Source: Octopus vulgaris (Eukaryota). Taken from it: DNA of 64,000 nt. How positions within the stretch are numbered: the first letter of the stretch is position 1; each line of letters opens with the position of its first letter. Shown here piece after piece: positions 1 through 64,000 of this stretch. The notes below the pieces were generated by a model. It was not told the origin of the DNA and searched no databases. It was given only the letters and a program-made list of their open reading frames with translations. The position numbers and the translations under genes were made by a program. Location: assembly GCA_951406725.2 (NCBI GenBank), contig OX597836.1, forward strand, positions 16,058,001 through 16,122,000, written 5' to 3'.

Positions 1-264
1 GAAGTGTTCCTCTCAAGTAGCTGTTGCTAAGAAGAGCCACTTGACTTTTGTAAGAAACTGTGTTGTTAACCATTTTTTGTTGATGTAATAATTCCACTAA
101 TGTTTACTCTTTGGTACCACTTTTGGGGGCTGAAATATCAATGGAGAATAGACACGGACTAAAAATAACCTGAAATGAAATATGTCAAAGACTACATAAG
201 TGATGCTATTTTGTTTTGAAATGAAGTAAGTTTCTGGAAGATTGCTACGGTACCATTTGTTGGT

Positions 265-700
265 TAGTATTGTAATACTGTCGAGATATTGTAGTATAAA
301 GGGATTAGATATAAAGGGAGTTGATACTGCATGTTGTTAGCAATAAAGGGACTCAATATAAAAGCATCGTTCTTTATATTGTTGGGACTTTATAAATAAA
401 GGGGTCCAGTATAAAATGAGTTGATGCTATATACTGTTGATATATTGTCGTATAAAGGAGTTTGAAGAAAGGGTTGGTATTGTATACTGTTAGGAGGATA
501 TTGTAGTATAAAGGGGTTTAATATTTGAAAAGGTTTGCTCTTTAATACTGTTGATAGAATGTTAAGAGCTGGTGCTTTATATTGTCAATATAGTATTAGG
601 AGTTGAGTTAAAAGGGGTTCATATAGTATTAAGGGGTTTGGTATAAAAAAAGGTTGGTTCTTAATACTCTTGATAAAGGGTTAAAGGGTTTTGATATTGC
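265..700. repeat. Degenerate intronic minisatellite
   Basis: Recurrent ATACTGTT(G/A), TATTGTAGTATAAAGG and AAAGGG(G)TT motifs. Confidence 0.55.
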
Positions 701-848
701 TATTTCTCATGTTGTATGTTTGGTTATTTTAACTGAACTCTCTGTGGTGGTGGGCAGGAAAATAAACCATGTGTCTCTTTAAAGTGTTGAAACAATCGTC
801 TCTGTCCAGAGAATGGCGTAGAATACATGTGACTACTTTTATGTTTAG

Positions 849-989
849 CGTAAGAAGGTATCTGACGCATGCAAGAATAGTGAAATGGTGTCCAAAGACC
901 TGGAGGAAAAGATAAATCAAAAATTTGAGAAATATGATCAGAACAGGAGAGCCCAGATGCAATTGTTGCTCGATCGCCTCAGGGAGCAC
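849..989 (+). CDS. stathmin: Stathmin-family internal exon (tubulin-binding repeat), phase 0-0
   Basis: tttag|CGT...CAC|gtgagt, 141 nt. Translates RKKVSDACKNSEMVSKDLEEKINQKFEKYDQNRRAQMQLLLDRLREH, matching the stathmin EEK...NR.AQM...L.RLRE pattern. Confidence 0.85.
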
Positions 990-3751
990 GTGAGTGTCAC
1001 TAGGCCAACCAGCTGTCTTTATTTTATTTTGTTTTTAGTTTAATTGCTTTTTACCCCGATCACTTTTTGTAGTTTTATTTATTTTTTAAATTTTATTTTA
1101 AAATTATTTAAAAAAAAAAAAATTTTCTGTTGGTGCAAATCATTGAGTAATACTGGAATAAAATAAACTTGGAAATTATATTGACCTGTCGAATTAACTG
1201 TGGACCCTTGAAAATCTGGTGCTAAGGGGTGCACTATCTGCTTTAGGGGCTATTTTCTCAAATGGAACTAGCCAGAAGTTGTTCTTCAAATTCTGACATG
1301 GCAACAAACACACTGACTTTTTTATTATTGTATTTCTGTTGAAATACACTGACTTAGTTTCATTTAATTTTGATACTAATGAATTTAGTAAAATAACTGT
1401 CATTATTAATTTGTTGTTTGAAACACAGATCAAACTGACTAAATCTGGCTAAATATTTCAATTGACCTGAAATTTTAGTTGGTGTAGAATGCGGGCAAAG
1501 TTGGTGACATATTTAAAAAAAGCACCTTTTGTGTGAGTGCTTTTGATTTCAGCACTGAAGAACAAGCATCTTACATAATGTTATGATGCTTTCTATGTCT
1601 TCAAAGTTCTCTGTTTTAATGCTGTTAGACTTTATTAGCTTCAAAGGGAAACGTGAGGTAGTTTTCAATAACTACTTCTGGAATTGCCTGATAATTCTCT
1701 GTCTTTCATTTGGAGAAGAATTTATCTTCTGAGATGAAACAAGAGACTTAAATTAATCTTATGGAAAGCCTGAAATACATTGTGTGCTTGCAGGTATTCA
1801 CAGTCGCACAAAACTTTATCTAAATATATATTACAATGTGTGTGTGTGAATCACTATACACACACATATCTGACCAGTTTAAAACTCTGTTTCCTTTCTT
1901 AGAATTGAGCATAGTGTTCAGAACGACTTTCAGTTTAACTGAGCTGCCTTACGAGGGACAGATTCCTTGCCTGGCTTTACTGTAAACAAATTGGATTTGG
2001 CAGTTTATGAGCATGTAAATTTGTTTAAGATGCCTGGTACAAAGTCTGGAACAAGTTTCTCTCAATGTGTTAAACATAGATCTGGAGAGTCAGTTACAAC
2101 CATGAAGCTTCTCTATGCAGCTCTTACTTATTATAAACAATGTTTAAATATACAACAGTGAAATCTAGGGCAAAATGAATGCTTAATTGGGTTCTCTCTT
2201 AATGTCATGTTTAATAACAGTTTCTTGGTCATTGTAAACTGAGAATCTGGGTTAATTAAAATAAACTGGTCATTATTATACAAGGCCTATCTACCAATTC
2301 AGTGCAAACGAAAATTGGTATTTTCCAGTATTTACTTAAGAAAATATTTTTGCTTCAAATTTCTTTTTATTTGATTTTTGTATTTTTTGTGCACATGCAT
2401 GTTCCATTGCCAAAGTTTATTTAATGCTGCTGTTGGTGAAAAGTCTCCTAACGACATTTCCATTGCCCCCCTATATTCTAATAACGAATCTCAGCAGTAA
2501 TTATCATGACTATTGTCAACCACCAATTCACGGATCTAAAAGAATGCCATCCCCTTCTCAAACATTTTTACCAACGTTACAAAAACAGCAGCAGCAGCAT
2601 GGTTTACCGAAATAAACTTCTGGTTCTTCCCACTCCCCCCTCCTTAAAAGTTCATGTTCATTCTTTAGCAATTCTGATTGGTTTGTAATTCCTCAGATCC
2701 TCTGTTTTTTTCCCCACCTCCACTGTTTTTCTGCTAGTCTTGCATCACCAAAGTACCTTCTTTAATTATACCATCGTTGAAAAACTTTTTTTATTTCCCA
2801 ACCCCCCCCCCTCACAGCACCAAGTTTCTCCGGCTTTTTTGTTTTGACCAAACAAAATCTCTGCTAGTCTTAGGAATGTCTATATATATATATTTTTTTT
2901 TTTTTGTATAATTCTTCAGTTACTCAACTCTATTATATATATTTTTTTTCATTTAATTGGCTTCAGTTTTTTTTTTCCTTCCCTTCCTCAGACTGTTCAG
3001 TAATTATCTGATAGACAGATTTAAGGGTTTATCTGAGATAACCCTTACAATCTGAATGTCTATGCCTTCAGATTTTGAATACCCATTAGACTAATTGGTC
3101 TGTTAATATTTTATTCCACAGCACCCTTGTATTATTATTATTATAATTATTATTATTATAATTATTATTATTATTATTATTTTCGTTGTTGTTGTCATTA
3201 GATATATTGTTCAATGCTACGCATTGAGCAATTAGTTGCTTCTTCTTAGATATCGCTTGTCACTTCGCAGCTGCGGAGTTCATAACTCTTGCAGCCTTCC
3301 CTGCTTATCTGTCACAATTAGCCATTTCTTGAATTTCCTTTGCATCTTGTTAAGCATGGTCCGTTCTAAATCCGACCACGGCATTTCCATAATTTTACGT
3401 GGTTTCCTTGTAAACTATATTTCAAAAATTTTCACAATATTCTTTTAAACAGTCAAACTTTAAAGCTAATGGTGACTTCTTTCCTTTTTTATATTTTTTT
3501 TTTTGTCATAATTTAACTCTCTTTAAATTCCTTAATTAATTTAGACTTAATCATTTTCGATTCTTTGATCTTTCTTAAACATCTAATCTTCCAACATTTG
3601 AACATGAACTTTTATATATGTGTGCATGCCCCATTTTGCTTCATCACTTGTATATATAAAAAAAAATTAGTGAAAAATGAGCCATTTGTAGACAATCTGT
3701 GTATGTATGTATGTATGTATGAATATATACATGTGCGTGCGTGTATGTATG

Positions 3752-3793
<42 letters not shown>

Positions 3794-3795
<2 letters not shown>

Positions 3796-3834
3796 CTGAA
3801 CAATCACAATTAATACAAATTATCAACACACAAA

Positions 3835-3874
<40 letters not shown>

Positions 3875-3915
3875 TTTGTGTGTTGATAATTTGTATCAAC
3901 TGTGATTGTTCAGCT
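3794..3915. repeat. Inverted repeat centred on (TA)n
   Basis: 3794-3838 is the reverse complement of 3871-3915 with 2 mismatches. Confidence 0.95.
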
Positions 3916-4056
3916 GTTGCTTGTTGTGACTGTTGGTGCTGTAAGTTACCGTTTTTAGGCGGCAGATCTTCTGCAAATGGCTTGTTGATCTCTGATTGTG
4001 TTTGTTTGGTTGGCTGTCTTGTTATAACTAGTTGATCTGGGCTCTGTTCTCAACAG

Positions 4057-4209
4057 GACAAACATATTAAGGAGGTAAACAATGCTTGTGAGACAATGTA
4101 CAAAACTTCTGGGGAGAAGATCGGTGAAAAGGTTTTCCAGAAAATGGATTCAGCTATCAAGAACAGAGAGGGAGTGATTAAAGCTATTCAGGACCGTCTT
4201 CAGGAACAT
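4057..4209 (+). CDS. stathmin: Stathmin-family internal exon (51-aa repeat), phase 0-0
   Basis: caacag|GAC...CAT|gtaaga, 153 nt. Translates DKHIKEVNNACETMYKTSGEKIGEKVFQKMDSAIKNREGVIKAIQDRLQEH; 51 aa is the stathmin repeat spacing. Confidence 0.9.
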
Positions 4210-4310
4210 GTAAGAACGCATGTGGACGATATTTTCATCCTTTTATTCTTATTCATAAGAAGAGTTCATCGTATCATTCATTGTCATTTTATATTTATCG
4301 TTATTGATTA

Positions 4311-4352
<42 letters not shown>

Positions 4353-5029
4353 TTATTATTATATTCATTATTTACTACGTTTATCTATCCTACATGTTTT
4401 GGTTTCCTAGTTAGAAAGCATGTTTCTTGTGCTCCGAATAATGCTCCATCAGTCACAAACACCCCCATTTACAATTACTGCCCCTTCACCCCTGTTTTTT
4501 TTTTGGTGGGGTGGGGATTCAATATCAGCAATGGGTAATATAATTGAGTTCTCTCTTAGACGAATACAGGTAAGGGACGTATGGCCCCTTTAATAGCTGA
4601 GCCAGAGACAGGTTTCTAAATAGTTTATTGGGTTCTGGGTATTTTTACAGCCCCCTGCTTCAATATGTAAATAGTCACATGGGAGGGTGCATGGCAGTGT
4701 ACAATTTGTGCCTTTAATGCAGTTCTTTTGAATAGTTAACGTTAGCAGGGTATCTAGTGTTATCACCCTTAATACACATTCAGTTTCCAATGGGATTGGC
4801 TCAGTACTTTGGAAACATATTTGTTAAATTCCAGGGATTTAGTTCTAGAAACAGTGTTTTGTGGTTGGAATCTTTTTTTCATTATTTTTCTTTCTTTAAA
4901 TCAGTTTTGGGTTGTTAAAGATTTTAGGGTCTTGACTGATGTTAGAAATTATTGCGAGCTCACGAAACGCAGCTCACGGATTAGTTAACCGCCCTTCTAA
5001 CGAGTGTTTTTTTTGTGTTTCTTTTTCAG

Positions 5030-5116
5030 GAAAAACGTATTGAAGAGGTGCGTAAAAACAAGTTGTCTGTCCATGAAGATGATGATAGCTACGAGTGTGT
5101 GGTTGACAACAGTTAA
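5030..5116 (+). CDS. stathmin: Stathmin terminal coding exon
   Basis: ttttcag|GAA. Translates EKRIEEVRKNKLSVHEDDDSYECVVDNS*; IEEVRKNK is the conserved stathmin C-terminal motif. Confidence 0.9.
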   Translation, partial: EKRIEEVRKNKLSVHEDDDSYECVVDNS

Positions 5117-5346
5117 TGTTGCTGGCATCCAAGCCACATGGCCGCAAGTGCTGTCTTCATTTGTGTTTGTGTCAAAATTTGCCTACTGGTGAAAAAAAAA
5201 CATCATCCACTGTTGCTTTCTTCCTGTCCTAGGTTTCAGAAATGGCGCGTTAAGCATCTCTGCCATACAGAGTGATTGGCACAAAAAAAATATTGCTTTT
5301 GATCTGGAAATTTTTTTTTTTTTAAATTCTCTCACTCGCTCTCTCT

Positions 5347-5383
<37 letters not shown>

Positions 5384-7470
5384 ACCCCCCCTCTTTTTTT
5401 TTTTTTTTTGGTTAAGAATTTCTGGTTAATTTACATGCTTAAGTCTTTTTGCTCGACATAATGTGTCTTCGTTTCTTCCTATTTACGTTTTTTTGATTTT
5501 GTTTTTCCTCTCTGCCGCCTCTTAACCTGCGAGAGAGAAAAACCCAAGAAAGAAACAAAAAAGAAATGAAAGAGACGAGACGAAAAAATGGGATACATTT
5601 GTTGAAAAAGTTCTTGGCATTTTTAAAACAAAACCAGACCCCCACCTTTTTCTTTCTTTCCCCCCGAAAAATGTAAAAAAAATTTTTCCTCCCCATCCCC
5701 CGCCCCACTCCCCTGGAAAATATTTTTCTTTAAAGAATTTTTCTGTATTCTTACTGAGCCAGTACTATTGAATAAACGGGCTGTCCAACTGAACTAGAAC
5801 CAATGACCAGAAATCTTTCAAACTTCCTTCATATATCAAAACTAAACCATCACAAAAAAAAAAAAAAAAAAAAAAAAGCCATGCACCCCCCGTCTTCTTG
5901 TTCTTCTTGTCGTTCTTCAAGATTGGCTTCTCCCGCCAGCCAGCTTTTCAATTCAACGTGCATTGGCTTTTTTTTTTTCTATTTTTATTTTCATTTTTAT
6001 TTTTTATTTTTTAAATGATGCTTGTCCGACTTTTTTTTTGGAAACAACCAATATTATCAAAGAAAATTCCACTAATGTACTAATAAAGAAATAATGATAA
6101 TACTACTACTACTACTACTACTAACTAATAATAATAATAATAATAATAACAATTATATTGATGAAGGGCAGAAAGCGGTTCTTGAGAGTATCTGTGTATG
6201 TTGATGCAGTTTTTTTCATCTGCAAGCGCCATCTACTGGCCATTTCATATCTCATTGCCTGTCATTTGATTTCTTCACATCCTTTTTTTATTTTTTTAAT
6301 TTTGGCTCCTCTTCCTCCCTCTTTCCTCTTCTTCCTCCTCTCTCTCTCTCTTTCCTTTCCTCGTTTCCCCTTCTCCCCCCCCATTGTAAAACGGACACTT
6401 AGAACTCAACTCACAGAGAATGAGCCTTCACGCCCCCCCCCCGTCTGTTTTGTCTGGTGGAGTCTAAATCTAGTAAATCCTACCTGACCCACCACTCCCT
6501 AATGTCTGTAGTTAGGTTGCTTATACAAATTTTTACATTCCGACAATATTGGTCCCCTTTTTGCTCCTCGCCTCCTTACCACCCACCCACTCGTCTGGCT
6601 GTGTGTGCAGGGGCTTCTGTTTACAGAGGGTATATGTGTGCGTGTCCCCGTAATAGTTTGTGGGTGGCTTGCTTGGTTGCATTGACCGTAAGCTACAATA
6701 GACTAAGGGTGAATAATGACTGATGTAATTTGCTTGATGAGTGTTGGAATGTGTCTGTGCGTTGGTGGTTTGAATCATTGTGTCTAGATGTCTGCCTTAG
6801 CGTAGGGCCCCAACTACTACTACTACTACTACTACTATATATATATATATATAGATATATATCTAACATGTACATACACGCATACACACACACTCTGCCC
6901 AAAACCTTGCTGTAGGGTCTTAGTTTCTTCTCACACTCTGCTGTCCACCTCTCTGCTCTTTGTCCACACTTTGACACACTGCTATCACCACCACCACCAC
7001 TTCTACTAATACTACTACTACTACAACCTGAGATATAACACTTAAATTTCTCTTAATCTCTCTCTCTTAATCTCTCCTTTCTCTCCTCTCCTCTCTCCTC
7101 AGCTGGTCTGTCCACTACTAACTTGACCAGAACAACTTTGTTGCATTGGCTTTGAAATCTTTAGTTAATCTGTGTACTTAACTGCTTGATGTATGTTCCA
7201 ACTGGACGCTACATGTCCTACATGTCGGTGGAGTGCTTTTGGTCAGCTTTTTTCAAGTGAAATTTCATGAACTTCAAAAATGTATTCAGTGGAAACTTTG
7301 TCCAAATATGGAAATATTTTTTCTCTCTCTCTCTCTCTAACTAACTCTCTTTCTCTTACTCTCCTTCTTTCTGTCTCTCTCTCTCTCTCAATTTTGACTT
7401 TATTTTTATTTTTTTATTTTTTATTTTTTTTTTTTTGAAAATGTATAATAAAAGAAATCTGTTGGAGTCT
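5117..7470 (+). other. Probable long stathmin 3'UTR with alternative polyA signals
   Basis: Transposon-free, U-rich stretch after the stop; AATAAA at 5771, 6082 and 7447; SINEs resume after about 7.9 kb. Confidence 0.6.
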
Positions 7471-8251
7471 GTTGCCGTTGATGACTTGTATGACTGACGA
7501 GGTTGCTCGTCATATTCTATTGCATTCTTGAAAAATTTCCAATGCTTGCAGGGTTCTTGTGCTAGGGTCCAGTACTGGTTGTGTTGTGGGAAAGGATGGG
7601 TGGGGGGATGCTCCTTCATTCATAAACCTCCCTGTCACCCTTCCTTCTCTCTCGTTAGTAGCAGTAAGTAGTTTATATTACATTCTTTCCCATTGTGTGA
7701 TCTCAGTGGGTAAGGTCCTCCTTGGATTGTCTGACCACTATTCAGATAACATAGTACGGCTTCATGGTTCAGAAGTTTGCTTCACAGTTGTCATGTGGTT
7801 CCAGGTTCAATCACCCTGTGCAACTTTTTACCTTTTGCCCCAAGTTGGCCAGTTCCATATAATTTGTGGTCAACAGAAACTTTGCAAAAGCCCGGCCATG
7901 CTGGGGCATACATAAATATATCTTTCACTAAGAAAACTGATAAGTTTTCTTTTGTTTTTTACTCGCGCACGGCTGTGTTAAGAAGCTTTGCATCCATGTA
8001 GCTTTGAGTTCGGTCCATTTACATAGCACCATAGGCCTAGACTGACCAACCAATTCCTTGCGAGTGAATTTGATAGATTGAAGCTCATCCTATATGTATA
8101 TATATTTGTGTGTGTGGTGCCCCAGCATGGCTTCTGTCTAATTACTGTAAAGGATATATAGTGTGTGGAATGGGGTGGATGCTTCTGTCCCCCTACTGCT
8201 TGACAACTGCTGCTTATGTCTCTGTGACTTAGTAGTTCAGCAAAAGATACC

Positions 8252-8485
8252 TATTTCTTTACTACCCACAGGGGGCTAAACACAGAGAGGACAAACAGGG
8301 ACAGACAAACGAATTAAATCGATTACATCGACCCCAGTGCGTAACTGGTACTTATTTAATCGACCCCGAAAGGATGAAAGGCAAAGTCGACCTCGACGGA
8401 ATTTGAACTCAGAATGTAACGGCAGACGAAATAAGGCTATGCATTTCGCCTGGTGTGCTAACGTTTCTGCCAGCTCGCCACCTTA
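8252..8485 (-). mobile_element. SINE-A (tRNA-derived), full copy nested in a decayed SINE-B
   Basis: A-box-like TGGCAGAAACG, B-box GTTCAAATTC, central GCCTTTCATCCTTTCGGGGTCGAT domain; TSD AGCAAAAGATACC at 8239-8251 and 8486-8498. Confidence 0.9.
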
Positions 8486-9128
8486 AGCAAAAGATACCAG
8501 TGGAATAAGCACTAGACCTTAAGAAGAATAAATGCTGGGGTTGAATTGTTCAGTTAAACCACCTCCAAGATGGTGGTTGTATTATGTGGGTCACTAATTT
8601 TAAGAAGTTGGCTGTGTGGTCTTAAGCTTTTGGGCCAGTGGATTGGGAACCATGTGGTTGGTAAGCAAGCTACTTACCACACAGCCACTCCTGCACTGAT
8701 GATTTATTGGCAGGTGTGGCCAGCAGCAACGCAGCTCGGGGCATTGTGACTTTCATATATAAGTAAAAGCACATGTTCAGCATTTTGTTTTCTTGCTTTG
8801 TCTTCCAGATCTGCTCACAAGGCTTTTGTGGGCCTGAACCCGAAACCATGTGGTTGGGAAGCAAACTTGTTCACCACACAGCCACCTTATTGGTGTGCAG
8901 CCTGTATGTGGTTGCTCAAATTGCTGAACATAAAAGTCAAATCTCAACCTATTGTCCTGAAATTGAATGAATATATTGGATAAGTAATTCTTGATATAAA
9001 ATCCATGAGAAAAAGACAAAACATGACCGGAATGCTTTTCCTCTTTCATTTAATGGTTTTAATCATAACCTTTAAGGGATTTTAGTTCATTGTATTACCT
9101 GTATCAATTTCTATTTATTGAATTACTA

Positions 9129-9284
9129 CACTCTCGGAGTGGTTGGCGTTAGGAAGGGCATCCAGCTGTAGAAACACTGCCAGATCTGACTGTCCTGGTG
9201 CAGCCTTCGGGCTCCCCAGACCCCAGTTGAACCATCCAACCCATGCTAGCATGGAAAGCGGACGTTAAACGATGATGATGATGA
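9129..9284 (+). mobile_element. 5'-truncated RTE-type retroposon 3' end
   Basis: GGCGTTAGGAAGGGCATCC...CCCATGCTAGCATGG, (GAT)n tail, TSD TGAATTACTA. Decayed relatives near 10570 and 15610. Confidence 0.7.
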
Positions 9285-9764
9285 TGAATTACTAAATTAT
9301 ATCAAAGTATGCAACACTATTATCAAGTCAGAGAGGGTATGATGCTCATGTCCCTTGGAAAGAGGCAGAGATGTGGATTCTGTGACCCTAACCCTGGTTC
9401 AAATGCTTACAGACTTTGTGCTTAAGTGACCCAAGGTAACAGGTTGTGGTGTTGAACCAGAAAGTGGATTAGTCTACCATCTAAGGCCATGGTGCTCCAG
9501 CATGACCACAGTCAATTGACTGAAACTAGTAAAAGGATAAAAGAATATGCATGTAAGATGGATTTGTTTAACGATGTCTAATGAGAAAGGGTTTCTCCCA
9601 ATGTGTCGTGTGGTGATATTCACCGGCGTGGAGCATGCTTGTCTGATTAACAAGCTTTGCTTTCCCTGGTTGTAGTCTCTGCTCCAGTCTCACTGTCACA
9701 CCTTTGGTAATTGGATTTGGTGGAGAGAAATGGAAAGAAGCCAATGGTGTTTGTATAATGTCTG

Positions 9765-10290
9765 TCATTTGACTGGCCATGCTGGAGCACCACCTTAAAG
9801 GGTTTTAGTCAAAGAAATCGACCCCAGGACTTATTCTTTGTAAGCCTTTGTAGTACTTATTCTTTTGGTCTCGTTTGCTGAACCACTAAATTCTGGGGGC
9901 ATAAACACATCAGCATCAGTTATGCAGGGGGTGGGGGGATGGACACAAATTTGTGTATATATACATCAGTGCTTTTCAAACTTTTTGCTGGAGCGGAACC
10001 CCAAGGAAACATTCCACTGGCTCGAGGAACCCCCTGTGCAATAATTTAATAGTCTTATGCACACATATCTACAAAGGAGAATTAAAAATTACTGCCGATT
10101 TTAGCAGTTTTGTAACTTCTTGTGGAACCCTGGTTGAAAACCACTGATGTACATACTGCAGGCTTCTTTCAGTTTCTTACCAAATGCACTCAAAAGGCTT
10201 TGGTTGGCCTGAGACTATAGTAGAAGGTACCATGCAGTGGGACTGAACCCAGAACTATGTGACTGGGAAGCAGACTTACTAGACAGCCAT
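9765..10290 (-). mobile_element. SINE-B copy interrupted by a hAT MITE
   Basis: Homologous to 27994-28420. Confidence 0.8.
9967..10146. mobile_element. hAT/Charlie-like MITE
   Basis: TIR CAGTG(C/G)TTTTCAA; 8-bp TSD ATATACAT/ATGTACAT. Confidence 0.85.
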
Positions 10291-10762
10291 GCATGTGTCG
10301 GTGTCAAAAAAAAAAAAATGCCCAATACACATGGTAAGATGGTTGGTATTAGAAAGGGTGTTGAACCCAAGAAAACAGCATAGTTAGAACTGGTGCTTGA
10401 TGCAGCCTGGGAACCAGGCATTAAATGTTAATGTTTGTGTGCACCCTTATGTTATTGTGATAGTTGTGTCACCAAGTGAGCAATATTCCTTTCTAGTCTT
10501 CTGCAAAAAGTTTGTCCAACCATGGGGGGGGGGGGGGGCAGGAATTTATTTTCCTTCTAACAAGTGAGGTTTGTTAATAGGAAGGGCATCTATCCATTGA
10601 ATGAACACCCCACCCCCTCAACAATTTCTGGCTGAAACCCTGCAAGCATAGAAAAGGGGACATTAAATGATGATTTTTATATGATTAGCTCGGCTTCTTC
10701 CTGCTTCAATTTCTAATGGATTTCAGATGAGACAGCAGGGGACAAGGGCTGACTTAATTCAA

Positions 10763-11315
10763 CCCTTTAGCATTCAGATTATTTTGTCAATGCTCAAACA
10801 GGACAGATCTAGTCTCTCACACCCACCCTACAATGTCATTCTAAATAATAAATGATCACATCAAAATCTGAAAGCTACAAGGTTATGTACGATTAAAAGA
10901 GCATTGCAGTTGGCAAAGTAATCCGAATGCTAAAGGGTTAACTTAACCCTTTAGTATTTAAACTGGCCATATCCGGCCAAAATAGTTAATCTGCTTTATG
11001 TTCAAACTGACCAGATCCAGGCTCTCACACCTGCCCTACAATGTTATTCCACATTAAGTAATTACACCATAAAGATCTTGAAGATATGAGATAATGCATG
11101 ATTAATTCAAATCAATGGGAATCAATAGGCATTATGTTTGATTGAATAATATGAACACTAAAGGGTTAATCATGCATTATCTCAGGTTTGAAGTTTAGGC
11201 TATGTGATTGTATACTTTTAGAATGACATTGTAGAACAGGCGTGAGAATCTAGATCTGGTGAGTTTGAACAAAACAATATCTGAGCTGGATGTGGCCAGC
11301 TTAAATGTTAAAGGG
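10763..11315. mobile_element. Cluster of three piggyBac-like MITEs
   Basis: TTAA|CCCTTTAG...CTAAAGGG|TTAA ends at 10763-10937 and 10947-11165, plus an inverted partial copy at 11170-11315. Confidence 0.8.
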
Positions 11316-11407
11316 TTAAATCAACCTGAGTTTCCCTCTTCCACATGTTCCATCCACTTTGAACAACACATCTTTATAGAGCTGTTGGCATCCATCTACA
11401 CATAGAT

Positions 11408-11442
<35 letters not shown>

Positions 11443-12352
11443 CTACGGGCTTATTTCACTTTGTCTACCAAATCTACTTGAGGCTAAGTTATAGGGATGC
11501 TTGCCAATGGTTCCATGCAGTAGGACTGCCCAGAACCATGTGGTTGGAAAGAGAGCTTTTTAGCTCACACCTGTCATTTTTACATGGAGGAGATAATATT
11601 AATGCAGATATTCGACAGGTGCCCTTCTTCACCTGTTTACGAATAAGGTAATATTTCTTCATGGTCCAAACATGTTTTGTGAGAAAACTGAAAACAAAAG
11701 ACACCGCTTGTAAGACAGTGACACTCATTTACAACTATCATGCAATGTTAAAACAAGCAGACACCTTATATGCACATAGCTAATCTACAACAGGCTTTGA
11801 GCTTCTACCCACCAGATCCACTCATAAGACAGTTGCTCAAGAATCCACTCAACAGGGCTAAACTTGAAAGCATGTCGTTAGGAAATGAACTTCCCATACA
11901 GCCAGGCCTGCTCTTAAAATGGAATTCATAAGATGCACCGAGATGAGAAATGGAAAAAGGTATTAGGTTCACATCTGGCTTCCTGTATGTGTGTATATGG
12001 TAAACATTTTGATGTAGTCTACCCTGTCTTCTAATGACTAGGCATTATATTCATTTGTAATATAGCAATAGTAGGGGTATATGGCCTAGTGGTTAAGGTG
12101 TTGTACTCATGATTACAAGATCATAGTTTCAGTTCCTGGACTGGGCAGTATGTTTTTCAGCAAAATAATCTCCTATTTCTGTGATCACTTCAACACCTGA
12201 CGTCTGGTACACCAAGCATCTGTACAGGCAACATTGATTTGAAGAAAGGAGTAAATTAATAATGTACAAAATTGATCTCTAATCAAATTATATATGCAAG
12301 CTGTTCAGTAAGAGTCCAGAACCACAACAGGATTGGTCAATGTCAGATATAT

Positions 12353-12574
12353 GTTTCTTTATTGCCCACTAGGGGCTAAACATAGAGGGGACAGACAAAG
12401 GGATTACGTCAATTACATCGACCCCAGTGCGTAACTGATACTTTATTTATTGACCCCGAAAGGATGAAGGGCAAAGTCAGCCTTGGCAGAATTTGAACTC
12501 AGAATGTAGCGGCTGATGAAATACTGCTAAGCTTTTCGCCCAGCGTGCTAACGTTTATGTCAGCTCGCCGCCTT
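12353..12574 (-). mobile_element. SINE-A
   Basis: Homology to 8252-8485; TSD TCAATGT(C/T)AGATAT. Confidence 0.9.
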
Positions 12575-13126
12575 TCAATGTTAGATATAACAAACAAAAG
12601 TTCCCTCAAGTTACACCATCTTAAAGACTATTGATAGAAGCATTGGACAGAATATCTTGCAGCATTTATACTGACTGTTTGAAGTTCAAATCACACAAAG
12701 GCTAACTTTACTTTTCTATGCTTTTGGGGTCAGTAAAATGAACAAGCTTGTGGTGGTGGATTGGCAGAACCGTAAGAAAATTAGGCTGGTGGTATTTATG
12801 ATGATTCTTTGTATCCTGAGTTCGAATCCTACCATAACTAATTTGGCAGCACACAGTCTGTTATCTGAGGCTGCATCTTGGTTCCATGACAAAGTTTTTG
12901 TCTTAAAGTGATCTAAATGGAAAGAGACGCCATATTTTGTTACACAACCATAATAAACTAGAAAGTTAAAAGGTTGGATGTGGTAGCGAAGAAGGTGCAA
13001 AGCCCCCTGAAATGGCATATACACCCATGTTTCCATCTTTAATCACATTGTTGTTTATATTAGGTGTATATGAATATGAAATGTTAAAAAAAAAATCGGT
13101 GCAGGCTTTAATTCCTATAGAAAGTC

Positions 13127-13347
13127 ATTTCTTTACTGCCCACAAGGGGCTACATACAGAGGGGACAGACAAACGGATTAAGTCAATTATATCGACCCCA
13201 GTGCGTAAATGGTACTTAATTTATCGACCCCGAAAGGATGAAAGGCTAATCGACCTTGGCGGAATTTGAACTCAGAATGTAGCAGCAGACAAAATACTGC
13301 TTAGCATTTCACCCGGCGTGCTAACGGTTCTGCCAGCTCGCCGCCTT
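13127..13347 (-). mobile_element. SINE-A
   Basis: Homology; TSD ATAGAAAGTC. Confidence 0.9.
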
Positions 13348-13435
13348 AACCCATAGAAAGTCTGTAGAGATAACCTTAGCACATGGTAATTTATATACCA
13401 AGCACCAGTATAATGATGACAAAATTATTAATTTA

Positions 13436-13852
13436 AACTACTTGTTTCAGTCATTTTGACTGTGGCCATGCTGGAGCACCACCTTGTCAGAAATCTATCC
13501 CTGGACTTATTCTATCGGTCTCTTTTGCCGAACCACTAAGTTACGAAGATGTAAACACCAAGATCAGTTGTCAAGCAATGATGGAAGGACAAACACATAT
13601 ATATATAATAGGCTTCTTTCAGTTTTCCTCCTTCCAAATCCACTCAGGGCTTTGGTCGACCTGAGGCTATAGAAGACACTTGCCCAAGGTGCTATGCAGT
13701 GGAACTGAACCCAGGACCACGTGGTTGGGAAGCAAGCTTCTTATTTCTTTATTGCCCACAAGGGGCTAAACACAGAGGGACAAAGAGATTAAGTCGATTA
13801 CATTGACCCTAGTGCATAACTGGTACTTAATTTCGGTGGGCGATATCCAGCA
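13436..13852 (-). mobile_element. SINE-B with a SINE-A 3' part joined at its head
   Basis: SINE-B 13436-13742; SINE-A tail 13743-13852. Confidence 0.8.
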
Positions 13853-14520
13853 AGTTGAAGCTTTTTACATTGGAACAGCCTTCTAGGTGAATTACATCAC
13901 AGGGCTGGTGAGCTCCACCTACCCTGGATTTGCTGAAATGGTATCAAAGAGGGTACTGGATCACCTGATGGATCCCCAGATACTCACAAGGCAACGAGGG
14001 TTTGTGCCAGGAGTTTCTTCAACAACAAGCTTCTTAGCCTATAGCTGGGTCCCTGACAGGTAATTACTTTTCTGGGTCAGAGTAAGCCTAGGAACAATTA
14101 GTGGTCAAGAGGTGGCTCCAAACTTTTCAAAACTCTGAGTCTTCTGAACCAGGACAAATCTGAAAGACTAAACATCAGAGGAAACAGCACCTGACATGTT
14201 TCCAAGTAAGTAATATTTTCTCATGACCAGACATGTTTATCATGGAAGATTTAAAATGAAGGGCACTGCTTGTTTGACGGTGACACTTGTTTACAACTAT
14301 CGTGCAATATCAAGGCAAAGGGACAGTAACTCACACACACACATACACGTGTACCAGGTTTTTGTCAGTTTTCATCTACCAAATCTACTCAAGGCTTTGG
14401 TCAGCTTGACAGTGGGATTGAACCCGGAACCATGTGGTTGGGAAGTAAACTTCTTGCTACACAGCCAATGCCTGCACCCATAACCAAAATGAAAATAAAG
14501 TACTGATGTATAAAAACGAA

Positions 14521-14741
14521 ATAATAATAATGGTTTCAAATCTTGGCACAAGGCCAGCAAGTTCATGATCAGGATTAAGTCGATTACATCAACCCCAGTG
14601 ATAAACTGGTACTTACTTTATTGACCCCCAAAAGGATGAAAGGCAAAGTTGACCTCAGCAGAATTTGAACTCAGAACGTAAAGACGGACGAAATGCCACA
14701 AAGCATTTTGCCCAGCATGCTAACATTTCTGCAAATTCACC
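14521..14741 (-). mobile_element. SINE-A variant with alternative tail
   Basis: Same head and central domain, but tail GGCCTTGTGCC...(ATT)n. Also at 26320-26550, 26758-26940 and 53874-54090. Confidence 0.75.
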
Positions 14742-14956
14742 AATAGTAACAATGATAATGAACTATACAGTGCTCAGGTGCACTACAACTCATCAGTAAT
14801 AATAACCAAAACTGCTTAAACAGTGCATAGAATATGCACAGGAAGCAAACAGTGAAAAAGCCCTTAAAAAATATCCCACCTTGTTAAGTTGAACATAGAA
14901 AGAAGGCTCAGATTAGAAGTGAAACCAGTTGAATGTACACCAGTTAGGAATAACTT

Positions 14957-15258
14957 GTGGAGGCACATGGCCTAGTGGTTAGAGTACTGGACTCGCTGTC
15001 GAAGGATCACGGGTTCGAATCTCAGACCGGGCGATGTGTGTGTTTATGAGCGAAACATCTAAGCTACATGCGGCTCCGGCAGAAGGTGATGGCGAACTTC
15101 TGCTAACTCTTTCGCCACAACTTTCTCTTACTCTTTCCTCCTGCATCTTGCAGCTCAGCTGCAACGGACTGGCGTCCCGTCCAGGTGGGGAACCTATACG
15201 CCAAGGAAACCGGGAAACTGGCCCTAATAAGCCTGGCATGGCTCGAGAAGGAACAAAC
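14957..15258 (+). mobile_element. SINE-C (tRNA-Arg-like head), tail type 1
   Basis: TGGCCTAGTGG A-box, GGTTCGAATC B-box; TSD CAGTTAGGAATAA. Confidence 0.9.
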
Positions 15259-15378
15259 AGTTAGGAATAAATTGCTTACATCAATAGAGGATTTCGAAAT
15301 ACAAATTTGTTTAGAGTGATCTTAAGAATATTACTATATTAAAAAGAAAAGACAAATTCATTTATGAGAGCACACACC

Positions 15379-15599
15379 ACAAAGTGGTGCTGAAAAGTTC
15401 CTGGTTTTGGGTAAAAGAAAACATAGGAGGATCAGTTAATTATGATTTTATGTAATATATTCCCCTCTCAGATTCACACACTTATTGCAGCAGTCCTTCA
15501 GTTTTTCTAAGCCTTGTAAAAGAATTTGGAAGGTTGAAGCCTCCAATGAGGCCTTTCACAATACTCTTAAAGCTAGGAACTTTTCGGCACTTCCTTGTA
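15379..15599. mobile_element. Mariner-like MITE
   Basis: TIR ...GCTGAAAAGTTCCT; inverted relative at 62268-62482. Confidence 0.75.
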
Positions 15600-16149
15600 G
15601 ATTCTGTAAAGTGGTTGATGTTAAGAAAGGCACCCAGCCATAGAAACCATACCAAAACAGACAGTAAAGGTTGGTGCAGTCTTTTGGCTTACCTGTTCCT
15701 GCAAACCACCGAACTCATGCCGGCATGAAAAATGAACATTGAATGGTGATGATGACAGAGGCCTGGGAACAGGGGCTGCAGGAAGTGCAAGTACACCTAA
15801 AATTTTTGGAGGGGTGCAAAATCAAAATTTGCACCCCTATTTAATTTTCTGAGGCTTAGAAAACTGCATGAAAAGAAATCTGTAAAAAGGAGCTTGAAGT
15901 TAGGTTTCTTCTTCAAAGAACAAATATGAAGAAGAAAAAAAAACAAGATCTTGTTTATAAAAACCATTTTGGGCCTGGGTTTGCATCCCCTTGGCAAATT
16001 TCATCCGTGAGCCAGTGGATGACCAATGATGATGATGATCTTGATGAGGGCATAAAACTAAACAGTGTTGAGGTATATCACCACAATTCCTCAGTTTTAA
16101 ACACTCTCACATATACAGATAGCAAGAGAGAGAGAGGGAGGTAGAAACC

Positions 16150-16370
16150 TATTTCTTTATTACCCACAAGGGGCTAAACATAGAGAGGACAAACAAGGAC
16201 AGACATAGGTATTAAGTCGATTCCATTGACCCCAGTGCGTAACTGGTACTTAATTTATCGACCCCGAAAGGATGAAAGGCAGAGTCGACCTCGGCGGAAT
16301 TTGAACTCAGAACGTAGCGGCCGACGAAATACAGCTAAGGATTTCGCCCGGTGTGCTAACGGTTCTGCCA
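16150..16370 (-). mobile_element. SINE-A
   Basis: Homology; TSD GAGGTAGAAACC. Confidence 0.9.
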
Positions 16371-16842
16371 GAGGTAGAAACCAGAGTTCATACAGTTATG
16401 TTCAATAAGTAACACCACCTCATTCGCTAGTCCCATGTGAAGAAGCCAAAAGCTAACAAATGTCGCCCACACAGAAATAACAGCTAAACTTCTCTCAAAT
16501 ATGAATTTATCATTAAAAATGAGGTTAGAAATATATATATATATTTATATATATGCTAAAATAATTTTATAAAAAAACATTTCAGTACCAGTTTCAGTCA
16601 TTGAGACTTTTTCAACTGTAAGTATGGAAAACAATTGAATCTTGGAAAAATTAAAAGAAAAGTTTTTTTTTAAATACAAGGTGCATTTTCCTTGTTTCTG
16701 CCTATCTCTTGTGGGTTCCAGGTCCTTCTGAATTCTTGTCAGGGAGGAGGAAGAAGAAGAAGAAAAAGAAGGAGGAGGAAAAGAAGAATGTGGGAGTGCC
16801 ATGATAGTAGTTGGATGTGATATATATATATATATATATATA

Positions 16843-17340
16843 GGAGTGGCTGTGTGGTAAGTAGCTTGCTCACTAACCACATGGTTCCGGGTTCAGTTCC
16901 ACTGCCTAGCATCTTGGGCAAGTGTCTTCTATAGCCTCAGGGCGACCAAAGCCTTGTGATTGGATTTGGTAGACGGAAACTGAAAGAAGCCCGTCGTATA
17001 TGTATATATATATATATATATATAGTCTCTGACTATTTTCTCTCTCTCACTAGACCGCTGGTGGCGAAAAATTTCTATTGAATCTTTTGCTACCCTATAT
17101 TGATTAATTGAATATATATATATATGTTTGTGTGTGTATATGATTGCGTGTCTGCGTTTGTCCTCCCAACATCGCTTGACAACCGATGCTGGTGTGTTTA
17201 CGTTCCCGTAACTTAGCGGTTCGGCAAAAGAGACCGATAGAATAAGTACTAGGCTTACAAAGAATAAGTTCTGGAGTTGATTCGCTCGACCAAAGGCGGT
17301 GCTCCAGCATGGCCGCAGCCAAATGACTGAAACAAATAAA
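16843..17340 (+). mobile_element. SINE-B with internal (TA)n and an insert
   Basis: Head GGAGTGGCTGTGTGGTAAG...GGGTTCAGT, CORE-like CTTGGGCAAGTGTCTT, internal microsatellite, tail CAAATGACTGAAACAA. Confidence 0.9.
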
Positions 17341-17434
17341 CAAATAAAAGAAAGAACATACGTAGATACACACATACATACATACAGACATACATACATA
17401 CAGACATACATACATACATACATACATACATACA

Positions 17435-17466
<32 letters not shown>

Positions 17467-17653
17467 CCACATTCTCTCTCTCACTTCTGTCAGTACTGCT
17501 CATCTTATTCTCCGTCACATCTTTGCCAGTCTCTCCACAAACGCAATCACATCTCTCTCTCTCTCTTTCTCGTTTTCTCTCTCTCTCTCTGTTGATGTTA
17601 CCTGACCAATAACATCAGCAACAATAGTTACTGCCTTAAATAATAACAACACG

Positions 17654-18068
17654 GGCAATCTTTCGTCTCTAGTAGACCTTTCCGTCGATTTCCGTAAAAA
17701 AATTTATTTATTTTTTACGTATGGGCTTGCGGGAACTTTTGAAGTAATGAGAGCGAAAGAGACTAAGAGAAAGCGATTGTATGACGAGGGAAGTTCTTTT
17801 GAAGTTACCGTGCATGGGAAGCATTGATGTACATGTGTGTGTGTGTGTGTGTGTGTGTTTGATGGGGTGTGGGAGACAGACAGTATGTTGTGTAAGTGAA
17901 GTGCTTCTGTTAGTGTGTGTGAAAGAAAGAGATAACTGAAATTTTCTACTCGGTGTATGTGTATATGTATGTATATTACTTCAAAAGTTCCCGCAAGCCC
18001 ATATGTAAAAAAAAAAAAAATTTTTTACGGAAATCGACGGAAAGGTCTACTAGAGACGAAAGATCGCC
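17654..18068. mobile_element. MITE with ~95-bp TIRs
   Basis: GGCAATCTTTCGTCTCTAGTAGACC...GAAGTAAT inverted at 17975-18068. Confidence 0.9.
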
Positions 18069-18385
18069 AATAATAACAACATGAATAAAAAAACAAAAAG
18101 ACAAAGACACATTTACATTACGTAGTTAGGGTTAAATTACTGCGCCTCACGAAAGTAAAGTAAAATAAAAATGTAGATGAAAAAAATGAATAAATAAATA
18201 AATAAAATAGACAAATAAATAAATCTGTGCTCGCCAAGGCCGAAATACCTTTAAAAATCATAAAACATCTGCCCGATAGATAGATATGCTCGGTCAGGGC
18301 CTGACTCGGGGTTAAGCAATAACAATATGTGTGTGCTCGTGTGTATACATAAACACACACACACATATGTATATATATATGTATA

Positions 18386-18474
<89 letters not shown>

Positions 18475-18528
18475 CTCCATCAGGGCTGACCTGAGAACTA
18501 AACAATACCGACGACCTCCACCCCTACC

Positions 18529-18962
18529 ATGGCCACCACCACCATCACCACCACCACCATCACCACCACCACCACCATCACCACCACCACCACCACCACC
18601 CACCACCATCACCACCACCACCATCACCACCACTACCACCATCATCACCACCATCACCACCACCACTATCACCATCACCACCACCGCCGTCACCACCACC
18701 ATCACCACCACTACCGACGCCACCGCCACCAACAAGTAGTAGCACGGTCGCCGGCATCAGCATCACCACTCCACTACCACCATCACCACCACCACCGCCG
18801 TCACCACCACCACCACTACCACCACCGCCGTCACCACCACCACCACCACCACCATCACCACCACCACCACCATCACCACCACCACCGCCGTCACCACCAC
18901 CACCACTACCACCACCGCCGCCACCAACAAGTAGTAGCACGGTCGCCGGCACCAGCATCACC
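18529..18962. repeat. (CAC)n tract with a duplicated ~40-bp spacer
   Basis: CAACAAGTAGTAGCACGGTCGCCGGCA occurs twice. Confidence 0.9.
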
Positions 18963-19455
18963 CATTGCCAATCACTTCCATTCGCTATGACTCATCTCTT
19001 GTTGTGTGCCGAGGTGAGGTGAGTCAGTGTGATAATGATTGATATCGATCTGCTGCTCAAGCGGCAAATCCGATTGGCTGAAAGGGCAGGCTCTTTGTCG
19101 ACGTCATCAACCTTCCCCTCCCCCTCCTCCCGCATATTCATTAGCAGCAGCAGCAGCCGACTTACATTACCTCCGTTATCTCTGACACCGTATATACATA
19201 TATACATATATAACGACTGCAACAGGCGTCCCTAGATTTTTCTTTAACTTTCTACCCCGCCATTTATTACAGGCATCCTTAACACAATTTACTCCCCCAC
19301 TCTGTTTATATTAGTTGCGTCAATTATATCCTGTTTGATATCCTTTTCTGTCTGGTTCCCTTCGTATCCTGTCTGTCCTGGCCCTTTTTACACTATCGTC
19401 CCCTGCTTACAGCGGTCATCTCTGGTTACTGATTATGTATGTATGTATGTACGAT

Positions 19456-19820
19456 ATGTTTAGCGGTATTTCGTCTGCCGTTACGTTCTGAGTTCAAATT
19501 CCACCGAGGTCGACTTTGCCTTTCATCCTTTCGGGGTCGATAAATTAAGTACCAGTTACGCACTGGGGATCGATGTAATCGACTTAATCCGTTTGTCTGT
19601 CCTTGTTTGTCCTCTCTGTGTTTAGCCCCTTGTGAGTAGTAAAGAAATAGGTATTTAGTCTGTCTTTACATTCTGAGATCAAATTCTGCCTAGGTTAACT
19701 TTGCCTTTCATCCTTTCGGGGGTCGATAAATTAAGTATCAGTTGCGTACTGAGGTCGATCTATTCGACTGGCCCCCCTCTCTCCAAATTTCGAGCCTTGT
19801 ACCTAGAGTTGAAAGGAATA
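19456..19820 (+). mobile_element. SINE-A dimer
   Basis: Junction GAAATA|GGTATTT at 19650; second unit carries the alternative tail. Confidence 0.85.
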
Positions 19821-20299
19821 ATATAATGTAAACACAAAAAGAGGTCAGTTAATTTAAGAAGTATAGAAAATAAAAAAGAGAAATAGAATTTTAATCTTAA
19901 TATTTAATATTATTATCTAATAAGAGTAGCTATTGATGAGAATTTGATAATATATATCAGCTTAAAATCTAAAGTGATTAATCAATGAAATAGTCAATCG
20001 TCTAAATATATAAGCTGAAATAGACTGTTCAATTCCTAGCTACTGAGATTGGAATATCATAGTTACACATTGCGGACATTTTTCAATGAAACTGCTGGCT
20101 TATTTTGACCATTTTCGATCAAAGCAACTGCGAAAAACTATTGAGTGTATGATCCGGAAACATTCACCATTTATCGATAAAAAGAAAATGGCTACCGCCG
20201 GCATTTTGAATGAACTTCGACAGAAATATCATGTGTAGATTGGTGTATAGGTCAACAATACCTTTCATCCATCTGTGCTCGAAAATGAAGTCAAGCATT

Positions 20300-21120
20300 G
20301 GTGTCGATAGTATTGACTAATACCCTCTGTCGTTAAGATTACTGGGTTTGTGTCTAATTCAGAAACGAATATAATCAAACATTCGCGAAAAGGGTTCTGG
20401 CGTGTGAGACGTGTGTTAACCTTTTGCTTGTCCTGTGTTTCACCTTTGATACACATGGAAATATGTCCTTGCATTATATATAATGCACATTCTCAGTTGT
20501 TTTTGAACCATCAGAGTAAGTTGAGACTTATGAAAGGAAAGTTTTATATTACTCAGAACGCATGAGACAAGGGTTTACTAAAAGTCTAAAAGCAAGTATG
20601 GATGTGTAGGCCAAACTTATGAAAATGCTTTGGACAGACAAAGGAATTAAACAAAACATACGTTTCTCTGAAAAACCGATATGCCCGCATTAGGAATATA
20701 AGAATTAGACGTCATAACTTGTGAGAGAAGGAGTCAAAATTTGATCTTTGACTTTGATGTCTGAGTATACGTGCGAAGTTGCACAAGAAAAGAATTTCAT
20801 CCAGAATCGATGACTCCTACAGTGAAGCATCGTGGTTTTGGTAGCGCATGTCTGCAAAAGTGAGTGGTTTTATAGATTGCATGAAGGACATTGTTAACAG
20901 TACAAGTTATATGGAGATCTTGGAAAAGATAATAGTTATATATACTATAATTTATTTCGATCAGACATAGATTTTTTCAGCATGACAACAGCCCCCCAAA
21001 CAGACTATAGGAATGAATAATAAAGAATTTCACAAAAGGTACGTAAGAGTACTGTATTAGCCCTACTCAGTCCGTAGATTAAAATCCGATCGAAAGGCGT
21101 GGAATTGTTCGGATCCTTTG
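20300..21120 (+). pseudogene. Decayed Tc1-family transposase
   Basis: Fragments EFHPESMTPTVKHRG, IVNSTSYMEILEK, FQHDNSP and PTQSVD*NPIE match Tc1 motifs PTVKHGG, FQ.DNAP and SPDLNPIE. Confidence 0.8.
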
Positions 21121-21687
21121 GACGATCACTCGATGGGAGGGTGTGTGTGTGAGAGAGAGGGGGAGAAATAAGGAGAGAGAGAGAGAAAAACAGACAGACA
21201 GAGACGTGGAAGGGCAAAGGAAGGAGTGTTTAGGACAGCGAGAGAGACCGAGAGAGAAAATGAGAAAGACACACTCATACACAACGCACAAAACACACAA
21301 GAGAGGGGCGGCAGTCCTTGAGCTAGAGTTGACATGATTAAGTCTCGCTTATCATTTAACGCCCCACCGCTACCACCACCACCACCACCACTACTACCAC
21401 TCATGGGTAATGTTTACACACTTTCGCTAAGTGACCCTTGAAGTCTCCTCAAGACTAAAATACATAAAAACTCCACCGAAACAAGTACCATCACAAAGGA
21501 AGTAAGTGCTAGGTTTAATAGACGTTGAGTTTGGGTATTAAAATCTTAGCCGTTGCTAGTTATAACCTCGAAGCATATATTTTTATAGTTCGTCTCTCCT
21601 TTTAAAAGGGAGGAGATGAGAAAACAAACGAAGTTTTTAACTAAATGCTCCTGTCTTATTTCACAAACGACCTGAAAATCTAGATTT

Positions 21688-22107
21688 GGGTTTTTTCGGT
21701 TTGACCGGCAGTTGTTTCTAGTGGTGTCATATAAAATTGTCACCCATAATTATTACCCTAGTACCGATCTATTGCATTTCAATCTGTTTTAGGGTTAGCG
21801 TTAGGGTTGGGGGGAAGGGTATCTTTTTTTCTTCAGAAATGTAAATGAACCCCAATCTGTTTCTTAAACGAGGGACATATTCATACGGTACAGAATGTTT
21901 TCACCTCAATAGACGTCATTGATTGGTTGTAATTGCAGAAATTGAAGAAAAAAACAACAACAAATATCTTACAAACTATAGAATTTTCTCAATAAAGCCA
22001 AGAGAAAAAGATGTTTTATAAACACATTCTACCAGTATACGAAGTTTAAAAGTGTCTAGTTACGTGGAAATTATTAAAAAAAACCGCCGTTCAAACCGAA
22101 AAGATCC
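21688..22107 (-). mobile_element. ~430-bp MITE (GGAT(C/G)TTTTCGGTTTGAACGGC TIR, internal CCCTAA repeats), copy 1
   Basis: Near-identical to 30311-30745 and 31557-32004 in opposite orientation. Confidence 0.9.
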
Positions 22108-22356
22108 GAAGTTTGTTAACCAAATGCTTCTGTCTTATTTTACAAACCACCTGAAAATCTAGACTTTCCTTTTATCTCTTATCTTTTACTTGCATCAGTC
22201 ATTAGACTGCGGCCATGCTGGAGCACAGCCTTGAAGAATTTTTAATCGATTGAATTGATCCTGGTACTTATTCTTTTAAAGTCTGGTACTTATTCTATCA
22301 GTCTCTTTTGCTGTGTCGCTAGGTTACGGGAACGTATACACGCCAACCCCGGTTCT

Positions 22357-22659
22357 TGTGGAGGTACATGGCTTAGTGGATAGAGCAGCGGACTCGCGGT
22401 CGAGGGATCGCGAGTTCGAATCTCAGACCAGGCGATGTGTGTGTTTATTAGCGAAACACCTAAGCTCCACGCTGCTCCGGCAGAAGGTAATGGCGAACTT
22501 CTGCTGACTCTTTCGCTACAACTTTCTTTCACTCTTTCCTCCTGCATCTTGCAGCTCACCTGCGACAGACCGGCGTCCCGTCCAGGTGGGGAACCTATAC
22601 GCCAAGGAAACCGGAAAACCGGCCCTAATGAGCCAGGCATGGCTCGAGAAGGAACAAAC
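22357..22659 (+). mobile_element. SINE-C tail type 1 nested in SINE-B (22180-22840, -)
   Basis: Homology to 14957; TSD CAACCCCGGTTCT. Confidence 0.9.
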
Positions 22660-23639
22660 AACCCCGGTTCTCAGGCGGTGGTGAGGGACAAACACACACA
22701 CATGCGACGGGCTTCTTTCAGTTTTCGCCTACCAAATACACTAGCTAGGCTTTGATTGGCCCAAAATCCTACGCAGTGGGTATGAACCCAGAACCCATGT
22801 GATTGGAAAGCAAGCTTTTTACTACACAGCCACACCTGTGCCTATATCGGACTATGTTAAAAAAAATTTCATTTCAGAATACAAACATACATACACCATA
22901 CATACATCTGACCGAGTAGATCGTTTTCTAAACTCGATAAGTCTATACAAATGTTCCAAGTGTTCAGGAGGTTTCTGTGCGGGAATTTGTTTTGAGCGGA
23001 TAAAATGTTGCACGATCTTGAACCACGTTTCAGCGCAATCAGTCATAAAACCAGTGGCAGGACAGAAGCTGAGACGACAAAAAAATCAACAACTGCATTT
23101 AAGGCGTCTAGCGGACACTTAGTGAAATTCTCTCTCTCTCTCCCTCTGTTATATATAACATAAATACGGACGTAGCAGATAACAGCTAGCCTTCGGCCGT
23201 TTGGACCCTGTTGTGTCCACTACTCTGATTGGTTGGTATTGGCGCAATTTGTCTCTTGCTGTATTACGCGCCAATGTGCAACGCAACCAATCGCAACCTT
23301 CTGATAACGTCTCGTGACACAGTCTTCTAAATCCCCGTTTGAGCCTCTTGGTCCCTATAAAAGACTAGTTTCAACAACCGTATTTCGTCTTTGGTTCTAG
23401 ACCTTCTAAGGTCTAACCACTGACCACAGAGCACACAGCCAGTTCCAGCGACAGACAACACCAGCAGCTCACATTGGAGACTCAACTTCGTCCAGCAGTA
23501 TAGAGGACCTCCATCTCCGTCGCCTATATCTCTTTACGTACGCAGCAACGTTCGCTCAGGTTTAACAGGCTCTGCTTCTACATCACAATTTCTTGTTACA
23601 GCTCTTCAACTATTGTGTACCTTTCTACGAACTGGTATT

Positions 23640-24500
23640 TATCTTTCCCCTTTTGAGAAGCCTAAATTCTCAAGATTGGTACTTAGGCAGTGTGTTACAT
23701 ATCACAAGGCTCTAATTATTACAGGTATAAACCTGAACTTGTAATCTGGATAGAGTAACTGCAGATTTCTCAATAGTACAGAATAGACGTTCTCTTTTTC
23801 ACATATCTTCGGCTTTATATTAACATCCGTTGGGCAGCTAATTTCGACATCTGTGCACAGTTTCTCTTTTCTATACCAAATCATTATATCAAGTCTGTTG
23901 TGCTTACATTTTATTGAGGTCTTCACTGGGACATTCCACCACTATTCCTTTTTATTATGAGTGGCTATGACCCCTACCATATTGTAGGTTCTTATTTCTT
24001 TGTCCTCGGAATTATCCTTCCGACGGATTTCATTATAGTGTCCTAGCTACGACATCATGTCTCATCGGTAGATAATACCTTGATGACATTTTCGGACAAC
24101 TGCTTATGATGTGGGTGATACCTTCAGTGTGAACTCCACAAAGTCTGCATCGGTTGTCACATTTTACTGCTTTTCATGCATCTCTATCCTTTACATGCAT
24201 CAGGTACTTGGTTGACATTTCCTGTTCCTTGATTGCAAATGTATACCTTCAAAGTGGGAGGTAGTAATCCGGCTATTCATCCATGATAAACTTCTTTGAT
24301 GGTCGATGTTACTATCATCATGGAGTTTTCTAATAATATATCCATGTATAGTCTTCTGCTCATATAGGCTCATCCTTTCATCTGATGATACGTTGCGGTA
24401 GAGTCGTACGACTTCTTTGGGCATGTATTCTACGTTATCAGGCAAAGAGTGTCGCTCAAGGAGCTGCCTTCCATATCTTATGATGTTATCAGCCCTATGC
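23640..24500 (-). pseudogene. R4/Dong-like non-LTR retrotransposon C-terminus (zinc knuckle plus restriction-like endonuclease)
   Basis: CRLCGVHTEGITHIISSCPKMSSRYYLPMRHDVVA, then HNRLDIMIW...VEISCP..., with frameshifts and stops. Confidence 0.85.
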
Positions 24501-24816
24501 ATGCATACATGTATGTATGTATGTATGTATGTATGTATGTATGTATGTATGTATGTATGTATGTATGTATGTATGTATGTATGTATCTGAAAGCATCCAG
24601 TTTCCAGTACTCAGAGTTGCTGGTTTCCGATCATCACTTGATAAACCGAGCCTAGTTTTCTTTTGAATACTCACTGTCTGAAATACGAAATGTAAGTTTG
24701 AATAAAACGTTTATTCCTACGTATGTTCTTTTGTTCGAATATCTTTTTGAACGATACGTGTGTAAATGGTTGCTTCAAGCTCACATTGTTGATTTCACTT
24801 CTGGTTCTCGTTGTAA

Positions 24817-25192
24817 TCTCTCTATATATAAAACCAAAGTTGTCTATGTATGGCAGGTTTGGTAGCCTTCAACTAACACTATCTCCTCCGAGACCCTGCG
24901 GTGCAAGTTGACCAACATTGAGATTATGATAGAAGAAGGCTTGCTCTTCTTTCCGTAGAGGACCATGTTAACACCAAAAATTGACATAAAGAAGGTGCTT
25001 TTTTTCTATGAAAATCCCTATTTTTTACGATTTTTGACTGCTGTATCACCATTTCTCGGTGTATTTCAACCAGAAAAATGTTCACTTAAAGAGAATAACA
25101 AGCTACATAATACAAAATTTTTTACTTTTCTTCAAAAATTCCAGTTCTAAAGGGTCGAAACAAACCCGAGCAACGCCAGGCGATACTGCTAG
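24817..25192 (+). mobile_element. Non-autonomous Helitron
   Basis: A|TC...TATATATAAAA 5' end; subterminal CCCGAGCAACGCCAGG hairpin; CTAG|T end. Confidence 0.8.
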
Positions 25193-27329
25193 TGCTATAT
25201 ATAAACTTCTTACAGAAGACAACGTGACAAAGAGGATATAATCCAGGTAAACAAAATGAGGAACTTTCTAAGCAATATGACTCAGACACTTGACGGTTTA
25301 CTGCATGACTGCTGCTGCAGTTGCTGCTAGATATTACTTCCGGTTGCTCTTTCTCTAGTTCCGGTTCAAGATGAATCAGTAATGAACCGGTATTGGTAAT
25401 TTACCATTTTCTTGTTCTTTCTCCCCCCTCCCCACCCACACCTTACAAAAATGTCACCTTCCTCTTTTATTACTCCTTACTCTTCTACTCAACCTCTCCA
25501 TCTTAATTCTCTTGGTTTCTTCGTCCTGTTGTTGTTGTTGTTGTCGTTCAACCCAAGGCAGGTCACATCGAGTAAATCGATGATCGAAGGCAGTGAAATC
25601 CCCAGAATCGTTAGAGCAGTGTACATAGTACCCTGCGGTATTTGCTCTGCTTTGTAGCAATTTCAGTTAAAATCGCATCGAAGTCGGCCTACTTTGATTT
25701 TCACCCCTTCGACGTTGATAAATAAAATACCAGTTAAGTACTGGGCTCTTTCTCTCTGTACCTCTCTCTCTCTCTGTGTCCATCTTTCTATCTCTCTCCC
25801 TCGCTCCTCTCTATCCCTTTCTCTCTCTCATTTTCTTTCTCAATTACCTTCTTTCTCTCTAGCACTTTCTCTTGTTTTATATTCTTTCTCTCTCTCTCTC
25901 CGCTTCTTTCTCTCTACCTTCCTTTCACTCTCTGTCTCTCCTTCGGAATAAGTTTCGTCGAAGAAGCTTAGAAAGCAACATTCACATAGCGATCCCCAAC
26001 CAAATCCTTTCCCCAACATTATTTCTATATCTCTGAAAGAAGTCATTCCATTCACGACCTATTTCAGACCCAGTTCATAAATCAAGTTATCATATGTATC
26101 GTTTATTTTCACCCCACTTAAGATGCTAAGATGTGATGTTATGAAAATGATTTGACTGCTATTTCTAACCTGTAGACGACCATATAGGGGCTGGTTCATT
26201 GCCGTGTCGTCATTCTAATTTGTACTCGATACTCTCAACCTTTCATTCAAATATTTTACCAACAGTCCCTTAAAAAATGGACTGCTCACTTATTAAGCTG
26301 TGAAGAGGAGAGAGGAATAATATTAAAGATTTCAAATTCTCGTACAAGGCCAGCAATTTCGGGAGAGTTGGGTAAGTTGATTACATCGACTCCAAGGCTC
26401 AACAGGTACTTATTTTATCGACTTTGGAAGGATGAAAAGCTGAGTCGACCTCGGCGGAATTTGAACTTAGAAAGTAAGGACGGACGAAATGCCGTTAAGC
26501 ATTTTGCTCGGCGTGCGTGCACTAACGTTTCTGCCAGCTCGCCGCCTTGGGGTAGTTTTAATACCGAGATAATATTTATGCCCCCTAAGGCGGCGAGCTG
26601 GCAAGAACAAAGTCGACTTCGGCGGAATTCGAACACAGAATGTAAAGCATTTCGCCCGGTGCGCTAACGATTCTGCCAGCTCGCCGCCTTGGGGTAGTTT
26701 TAATACCGAGATAATATTTATGTCCTCTCTATGTGAGTTGTGGGCAGTAAAGAAATAAGAAACGTTAGCACGCCCGGCGAAATGCTTTATATTCTGAGTT
26801 CGAATTCCGCCGAAGTCGACTTTGCCTTTCATCCTTTCGGAGTACCAGTTGCATTCTGGAATAGATCTAATTGATTGATGCCCCGCAAAAGAAAAAAAAA
26901 AAAAATTTCGGGCCTTATACCTAGAGTAGAAAAGAATATTTATACCCACTTGAACGTGGATGTTCTATTAGAACAAACCGTAGTGCGGTAGATACCACGA
27001 GAGAAACTCACATATTGGCATTTGGTGCCAAATGCACGCTTGTTTATATCGCTAGCGAGGAGACAAATCCCCACCATCTCCAGCACCGAAGCCATCAGAT
27101 TATGTAATATCAACCAGATTACCAATTATGGATACGAAACTATGGCTTGAATTGCAATATATGAAACCTATGGCCGCTAAGCATCTGGTCGTCTGCTCCG
27201 TTAACAAATGCAAAACAAGGCTTTTTTTTTGTTTTTTTTTTGCGAGTAGGCCTAACCAGGATAATGAAAAATATCAAATATATGTTTAATCTATAACTGG
27301 GGAAAATAAAACATGAAGAGGGTTTCCTT

Positions 27330-27790
<461 letters not shown>

Positions 27791-27993
27791 ATAGAGCGTG
27801 CTTTATGTACCAAAGCAAATTTTGGAACAAACTTGAAAGGAAAACTAATTTGGACAAGAAAAAATTAGTACGACCAAAACAAACTCCAAATTATGGTTTT
27901 TATCGATGCTACACCCTTGAGATAAATATTGATAAAATTTGTTATTACATAATGTAAAAATTTAAACCAAAGTAGAAGAATGAAAAAACCCCA

Positions 27994-28152
27994 GGAGTGG
28001 CTGTGTGGTAAGTAGCTTGCTAACCAACCACATGGTTCCGGGTTCAGTCCCAATGCGTGGCATCTTGGGCAAGTGTCTTCTGCTATAGCCTCGGGCCGAC
28101 CAATGCCTTGTGAGTGGATTTGGTAGACGGAAACTGAAAGAAGCCTGTCGTA

Positions 28153-28206
<54 letters not shown>

Positions 28207-28420
28207 TGTGTGTTTGTGTGTCTGTGTTTGCTTGACAACCGATGCGGGTGTGTTTACGTCCCTGTCACTTAGCGGTTCAGCAAAAAGAAACCGATAGAAT
28301 AAGTACTGGGCTTACAAAAAGAATATGTCCCGGGGTCGAGTTGCTCGACTAAAGGCGGTGCTCCAGCATGGCCGCAGTCAAATGACTTGAAACAAGTAAA
28401 AGAGTAAAAGAGTAAGAGTA
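27994..28420 (+). mobile_element. SINE-B, full length
   Basis: Complete head, body, (TA)n and tail with (GTAAAAGA)n end. Confidence 0.9.
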
Positions 28421-29024
28421 AAATAAGCAAAAAGTAAAACAGGCGGCTGCTCCAGCTGGTCGCTATTAATTAAGCGTGACTAATTAACGAAAACCCTTTT
28501 CATTGACAGCAACTGCAGAATAGCTACAATTATTTCACAAATAAACTGCTAAACTATTAAATACAAAATGCATGAACGGGCAATTTTGGGACAACACCAA
28601 AACTTACAAAAGAGAACTCGAGCAATTCAGACAAAATTTTAAACCGGAAAAAACAACCCTTCTAAAATTAGGGCAGATTTTATTCGTAAAAGCTGTTTTG
28701 TTGTGATAAAGCCGTTCGTTGGCAAGTTGGTCCTATTTATACCTACAATCTATCGTGAGTATTTAATCTTGGCGTAATCACCCAAACACAGTTTTTACAC
28801 AGTTTTTAAAAAGTGTTTGGTGATTTGCGGGTTATTAGGCTGCTATTTCTAGTAGCTACTCAGGTGGACGCGTCCCTTCTTTCCCCCGTCGGGTCGCTTA
28901 TGTCATCACAAACAATGGATTTTTAGTAATTTACTATAGAGAGATTATATGTGAAAGAGCGTGGAATAGTGGTTAGTAGTATTGGGCTCATGATTTTAAA
29001 GGTCGAACGTTGTTCTAAGTTCGG

Positions 29025-29385
29025 TGGCAAGTAGCTTGCTTACGAACCACATGGCACCTTTGGCAAGTGTCTTCTACTATAGCCTCGGGCCGACCAAAGC
29101 CTTGTGAGTGGATTTGGTAGACGGAAACTGAAAGAAGCCCGTCGTATATATGTATTTGTATATGTATGTGTGTGTGTATGTTTGTGTGTCTGTGTTTGTC
29201 CCCCCAACATCGCTTGACACCCGATGCTGGTGTGTTTACGAACTTAGTGGTTTGGCAAAGAGACCGATAGAATAAGTACTAGGTTTACAAAGAATAAGTC
29301 CTGGGTCGATTTGCTCGACTAAAAGGCGGTGCTCCAGCATGGCCACAGTTAAATGACTGAAACAAGTAAAAGAGAGAAAAGAGAG
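29025..29385 (+). mobile_element. SINE-B
   Basis: Homology. Confidence 0.9.
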
Positions 29386-29566
29386 TGTAGGCTTTAACTT
29401 TTTAATTTACCGTGGTTAATACCTTTGAGAAAAACAATTGTGTCGTGTAATGGCAAGAACCATAGAACTAAACGGTAAGGTCCAATTGAGAGCGACTCGG
29501 ACTCAGTAACGATTTATTATAGAAATACTATTGGGAAAGTATGAACATTACAATATCCCAACTGTA

Positions 29567-29945
29567 TATTCCGTCGGTTACGACGACGAGGGTTCCGATT
29601 GATCTGATCAACGGAACAGCCTGCTCGTGAAATTAACGTGTAAGTGGCTGAGCACTCCACAGACACGTGTACCCTTAACGTAGTTCTCGGGGATATTCAG
29701 CGTGACACAGAGAGTGACAAGGCCGGCCCTTTTGAAATACAGGTACAACAGAAACAGGAAGTAAGAGTGAGAGAAAGTTGTGGTGAAAGAGTACAGCAGG
29801 GATCACCACCATCCCCTGCTGGAGCCTCGTGGAGCTTTAGGTGTTTTCGCTCAATAAACACTCACAACGCCCGGTCTGGGAATCGAAACCGCGATCCTAC
29901 GACCGCGAGTCCGCTGCCCTAACCACTGGGCCATTGCGCCTCCAC
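29567..29945 (-). mobile_element. SINE-C, tail type 2
   Basis: Head related to 14957 but unrelated 3' half. Partial copies at 36030-36221 and 49578-49740. Confidence 0.85.
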
Positions 29946-30310
29946 ATTCTTCGACTACAGCAGTAATTATAGTTATACGTAGTTGGACATCTTAGTTATG
30001 GTCTTGAAAATGGTGACATTGAATTGAAGAACTGATCCTTGGGCAAACTTTCGGAATTACTGACACGAATAAAATGGTATTTAATGTTAATAATTTTTAA
30101 CCGGTATTTTTCATCTTTTTATATTTCACATTCTAAAACTCATGTAATTTGCATTGTATATAAAAAAGAAAAAAGCAGATTTTTAAAACCTAAATTCGTA
30201 TCTCTTCGTTAACTTTTTAGAATAGCTGCCACGATTAAATTGAATTTTCGTTTCTCTCGTTATTTTCGGTCATTCTAACATTCTCATATCTCCCATTCAG
30301 AAACACTTTT

Positions 30311-30745
30311 GGATGTTTTCGGTTTGACCGGCAGTTTTTTAAAATAATTTCCACGTAACTAAACACTTTTAAACTTCGTATACTGGTAGAATGTGTTTAT
30401 AAAACATTTTTTTCTCTTGGCTTTATTGAGAAAATTCTATAGTTTGTAAGCTATTTGTTGTTGTTTTTTTCTTCAATTTCTGCAATTTCAACTAATGAAT
30501 GACGTCTATTGAGGTGAAAACATTCTGTGCCGTATGAATATGTCCCTCGTTTAAGAAACAGATTGGGTTTATTTGCATTTCTGAAGAAAAAAAGATACCC
30601 TTCTCCCCATCCCTAACCCTAACCCTAACTAACCCTAACCCTAAAACAGGTTGAAATGCAACAGATCGATACTAGGGTCATAATTATGGGTGACAATTTC
30701 ATATGACACCGTTAGATAAAACTGCCTTTCAAACCGAAAAGATCC
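30311..30745 (+). mobile_element. ~430-bp MITE, copy 2
   Basis: TIRs; flanks ACACTTTT and ACACTTGT. Confidence 0.9.
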
Positions 30746-30849
30746 ACACTTGTAATTCACATAAAAGAAAAAAATTTATTCCCAAAAATCCATGTTTTTC
30801 CAAATTTCTTAATCCGCCCTTCTTGTATTTTACTATCCTATAATCTTTT

Positions 30850-31330
30850 TCCTGCTGAGGCACTGCGGTCCTCTCTCTGGAATCAGTCCTAATGAAGTAA
30901 TGCGTTGGACAGAGCTGCCCATCTTTACGTTTCTTGCCGTGGGTTCATCTGGTATATTAAGTAAACATGTCCAATTGTTTAAACACATCCACATCTACAC
31001 CTCGTCGACCTCCGAGGCCTTTTTGGCAATCTATTGAAAAGTTGTGGGTCTTTGGTCTTTAAGCTGTTATAGCATTGGGTTCAGACAGGGATGGCGGGAA
31101 CTTCGATACATTTGAAACAAAAGCTACAGACTGTACCAAGTGGCGGGTGGTCCATCACCATCGGAAGCAAGAACTTCGAAGCCATCAGAAAAGTAAAGGA
31201 AAAAAAAAACCAGCCGACAGAAGAGAAAGCCTTGTTCTCTACCATTACCATGCATCGACTCTTCTATGCAAGGATAGGTCTACAGAATCATCAACGGCAT
31301 CGCCATAAAGGAAGCGTTCAGCAAAGAAAC
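30850..31330 (-). pseudogene. CR1/L2-group LINE 3' remnant
   Basis: DPQLFNRLPK...GVDVDVFKQLD resembles the CR1-group ORF2 C-terminus. Confidence 0.6.
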
Positions 31331-31556
31331 TAAATCCTCGAATACGAGTTAAAGCCGACGACGACGACGATGACGACTAATGAAAAAATACGATGTAAGG
31401 GAAATAACTCTAGCATGGAAAGAAAATCTATAATGTTAGGATTGTTTCCCTTCAAATTTCAGTTTATAAGATTACGGGATCGTATTTCCGAGTCAGATTA
31501 TCGTTAACCAGAATGTCTCTGGTTAAATACAATACACTTTGTTTACTACATAACTT

Positions 31557-32004
31557 GGATGTTTTCGGTTTGAACGGCAGTTTTTAACATAATTTCCACG
31601 TAACTAAACACTTTTAAACTTCGTATACTGGTAGAATGTGTTTATAAAACATCTTTTTCTCTTGGCTTTATTGAGAAAATTCTATAGTTTGTAAGATATT
31701 TGTTGTTGTTTTTTTCTTCAATTTCTGCAATTTCAACCAATCAATGACGTCTTTTGAGGTGAAAATATTCTGTGCTGTATGAATATTTATCGACCCCGAA
31801 AGGATGAAAGGCAAAGTCGAACTCGTTTAAGAAACATTGGGTTTATTTACATTTCTGAAGAAAAAAAAGATACCCTTTCCCCCCCCACTAACCCTAATCC
31901 TAAAACAGATTGAAATGCAATAGATCGATACTAGGGTCATAATTATGGGTGACAATTTCATATGACACCGCTAGAAAAAACTGCCGTTCAAACCGAAAAG
32001 ATCC
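31557..32004 (+). mobile_element. ~430-bp MITE, copy 3 (carries a SINE-A patch)
   Basis: TIRs; flanks CATAACTT and CATTCCTT. Confidence 0.9.
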
Positions 32005-32114
32005 CATTCCTTCACATACAGACCATAACCAGACATAAATAATACAAATATATTTTCCCTTCCTCAAAGGTTTATTTACTTTTCACTTTCACATTGTTTT
32101 GCTCCGGTTTAAAT

Positions 32115-32340
32115 CTGATCAAACTGGAGCGTTTGCTGTTCCGTTTTCTTTGGAAGGGACGAGTTGCAATTGGTCAGGCGCTCCATTCGCTGTGTGTGGC
32201 ACTGGGCATGCCGTAACTGATGACGCATAAGCATGCGTTGGAGCTGGGGCTTTCCGGTGAATAGGGGTGGGCGCCGAGACGGGTATTTTCTCAGCTCGTC
32301 TCTTTGACAAAGCTTGCAGCCCTGGATGACGCAAAAACTG
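32115..32340 (+). pseudogene. L1/Tx1-like ORF2 fragment
   Basis: IKLERLLFRFLWKGRV...LGMP motif typical of the post-RT region. Confidence 0.6.
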
Positions 32341-32481
32341 AAACCGGGTATTAGTATCTAAAATATCGCCAAGAGTTCATAATCCTCTACCAGTCAGGTA
32401 ATGCAATCGTGAATAATCCATCATGGCGTTCTGTAAAGGATTAGTGGCGAGGAAAAGCGACAAAGGTATTGTGGGAAAATA

Positions 32482-32830
32482 AGGTGGCGAGCTGGCAGTA
32501 ACGTTAGCACGCCGGGCGAAATGCTTAGCGGTATTTCGTCTGTCGTTACGTTCTGAGTTCAAATTCCGCCGAGGTCGACTTTGCCTTTCATCCTTTCGGA
32601 GTCGATAAATAAAGTACTAGTTTCGCACTGTGGTCAATGTAATCGACTTAATACCTATGTCTGTCCTTGTTTGTCCCCTCTGTGTTTAGCCCCTTGTGGG
32701 TAATAAAGAAATAGGTATTTTGTCTGCCGTTGCGTTCTGAGCTCAAATTCCGCCGAGGTCGACTTTGCCTTTCATCCTTTCGGGGTCGATAAATTAAGTA
32801 CCAGTTACGAACTGGGGTTGATGTAATCGA
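32482..32830 (+). mobile_element. SINE-A plus partial second unit
   Basis: GAAATA|GGTATTT junction near 32714. Confidence 0.9.
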
Positions 32831-33396
32831 CAGGTTAGGTTTCCATTTAGAGGAGCAGCGTTTTACCAGCATGCCTTCATATTTGAGGATAGTCATCTTT
32901 TGTTGATTAAAAAATAATAATGATAATAATGAAATTATTGTATACAGAGCTCAGGTGCAACACAACCTGTCATAAGTGCATATAAAGCATATGCAGTAAT
33001 GTACAAATGTCTGGGAAGTGAACATTGTATGAGTCAGATATATGTTTGCGTGTGTATGGAGGGGAGAAAATCTTTAGGGCTCTAAGCACGCCATATAACT
33101 CCTCTTAGCTTTTTCATTTTTTTTTCGAGTTTTCTCTACACGGGAATTCATACGATTATGCACCCCCCCCAGCAAAAAAAATTGGTGTGTCATGTAAAGG
33201 CTTTTTGCTGTTATTTTTAGCACATCCCACGACCACCTGATACCTTCATCATTTGTTTTCCACTCTGACGTTTAGATGTTTTTCAATATTTTTACCCCCA
33301 TAAACACATTTAATGGTCTATTGTTGGTATTTTAGCTAAAAATTCGGACTGTCCGTATCTTAAACAGTGATTAAAAAAAAAAAAAATTCATGGACC

Positions 33397-33560
33397 TGGA
33401 GTGGCTGTGTGGTAAGTAGCTTGCTTACGAACCGCATGGTTCCGGGTTCAGTCCACTGCGTGGCACCTTGGGCAAGTGTCTTCTACTATAGCCTCGGGCC
33501 GACCAAAGCTTTGTGAGTGGCTTTGGTAATTTGGTAGACGGAAACTGAAAGAAGACCGTC

Positions 33561-33630
<70 letters not shown>

Positions 33631-33855
33631 GCAATGTGTGTATATGTTTGCGTGTCTGTGTTTGTCCCCCTAACATCGCTTGGCAACCGACGTTGGTGTG
33701 TTTACGTCCCCGTAACTTAACGGTTCGGCAAAAGAGACCGATAGAATAAGTACTAGGCTTCCAAAGTATAAGTCCTGGGGGTCGATTTGCTCGACTAAAA
33801 GCGGTGCTCCAGCATAGCCGCAGTCAAATGACTGACACAAGTAAAAGAGAAAAGT
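33397..33855 (+). mobile_element. SINE-B, full length
   Basis: Homology. Confidence 0.9.
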
Positions 33856-34458
33856 GAAAAGAAAAAAGGAGTCGTGTAAATTTCAAGGTGCAGAAAACAA
33901 ATTGGTAAAAATTTTCCGAAAATTCCCCAAAATAAAAAGAAATTTTGAGGGGTTTTATGAGGTGCTTCAAGTAGAATGCCGCCATTTTTGTTTATTTGTC
34001 TGTCAAAGTTCTTTCGTCAAACGTTCTGTGACCTCTTCAATGACTCCTTGTCTTAGGTGTCTCCTCTCGTCCTGCCTATTCCCAAGAATAACAATATCTG
34101 TTTCGATACACGATTTTACACCAAGAGTTTTGCAAAACATATGCATAAGAGTAAAAGGAAAAGAAAAAAAAAGAAAAACTTCCGATGTAAGGGAAGCAAC
34201 TCCGGAGTATCTTTTTTTTTTTTTTAATGGAGTTGACTTTTGGCTCAGAATTTTCCTGTTGTTTGTTGTACGTAAAGATTTTTGGGAGTCTAGTTTTGTT
34301 TTCTTTGCTTCATAAAATGGTTCTTATTCTATGGAGACCTTATTTTCGGTCAAACTGACTGCAATAACAACTATAAACTTCTGTTTTATCTCAAAGAGTC
34401 TGATATTTGTGCGTGTTTCAAACAACAGGGATAAACGTCATCGTAGTGAGTCGGCACC

Positions 34459-34540
<82 letters not shown>

Positions 34541-34633
34541 CGGGTGTTTAAGTGTTAATGTGTGTTCATAACGTTATTTTGATTGTCGGTTGGAGACGTC
34601 AATAACTTTAATAAATACATATAAATAAAAACA

Positions 34634-34692
<59 letters not shown>

Positions 34693-34701
34693 TAATGTAC
34701 T

Positions 34702-34738
<37 letters not shown>

Positions 34739-34849
34739 CAATTATTCTTACATATATAGGCACAGGCGTGCCTGTGTGGTAAGAAGCTTGCATCCCAATT
34801 GCGTGGTTTTGGGTTCATTCCCCACTGCGTGTCCCTTTGACCATGTACC

Positions 34850-35077
34850 TATTTCTTTACTACCCAGAAGGGGCTAAACAAAGAGAGGACAAACAAAGAC
34901 AGACAAACGGATTAAGTCGATTATATCGACCCCAGTGCGTAACTGGTACTTAATTTATCGACCCCGAAAGGATGAAAGGCAAAGTCGACCTTGGCGGAAT
35001 TTGAACTCAGAACGTAACGGCAGACGAAATACGGCTACGCATTTCGCCCGACGTGCTAATGTTTCTGCCAGCTCGCC
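34850..35077 (-). mobile_element. SINE-A
   Basis: Homology; abuts a SINE-B head. Confidence 0.9.
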
Positions 35078-35079
35078 TA

Positions 35080-35819
35080 GATAAACCATACAGGCACGGA
35101 AGGGCCGTCAGCCGAGCGTGTCCGAGATGCGCGCAGGGCAACGAACCGCCCTGCATGCACACGTTCTGTGTCCGGTCATTGCTGACCTGTGGGTTTATGT
35201 CAAACACCCGCTGTCGCGTCTGGCACAGATCAGGCTGTTAACTGAATCCATCGTAAAGATTACCCCGCCGCCTTGTTTTAACCGGAAAAACCAAGCAGTT
35301 TCTATATGTATCTGGTGGCCATGGCGAAAGAGCTTGTATGGTGGGCGAGATTGAAGAGGCTGAAGACAAACACTTTTCTCTTTGGCCAATCCCTGACCAA
35401 CTTCTTCAAGTTTCACTTGAAAAGGAAAATAAGGACGGAGAAGGAAGTATTGCCTTCTAACCAATTTGCTGAAAGGTGGATGAAAGTGGGGAGAATGGTG
35501 CGAGTGAACGGGCCTGGCCCCCCTGAGCATACGTCTGTAATCAGAGATGAGGAACTGAGAAAAGGTACCTTCCCCAGAAGTCAGGGCACCCGCAGGTTCA
35601 TGGAGTTTTCCCCTGAGCAGCCCTTGAACGTCTCCTCTCTATTGAGGGGTACACGTTGTTAAAAACTGCATGTGTGTATTTTCTTTACGTCAAACTTATT
35701 TGCATGCAAAACCCTCACAACACATATGCACACCCATGCACACACACATTCAGTGTATTGTCTTGCGCCGTCCATAATGTCTTTTTTTTATGTAAACCTT
35801 TTGTGGCTAATACAGAAAT
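35080..35819 (+). pseudogene. L1/Tx1-like LINE 3' end (zinc knuckle, C-terminus, 3'UTR)
   Basis: CPRCAQGNE / ALHAHVLCPVIADLW (CxxC..E..H....C...W) and LVAMAKELVWWAR; frameshifted; ends before (CAT)n. Confidence 0.75.
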
Positions 35820-36260
35820 CATCATCATCATCATCATCGTCGTCGTCATTGTTGTTGCTGTCTTCTTCTTCTTCTTCTTCTTCTTCTTCTTCTTCTTCTT
35901 CTTCTTCTTCTTCTTCTTCTTCTTCTTCTTCTTCTTCTTCTTCTTCTTCTTCTTCTTCTTCCAATCAGGACTCACGCCATTTACCACACCATACTGGGTT
36001 ACACCATGGTTCCTCTGCTTTGTGGCAGAAGTAGGAAGAAAGAGTGGGAGAAAGTTGTGGTGAAAGAGTACAGTGGGGGTTCACCACCACCTTCCGCCGG
36101 AGCCACGCGGAGCTTAGGTGTTTTTGCACAATAAACACTCACAATGCTCGGTCTGGAAATCGAAACCGCGTTCTTACGACCGCGAGTCCGCTGCCCTAAC
36201 CACTGGGCCATTGCGCCTCCACTATTGCTGCTGTTGCTGCTGTTGTTGTTGTTGTTGTTG

Positions 36261-36309
<49 letters not shown>

Positions 36310-36955
36310 GTAAACTAGAGGTGGTTCCGCCATCCTCCACCGAGCCTCCGCCCCACACGGCGGCGGCGGCGGCGGCGCCATGTTCGCTCTTTAAGTTTAC
36401 TTCCTGACACAACTAGAAACACATGTTGCTGAAGAATTTCTGGAATACCTGAAGAAATAAATTCCTCACCGTGTGTTTGAGGGTCAGGAGCAGTGGGGGT
36501 GGGGGTGGGGACGGGGACGGGACGTGCGGCTGGTGGTGGTGGTGGTGGTGATGGTGGTGGTGGAGGTGGTGGCGATGGCTACGGTGGTGATATGTTGTAA
36601 CGATGATGTCTGATGGTTAACGTGGCGGCGGTGGTGGCGGCGGTGGTGGGTGGTGGTGGAGGTGGTGGTGGTGGTGGTGGTAGTGGTGGTGGTGGAGGTG
36701 GTGGTGGTGGAGGTGGTGGTGGTGGTGGCGGTGGGGATAGTGTGCTGAGGTGTGTATGTGTGGGGGTGGTGGTGGTGGCGGTGGTGGTGTGAAATGTTTC
36801 TTCCAGTGAGTTTGCCCACCTACCTGAAAACAACAACAACAACAACAACAACAATTATCTGTTGAGGTATTTATCAAACAAACTTCACCTTCATCCCTCT
36901 CTCTCTCGCTATTCCACTTTCCCCTTCTCATCCATCCATGCACACACATATACAT

Positions 36956-37015
<60 letters not shown>

Positions 37016-37152
37016 CATTCCAAACTGCATTAGATAGATTAGTAAATCCGTATATATATATATATATATATGTTTGTGTGTTTGTGTATATATATATATA
37101 TGTGTATATATATATATGTGTATATATATATATGTATATGTACATGTATATA

Positions 37153-37196
<44 letters not shown>

Positions 37197-37355
37197 CATC
37201 TATGTATGTAGGTAGGTATGTATATATATATGTATATTTACATATGTATATATATATGTGTGTGTGTATATATATATATGTATATGTGTGTATATATTTA
37301 CATATATGTAGGCACACACATATATACATAATAAATGTATATATACATATACACA

Positions 37356-37405
<50 letters not shown>

Positions 37406-37429
37406 TGCACATACACAAACGTATATATG

Positions 37430-37479
<50 letters not shown>

Positions 37480-37965
37480 CATACACACATATAGTTGTAT
37501 TTATGTATACATATATACGTGTGTGTGTGTGTATTGTATATCACAGATTCTTTTAACTGTAGAAGCGAATGATAAAAATGTAAACACATTCCTCGTATGT
37601 TTTTCCTTTTGACGGACCGTTTTACGATTTGTTGATCACTCCTCAAAGAAGACCTACAGTAGCTCCTCGGCTTATCGATAGCATACGGCATTCACTTGCT
37701 CTGAAAAATGCAGCGTGAATATAATATTATACATGCATTCTGTTATTTGTTTCAGTCATTTGACTGCGGCCATTCTGGAGAATCGCCTTAAAGGGTTATA
37801 GTCGAAGAAATCGACCCCGGGACTTATTCTTTGTAAGCCCAGTACTTATTCTATTGGTCTCTTTTGCCGAACCGCTAAGTTGCGGGGGCATAAACTCACT
37901 AGCATCAGTTGTCAAGTGAAGGCGGGGTTGGGGGATAAACACAGACACACAAACCTAAACACGTA

Positions 37966-38047
<82 letters not shown>

Positions 38048-38624
38048 TGCAGTGGGACTGAAGCCGGAACTATGTGGCTGGGCAGCAAACTTCTTAACAC
38101 AGCCACACCTTCCCCTATGTGTATAAAATACGTGTATAATGTTATATATACATGACTATACAACGCGTGTATAATGCTATATATACATGTGTATGCCACG
38201 CTATATTGTGGAAACGTAAATACACCGACACCGGTTGTCAAGGAGGACAAACACAGATACCAATATAAGCACATACACAAACACACGCACAGACAAATAT
38301 ATACGACGGGCTTCCTTCAGTTTCCGTCTACCAAATCCACTCACTAGGCTTTCGTCGGCCCGAGGCTTTAGTGAAAGGCACTTGCTCAAGGTGCCACGCA
38401 GTGGGACTGAACCCAGAACGAGCTTAGTAACCACACAGCCATGTTTGCACTTTCTCTATCGTGGCTTTTTGATAAGAAGTTTTCTTCTCCACCGCGTGAT
38501 TTCGGGTTCAGTACCACAGCGTGGCACCTTGGACAAGGGTCTTCCACAAAATTTCTGTGTTTATCAAAGCCTTGTGAGTGGATTTGGTATACGGAAACTG
38601 AAGGAAGCCTGACATGTGTGTGTG

Positions 38625-38880
38625 TGTTATCGGAGAGGCTCAACATTACGTCTCTAGCCAGCCATGTACGGCGCCTAAAAGAGGAGGGCACGCCATATAT
38701 AATTAAATGGAAGCTTCTCGAAAAGCCGGAATCATATATCAACGGAAGCAAACGATGTAATCTTTGCTTGGCAGAGAAAAATCAAGAATCCTGAAACACT
38801 CGCTTCACTCGGAGGCCCTTTTAAACTTCAGGAAAGAAGTTTTTAGCCAATGTCCTCATCAGTGACGTTTCCTGTTGTAA
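38625..38880 (+). pseudogene. Penelope-like element GIY-YIG endonuclease C-terminal remnant
   Basis: TSLASHVRRLKEEGTPYIIKWKLLEKPESYINGSKRCNLCLAEK then LLNFRKEVFSQCPH, the CxxC...CxH pattern of Neptune/Naiad-type PLEs. Confidence 0.8.
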
Positions 38881-39666
38881 GCTTGGGATTTCCCAATCGT
38901 CGAACAGGACCAATTTGAAAACGGGTCACGACAATTCGGAAATAGCCACAGTTGCAACTGATGTAGCGCGGGGATAACCCCGTCCCGCCTGAAAGACTAC
39001 TTGCAGGGTCATTCCGATATATTTATTTCTTTCAGTCATTTGACTGCGCCCATGCTGTGTTTGTTCCCCCAACATCGCTTGACAACCGATGCTGGTGTGT
39101 TTACATCCCCGTAACTTAGCCGTTCGGCAAAAGAGGCCGATAGAATAAGTACTAGGCTTCCAAAGAATAAGTCCTGGGGTCGATTTGCTCGACTAAAGGC
39201 GGTGCTCCAAGAGAGCCTATCAATTTAGTTGAACAAGCCCTATAGTTGACTAAACACTTTAAGGTGGTGCCCCAGCATGTCCGCAGTCCAATGACCGAAA
39301 CAAGTAAAGGATAAAGAAGATTGGTACAGGAAGACTTAGCTACTATTTCTAGCAGGTCATATGATCAAATAATAGCTTTCACATCGGCTTGTTGTTGTTA
39401 TTGTTGTTGTATTTATTTGCTGGTTAAAGAATAAAGTAAGATAATAAATAAAGAAAGAAAGGAAGAAAGAATGAAAGAAATCAAGAAAGAAAAGAAGAAC
39501 TCTTTAACGTATTTCAGGAATTCCAGCATCTTTGGGATGGATTCATTGGAATCTGGTTTCTGAAGAATGTTAACAACAATTAAAACTGCAACAACATCCA
39601 TAACTCCAGCATCAACATCATTAACCACAAAGCGAATTTGCCGTGAGTTAGTTTCGAAGTTGCTGC

Positions 39667-39798
39667 CTGCCTGTCGGCCTGTCTGTCTGTCGGCCTGTCT
39701 GTCTGTCGGCCTGTCTGTCTGTCGGCCTGTCTGTCTGTCGGCCTGTCTGTCTGTCGGCCTGTCTGTCTGTCGGCCTGTCTGTCTGTCGGCCTGTCTGC
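39667..39798. repeat. 16-bp minisatellite (CTGTCTGTCTGTCGGC) x8
   Basis: CGGC recurs every 16 bp from 39675 to 39787. Confidence 0.95.
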
Positions 39799-39926
39799 CG
39801 GTCTGTCCGTTTGTCCGTTTGCCTACCTGCTTGTCTCCCATCCCATCTCTTCACATCTATGTATATTATACACAATTCCTACCCCCTCTCTCTCCTTCCC
39901 ACCGTCTCTCTCTCCCCGTCTCTCTC

Positions 39927-40074
39927 TATGTATGTATGTATGTATGTATGTATGTATGTATGTATGTATGTATGTATGTATGTATGTATGTGTGTGTATG
40001 TATGTATGCATGTATGTATGTGTGTATGTATGTATGCATGTATGTATGTGTGTATGTGTGTATGTGTGTATATG

Positions 40075-40110
<36 letters not shown>

Positions 40111-40420
40111 TGTATGTATGTATGTATGTATGTGTGTGTGTATGTGTGTATGTATGTATGTGTGTATGTGTGTGTGTGTGTATGTATGTATGTGTGTATG
40201 TGTGTATGTATGTATGTATGTATGTATGTATGTATGTATGTATGTATGTATGTATGTATGTATGTATGTATGTATGTATGTATGTATGTATGTTTGTATG
40301 TATGTATGTATGTACGTACGTACGTACGTACGTATGTATGTATGTATGTATGTATGTATGTATGTGTGTATGTATGTATGTATGTATGTATGTATGTATG
40401 TATGTATGTATGTATGCATG
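39927..40420. repeat. (ATGT)n microsatellite
   Basis: Direct observation. Confidence 0.95.
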
Positions 40421-40712
40421 CAAGCATATCTACGTGTAAGTTGTGCGCTTTTGTATCTGTGTTTGTCCGCCCCAACCATTACCGCTTGACAACCGCTGTT
40501 GATGTGTTTACGTTCCCATAACTTAGCGGTTCGGCAAAGAATAAGTATCAGACACCGCAAGCTCCTTGCAACACTGCCGAATTCAATGCGGCCAATGGCC
40601 GTCTTAAGCTCGAACATCTGCAAGTCGGTCAAAGGCTGGGAAAATGAAATGTACGAGACGAGGAGGACTTGGGATCTAGTCGACAAGTCTCCAACCCACA
40701 GTAAATATATAT

Positions 40713-41069
<357 letters not shown>

Positions 41070-41089
41070 GTATATATATATATGCGTAT

Positions 41090-41126
<37 letters not shown>

Positions 41127-41799
41127 TACACACATATACATACATATATACACACACAGACATACTTTATATATATATATATATATACACATACATACAT
41201 ACATGCATAAATATATATCTATACACACACATATACACAGTGCTGTTTAGATGCTAAACACACAAAGATACTCACACACTAGCATACACCTGGGTACACA
41301 CAAAACAAACAAACACACATGCATACACCCCCTTCTCCAACACACACATACACACATATTACTTAGTAGCTGGATTATCGTTCAGTGACATAACCAACCA
41401 GCATTTCGTCTTAATCGGTTGTTCAGGTAATGGTTCCAAAGAACAAAGAAGGATTGGGGAAATAACCGTTTTTGCGAAGAGGAGATTAAGGCGAAACTAT
41501 TAGTCGTAAGGTAAAGTGAACGGTAATCCAGTTATTAAATAACAATATTTGACTCTGCATCCGACGTTGAGTTTATATTGACGCCGTGTTATGTTGTTTT
41601 GTATTCGTTTGTAAGACAACTCGATATTCCGAAGCATTGAGTACTCTGTTCTGTATCTGTGTGGGAGTAAGTGGGTGTCGGGAGGTAGATGGGTGGGGGG
41701 TCGAATGTGTGTGTGTGGCTGAGTGGTTAGAGTGTCGGGTTTACGATCATAAAGAAGTGGGTTCGATTCCTGAACCTGGTGTACTCTTTCACTCTTTTA

Positions 41800-42220
41800 C
41801 GCTTTTTACTCTTTTACTTGTTTCAGTCATTTGACTGTGGCCATGCTAGGGCACCGCCTTTAGTCGAGCAAATCGACCCCAGGACTTATTCTTTGTAAGC
41901 CTAGTACTTATTCTATCGGTCTCTTTTGCCGAACGGCTAAGTTACGGGGACGTAAACACACCAGCATCGGATGTCAAGTGATGTTGGGGGGACAAACACA
42001 GACACACAAACATACACACACACACACACACACATACATATATGTATATACATACATACGACGGGCTTCTTTCAGTTTCTGTCTACCAAATCCACTCTCA
42101 AGGCTGGCTTTGGTCGGCCCGAGGCTATAGTAGAAGACACTTGCCCAAGGTGCCTCGCAGTGGGACTGAACCCGGAACCATGTGGTTGGTAAGCAAAGTA
42201 CTTACTACACAGCCACTCCC
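41800..42220 (-). mobile_element. SINE-B, full length
   Basis: Homology. Further copies at 37745-38110, 39055-39320, 46214-46605, 50195-50810, 60445-60960, 62558-62790 and 63320-63725. Confidence 0.9.
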
Positions 42221-42457
42221 ATCGTTGCTTGAGCAAAATTCCTTATTTCACGTAGATCCAGATTTCTCAAATGAAAATGAGATTAGTGTCGGCCATCGTC
42301 GTCGTTTTCTTTTTCTCCTCCTCTTTATTTTTTTAATATCCCTCTGTCTATTTATCCATCTTTTTCTTCCTATCTATCATTTTGTCTGTCTATTTGTGTG
42401 TGATGCAGTCTCTAGCCACTACACATTCTATACAACACTACACCACACTTCACTACA

Positions 42458-42757
42458 CGATCCCAAAAAGATGAAAGGCGAAGTCGACCTCGGCGGAATT
42501 TGAACTCAGAACGTAGCGGGAGACGAAATACCTATTTCTTTACTACCCACAAAGGGCTAAACACAGAGAGGACAAACAAGGACAGACAAATGGATTAAGT
42601 CGATTATATCAACCCCAGTGCATAACTGGTACTTACTTAATCGACCCCGAGAGGATGAAAGGCAAAGTCGAGCTCGGCGGAATTTGAACTCAGAACGTAG
42701 CGGCAGACGAAATACCGCTAAGCATTTCGCCCGAAGTGCTAACGTTTCTGCCAGCTC
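42458..42757 (-). mobile_element. SINE-A plus partial second unit
   Basis: GAAATACC|TATTTC junction near 42532. Confidence 0.9.
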
Positions 42758-42773
42758 ACTGCCTTAGGTAGAC

Positions 42774-42847
<74 letters not shown>

Positions 42848-43060
42848 AACTGCCTGAGGTCCAGAGTGTATGGATAAGTCTACCTTGGCTAGTATCGTAT
42901 AGTGATATACAACAACATTGAAACTGCCACAGTTTATATTCAAAGACGAATCCTTCCATTCTTTTCGTACATTCGCAATAATCCCTTTTTTAAGCCTTTC
43001 TCTCTCTGACTACCTTTGTCTGTTATTTACGAAGTTTCAACATTTAACCTCGTTTCGATA

Positions 43061-43133
<73 letters not shown>

Positions 43134-43135
43134 AT

Positions 43136-43231
<96 letters not shown>

Positions 43232-43587
43232 CCTGTCTATCTATCTATCTATCTATATACATATTTATCTATCTGTCTATTTATCTATCGATCGATCGAT
43301 CGTTGAACTGTGGCGTAACCATAATAATCCGGTGGTTTGATGGGCTAACTTTCACGTATTGTGCAATACTACAAGTACCTTTTAATGGAAACATGTATGC
43401 ATGATTTCTTCCCAACTAAAATTAATACTGCATGAAGAGAGTTGCGAAACGGCTGTAATCCTATGAAAAATACGTAGTTAAATAGATATATATTTGTCTT
43501 TCATACTCATAGTTTCATCGCTCGGATTTTCTGGATTCTCAGTTACATGGACACTCTGCATTACACTTCTTTTTAATTTATAAACTA

Positions 43588-44091
43588 CTAGCAGTATCGC
43601 CCGGCGTTGCTCGGGTTTGTAAGGGAAATAACTATATAAGCATTTTTAGAGAGTTACTTCCCTTATAAATTCGGGCTTTCTTAGCCATTTTTGTTTTGGT
43701 GTCTTCAAGTCATGAAGTCGTTGTTCTAAAAGAACGCTGGTTTCCTTCACAACGCATTACGACGTTGATTTCTTTACACTCCCTTCCCCACAGCTTCACG
43801 AGGGAGGGAAGGGGGAAGCAAACAGGTGCAGCTGTGAGCGTGGACGCCAACTCCGCCGCCATCGACACACGATGCATTTTATGCATTAAAATGGAATAAA
43901 AAATGATGTTAAATTATTTTTAAAATCGTAGACTCATCGTTGACGCGCGCTAATAGTCAGACGGGCTCGATATGAATCACGACTATAAGATACCCGAATT
44001 TGGTTAAACTGCACCGCAAAATGTGGGAGGAGTTAGGAATCTAAATCGAAGGGGACAGACACTCACACAACTAGAGTTTTATATATATAGA
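43588..44091 (-). mobile_element. Non-autonomous Helitron
   Basis: A|TCTATATATATAAAA start; CCCGAGCAACGCCGGG hairpin; CTAG|T end nearly identical to that at 25165-25192. Confidence 0.85.
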
Positions 44092-44169
44092 TGTACACTG
44101 ATAGCCGAATTCGTAAGACGAGCTTTCTGTGATAGCAGAATGATTTTCTGATTTCATATCTTATACTAC

Positions 44170-44210
<41 letters not shown>

Positions 44211-44265
44211 TGGATTCTTTGTTCGTATTTTTTCTTGTAATTTTTCTTTCTTTTTACACGTAACA

Positions 44266-44330
<65 letters not shown>

Positions 44331-44850
44331 AGACTGCGCGCGCATGCACACACATACACACGTATATATCAAGACAAAGTGAAGTTTTTCAACTTTGCTA
44401 AAATTCTCTCCTTCTCAACCGTGTCTCTCTTTACACACACACACACACACGTATATATATTATACACATACAATATTCACGCATATATGTGTATATCTAT
44501 ATATCTATATTATATATATATCTACCTCTCTCTCCCCCCTCTCTCTATATATATATATATGTATATGCATGTACATGGGAGAGAGAGAGATAGTGAGCAA
44601 GAGAGTGAGAGAGAGTCTATATGTGTATAATTATGAACGCTACAGTTCACACGTGTATTTCTTCTCTTTACAGGCAAGAACAAATAAACGGTTGGTCCCA
44701 GAGCTATGTCTTGCCATGTCTACCTAGAGATACATCAAATATACGCTTCTTGATTGACTTGTTTACATCAGTTGCTTCAGGAGGGAACGTTTGATGAACA
44801 GATCTTACGAGAGACGATTTGTATACACACACTCACACACACACATACGG

Positions 44851-44911
<61 letters not shown>

Positions 44912-45021
44912 TGTATGTATGTATGTATATGTATATATATTATATATATACATATATATTATATATATATCATATCATATATATGCACACACACATCTAT
45001 ACATATATATAGACATACATT

Positions 45022-45071
<50 letters not shown>

Positions 45072-45072
<1 letters not shown>

Positions 45073-45116
45073 TTGTATGAACATAAGATTGTATATATAC
45101 TTATATGCATGAATAT

Positions 45117-45156
<40 letters not shown>

Positions 45157-45201
45157 ATATTCATGCATATAAGTATATATACCATCTTATATTCATACAA
45201 A
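45072..45201. repeat. Inverted repeat centred on (TA)n
   Basis: ~50-bp arms with 2 mismatches. Confidence 0.9.
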
Positions 45202-45560
45202 GACGGATACAAACACAAATATGAATATACATACATACATATATATATCGATAGATGGATAGATAGATAGATTGATAGATAGATAGATAGATAGACAGAC
45301 AGATGGATAGAAAGATATATATACATATATATACATATATACGTACATATATACACACACATACACACACACATATATACGTAACGCAACGCAAGTGCTC
45401 ATTCAATTTTTTACCTTTATATACATATATATATATATATATTTGTATATATATATATAGTTAATCCAAACATGAAAACACAAAGAATAAACACAACAAC
45501 GCGAGGACGTGGGACAAGTATAGTGTTATTGGACGCTCAGGAAAGGAAAGAAAGAAAGAG

Positions 45561-45596
45561 GTTTTAACGTTTCGAGCGGAACTCTTCGTCAGAAAC
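45561..45596 (-). ncRNA. Minimal type I hammerhead ribozyme candidate
   Basis: GUUU-CUGACGA-A-GAGU(UCC)GCUC-GAAA-CG-UU-AAAAC: intact core, palindromic ACGU stem III. Confidence 0.7.
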
Positions 45597-45665
45597 ATAG
45601 GAAAGATCCAGGAAGGGAAGACGGAAGAAAAAATCGCCAACGATACACACCCGGTTACATATTGA

Positions 45666-45846
<181 letters not shown>

Positions 45847-45871
45847 CAGACAGACAGACAGACAAACATAC

Positions 45872-45924
<53 letters not shown>

Positions 45925-45952
45925 TATGCATTTCTATGTACATATTTGTTTG

Positions 45953-46009
<57 letters not shown>

Positions 46010-47021
46010 TTTTCCATCTACATGTAAATACCCTTTCCTCTCCAAATATGTAGCAACAATGACGAGGCTGCTTGCAAAAATCGTCAGGCGAAACTTGGTC
46101 TCCTCTCAAAAATGATTTTATAAATTTGACTCTACCATTGGTATTGAGTACACCCCTTTTCCCTATCTCCCTTGCAGCATATTCTTCAGAATGCTTCAGA
46201 ATTCAAAAGAGCATACTCTTTACTCTTTTACTTGTTTCAGTCATTTGACTGCGGCTATGCTGGAGCACCACCTTTAATCGAGCAGCTCGACCCCGGGACT
46301 TATTCTTTTGTAAGCCCAGTACTTATTCTATCTGTCTCTTTTGCCGAACCGCTAAGTAACGGGGACATAAACACACCAGCATCGGCTGTCAAGCAATGCT
46401 AGGGGGACAAACATAGACACACAAACATAGACACGCATACATATATATACATATATACGACGGGCTTCTTTCAGTTTCCGTCTACCAAATCCACTCACAA
46501 GGCTTTGGTCGGCCCGAGGCTATAGTAGAAGACACTTGCCCAAGGTGCCACGCAGTTGAAATGAACCCGGAACCTTGTGGTTGGTAAACAAGCTACTTAC
46601 CACACAATTTTTTTTAAAAAGCTTAAATGAACACACTATCACATATACGTGTGCATGTGTGTGTGTGTGTGTGTGTGTGTAGGTAAGTGAGAATTCATGT
46701 GTGACATATTTTTGACAGTTTTATTGCCTGCCTTGACAGTAGCTGATTTATGTCATCGTCGTCGTCGTCGTCGTCATCATCATCATCATAATTAGCATCA
46801 TTATAACCACCGCCATTGTCATCATCACCGTTACTACCACCATCTTTAATCATCATCATTGTGGTCATCATCGATATCATCATCATTATCATTATCATCA
46901 CCATCATTGATTGTCATCATGCGCGTCTTCGTCATCATCATCATAATCATCATCATCGTCGTCGTCGTCGTCGTCGTCGTCATCATCATCATCATCATTG
47001 TGTCATCGTCATCATCATCAT

Positions 47022-47083
<62 letters not shown>

Positions 47084-47384
47084 TCATCATCATCATCATT
47101 GTGTCATCATCATCACCACCGCCATCATCATCATCATCATCGTCATCATTACCATCACTATCATCATCATCATCATCATCGTCGTCGTCATTGTCGTCGT
47201 CATCACCATCACCATTACCATCACCATCATTGCCACCATCATTATCACGATTATTGTCATCAATACCAGCAATTGATAACATTGACAGCAACAATGACTG
47301 TGCCACCCCCTACCTCCCTCCGGAATGTAAAGAGCCGGAAGTAAATACCGAAGGTCAAACGATATTTCCAATTCTCCGTCAGGA

Positions 47385-48018
47385 AAAAGGGCAGCAATTT
47401 TGGAGGGTGTGGGGGAGGGAGGAGGGAAGGAGAAGTGACCATAACTGATTACATTGAACCCCACCCCCGCACCTCAATACTTGACTGTTGCTTTATTTAT
47501 ACCAACTCCGAAAGGATAAAAGTCAAAGTTAGCCTCGGCAGGATTTGAACTCAGAACATGAAGAATCAGAAGAAATATCGCTAAACATTTTGTCCGATGC
47601 GCAAACGATTCTTATTTCTTTACTGCCCACAAGGGGCTAAACATGGAGGGGACAAACAAGGACAGACAAACGGATTAAGTCGATTATATCGACCCCAGTG
47701 CGTAACTGGTACTTAATTCATAGACCCCGAAAGGATGAAAGGCAAAGTCGACCTCGGCGGAATTTGAACTCACAACGTAACGGCAGACGAAATACCTATT
47801 TCTTTACTACCCACAAGGGGCTAAACACAGAAGGGACAAACAAGGACAGACAAACGGATTAAGTCGATTACATCGACTCCAGTGTGTAACTGGTACTTAA
47901 TTTATGGAAGAAAGGCAAAGTCGACCTCGGTGGAATTTGAACTCAGAACGTAGCGGCAGACGAAATACCGCTAAGCATTTCGGCCGGCGTGCTAACGTTT
48001 CTGCCAGCTCGCCGCCTT
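47385..48018 (-). mobile_element. SINE-A dimer joined into the head of an older SINE-A-like copy
   Basis: Junctions near 47613 and 47797. Confidence 0.85.
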
Positions 48019-48028
48019 AATAATAATG

Positions 48029-48118
<90 letters not shown>

Positions 48119-48258
48119 TAAGGTTGTCCCAAAAGTTCGTAGAAAGTCTTGGAAAATAATGGTCTTTATTTTGAGGAATAATTTTTGTTGTTTTTGTTAG
48201 TACTTGGCGAGTAAAAATTCAATTTTCGCAAGTGTTTACGAACTTTTGGGACAACCTA
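48119..48258. mobile_element. Mariner-like MITE
   Basis: TIR AGGTTGTCCCAAAAGTTCGTA with TA flanks. Confidence 0.8.
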
Positions 48259-48834
48259 ATAATTCTTTTTTTATTGGCCTCAAGGGCCTCAAAAACATTT
48301 AGGACAATACTAAAGACAGTGTAGATTTACATAGAAACGTGTAAAGAAGAAATATCTAACCAGTAGCAGCAGCAGCAGCAGCACAACAACAACTGCAGGA
48401 ACAACAAGAACAAATAAAAATACAACAGCAACAACAAAAACAACAACGAAAACAACAGCAACAACAATAACAGTAAATCAATGGGGATGGTCAATATCAA
48501 AATGCCTTTAGTCATAGGTGGTCAGTTTTACCAGGAAAGAGCCAAGCAAGCTACATCATCAAATACCACCACCTCTGCCACGACAAGAAGCAGCAGATCG
48601 TGTAAGGTGTCGTCTGCCACGAGAACGGCAGCCATATTTATTGTAATGATGAGACTCAATCGTAACTCGATCTTAGTATTGTATGACAGTGTCAACATGT
48701 CACATGTGTCACGGGTCGTATGAATATGCATGTATTTGTAAATATATATGTATATATATATAAATATACACCTACGTATGTGTGTACGTGTGTATGTACG
48801 TAATGAAGCATGTATGTGTGAATATATATGTGTG

Positions 48835-48865
<31 letters not shown>

Positions 48866-48978
48866 ATGACTATATGAGTGTATATGCATATGAGTGTGTA
48901 TGTTTACATGTCTATATGCATGTATGTGTATGTGAGTGTGTGTATGGATATACATATATATATGTATATATGTGTATG

Positions 48979-49021
<43 letters not shown>

Positions 49022-49050
49022 ATACATACATACATACATACATACATACA

Positions 49051-49118
<68 letters not shown>

Positions 49119-49324
49119 AAATTAATAAATAAAACATATGCATATATACATACATATATGTACGTACCTACCTCTACATGTATATATACATGCATATATG
49201 GGTACAGGACACACAAAAAAAAAAAGCGTTGAACACAATGAGAAACGAAAACATAAACACAAAACCAAGGAAATGGACATTTCTTTTAAACAACGAAAAA
49301 ATAGAGTACAGGACATACAAAACA

Positions 49325-49425
49325 AGGAAAATTCCCCTTCTTCAGTCGCCTTAGTTTCATCTACTCCACGTTTCGAAGGTCAAGGCGATACATGACTTCA
49401 ATAAAACTTTCCTTCCCGTGAAAAT
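49325..49425 (-). ncRNA. Permuted/pseudoknotted hammerhead-like RNA (element X)
   Basis: GAAGG..AGUUUUAU..CAUGUA^UCGCCUU..CCUUC-GAAA-CGUG..AUGAAACU-AAGGCGA-CUGAAGA. Confidence 0.6.
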
Positions 49426-49737
49426 CAAATTAAATAAAATTTGAGATTTTTTTGCGGAGGGGTAAAAATGGTAACAAAAACAGGACAGTAACGACAGTAT
49501 ATATATATATATGTTTTTTTTGTTTTTTGTTTTTCCAGTTTCAGCTCTTGAGCTGTGGCCATGCTGGGGCACCGCCATTGTGGTGAAAGAGTACAGCAGG
49601 GATCACCACCCCCTGCCGGAGCCTCGTAGAGCTTTTAGGTGTTTTCGCTCAATAAACACACACAACGCCCGGTCTGAGAATCGAAACCGCGATCCTGCGA
49701 CCGCGAGTCCGCTGCCCTAACCACTAGGCCATTGCGC

Positions 49738-49964
<227 letters not shown>

Positions 49965-50060
49965 TAATCCAAACAAGAAAGCACAAAAAAACACAACAAC
50001 GCGAGGACGTGGAACAAATATAGTATTACTGGACGCTCAGGAAAGAAGGAAAGAAGGAGG

Positions 50061-50095
50061 GTTTAACGTTTCGAGCGGAGCTCTTCGTCGGAAAC
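50061..50095 (-). ncRNA. Minimal hammerhead motif, U4C core variant
   Basis: GUUU-CCGACGA-A-GAGC(UCC)GCUC-GAAACGUU-AAAC. Confidence 0.55.
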
Positions 50096-50861
50096 ATAGG
50101 AGAAGGAAAGATCCAGAGAAGGGAAGACAGAGGAAATAAAATCGCCAACGGTACACACGCGGTCACATTTTGAAATATATATATAAGTTTGTGTAGGCGT
50201 GGTTTTGTGGGAAGATTTTTACTACCCAACCAGAGGGTTCCAGGTTCTGTCCCACTGCGTGGCACCTTAGACAAGTGTCTTCAACTATAGCCTCGGGCCG
50301 ACCAACGCCTTGTGTACATAAATAAATGCGTGTGTGTTTTTTTTATTTATTTGTGTGTGTGTGTGTGCGTGCGTGTGTGTGTGAGTCCCACTAGCGTTTG
50401 ACAACCGATGTGTTTATGTTGCAGTCACCTGGCGGTTTGACAAAACAAACCGATAGAATAAGTAACAGACTTCAGAAATAAGCACTGGAATCGATTCGCT
50501 TCCCTAAATCCTTGAGGGTGGTGCCCTAGTACGACCGCAGTCGAATGACTGATTACAGTATGAAATAATGTATATATTCTTTTATTCTCATATTCTTTTA
50601 CATGTTTCAGTCATTTTGACTGTGGCCATGCTGGAGTACCTCCTTTTCGTTGAAGAAATCGACCCCTGAACTTATTCTTTGTAAGCCTCGTACTTATTCT
50701 GTAGGTCACTTTTGCCGAAGCTCTAAGTTACGGGGACATAAACACACCAACATCGGTTGTCAAGCGATGGTGGGGAACAAACACAGACACAAACACATAG
50801 ACACAAACATACATACATACATACATACATACATACATACATACATACATACATACATACA

Positions 50862-50937
<76 letters not shown>

Positions 50938-51710
50938 TACATACATTCATCCTAACACACATACACACGTATATATATATATATATATAAAAAAAAGGAA
51001 ATGAAGAAAATGCTGACAAAATAATTTAAGTAATTTAATTAGGTGAAAGTTCTTTTTACCGGTTGCGCATTTGCTATGCTTATCAAAAGTTTTTTCCTCT
51101 TATATATATATATATATATATATATGCATATATATATATGCATATATATTCATTCTAACACACATACACACGTATATATATATATATATATACATGCCTG
51201 TGTGTGTGTGTGTGTGTATACATATACATATATATATATATATATACATATTCATACATACATGCATTTGTGTGCCTGTGTATGTGTATATATACATGTG
51301 TGTGTTTGCACACATATACTGTATGTGTGTACGTGTATGTGTATACATATGTGTGTGTGTGTGTGTTTTGTTATATGTGCATGTGTCTGTGTGTCTGGCA
51401 TCCCACTCCATTAATTTGAGTGATTAGTCATCTACAAATGTGAAGGTGGAACTGCGATCGTTCCGATGTCGGCTGCAACGCATGACCGAGCATGCGTGTC
51501 TTGAGTCATGACTTGGCCTGACAATGCCAAACCGTCAGCGCCTTGTCACGTGACCTTGACCTGCCATGGTTATGATATACCGAAAGGTATTTAATTATAG
51601 GCCATGTTGCGGGGTATCGGCACACGATGACGATGATGATGAGGATAATGACGATGATGATGATGATGGTGATGGTAATGATGATGGTGGTGGTGGTGAT
51701 GATGGTAATG

Positions 51711-51742
<32 letters not shown>

Positions 51743-51776
51743 GATGGTGAGGATGATGGTGGTGGTGGTGATGATA

Positions 51777-51812
<36 letters not shown>

Positions 51813-51991
51813 GTGGTGGTGATGGTGGTGGTGGTGATGACGGTGAGGACATCGATAATGGTGATATCGATAATGATAATGATGATGTTTTGTGGTGATG
51901 GTCACGATAAGGATTAGTATATAATCACCAACTCTCCACCACCACCACCAGCTATTTCACTACCGCTACCGCCACCGTCGCTACTGTTACC

Positions 51992-52790
51992 GCATGTATG
52001 TATGTATGTATGTATGTATGTATGTATGTATGTATGTATGTATGTATGAACATACGTACGTATATGTGTATATGTGTGAGTATGCGCGTATGCATGTATT
52101 TCTGGCTTTTTACCCAGGCGACCCGTGTTCGATTTCCGCCATGGGAACGTTTGTGTGTGCTTGTATGTATGTATGTATGTATGTATGTATGTATGTATGT
52201 ATGTATGTATGTATGTATGTATGTATGTATGTATGTGTGTATGTATGTATGTTTGTATGTATGTATGTATGTATGTGTGTGTATGTATGTATATATGTAT
52301 GTATGTATGTATGTATGATCTATGTATGTATGTATGCATGTATGTATGTATGTGTGTATGTATGTATGTATGTATGTGTATGTATGTATATATGTATGTA
52401 TGTATGTATGATCTATGTATGTATGTATGCATGTATGTATGTATGTATGTATGTGTGTATGTATGTATGTGTGCATGTATGTATGTATGTATGTATGTTT
52501 GTATGTATGTATGTATGTATGTATGTATGTATGTGTGCGTGTATGTGTGTATGTATGTATGTATGTGTGCATGCATGTATGTATGTATGTATGTATGTGT
52601 GCATGTATGTATGTATGTATGTATGTATGTATGTATGTGTGCATGTATGTATGTATGTATGTATGTATGTATGTGTACATGTATGTATGTATGTATGTAT
52701 GTATGTATGTATGTATGTATGTATGTATGTATGTGTGCATGTATGTATGTATGTGTGCATGTATGTATGTATATATGCATGTACGTGTGT
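51992..52790. repeat. Long (ATGT)n microsatellite complex
   Basis: Direct observation; source of the longest ORFs in the track. Confidence 0.95.
52096..52147 (+). pseudogene. tRNA-Glu(TTC)-like 3' fragment
   Basis: CTGG-CTTTTTA-CCCAGG-CGAC-CCGTG-TTCGATT-TCCG-CCATGGGAA aligns with the anticodon, T and acceptor 3' portions of animal tRNA-Glu; D arm absent. Confidence 0.65.
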
Positions 52791-53257
52791 GTGCTTGTGT
52801 ACGCGTATGTGTGCGTCACCATTGACGATCTCAAGTTCGAAAATAAAGGACTACCCACCTCCGATCGGTAAATACTCTTCCACTAGAGAAAAATGTCTTC
52901 GCCCCTCCGCATTTCACTGAGACCCTTATTTTTTTGGTATCTGGTGCTGAGGAGGACTAGAGTTCGAAATACATGCATCCATCAGTCCAGTAGAGGGAAC
53001 TCCGAGGCAGCTATGGCGTTTTGACACCTTCTGGCCTTTGGTGATAATTTATTTTTCAATGATAAATTGTAGTGAAAAACCTTTTACAAATTAAAATATT
53101 TGAACTGGCTTTAAATTTATCTTCAGTGACTTGATTCGCGCATCTACTCGTATATAATACTTTATCATAAATTATAAAATAGTCCCAAAGTTCATTATTT
53201 ACATTATTTATATTATTTACATTCGAAAGGATATTTGTCCTCATCTTGTTTGTTGTT

Positions 53258-53303
53258 AACACAACCTTTCGGCTGATATATCCTCCAGCCTTCTTCAGGT
53301 GTC
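53258..53303 (-). ncRNA. Minimal type I hammerhead candidate
   Basis: GACAC-CUGAAGA-A-GGCUG(loop)CAGCC-GAAA-GG-UU-GUGUU. Confidence 0.65.
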
Positions 53304-53531
53304 TTGGGGAAATTTCGAACCTGGGTTTTCATTCCTAAGGTATTTTTCGATGTTGTTGTTGTTGTTATCATCACCATCACCATCACCATCACCATCATCA
53401 TTATCATCATCACCATCATCATTATCATCATCATCGTCATCATCATCATCATCATCATCACCATCATCATCATCACCATCATCATCATCGTCGTCGTCGT
53501 CGTCGTCGTTGTTGTTGCTGTTGTTGATCTG

Positions 53532-53599
53532 GTCACTGCTTGGAATCGAACTCGGAATCTTGGGGTTAGTAGTCCGCGCTCTTAACCACTATGCCATAT
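53532..53599 (-). mobile_element. tRNA-derived Pol III head
   Basis: TGGCATAGTGG A-box, CTACTAA anticodon-like loop, GAGTTCGATTCC B-box. Confidence 0.75.
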
Positions 53600-53833
53600 G
53601 AAATTGTTGGGATTTTTTTAATATTGTTCTTCGGCTTTTGAGATCTATGTGAGAAATGACATGTTTTAGAAGATTTACGTATCGTCAGTGACGGTTTAGG
53701 ATAGGTTTGGAGGGAGAGGTCGTGGATGAGATACATCTTATCATAGGTCTGCTGGATTAGAGACGGCCTGGGGCTGAACAATAATCATAATAATGTCAAC
53801 AAAACAAAAACAATAGCAATAATAATAATAATA

Positions 53834-53874
<41 letters not shown>

Positions 53875-54436
53875 CCTTTCTATTAAAGGCACAAGGCCTG
53901 CAATTTTGGTGGGGAGGGGACTAGTCGATTACATCGACCCCAGTGTTTCACTGGTACTTAATTTATTGACCCCGAAAGGATGAAAGGCAAAGTCGACTAC
54001 GGCGAAATTCGAACTCAGAGTGTAAAAGGCTGACGAAACACCGCTAAGCATTTTGCCCGGCGTGCTAACGATTCTGCCAGCTCGCCGCCTTTAACAGCAA
54101 CATCAACAACAATAATAACAGTAACAACATAGTAACAACAACAACAACAAGAGTTTACCGACACCATTTATAATGTGCTGGCACCTATCATCAGGCTAAT
54201 AAGTTTGCTAATGAGAATGTCGGTTCGTCTGTCTGTCTGTCTGTCAGTCCCAGAGACGCCAAGGAGTAGTAGTAGTAGTAGTAGTAGTCGCTGTTGCTGC
54301 TATTGTTGTTGTAGCAGTAGTTGTAGTAGTTGTTATTGTAGTTGTAGTAGTAACAGTAGTACGTTTAAGTGTAGTTGTTGCGGTAGTAGAAAATACTGTT
54401 GTTGAAGTAGTAGTAATAGCAGAGGCAGTGGTGGAT

Positions 54437-54491
<55 letters not shown>

Positions 54492-54849
54492 CAGTAGTAG
54501 TAGCAGTAGCTACTAATTGATGTGGTAGTGACAGATGTTACTATTGTTCGAATCGTAGCAGTGGTAGCAGTAGCAGTGGTGGTAGTGGTGGTGGTAGAAA
54601 ATGTTGTTTATCCCCTCAGCCAGCCCCGAATTGCACAGACTATGCTCGAAGAAGTCACAGCTACTATCAGACCGCTATTGATTAATTAATTAATTAATTA
54701 ATTAATTAAATTAAGCTTGCTTCTAAAGACATGGTTACGGGTTCAGTCCTTCTACATGGCACCTTGGGCAAGCATCTTCTACTTTAACTTCGGGCCGACC
54801 AAAGATTTGTGACTGGATTTGGAAGACGGAAACTGAAAGAAGCCCGCCA

Positions 54850-54888
<39 letters not shown>

Positions 54889-54893
<5 letters not shown>

Positions 54894-57800
54894 TATGTAT
54901 AAAGCTGAAATGTGAAAAAGTTGTTTGATTTCTTGGTTGTTTGTCTCATATATATATATAATGCGTATATATGTACATATGTATTTAATGCGTATGTATA
55001 TATATATAATGTGTGCATATGTGGTCGGATTGAGCTGAAAATATGCAAACCTATGTTAAAAGTGCTGGCGAGTTTGCAAGGCAACTTTGAGTTTGCTCAA
55101 CTGAAAGGCGTGGCCTCTAGAGCAAAATTCTTCATCTTTTAAAATGTGGTCCGAGTAGACCCGAATGAAATCGGTTTATAATAACCAAACAAGTAAAATA
55201 AGCAACAAAAAAAAAAAAATCTTTGCCATTTTAATCACGAGGAAAGCCGGGTATCTTTGTAAGTCTACTATATATTTGTGAAAAGGTGGTGAGCTGGCAG
55301 AAACGTTAGCACGCCGGGCGAAATTCGTAGCCGTATTTCGTCTGCCGCTACGTTCTGAGTTCAAATTCCACCGAGGTCGACTTTACCTTTCATCCTTTTG
55401 GGGTCGATAAATTAAGTACCAGTTACGCACTGGGGTCGATGTAATCGACTTAATACCTTTGTCTGTCCTTGTTTGTCCCTTCTGTGTTTAGCCCCTTGTG
55501 GGTAGTAAAGAAATAGGTATTTCGTCTGCTGCTACGTTCTGAGTTCAAATTCCGCCGAGGTCGACTTTGCCTTTCATCCTTTCGGGGTCGATAAATTAAG
55601 TACCAGTTACGCACTGGGTCGATGTAATCGACTTAATACCTTTGTCTGTCCTTGTTTGTCCCTTCTGTGTTTAGCCCCTTGTGGGTAGTAAAGAAATAGG
55701 TATTTCGTCTGCTGCTACGTTCTGAGTTCAAATTCCGCCGAGGTCGACTTTGCCTTTCATCCTTTTGGGGTCGATAAATTAAGTACCAGTTACGCACTGG
55801 GTCGATGTAATCGACTTAATACCTTTGTCTGTCCTTGTTTGTCCCTTCTGTGTTTAGCCCCTTGTGGGTAGTAAAGAAATAGGTATTTCGTCTGCTGCTA
55901 CGTTCTGAGTTCAAATTCCACCGAGGTCGACTTTACCTTTCATCCTTTTGGGGTCGATAAATTAAGTACCAGTTACGCACTGGGGTCGATGTAATCGACT
56001 TAATACCTTTGTCTGTCCTTGTTTGTCCCTTCTGTGTTTAGCCCCTTGTGGGTAGTAAAGAAATAGGTATTTCGTCTGCTGCTACGTTCTGAGTTCAAAT
56101 TCCACCGAGGTCGACTTTACCTTTCATCCTTTTGGGGTCGATAAATTAAGTACCAGTTACGCACTGGGGTCGATGTAATCGACTTAATACCTTTGTCTGT
56201 CCTTGTTTGTCCCTTCTGTGTTTAGCCCCTTGTGGGTAGTAAAGAAATAGGTATTTCGTCTGCTGCTACGTTCTGAGTTTAATTTCCACCGAGGTCGACT
56301 TTACCTTTCATCCTTTTGGGGTCGATAAATTAAGTACCAGTTACGCACTGGGGTCGATGTAATCGACTTAATACCTTTGTCTGTCCTTGTTTGTCCCTTC
56401 TGTGTTTAGCCCCTTGTGGGTAGTAAAGAAATAGGTATTTCGTCTGCTGCTACGTTCTGAGTTCAAATTCCGCCGAGGTCGACTTTGCCTTTCATCCTTT
56501 TGGGGTCGATAAATTAAGTACCAGTTACGCACTGGGTCGATGTAATCGACTTAATACCTTTGTCTGTCCTTGTTTGTCCCTTCTGTGTTTAGCCCCTTGT
56601 GGGTAGTAAAGAAATAGGTATTTCGTCTGCTGCTACGTTCTGAGTTCAAATTCCACCGAGGTCGACTTTACCTTTCATCCTTTTGGGGTCGATAAATTAA
56701 GTACCAGTTACGCACTGGGGTCGATGTAATCGACTTAATACCTTTGTCTGTCCTTGTTTGTCCCTTCTGTGTTTAGCCCCTTGTGGGTAGTAAAGAAATA
56801 GGTATTTCGTCTGCTGCTACGTTCTGAGTTCAAATTCCGCCGAGGTCGACTTTACCTTTCATCCTTTTGGGGTCGATAAATTAAGTACCAGTTACGCACT
56901 GGGTCGATGTAATCGACTTAATACCTTTGTCTGTCCTTGTTTGTCCCTTCTGTGTTTAGCCCCTTGTGGGTAGTAAAGAAATAGGTATTTCGTCTGCTGC
57001 TACGTTCTGAGTTCAAATTCCACCGAGGTCGACTTTACCTTTCATCCTTTTGGGGTCGATAAATTAAGTACCAGTTACGCACTGGGTCGATGTAATCGAC
57101 TTAATACCTTTGTCTGTCCTTGTTTGTCCCTTCTGTGTTTAGCCCCTTGTGGGTAGTAAAGAAATAGGTATTTCGTCTGCTGCTACGTTCTGAGTTCAAA
57201 TTCCGCCGAGGTCGACTTTACCTTTCATCCTTTTGGGGTCGATAAATTAAGTACCAGTTACGCACTGGGGTCGGTGTAATCGACTTAATCCGTTTGTCTG
57301 TCCTTGTTTGTCCCTTCTGTGTTTAGCCCCTTGTGGGTAGTAAAGAAATAGGTATTTCGTCTGCTGCTACGTTCTGAGTTCAAATTCCGCCGAGGTCGAC
57401 TTTGCCTTTCATCCTTTCGGGGTCGATAAATTAAGTACCAGTTACGCACTGGGTCGATGTAATCGACTTAATACCTTTGTCTGTCCTTGTTTGTCCCTTC
57501 TGTGTTTAGCCCCTTGTGGGTAGTAAAGAAATAGGTATTTCGTCTGCTGCTACGTTCTGAGTTCAAATTCCGCCGAGGTCGACTTTGCCTTTCATCCTTT
57601 TGGGGTCGATAAATTAAGTACCAGTTACGCACTGGGTCGATGTAATCGACTTAATACCTTTGTCTGTCCTTGTTTGTCCCTTCTGTGTTTAGCCCCTTGT
57701 GGGTAGTAAAGAAATAGGTATTTCGTCTGCTGCTACGTTCTGAGTTCAAATTCCACCGAGGTCGACTTTACCTTTCATCCTTTTGGGGTCGATAAATTAA

Positions 57801-59486
57801 GTACCAGTTACGCACTGGGTCGATGTAATCGACTTAATACCTTTGTCTGTCCTTGTTTGTCCCTTCTGTGTTTAGCCCCTTGTGGGTAGTAAAGAAATAG
57901 GTATTTCGTCTGCTGCTACGTTCTGAGTTCAAATTCCACCGAGGTCGACTTTACCTTTCATCCTTTTGGGGTCGATAAATTAAGTACCAGTTACGCACTG
58001 GGGTCGATGTAATCGACTTAATACCTTTGTCTGTCCTTGTTTGTCCCTTCTGTGTTTAGCCCCTTGTGGGTAGTAAAGAAATAGGTATTTCGTCTGCTGC
58101 TACGTTCTGAGTTTAATTTCCACCGAGGTCGACTTTACCTTTCATCCTTTTGGGGTCGATAAATTAAGTACCAGTTACGCACTGGGGTCGATGTAATCGA
58201 CTTAATACCTTTGTCTGTCCTTGTTTGTCCCTTCTGTGTTTAGCCCCTTGTGGGTAGTAAAGAAATAGGTATTTCGTCTGCTGCTACGTTCTGAGTTCAA
58301 ATTCCGCCGAGGTCGACTTTGCCTTTCATCCTTTTGGGGTCGATAAATTAAGTACCAGTTACGCACTGGGTCGATGTAATCGACTTAATACCTTTGTCTG
58401 TCCTTGTTTGTCCCTTCTGTGTTTAGCCCCTTGTGGGTAGTAAAGAAATAGGTATTTCGTCTGCTGCTACGTTCTGAGTTCAAATTCCACCGAGGTCGAC
58501 TTTACCTTTCATCCTTTTGGGGTCGATAAATTAAGTACCAGTTACGCACTGGGGTCGATGTAATCGACTTAATACCTTTGTCTGTCCTTGTTTGTCCCTT
58601 CTGTGTTTAGCCCCTTGTGGGTAGTAAAGAAATAGGTATTTCGTCTGCTGCTACGTTCTGAGTTCAAATTCCGCCGAGGTCGACTTTACCTTTCATCCTT
58701 TTGGGGTCGATAAATTAAGTACCAGTTACGCACTGGGTCGATGTAATCGACTTAATACCTTTGTCTGTCCTTGTTTGTCCCTTCTGTGTTTAGCCCCTTG
58801 TGGGTAGTAAAGAAATAGGTATTTCGTCTGCTGCTACGTTCTGAGTTCAAATTCCACCGAGGTCGACTTTACCTTTCATCCTTTTGGGGTCGATAAATTA
58901 AGTACCAGTTACGCACTGGGTCGATGTAATCGACTTAATACCTTTGTCTGTCCTTGTTTGTCCCTTCTGTGTTTAGCCCCTTGTGGGTAGTAAAGAAATA
59001 GGTATTTCGTCTGCTGCTACGTTCTGAGTTCAAATTCCGCCGAGGTCGACTTTACCTTTCATCCTTTTGGGGTCGATAAATTAAGTACCAGTTACGCACT
59101 GGGGTCGATGTAATCGACTTAATCCGTTTGTCTGTCCTTGTTTGTCCCTTCTGTGTTTAGCCCCTTGTGGGTAGTAAAGAAATATATATATTTGTGAAAA
59201 GGACGGACGTTGTCTTACAAGCAGTTGTGCTGGCAAAGGTGTTAGTAAGTGTGGTCGGATTGAGCCGAAAATTTGCTGAAACAGTCTCAGAGACTGTTTA
59301 AACATTTGGCATGTTTTTTTTTCATTACCAATTTTTAATAAAATTTTCATTTTTTTAAAAAATTCCTAATTTTTAAAATGTGGTCCGAGTAGACCCGAAT
59401 GAAATCGGGTTCTAATACCGACACAAGTAAAACAATAAAGAAACTATGCTATTTTAATCCCGAGCAAGGCCGGGTTTTCTCTGCTA

Positions 59487-59487
<1 letters not shown>
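54889..59487 (+). mobile_element. Two tandem Helitron-like elements, the second (55264-59487) interrupted by the SINE-A array
   Basis: Shared GTGGTCGGATTGAG and AAATGTGGTCCGAGTAGACCCGAATGAAATCGG; TCTACTATATA start; CCCGAGCAAGGCCGGG...CTAG|T end. Confidence 0.7.
55285..59184 (+). repeat. SINE-A-derived satellite: one head plus 21 units of 183-184 bp
   Basis: 20 identical GAAATA|GGTATTTCG junctions from 55516 to 59001; flanking duplication TATATATTTGTGAAAAGG. Confidence 0.97.
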
Positions 59488-59544
<57 letters not shown>

Positions 59545-59628
59545 GCATATATATATGTATATGTATATATATATGTATAGATATGTATATATATATAAGG
59601 GATATATATATATATATATATATATTTA

Positions 59629-60098
59629 AATACAAAATGGGATAAGAACGCAAAACATCCAGACAGTTAGGTAATACAAGAAAGGGACAACAAAACATCC
59701 AGATGGACGATACAAGGAAACAAGGACGGGCCATTCAGAGTTTTTTTTCTCAGTCGAGTTCCAGATTATCTTTGCAATTTCGGCTGGTTATACTCGAGAT
59801 TGCTCCAATCTGGCCAGCCCCAAGGAAAAACTAAGCTAAGAGCATTAGATTCTTTGGAAGAAAGTAGTGAATGTATACTTTTGTATAAATTCGCTGCTTT
59901 CTTCCAAGGAATCTAATGCTCTTAGCTTAGTTTTTCCTTGGGGCTGGCCAGATTGGAGCAATCTCAAGAATGATCAGCCGAAATTGCAAAGATAATCTGG
60001 TATTTGGCTGAAGAAAGAAAACTCCGAATGACCCATCTTTGTTTCTTTGTATCGTCTATCTAGATGTTTTGCGTTCTTGTCCCATTTCCCATTTTGTG
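59629..60098. mobile_element. Head-to-head inverted pair of PLE pseudo-LTR-like sequences in (TA)n
   Basis: ~220-bp imperfect arms with a TTTT centre at 59879-59882. Confidence 0.8.
59929..60023 (+). ncRNA. Permuted/pseudoknotted hammerhead-like RNA with k-turn (element Y; second copy on - strand at 59739-59833)
   Basis: GGCUGG-CCAGAUU-GGA-GCAAUC^UCAAG..UCAGCC-GAAA-UUGC-AAA-GAU-AAUCUGG..UUUGG-CUGAAGA. Confidence 0.65.
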
Positions 60099-60706
60099 TT
60101 TATATATATATATATCCCTTATATCCTTCTTAAAGTAGTACTTATTCCGTCGGTTTCTTATGTCACCCAGCTATGTTACGGGTACGTAAACAACCAAACA
60201 CCGGTTGTCAAAGTGGTGGGCGGGATAAACACAGGGACGCACACACACACAAACTATATATATATATATATATATACACGACGGGCTTCCACATAGTTTC
60301 TGCCGATCAGTTTCACTCACAAGACATTGGTCGGCCCGGGGGTAGTACAAGAAATTTATACTTGCCCTAGTACCGCGAGGTGGAACTGAAACCGAACCTA
60401 CGTGGTTTCGATGTGATCGCCTTCACTACCAAGCCATACCTACGGCTATTACTCTTTTACTTTTTTACTTGTTTGCACTCTTTTTACTTGTTTCAGTCAT
60501 TTGACTGTGGCCATACTGGAGCACCGCCTTTTAGTCGAGCAAATCGACCCCAGGACTTATTCTTTTGTAAGCCTAGTACTTATTCTATCGGTCTGTTTTG
60601 CCGAACCGCTACGTTACGGGGACGTAAACACACACCAGCATCAGTTGTCAAGCGATGTAGGGAGGACAAACACAGACACACAAACACACAAACTCACACA
60701 CGCACA

Positions 60707-60788
<82 letters not shown>

Positions 60789-62027
60789 CATATATTCGAC
60801 GGGCTTCTTTCAGTTTCCGTCTACCAAATCCACTCACAAGGCTTTGGTCGGCCCGAGGCTATAGTAGAATACACTTGCCCAAGGTGCCACGCTGTGGAAC
60901 TGAACCCGGAACCATGTGGTTCGTACGCAAGCTACTTACCACACTGTCACACCTACGGCTATTGTGCATTTTCGAATGATCTTATTGTCTAATTATAGTA
61001 TAGGGGTATTAGAATGCTGCTTTCTAATAATAGTATATGTGTTAGAATGATGTTGCATAGTTTAATTATAGTGTATGTTGTACTGGCAGCGCCTAAATTG
61101 TGATACGATTACAAATCAACGTAAGAATGACGAAACTATACGAAGAGTAAGGCAGCGGCAAATGTTTAGATAAACAATCCACCCACACTACAAAAGTGAA
61201 AACTACCGACGAGGGACGAACCTAATATTGGTGCTTATAAATGACTCACGAACTCAGCTATTTCTCTCTTCTTGTTTGTGTTACAAGAGACATAAAAGCA
61301 AATGTCAATTTAAGGGAACTATTTATCGTTTTCGTTTCGCACAGTTTGTGGGCCGAACGCCAGGAATCGAAGAGATAGGTGGGTTGTGGGTGTGTGGCAA
61401 GAAAGAAAAAAAAAAGAAGTGAATGAATGAAAGAAAGAAAGAAAGAAAATGTGTGTGTGTGTGTGTGTAATAAAAGCTGTCTGTCCGTCTATGACCCCCC
61501 GTATCTCAATCTACATTTGTTTAACATAGACATATCATACCTTTTTGGAATCAGGATGATCCCGGGATTGAAAATCTGCCCTTCATTTGGTTCTTGAAGA
61601 TCCAGCATTGGGGTCTGACTTAAAAAAATTTGGGTTGCTATTTCTAGCAAGTAGGGCTTGGCTGATTCACACCATCTTGGTTGGCGTTTGTCAAGTGATG
61701 TCAGAGATTAAGGGGGAGATAAATGACATTCACTTCATTTCTTTTACGGTGAGATAGGAACTTTGGGACAAATTGGCCAACAGTTCAAGAAATTCAACTT
61801 GGGACTGGAGCAATAGAATGATTGCATTACAGAATTAATTCTCATCTGTCTTTAACCTCTGATCAAACACCACAGTCATTATAGACGTATTACAGTCATT
61901 CTATTTAGCTCTCTTTAGTTTTGGACCGCAGGCTCAATTTATCCTCCGCAGGAGCTAATACATATATACACACACATATATAGGGGCTAATACATATACA
62001 CACACACACATATACACACATATATAG

Positions 62028-62250
62028 GGGCGGCGAGCTGGCATAAACGTTAGCACGCCGGGCGAAGTGCGTAGCCGTATTTCGTCTGCCGTTACGTTCT
62101 GGGTTCAAATTCCGCCGAGGTCAACTTTGCCTTTCATCCTCGATAAAATAAGTGCCAGTTACGCACTGGGGTCGATATAATCGACTTAGTCCGTTTGTCT
62201 GTCCTTGTTTGTCCCTTCTGTGTTTAGCCCCTTGTGGGTAGTAAAGAAAA
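62028..62250 (+). mobile_element. SINE-A
   Basis: Homology. Confidence 0.9.
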
Positions 62251-62267
62251 ATATACACACACATACA

Positions 62268-62482
62268 TACGAGGGTGTGCTGAAAAGTTCCTGGTTTTAA
62301 GGTTGTCGCGAAAGGCTTGGTTGGAGGCCCAACCTTCCGAGTTCTTTTACAGAGTTTAGAAAAACTGAAGGACCACTGTAATAAGTGTGTGAATCTGAGA
62401 AGGAAATATGTTGAATAAAACCATTATTAACTGATCCTCCTGTGTTTTCTTTTGCCCAAGACCAGGAACTTTTCAACACCTA
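62268..62482. mobile_element. Mariner-like MITE
   Basis: TA|CGAGGGTGTGCTGAAAAGTTCCTGG and CCAGGAACTTTTCAACACC. Confidence 0.8.
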
Positions 62483-62557
<75 letters not shown>

Positions 62558-62792
62558 ACTCTTTTACTCTTTTACTTGTTTCAGTCATGTGACTGTGGCC
62601 ATGCACTGCCTTTAGTCGAGCAAATCGCCCCCAGGATTTATTTTTTGTGAGCCTAGTACTTATTCTATTGGTCTCTTTTGCCGAACGGCTAAGTTACGGG
62701 GACGTAAACACACCAGCATCGGCTGTCAAGCGATGTTGGGGTGACAAACACAGACACACAAACATATACACACACATACACACACACACACA

Positions 62793-62846
<54 letters not shown>

Positions 62847-62869
62847 GCAATATGACCATTCCGAAATAT

Positions 62870-62917
<48 letters not shown>

Positions 62918-63009
62918 AGAATTCACAAAAAAAAAAAGACAAAACACGAAGACAGGTGGTGTAGACAACAAACAGATGTATTAGTATAACGCTCGGGAAT
63001 TGAAAAAGT

Positions 63010-63045
63010 CTTTAACGTTTCGAGCATAGACTCTTCCACAGAAAG
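63010..63045 (-). ncRNA. Minimal hammerhead-like motif in a diverged (TA)n-embedded element (62914-63110)
   Basis: CUUU-CUGUGGA-A-GAGU(CUAU)GCUC-GAAACGUU-AAAG. Confidence 0.5.
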
Positions 63046-63123
63046 GAACACAGAAAGAAACAAGGAGAGAAAATAAAGAATGTGTAGTGGCTAGCGATCT
63101 ATCATGGCGCGCGCGTGTGTGTG

Positions 63124-63196
<73 letters not shown>

Positions 63197-63750
63197 ATGT
63201 ATTCACGTAGGCTCACACTTTACACAATCAGCTGACGTAATAAATAAGTACCTTAATAAATTCCCTTTCAAAGAAACTTGGAAGTCAGCTATTACACGTA
63301 CAGGTGCAAGGGGCTTTTGTTGCTAAGATGTTTGCTTCCCACCACTTGGTTCCGGGTTCAGTCCCACTGCGTGGCACTTTGAGCAAATGTCTTTTACTAT
63401 AACCTCGAACCGACTAAAGCTTTGTGAGTATATTTGGTAGACAGAAGCTGAAAGAAGCCCGTGGTAGTGCGTGGGGGGCATGCATGTGTGGGCGCGTGGG
63501 TGGACGCATGTATGTGGGGGCGCATGTATGTGTGGGCGCGTGTGTTTGTGCCTGCGTTTGACCCTCACCACTACTTGACAACAGGTGTTGGTGTGTTTAC
63601 ATCCCCGTAACTAAGCAAAAGAGTGCGATGGAATAACAAGAAAAACTACTGGTTCGATTCATTCGTCAGAAATTTCTTCAAGGTGATGCACCAGCATGGC
63701 CGCAGTCTAATGACTGATACTAGTAAACATTTTTTTTTTCAAAAAAATAC

Positions 63751-63832
63751 GTATTTTGAGGAAACCATTGCGCTGAAGAAAGAAAGAAAGAAAGAAAGAA
63801 AGGAAAGAAGGAAGGAAGGAAGGAAGGAAGGA

Positions 63833-63872
<40 letters not shown>

Positions 63873-64000
63873 AGGAAGGAAGGAAGGAAAGAAAAAAGAA
63901 AGAAAGGAAGGAAGGAAGGAAGGAAGTATATTTTGAGGAAACCATTGCGCTGAAGAAAGAAAGAAAGAAAGAAAGAAAAAAGGAAAGAAGGAAGGAAGAA
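63751..64000. repeat. Compound tandem repeat: TATTTTGAGGAAACCATTGCGCTGAAG plus (GAAA/GGAA)n
   Basis: The unique 27-mer occurs twice about 177 bp apart; runs off the window end. Confidence 0.85.

Follow-up and report, generated by a model that had tools for sequence, protein, structure and literature searches.

The RNA of the repeat element that we call Y, a copy of which lies at positions 59929-60023 on the + strand of the window analysed here (64,000 nucleotides of Octopus vulgaris DNA; GenBank assembly GCA_951406725.2, contig OX597836.1, positions 16,058,001 to 16,122,000), is predicted to fold as a self-cleaving hammerhead whose blocks run in reversed order, whose catalytic core is opened between A9 and G10.1 and held by two outer helices, and whose cut would fall after 59963. 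We assign this reading a probability of about 0.8. The reversed order by itself is known; the splitting of the core at A9/G10.1, with an enclosing helix (P0) and a hairpin (Pa), appears to be new. A first-pass annotation had described Y as a pseudoknotted hammerhead fold of reversed order carried by Penelope-like repeats, a view that our analysis bears out, and had taken the reversed topology as such to be undescribed, which it is not: types SGC and CSG have been published and their cleavage shown (PMC10085705). Our analysis argues for a true conserved RNA fold that most likely acts like a hammerhead and that departs from the intact block of every described type.

Y (59929-60023) belongs to an inverted repeat pair (59691-60071) whose arms are 88% identical and which has (TA)n on its flanks. 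Its + arm (59884-60100) is a 5'-truncated, non-coding repeat copy ending in a (TA)n run, and its - arm (59632-59880) is an inverted, 5'-truncated copy placed head-to-head with the first. All the Y segments named in the first-pass annotation lie on the + strand where they had been placed, although the span proposed there, 59929-60023, leaves out P0 and Pa (59888-59941), which make up the structure's 5' half. As had also been noted, the core of the - arm lacks one base and reads CUGAGAA (59753-59747); its predicted cut lies between 59798 and 59797. The + arm has the full core, with CUGANGA, GAAA and the NUH triplet all present, yet its stem I, in which one mismatch accompanies two G·U pairs, is weak, with a folding energy of only -0.9 kcal/mol. 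Contigs of four sequencing runs that we guess to be RNA contain the Y family, and in four of four they differ from the window at 60003 and 60007; they reveal no position at which molecules start or stop. Scanning the whole window with Rfam at gathering score gave no match. Elsewhere in the window, two motifs resembling ordinary minimal type I hammerheads, each with an A inserted after A9, were recognized by eye on the - strand at 53298 and 45592, the five stem II pairs of the former being identical to those of Y, and a tandem array of some 21-22 near-identical units of 183/184 bases occupies 55249-59217, with more pieces near 62029-62255.

The hammerhead blocks of Y are ordered S (stem III, UH, stem I), G (II', GAAA, III') and C (I', CUGANGA), and the chain is open inside the core between A9 and G10.1, where P0 and Pa form the bridge. 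Along the + strand the proposed elements would thus run P0, Pa, II, P4, a bend, III, the cut, I, a short linker, II', GAAA, III', the bend again, P4', I', CUGANGA and P0'. P0b, an outer extension of the enclosing helix, has its 5' strand at 59888-59893 (partner 60025-60030; 91.6% of cells paired) and P0 has its own at 59896-59903, the partner being the strand after CUGAAGA. The Pa hairpin (59904-59941) runs with its last base directly into G10.1, where the stem II strand begins (59942-59947; 93.9% paired), detached from A9. Next come the 5' strand of P4 (59948-59954), the counterpart of the helix through which stems I and II interact in type SGC, and the GGA (3n, 2n, 1n; 59955-59957) that would make up the non-bulged strand of a kink-turn. 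Block S (59958-59963) holds the stem III strand (59958-59962), U16.1 and C17 (59963), with the predicted cut after the last; the stem I strand 3' of the cut (59964-59970) and a three-base linker (59971-59973) lead into block G (59974-59987), composed of II' (59974-59979), GAAA (59980-59983) and III' (59983-59987). The putative kink-turn bulge L1-L3 (59988-59990) and G1b, A2b and U3b (GAU, 59991-59993; together 59988-59993) precede the 3' strand of P4 (59994-60000), which pairs in Y copies. Stem I' (60001-60007, weakened in the window copy) and CUGAAGA (60008-60014) occupy 60001-60014, and the 3' strands of P0 (60015-60022) and P0b (60025-60030) close the structure at 60015-60030.

The cut site after 59963 predicted in the first-pass annotation is correct by analogy, and the triplet preceding the cut reads AUC in 54, AUA in 7 and AUU in 3 of 64 Y copies. 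G10.1-C11.1 is G-C in 35 of 38 copies, A15.1-U16.1 is U-A in 38 of 38, and the helices are 85-98% paired. Y has none of the block orders of types I, II and III (CGS, GSC and SCG, with a core free of pseudoknots), its own order being S, G, C. With type SGC it has in common this order, the three-base linker between stems I and II (59971-59973) and the far-end helix P4; the SGC trait of a chain starting with block S and carrying the whole of block C at its 3' end is absent, the stem II strand and P4 lying 5' of block S and P0 following A9. When an intact block C was sought, with a stem II strand 0-2 bases past A9, at most two pairs were possible in 81 of 81 Y copies. Y can be pictured as a type SGC ring whose usual ends would be joined, in Y through the kink-turn, and which would be reopened within the core. 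Stacking of P0 on Pa would put A9 beside G10.1, and the two outer helices would hold the opened core together. Two other ways of completing the core were considered and set aside. A minimal type I hammerhead running downstream from CUGAAGA has GAAU at the GAAA position and lacks a stem I partner, and splicing that would join A9 to the G10.1 of the next unit finds no GU after CUGANGA (81 of 81 copies) and, in most copies, no AG before the stem II strand.

Pairing was assessed on 38 of the 46 full-length Y copies; the alignment omits one mis-cut row, L153, which carries an internal duplication, and six further copies that either are near-duplicates or have small deletions. Over 49 pairs and 1,854 cells, 92.2% are paired, and all slid-partner controls are paired at 50% or less. 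Two-sided change affects 15 of the 49 pairs and 54 cells, against 9.0 pairs and 21.6 cells in shuffles, none of 500 shuffles being as high, a count that is not a probability given that the Y copies are related and descend from a few masters. The two-sided pairs fall in stem I (4/7), P4 (4/7), P0 (3/6), Pa (3/12) and P0b (1/6), those of stem I including an A-U/U-A swap in nine copies. Within the 38 Y copies no pair of stem II (0/6) or stem III (0/5) changes on both sides, but stem II takes other letters in the three further families described below. The earlier case for covariation in stem I between the two arms holds in part. The G-C to A-U change is a true subfamily difference (5 of 38 copies) that sits on a CpG site and is weak alone, so that the case rests on other pairs; the two 'wobble-preserving' changes of the + arm look like decay of the window copy, U-G at pair 1.1 being found in 1 of the 38 aligned copies and the run contigs differing at 60003 and 60007. 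When the L147/L177 subfamily is compared with L176/L182, the alignable part is limited to 80 bases at the start of the unit and 65 at its end, which make up the predicted ribozyme.

With a method that cannot draw pseudoknots, the nested minimum-energy fold of 59925-60030 is a different structure (z -0.58), and a longer nested fold, likewise drawn without pseudoknots, retains P0, P0b and Pa and loses the core, preferring other local hairpins. The expectation that descriptor matches would exceed a shuffled background was borne out: 400 kb of arbitrarily chosen genome held two matches, both Y-related (helix sums 22 and 24), and no further family, against one weak match (sum below 20) when that sequence was shuffled ten times (4 Mb). 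We note that the search anchors required the core pattern, so that conservation of CUGANGA is not independent evidence.

The kink-turn that had been read into Y is sequence-perfect against the consensus. A closing C-G pair, a three-base bulge, G·A and A·G are all found in Y and in a second family, N, which carries the same motif with U·U. On the bulged side of Y, -1b is C, 1b is G and 2b is A in 81 of 81 copies, L1 and L3 taking all four letters; on the other strand (n=64) 3n is G in 57, 2n is G in 60, 1n is A in 63 and -1n is G in 60. The four exceptions at 2n come from a single young Y subfamily with U (L153, L179-L181, L194 and L195), whose units are 96-97% identical and have a duplicated piece in Pa; U at 2n is known from Kt-23 (PMC2790904). 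A kink-turn is not common to all carriers of the wiring, families X and Z having, by eye, an AGUA/GAA loop and a four-base A bulge, respectively, in its place. Since X and Z bend otherwise, the kink-turn appears, from the sequences, to be one solution for the bend and not a defining part. A G at 3n allows kink-turns to take up their fold with metal ions only (PMC4382518), and Y, with U·G at 3b·3n, should by that rule do so without protein. The earlier suggestion of modulation by an L7Ae-family protein such as Snu13 fares poorly here, with that U·G in Y and with X, Z and several published Naiad tails bending otherwise, and we regard Snu13 control of Y as unsupported.

X, Z and N fit the wiring of Y with different helix sequences. 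Element X, a family unrelated to Y, lies on the - strand at approximately 49150-49480, with CUGAAGA at 49345-49339 and a predicted cut between 49389 and 49388; that its helix order is common to Y had been recognized in the first-pass annotation and is upheld. It yielded 3,440 candidates, stems II and III are intact in 21 of 24 copies, and its P0 is short. Family Z was a descriptor find in a flank (L019:560-780, on the - strand, and L061-L080); it yielded 1,034 candidates, with stems II and III intact in 13 of 19 copies. Family N was found with a motif of 19 bases from the published Naiad_Obim tail, which has 327 exact matches in the genome against 0 for a control, and keeps 6-7 pairs in stem II and 5 in stem III in 8 of 15 copies. 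An intact block C would have one pair in 13 of 13 Z copies and at most two in 14 of 15 N copies. X permits an ordinary four-pair stem II after CUGANGA (20 of 21 copies) and, because of this, does not alone tell a split core from an unsplit one. By eye, the P0 5' strand of X could also pair with the start of its stem II strand (49411-49460, - strand), a possible inactive alternative fold.

Three families that are not otherwise related have in common a CACGTGA-type motif, which precedes GAAA by 215-390 bases at 10 of 13 loci checked (Y: L176, L179, L182, L014 and L156; X: L043 and L045; Z: L062, L071 and L073). We take this motif to be E-box-like, and it is possibly an internal promoter.

The link to Naiads, a group of Penelope-like elements, comes from the published consensus sequences. 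Naiads have been reported to lack a canonical hammerhead, and eight of them, including Naiad_Ovul, are marked 'HHR_half_core', with the other half 35-50 bases away (PMC8557442). We read these consensus sequences by eye, covering 58 of 62 CTGATGA places and, for three alternative spellings of the core, 10 places each out of 43, 23 and 25, a reading that falls short of a systematic tally. The tails of Naiad_Obim and Naiad_Ovul clearly show the split wiring, complete with P0 and Pa and with the kink-turn, and so do one record of part 19, one record after the Naiad-1_Movir header and three nearly identical records that stand with the coral entries, several records being read without a header of their own. 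Five passages, four of them among nematode records, read as unsplit type CSG, and two fit poorly, one having only two stem I pairs and the other remaining unparsed. The core segments of family Z are, by eye, almost identical to those of the record after the Naiad-1_Movir header, among the box jellyfish entries, with P4, P0 and Pa differing; the likeness may reflect deep conservation or horizontal transfer. No reading frame was found within 1.5 kb upstream of 15 N copies, so that the Naiad link rests on the published consensus, and no sequence likeness was seen between the Y and N tails.

Y-type repeats carrying the predicted scrambled hammerhead would number about ten thousand copies in the genome, as estimated from 9,785 matches to a pattern spanning GAAA to CUGANGA against a single match for the reversed control; a DNA search with Y gave 2,393 first-look candidates. 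Copies of an RNA cut after C17 would begin at the C17 bond, and Y offers a clean case for mapping such starts because its triplet is mostly AUC, whereas in X, Z and N the triplet has a final UA, which overlaps (TA)n. Among copies joined to (TA)n, 62 distinct places were counted by hand in the first 100 of 318 rows, and 35 of them start at the predicted cut. Nine of the remaining places have one extra T, four have four upstream bases, two start one base later and eight are ambiguous; another four keep 1-3 upstream bases, which corresponds to a matched site two bases upstream with equal or better AT overlap (35 versus 4, binomial p 3e-7). Reverse-strand counts with one anchor and one row per place came to 112 for gaps of at most 30, to 497 for gaps of at most 44 and to 623 for gaps of at most 60. 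Junctions per base, from an anchor that misses the window's own subfamily, amount to 27.5 at 0 to +13, a bin containing an AT-rich linker that favours (TA)n joins and many junctions at +5 to +10; to 3.6 at +14 to +44; and to 7.9 at -16 to -1, a bin that exceeds the downstream background and includes cut-site joins with spacer bases. One copy, L180, begins at the cut and continues through one entire unit of 855 bases. The pile-up of starts thus points to a template RNA whose 5' end would lie at the predicted bond, without telling what made that end.

Penelope hammerheads have been proposed to cut precursors into monomers that may circularise (PMC4209133), and Penelope-like enzymes to initiate within the RNA (PMC11167929); the units and copies seen here fit both. 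The length of a tandem Y unit, in seven cases, is 699-855 bases, and Y copies end near a TA-rich patch some 130-140 bases 3' of the cut. Y shows insertion traits of the Penelope-like, Naiad type, namely (TA)n targets, an inverted 5'-truncated neighbour and partial tandem copies. Other Penelope-like clades likewise target (TA)n. Y and Naiads have the fold and these insertion habits in common, and no Y copy is tied to a reverse transcriptase gene; none of the seven units has the one long frame, with N-terminal GIY-YIG and RT, of an autonomous Naiad, their longest stop-free stretches being 89-163 codons. We propose that tandem Y RNA would be cut to monomers of 699-855 bases and that a reverse transcriptase acting in trans, most likely from a Naiad, would prime near the TA-rich patch. 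On cut, linear RNA, copying would stop at the cut and leave many short copies starting there; on uncut or circularised RNA it would run on and give longer and tandem copies. The longest X copy starts with sequence resembling its own tail, as expected for a copy of more than one unit. We infer the three-dimensional fold and the cleavage of Y, as we do its circles and its partner enzyme.

Three other accounts of these data deserve consideration. The helices may be real and activity may require two copies, in tandem or apart, that swap strands to form a dimer, a single copy being inactive. Minimal hammerheads of Penelope-like elements are believed to work as dimers (PMC4209133), units of Y are found in tandem and a monomer requires several crossing helices; stem III of Y, by contrast, is neither short nor palindromic, its 5-6 pairs being extended by P4, and SGC RNAs whose helices cross in the same way have been published as cleaving when a construct holds one copy (PMC10085705). 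We consider a dimer improbable, if the best placed of the three. Slightly less probable still is that Y retains, from a former hammerhead, a conserved signal that no longer cleaves, such as a binding or template-switch site for a reverse transcriptase, the pile-up of start positions then being due to AT microhomology, to the start of transcription or to a different nuclease. The core is indeed broken where catalysis needs A9 beside G10.1, Naiads are reported without canonical hammerheads (PMC8557442) and the many junctions at +5 to +10 fall in the AT-rich linker. Against this, the step in start positions lies within two bases of the predicted bond (35 versus 4), and NUH, GAAA and A15.1-U16.1 are retained in four families with the triplets AUC, AUA, AUU and GUA.

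Very unlikely, finally, is the arrangement favoured in part by the first-pass annotation, in which an AGUUUU/AAAACU helix would bring A9 to stem II and Snu13/L7Ae bound to the kink-turn would switch folding on; a milder version takes the helix as an alternative, switching state. The helix can form in 92.5% of cells, and the kink-turn consensus is present in Y and N, the U·U of N being like that of box C/D. It shows no covariation, however, 320 of 500 shuffles being as high; the helix is worth -2.1 kcal/mol against -8.5 for P0 with P0b and competes with both P0 and Pa; and X and Z are without a kink-turn, while G at 3n predicts folding free of protein (PMC4382518).

Set in a wider frame, we think it likely, with less assurance than the fold and cut of Y itself, that this is a seventh natural hammerhead wiring. 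A helix junction would close a reversed ring opened within its catalytic strand, and the RNA would work as a monomer, would have been retained from cnidarians to octopus and would constitute the missing ribozyme of Naiads and of large non-coding circular-RNA elements, with the genome recording in-vivo cleavage at base resolution. If so, the rule against interrupting the hammerhead's CUGANGA block would no longer hold, the wiring would lie beyond the six permutations counted in 2023, and reversed hammerheads, so far a matter of environmental RNA, would enter the realm of animal genomes, in about ten thousand copies. Such a wiring would also explain why Naiads seemingly thrive without a ribozyme, descriptors being blind to a split core. 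The helix junction at A9/G10.1 would lend itself to conformational switching, and a kink-turn or bulge between stem III and P4 offers a possible answer to the geometric puzzle that Eckert et al. raised for type SGC (PMC10085705).

We found no description of the split-core wiring in the literature searched, although the supplements of PMC10085705 and of a 2026 preprint (bioRxiv 10.64898/2026.07.22.740005) could bear on the matter, and no precedent, in the literature examined, for two helices inserted in block C. Eckert et al. (2023, PMC10085705) assumed that at most 1-2 bases can be inserted in that block. One inserted base between 9 and 10.1 is conserved in minimal Penelope hammerheads (PMC4209133), which indicates that this position tolerates some insertion. 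The main text of PMC10085705 does not mention the strings octopus, mollus, kink or k-turn, nor does the available text of the preprint mention SGC, kink, octopus or cephalopod.

Among known systems, type SGC (HRIMA-1 and variants) comes closest, with the cyclic order S-G-C, a linker of about three bases between stems I and II, a far-end helix (P4 in Y), a pseudoknotted core and the same predicted cut, type SGC and type CSG RNAs cleaving at a site analogous to that of Y (PMC10085705). In type SGC, however, a stem II strand directly follows CUGANGA, whereas in Y block C is broken at A9/G10.1 and the SGC ends would be joined through the bend between P4 and stem III; type SGC is known from metatranscriptomes and Y from thousands of copies in an animal genome. 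Type CSG, of which the same source gives two natural sequences, has the reversed ring of Y opened elsewhere, with block C intact and neither P0 nor Pa. Minimal type I hammerheads of Penelope-like elements (PMC4209133) and non-LTR retrozymes (bioRxiv 10.64898/2026.07.22.740005) resemble Y as hammerheads in Penelope-like or non-autonomous repeats, for which cleavage into monomers and the use of circles as templates have been proposed; they differ in their normal order, short palindromic stem III and single base at 9/10.1. Naiads (Craig et al. 2021, PMC8557442) have in common with Y their (TA)n targets, inverted 5'-truncated neighbours and partial tandems; the Naiad paper, in the parts available, gives no fold and no canonical hammerhead, and Y for its part has no reading frame of note. 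The standard kink-turn (PMC4382518, PMC2790904), lastly, is like that of Y in having G·A and A·G after a three-base bulge, the putative kink-turn of Y being distinguished by its place, which would be between stem III of a ribozyme and P4.
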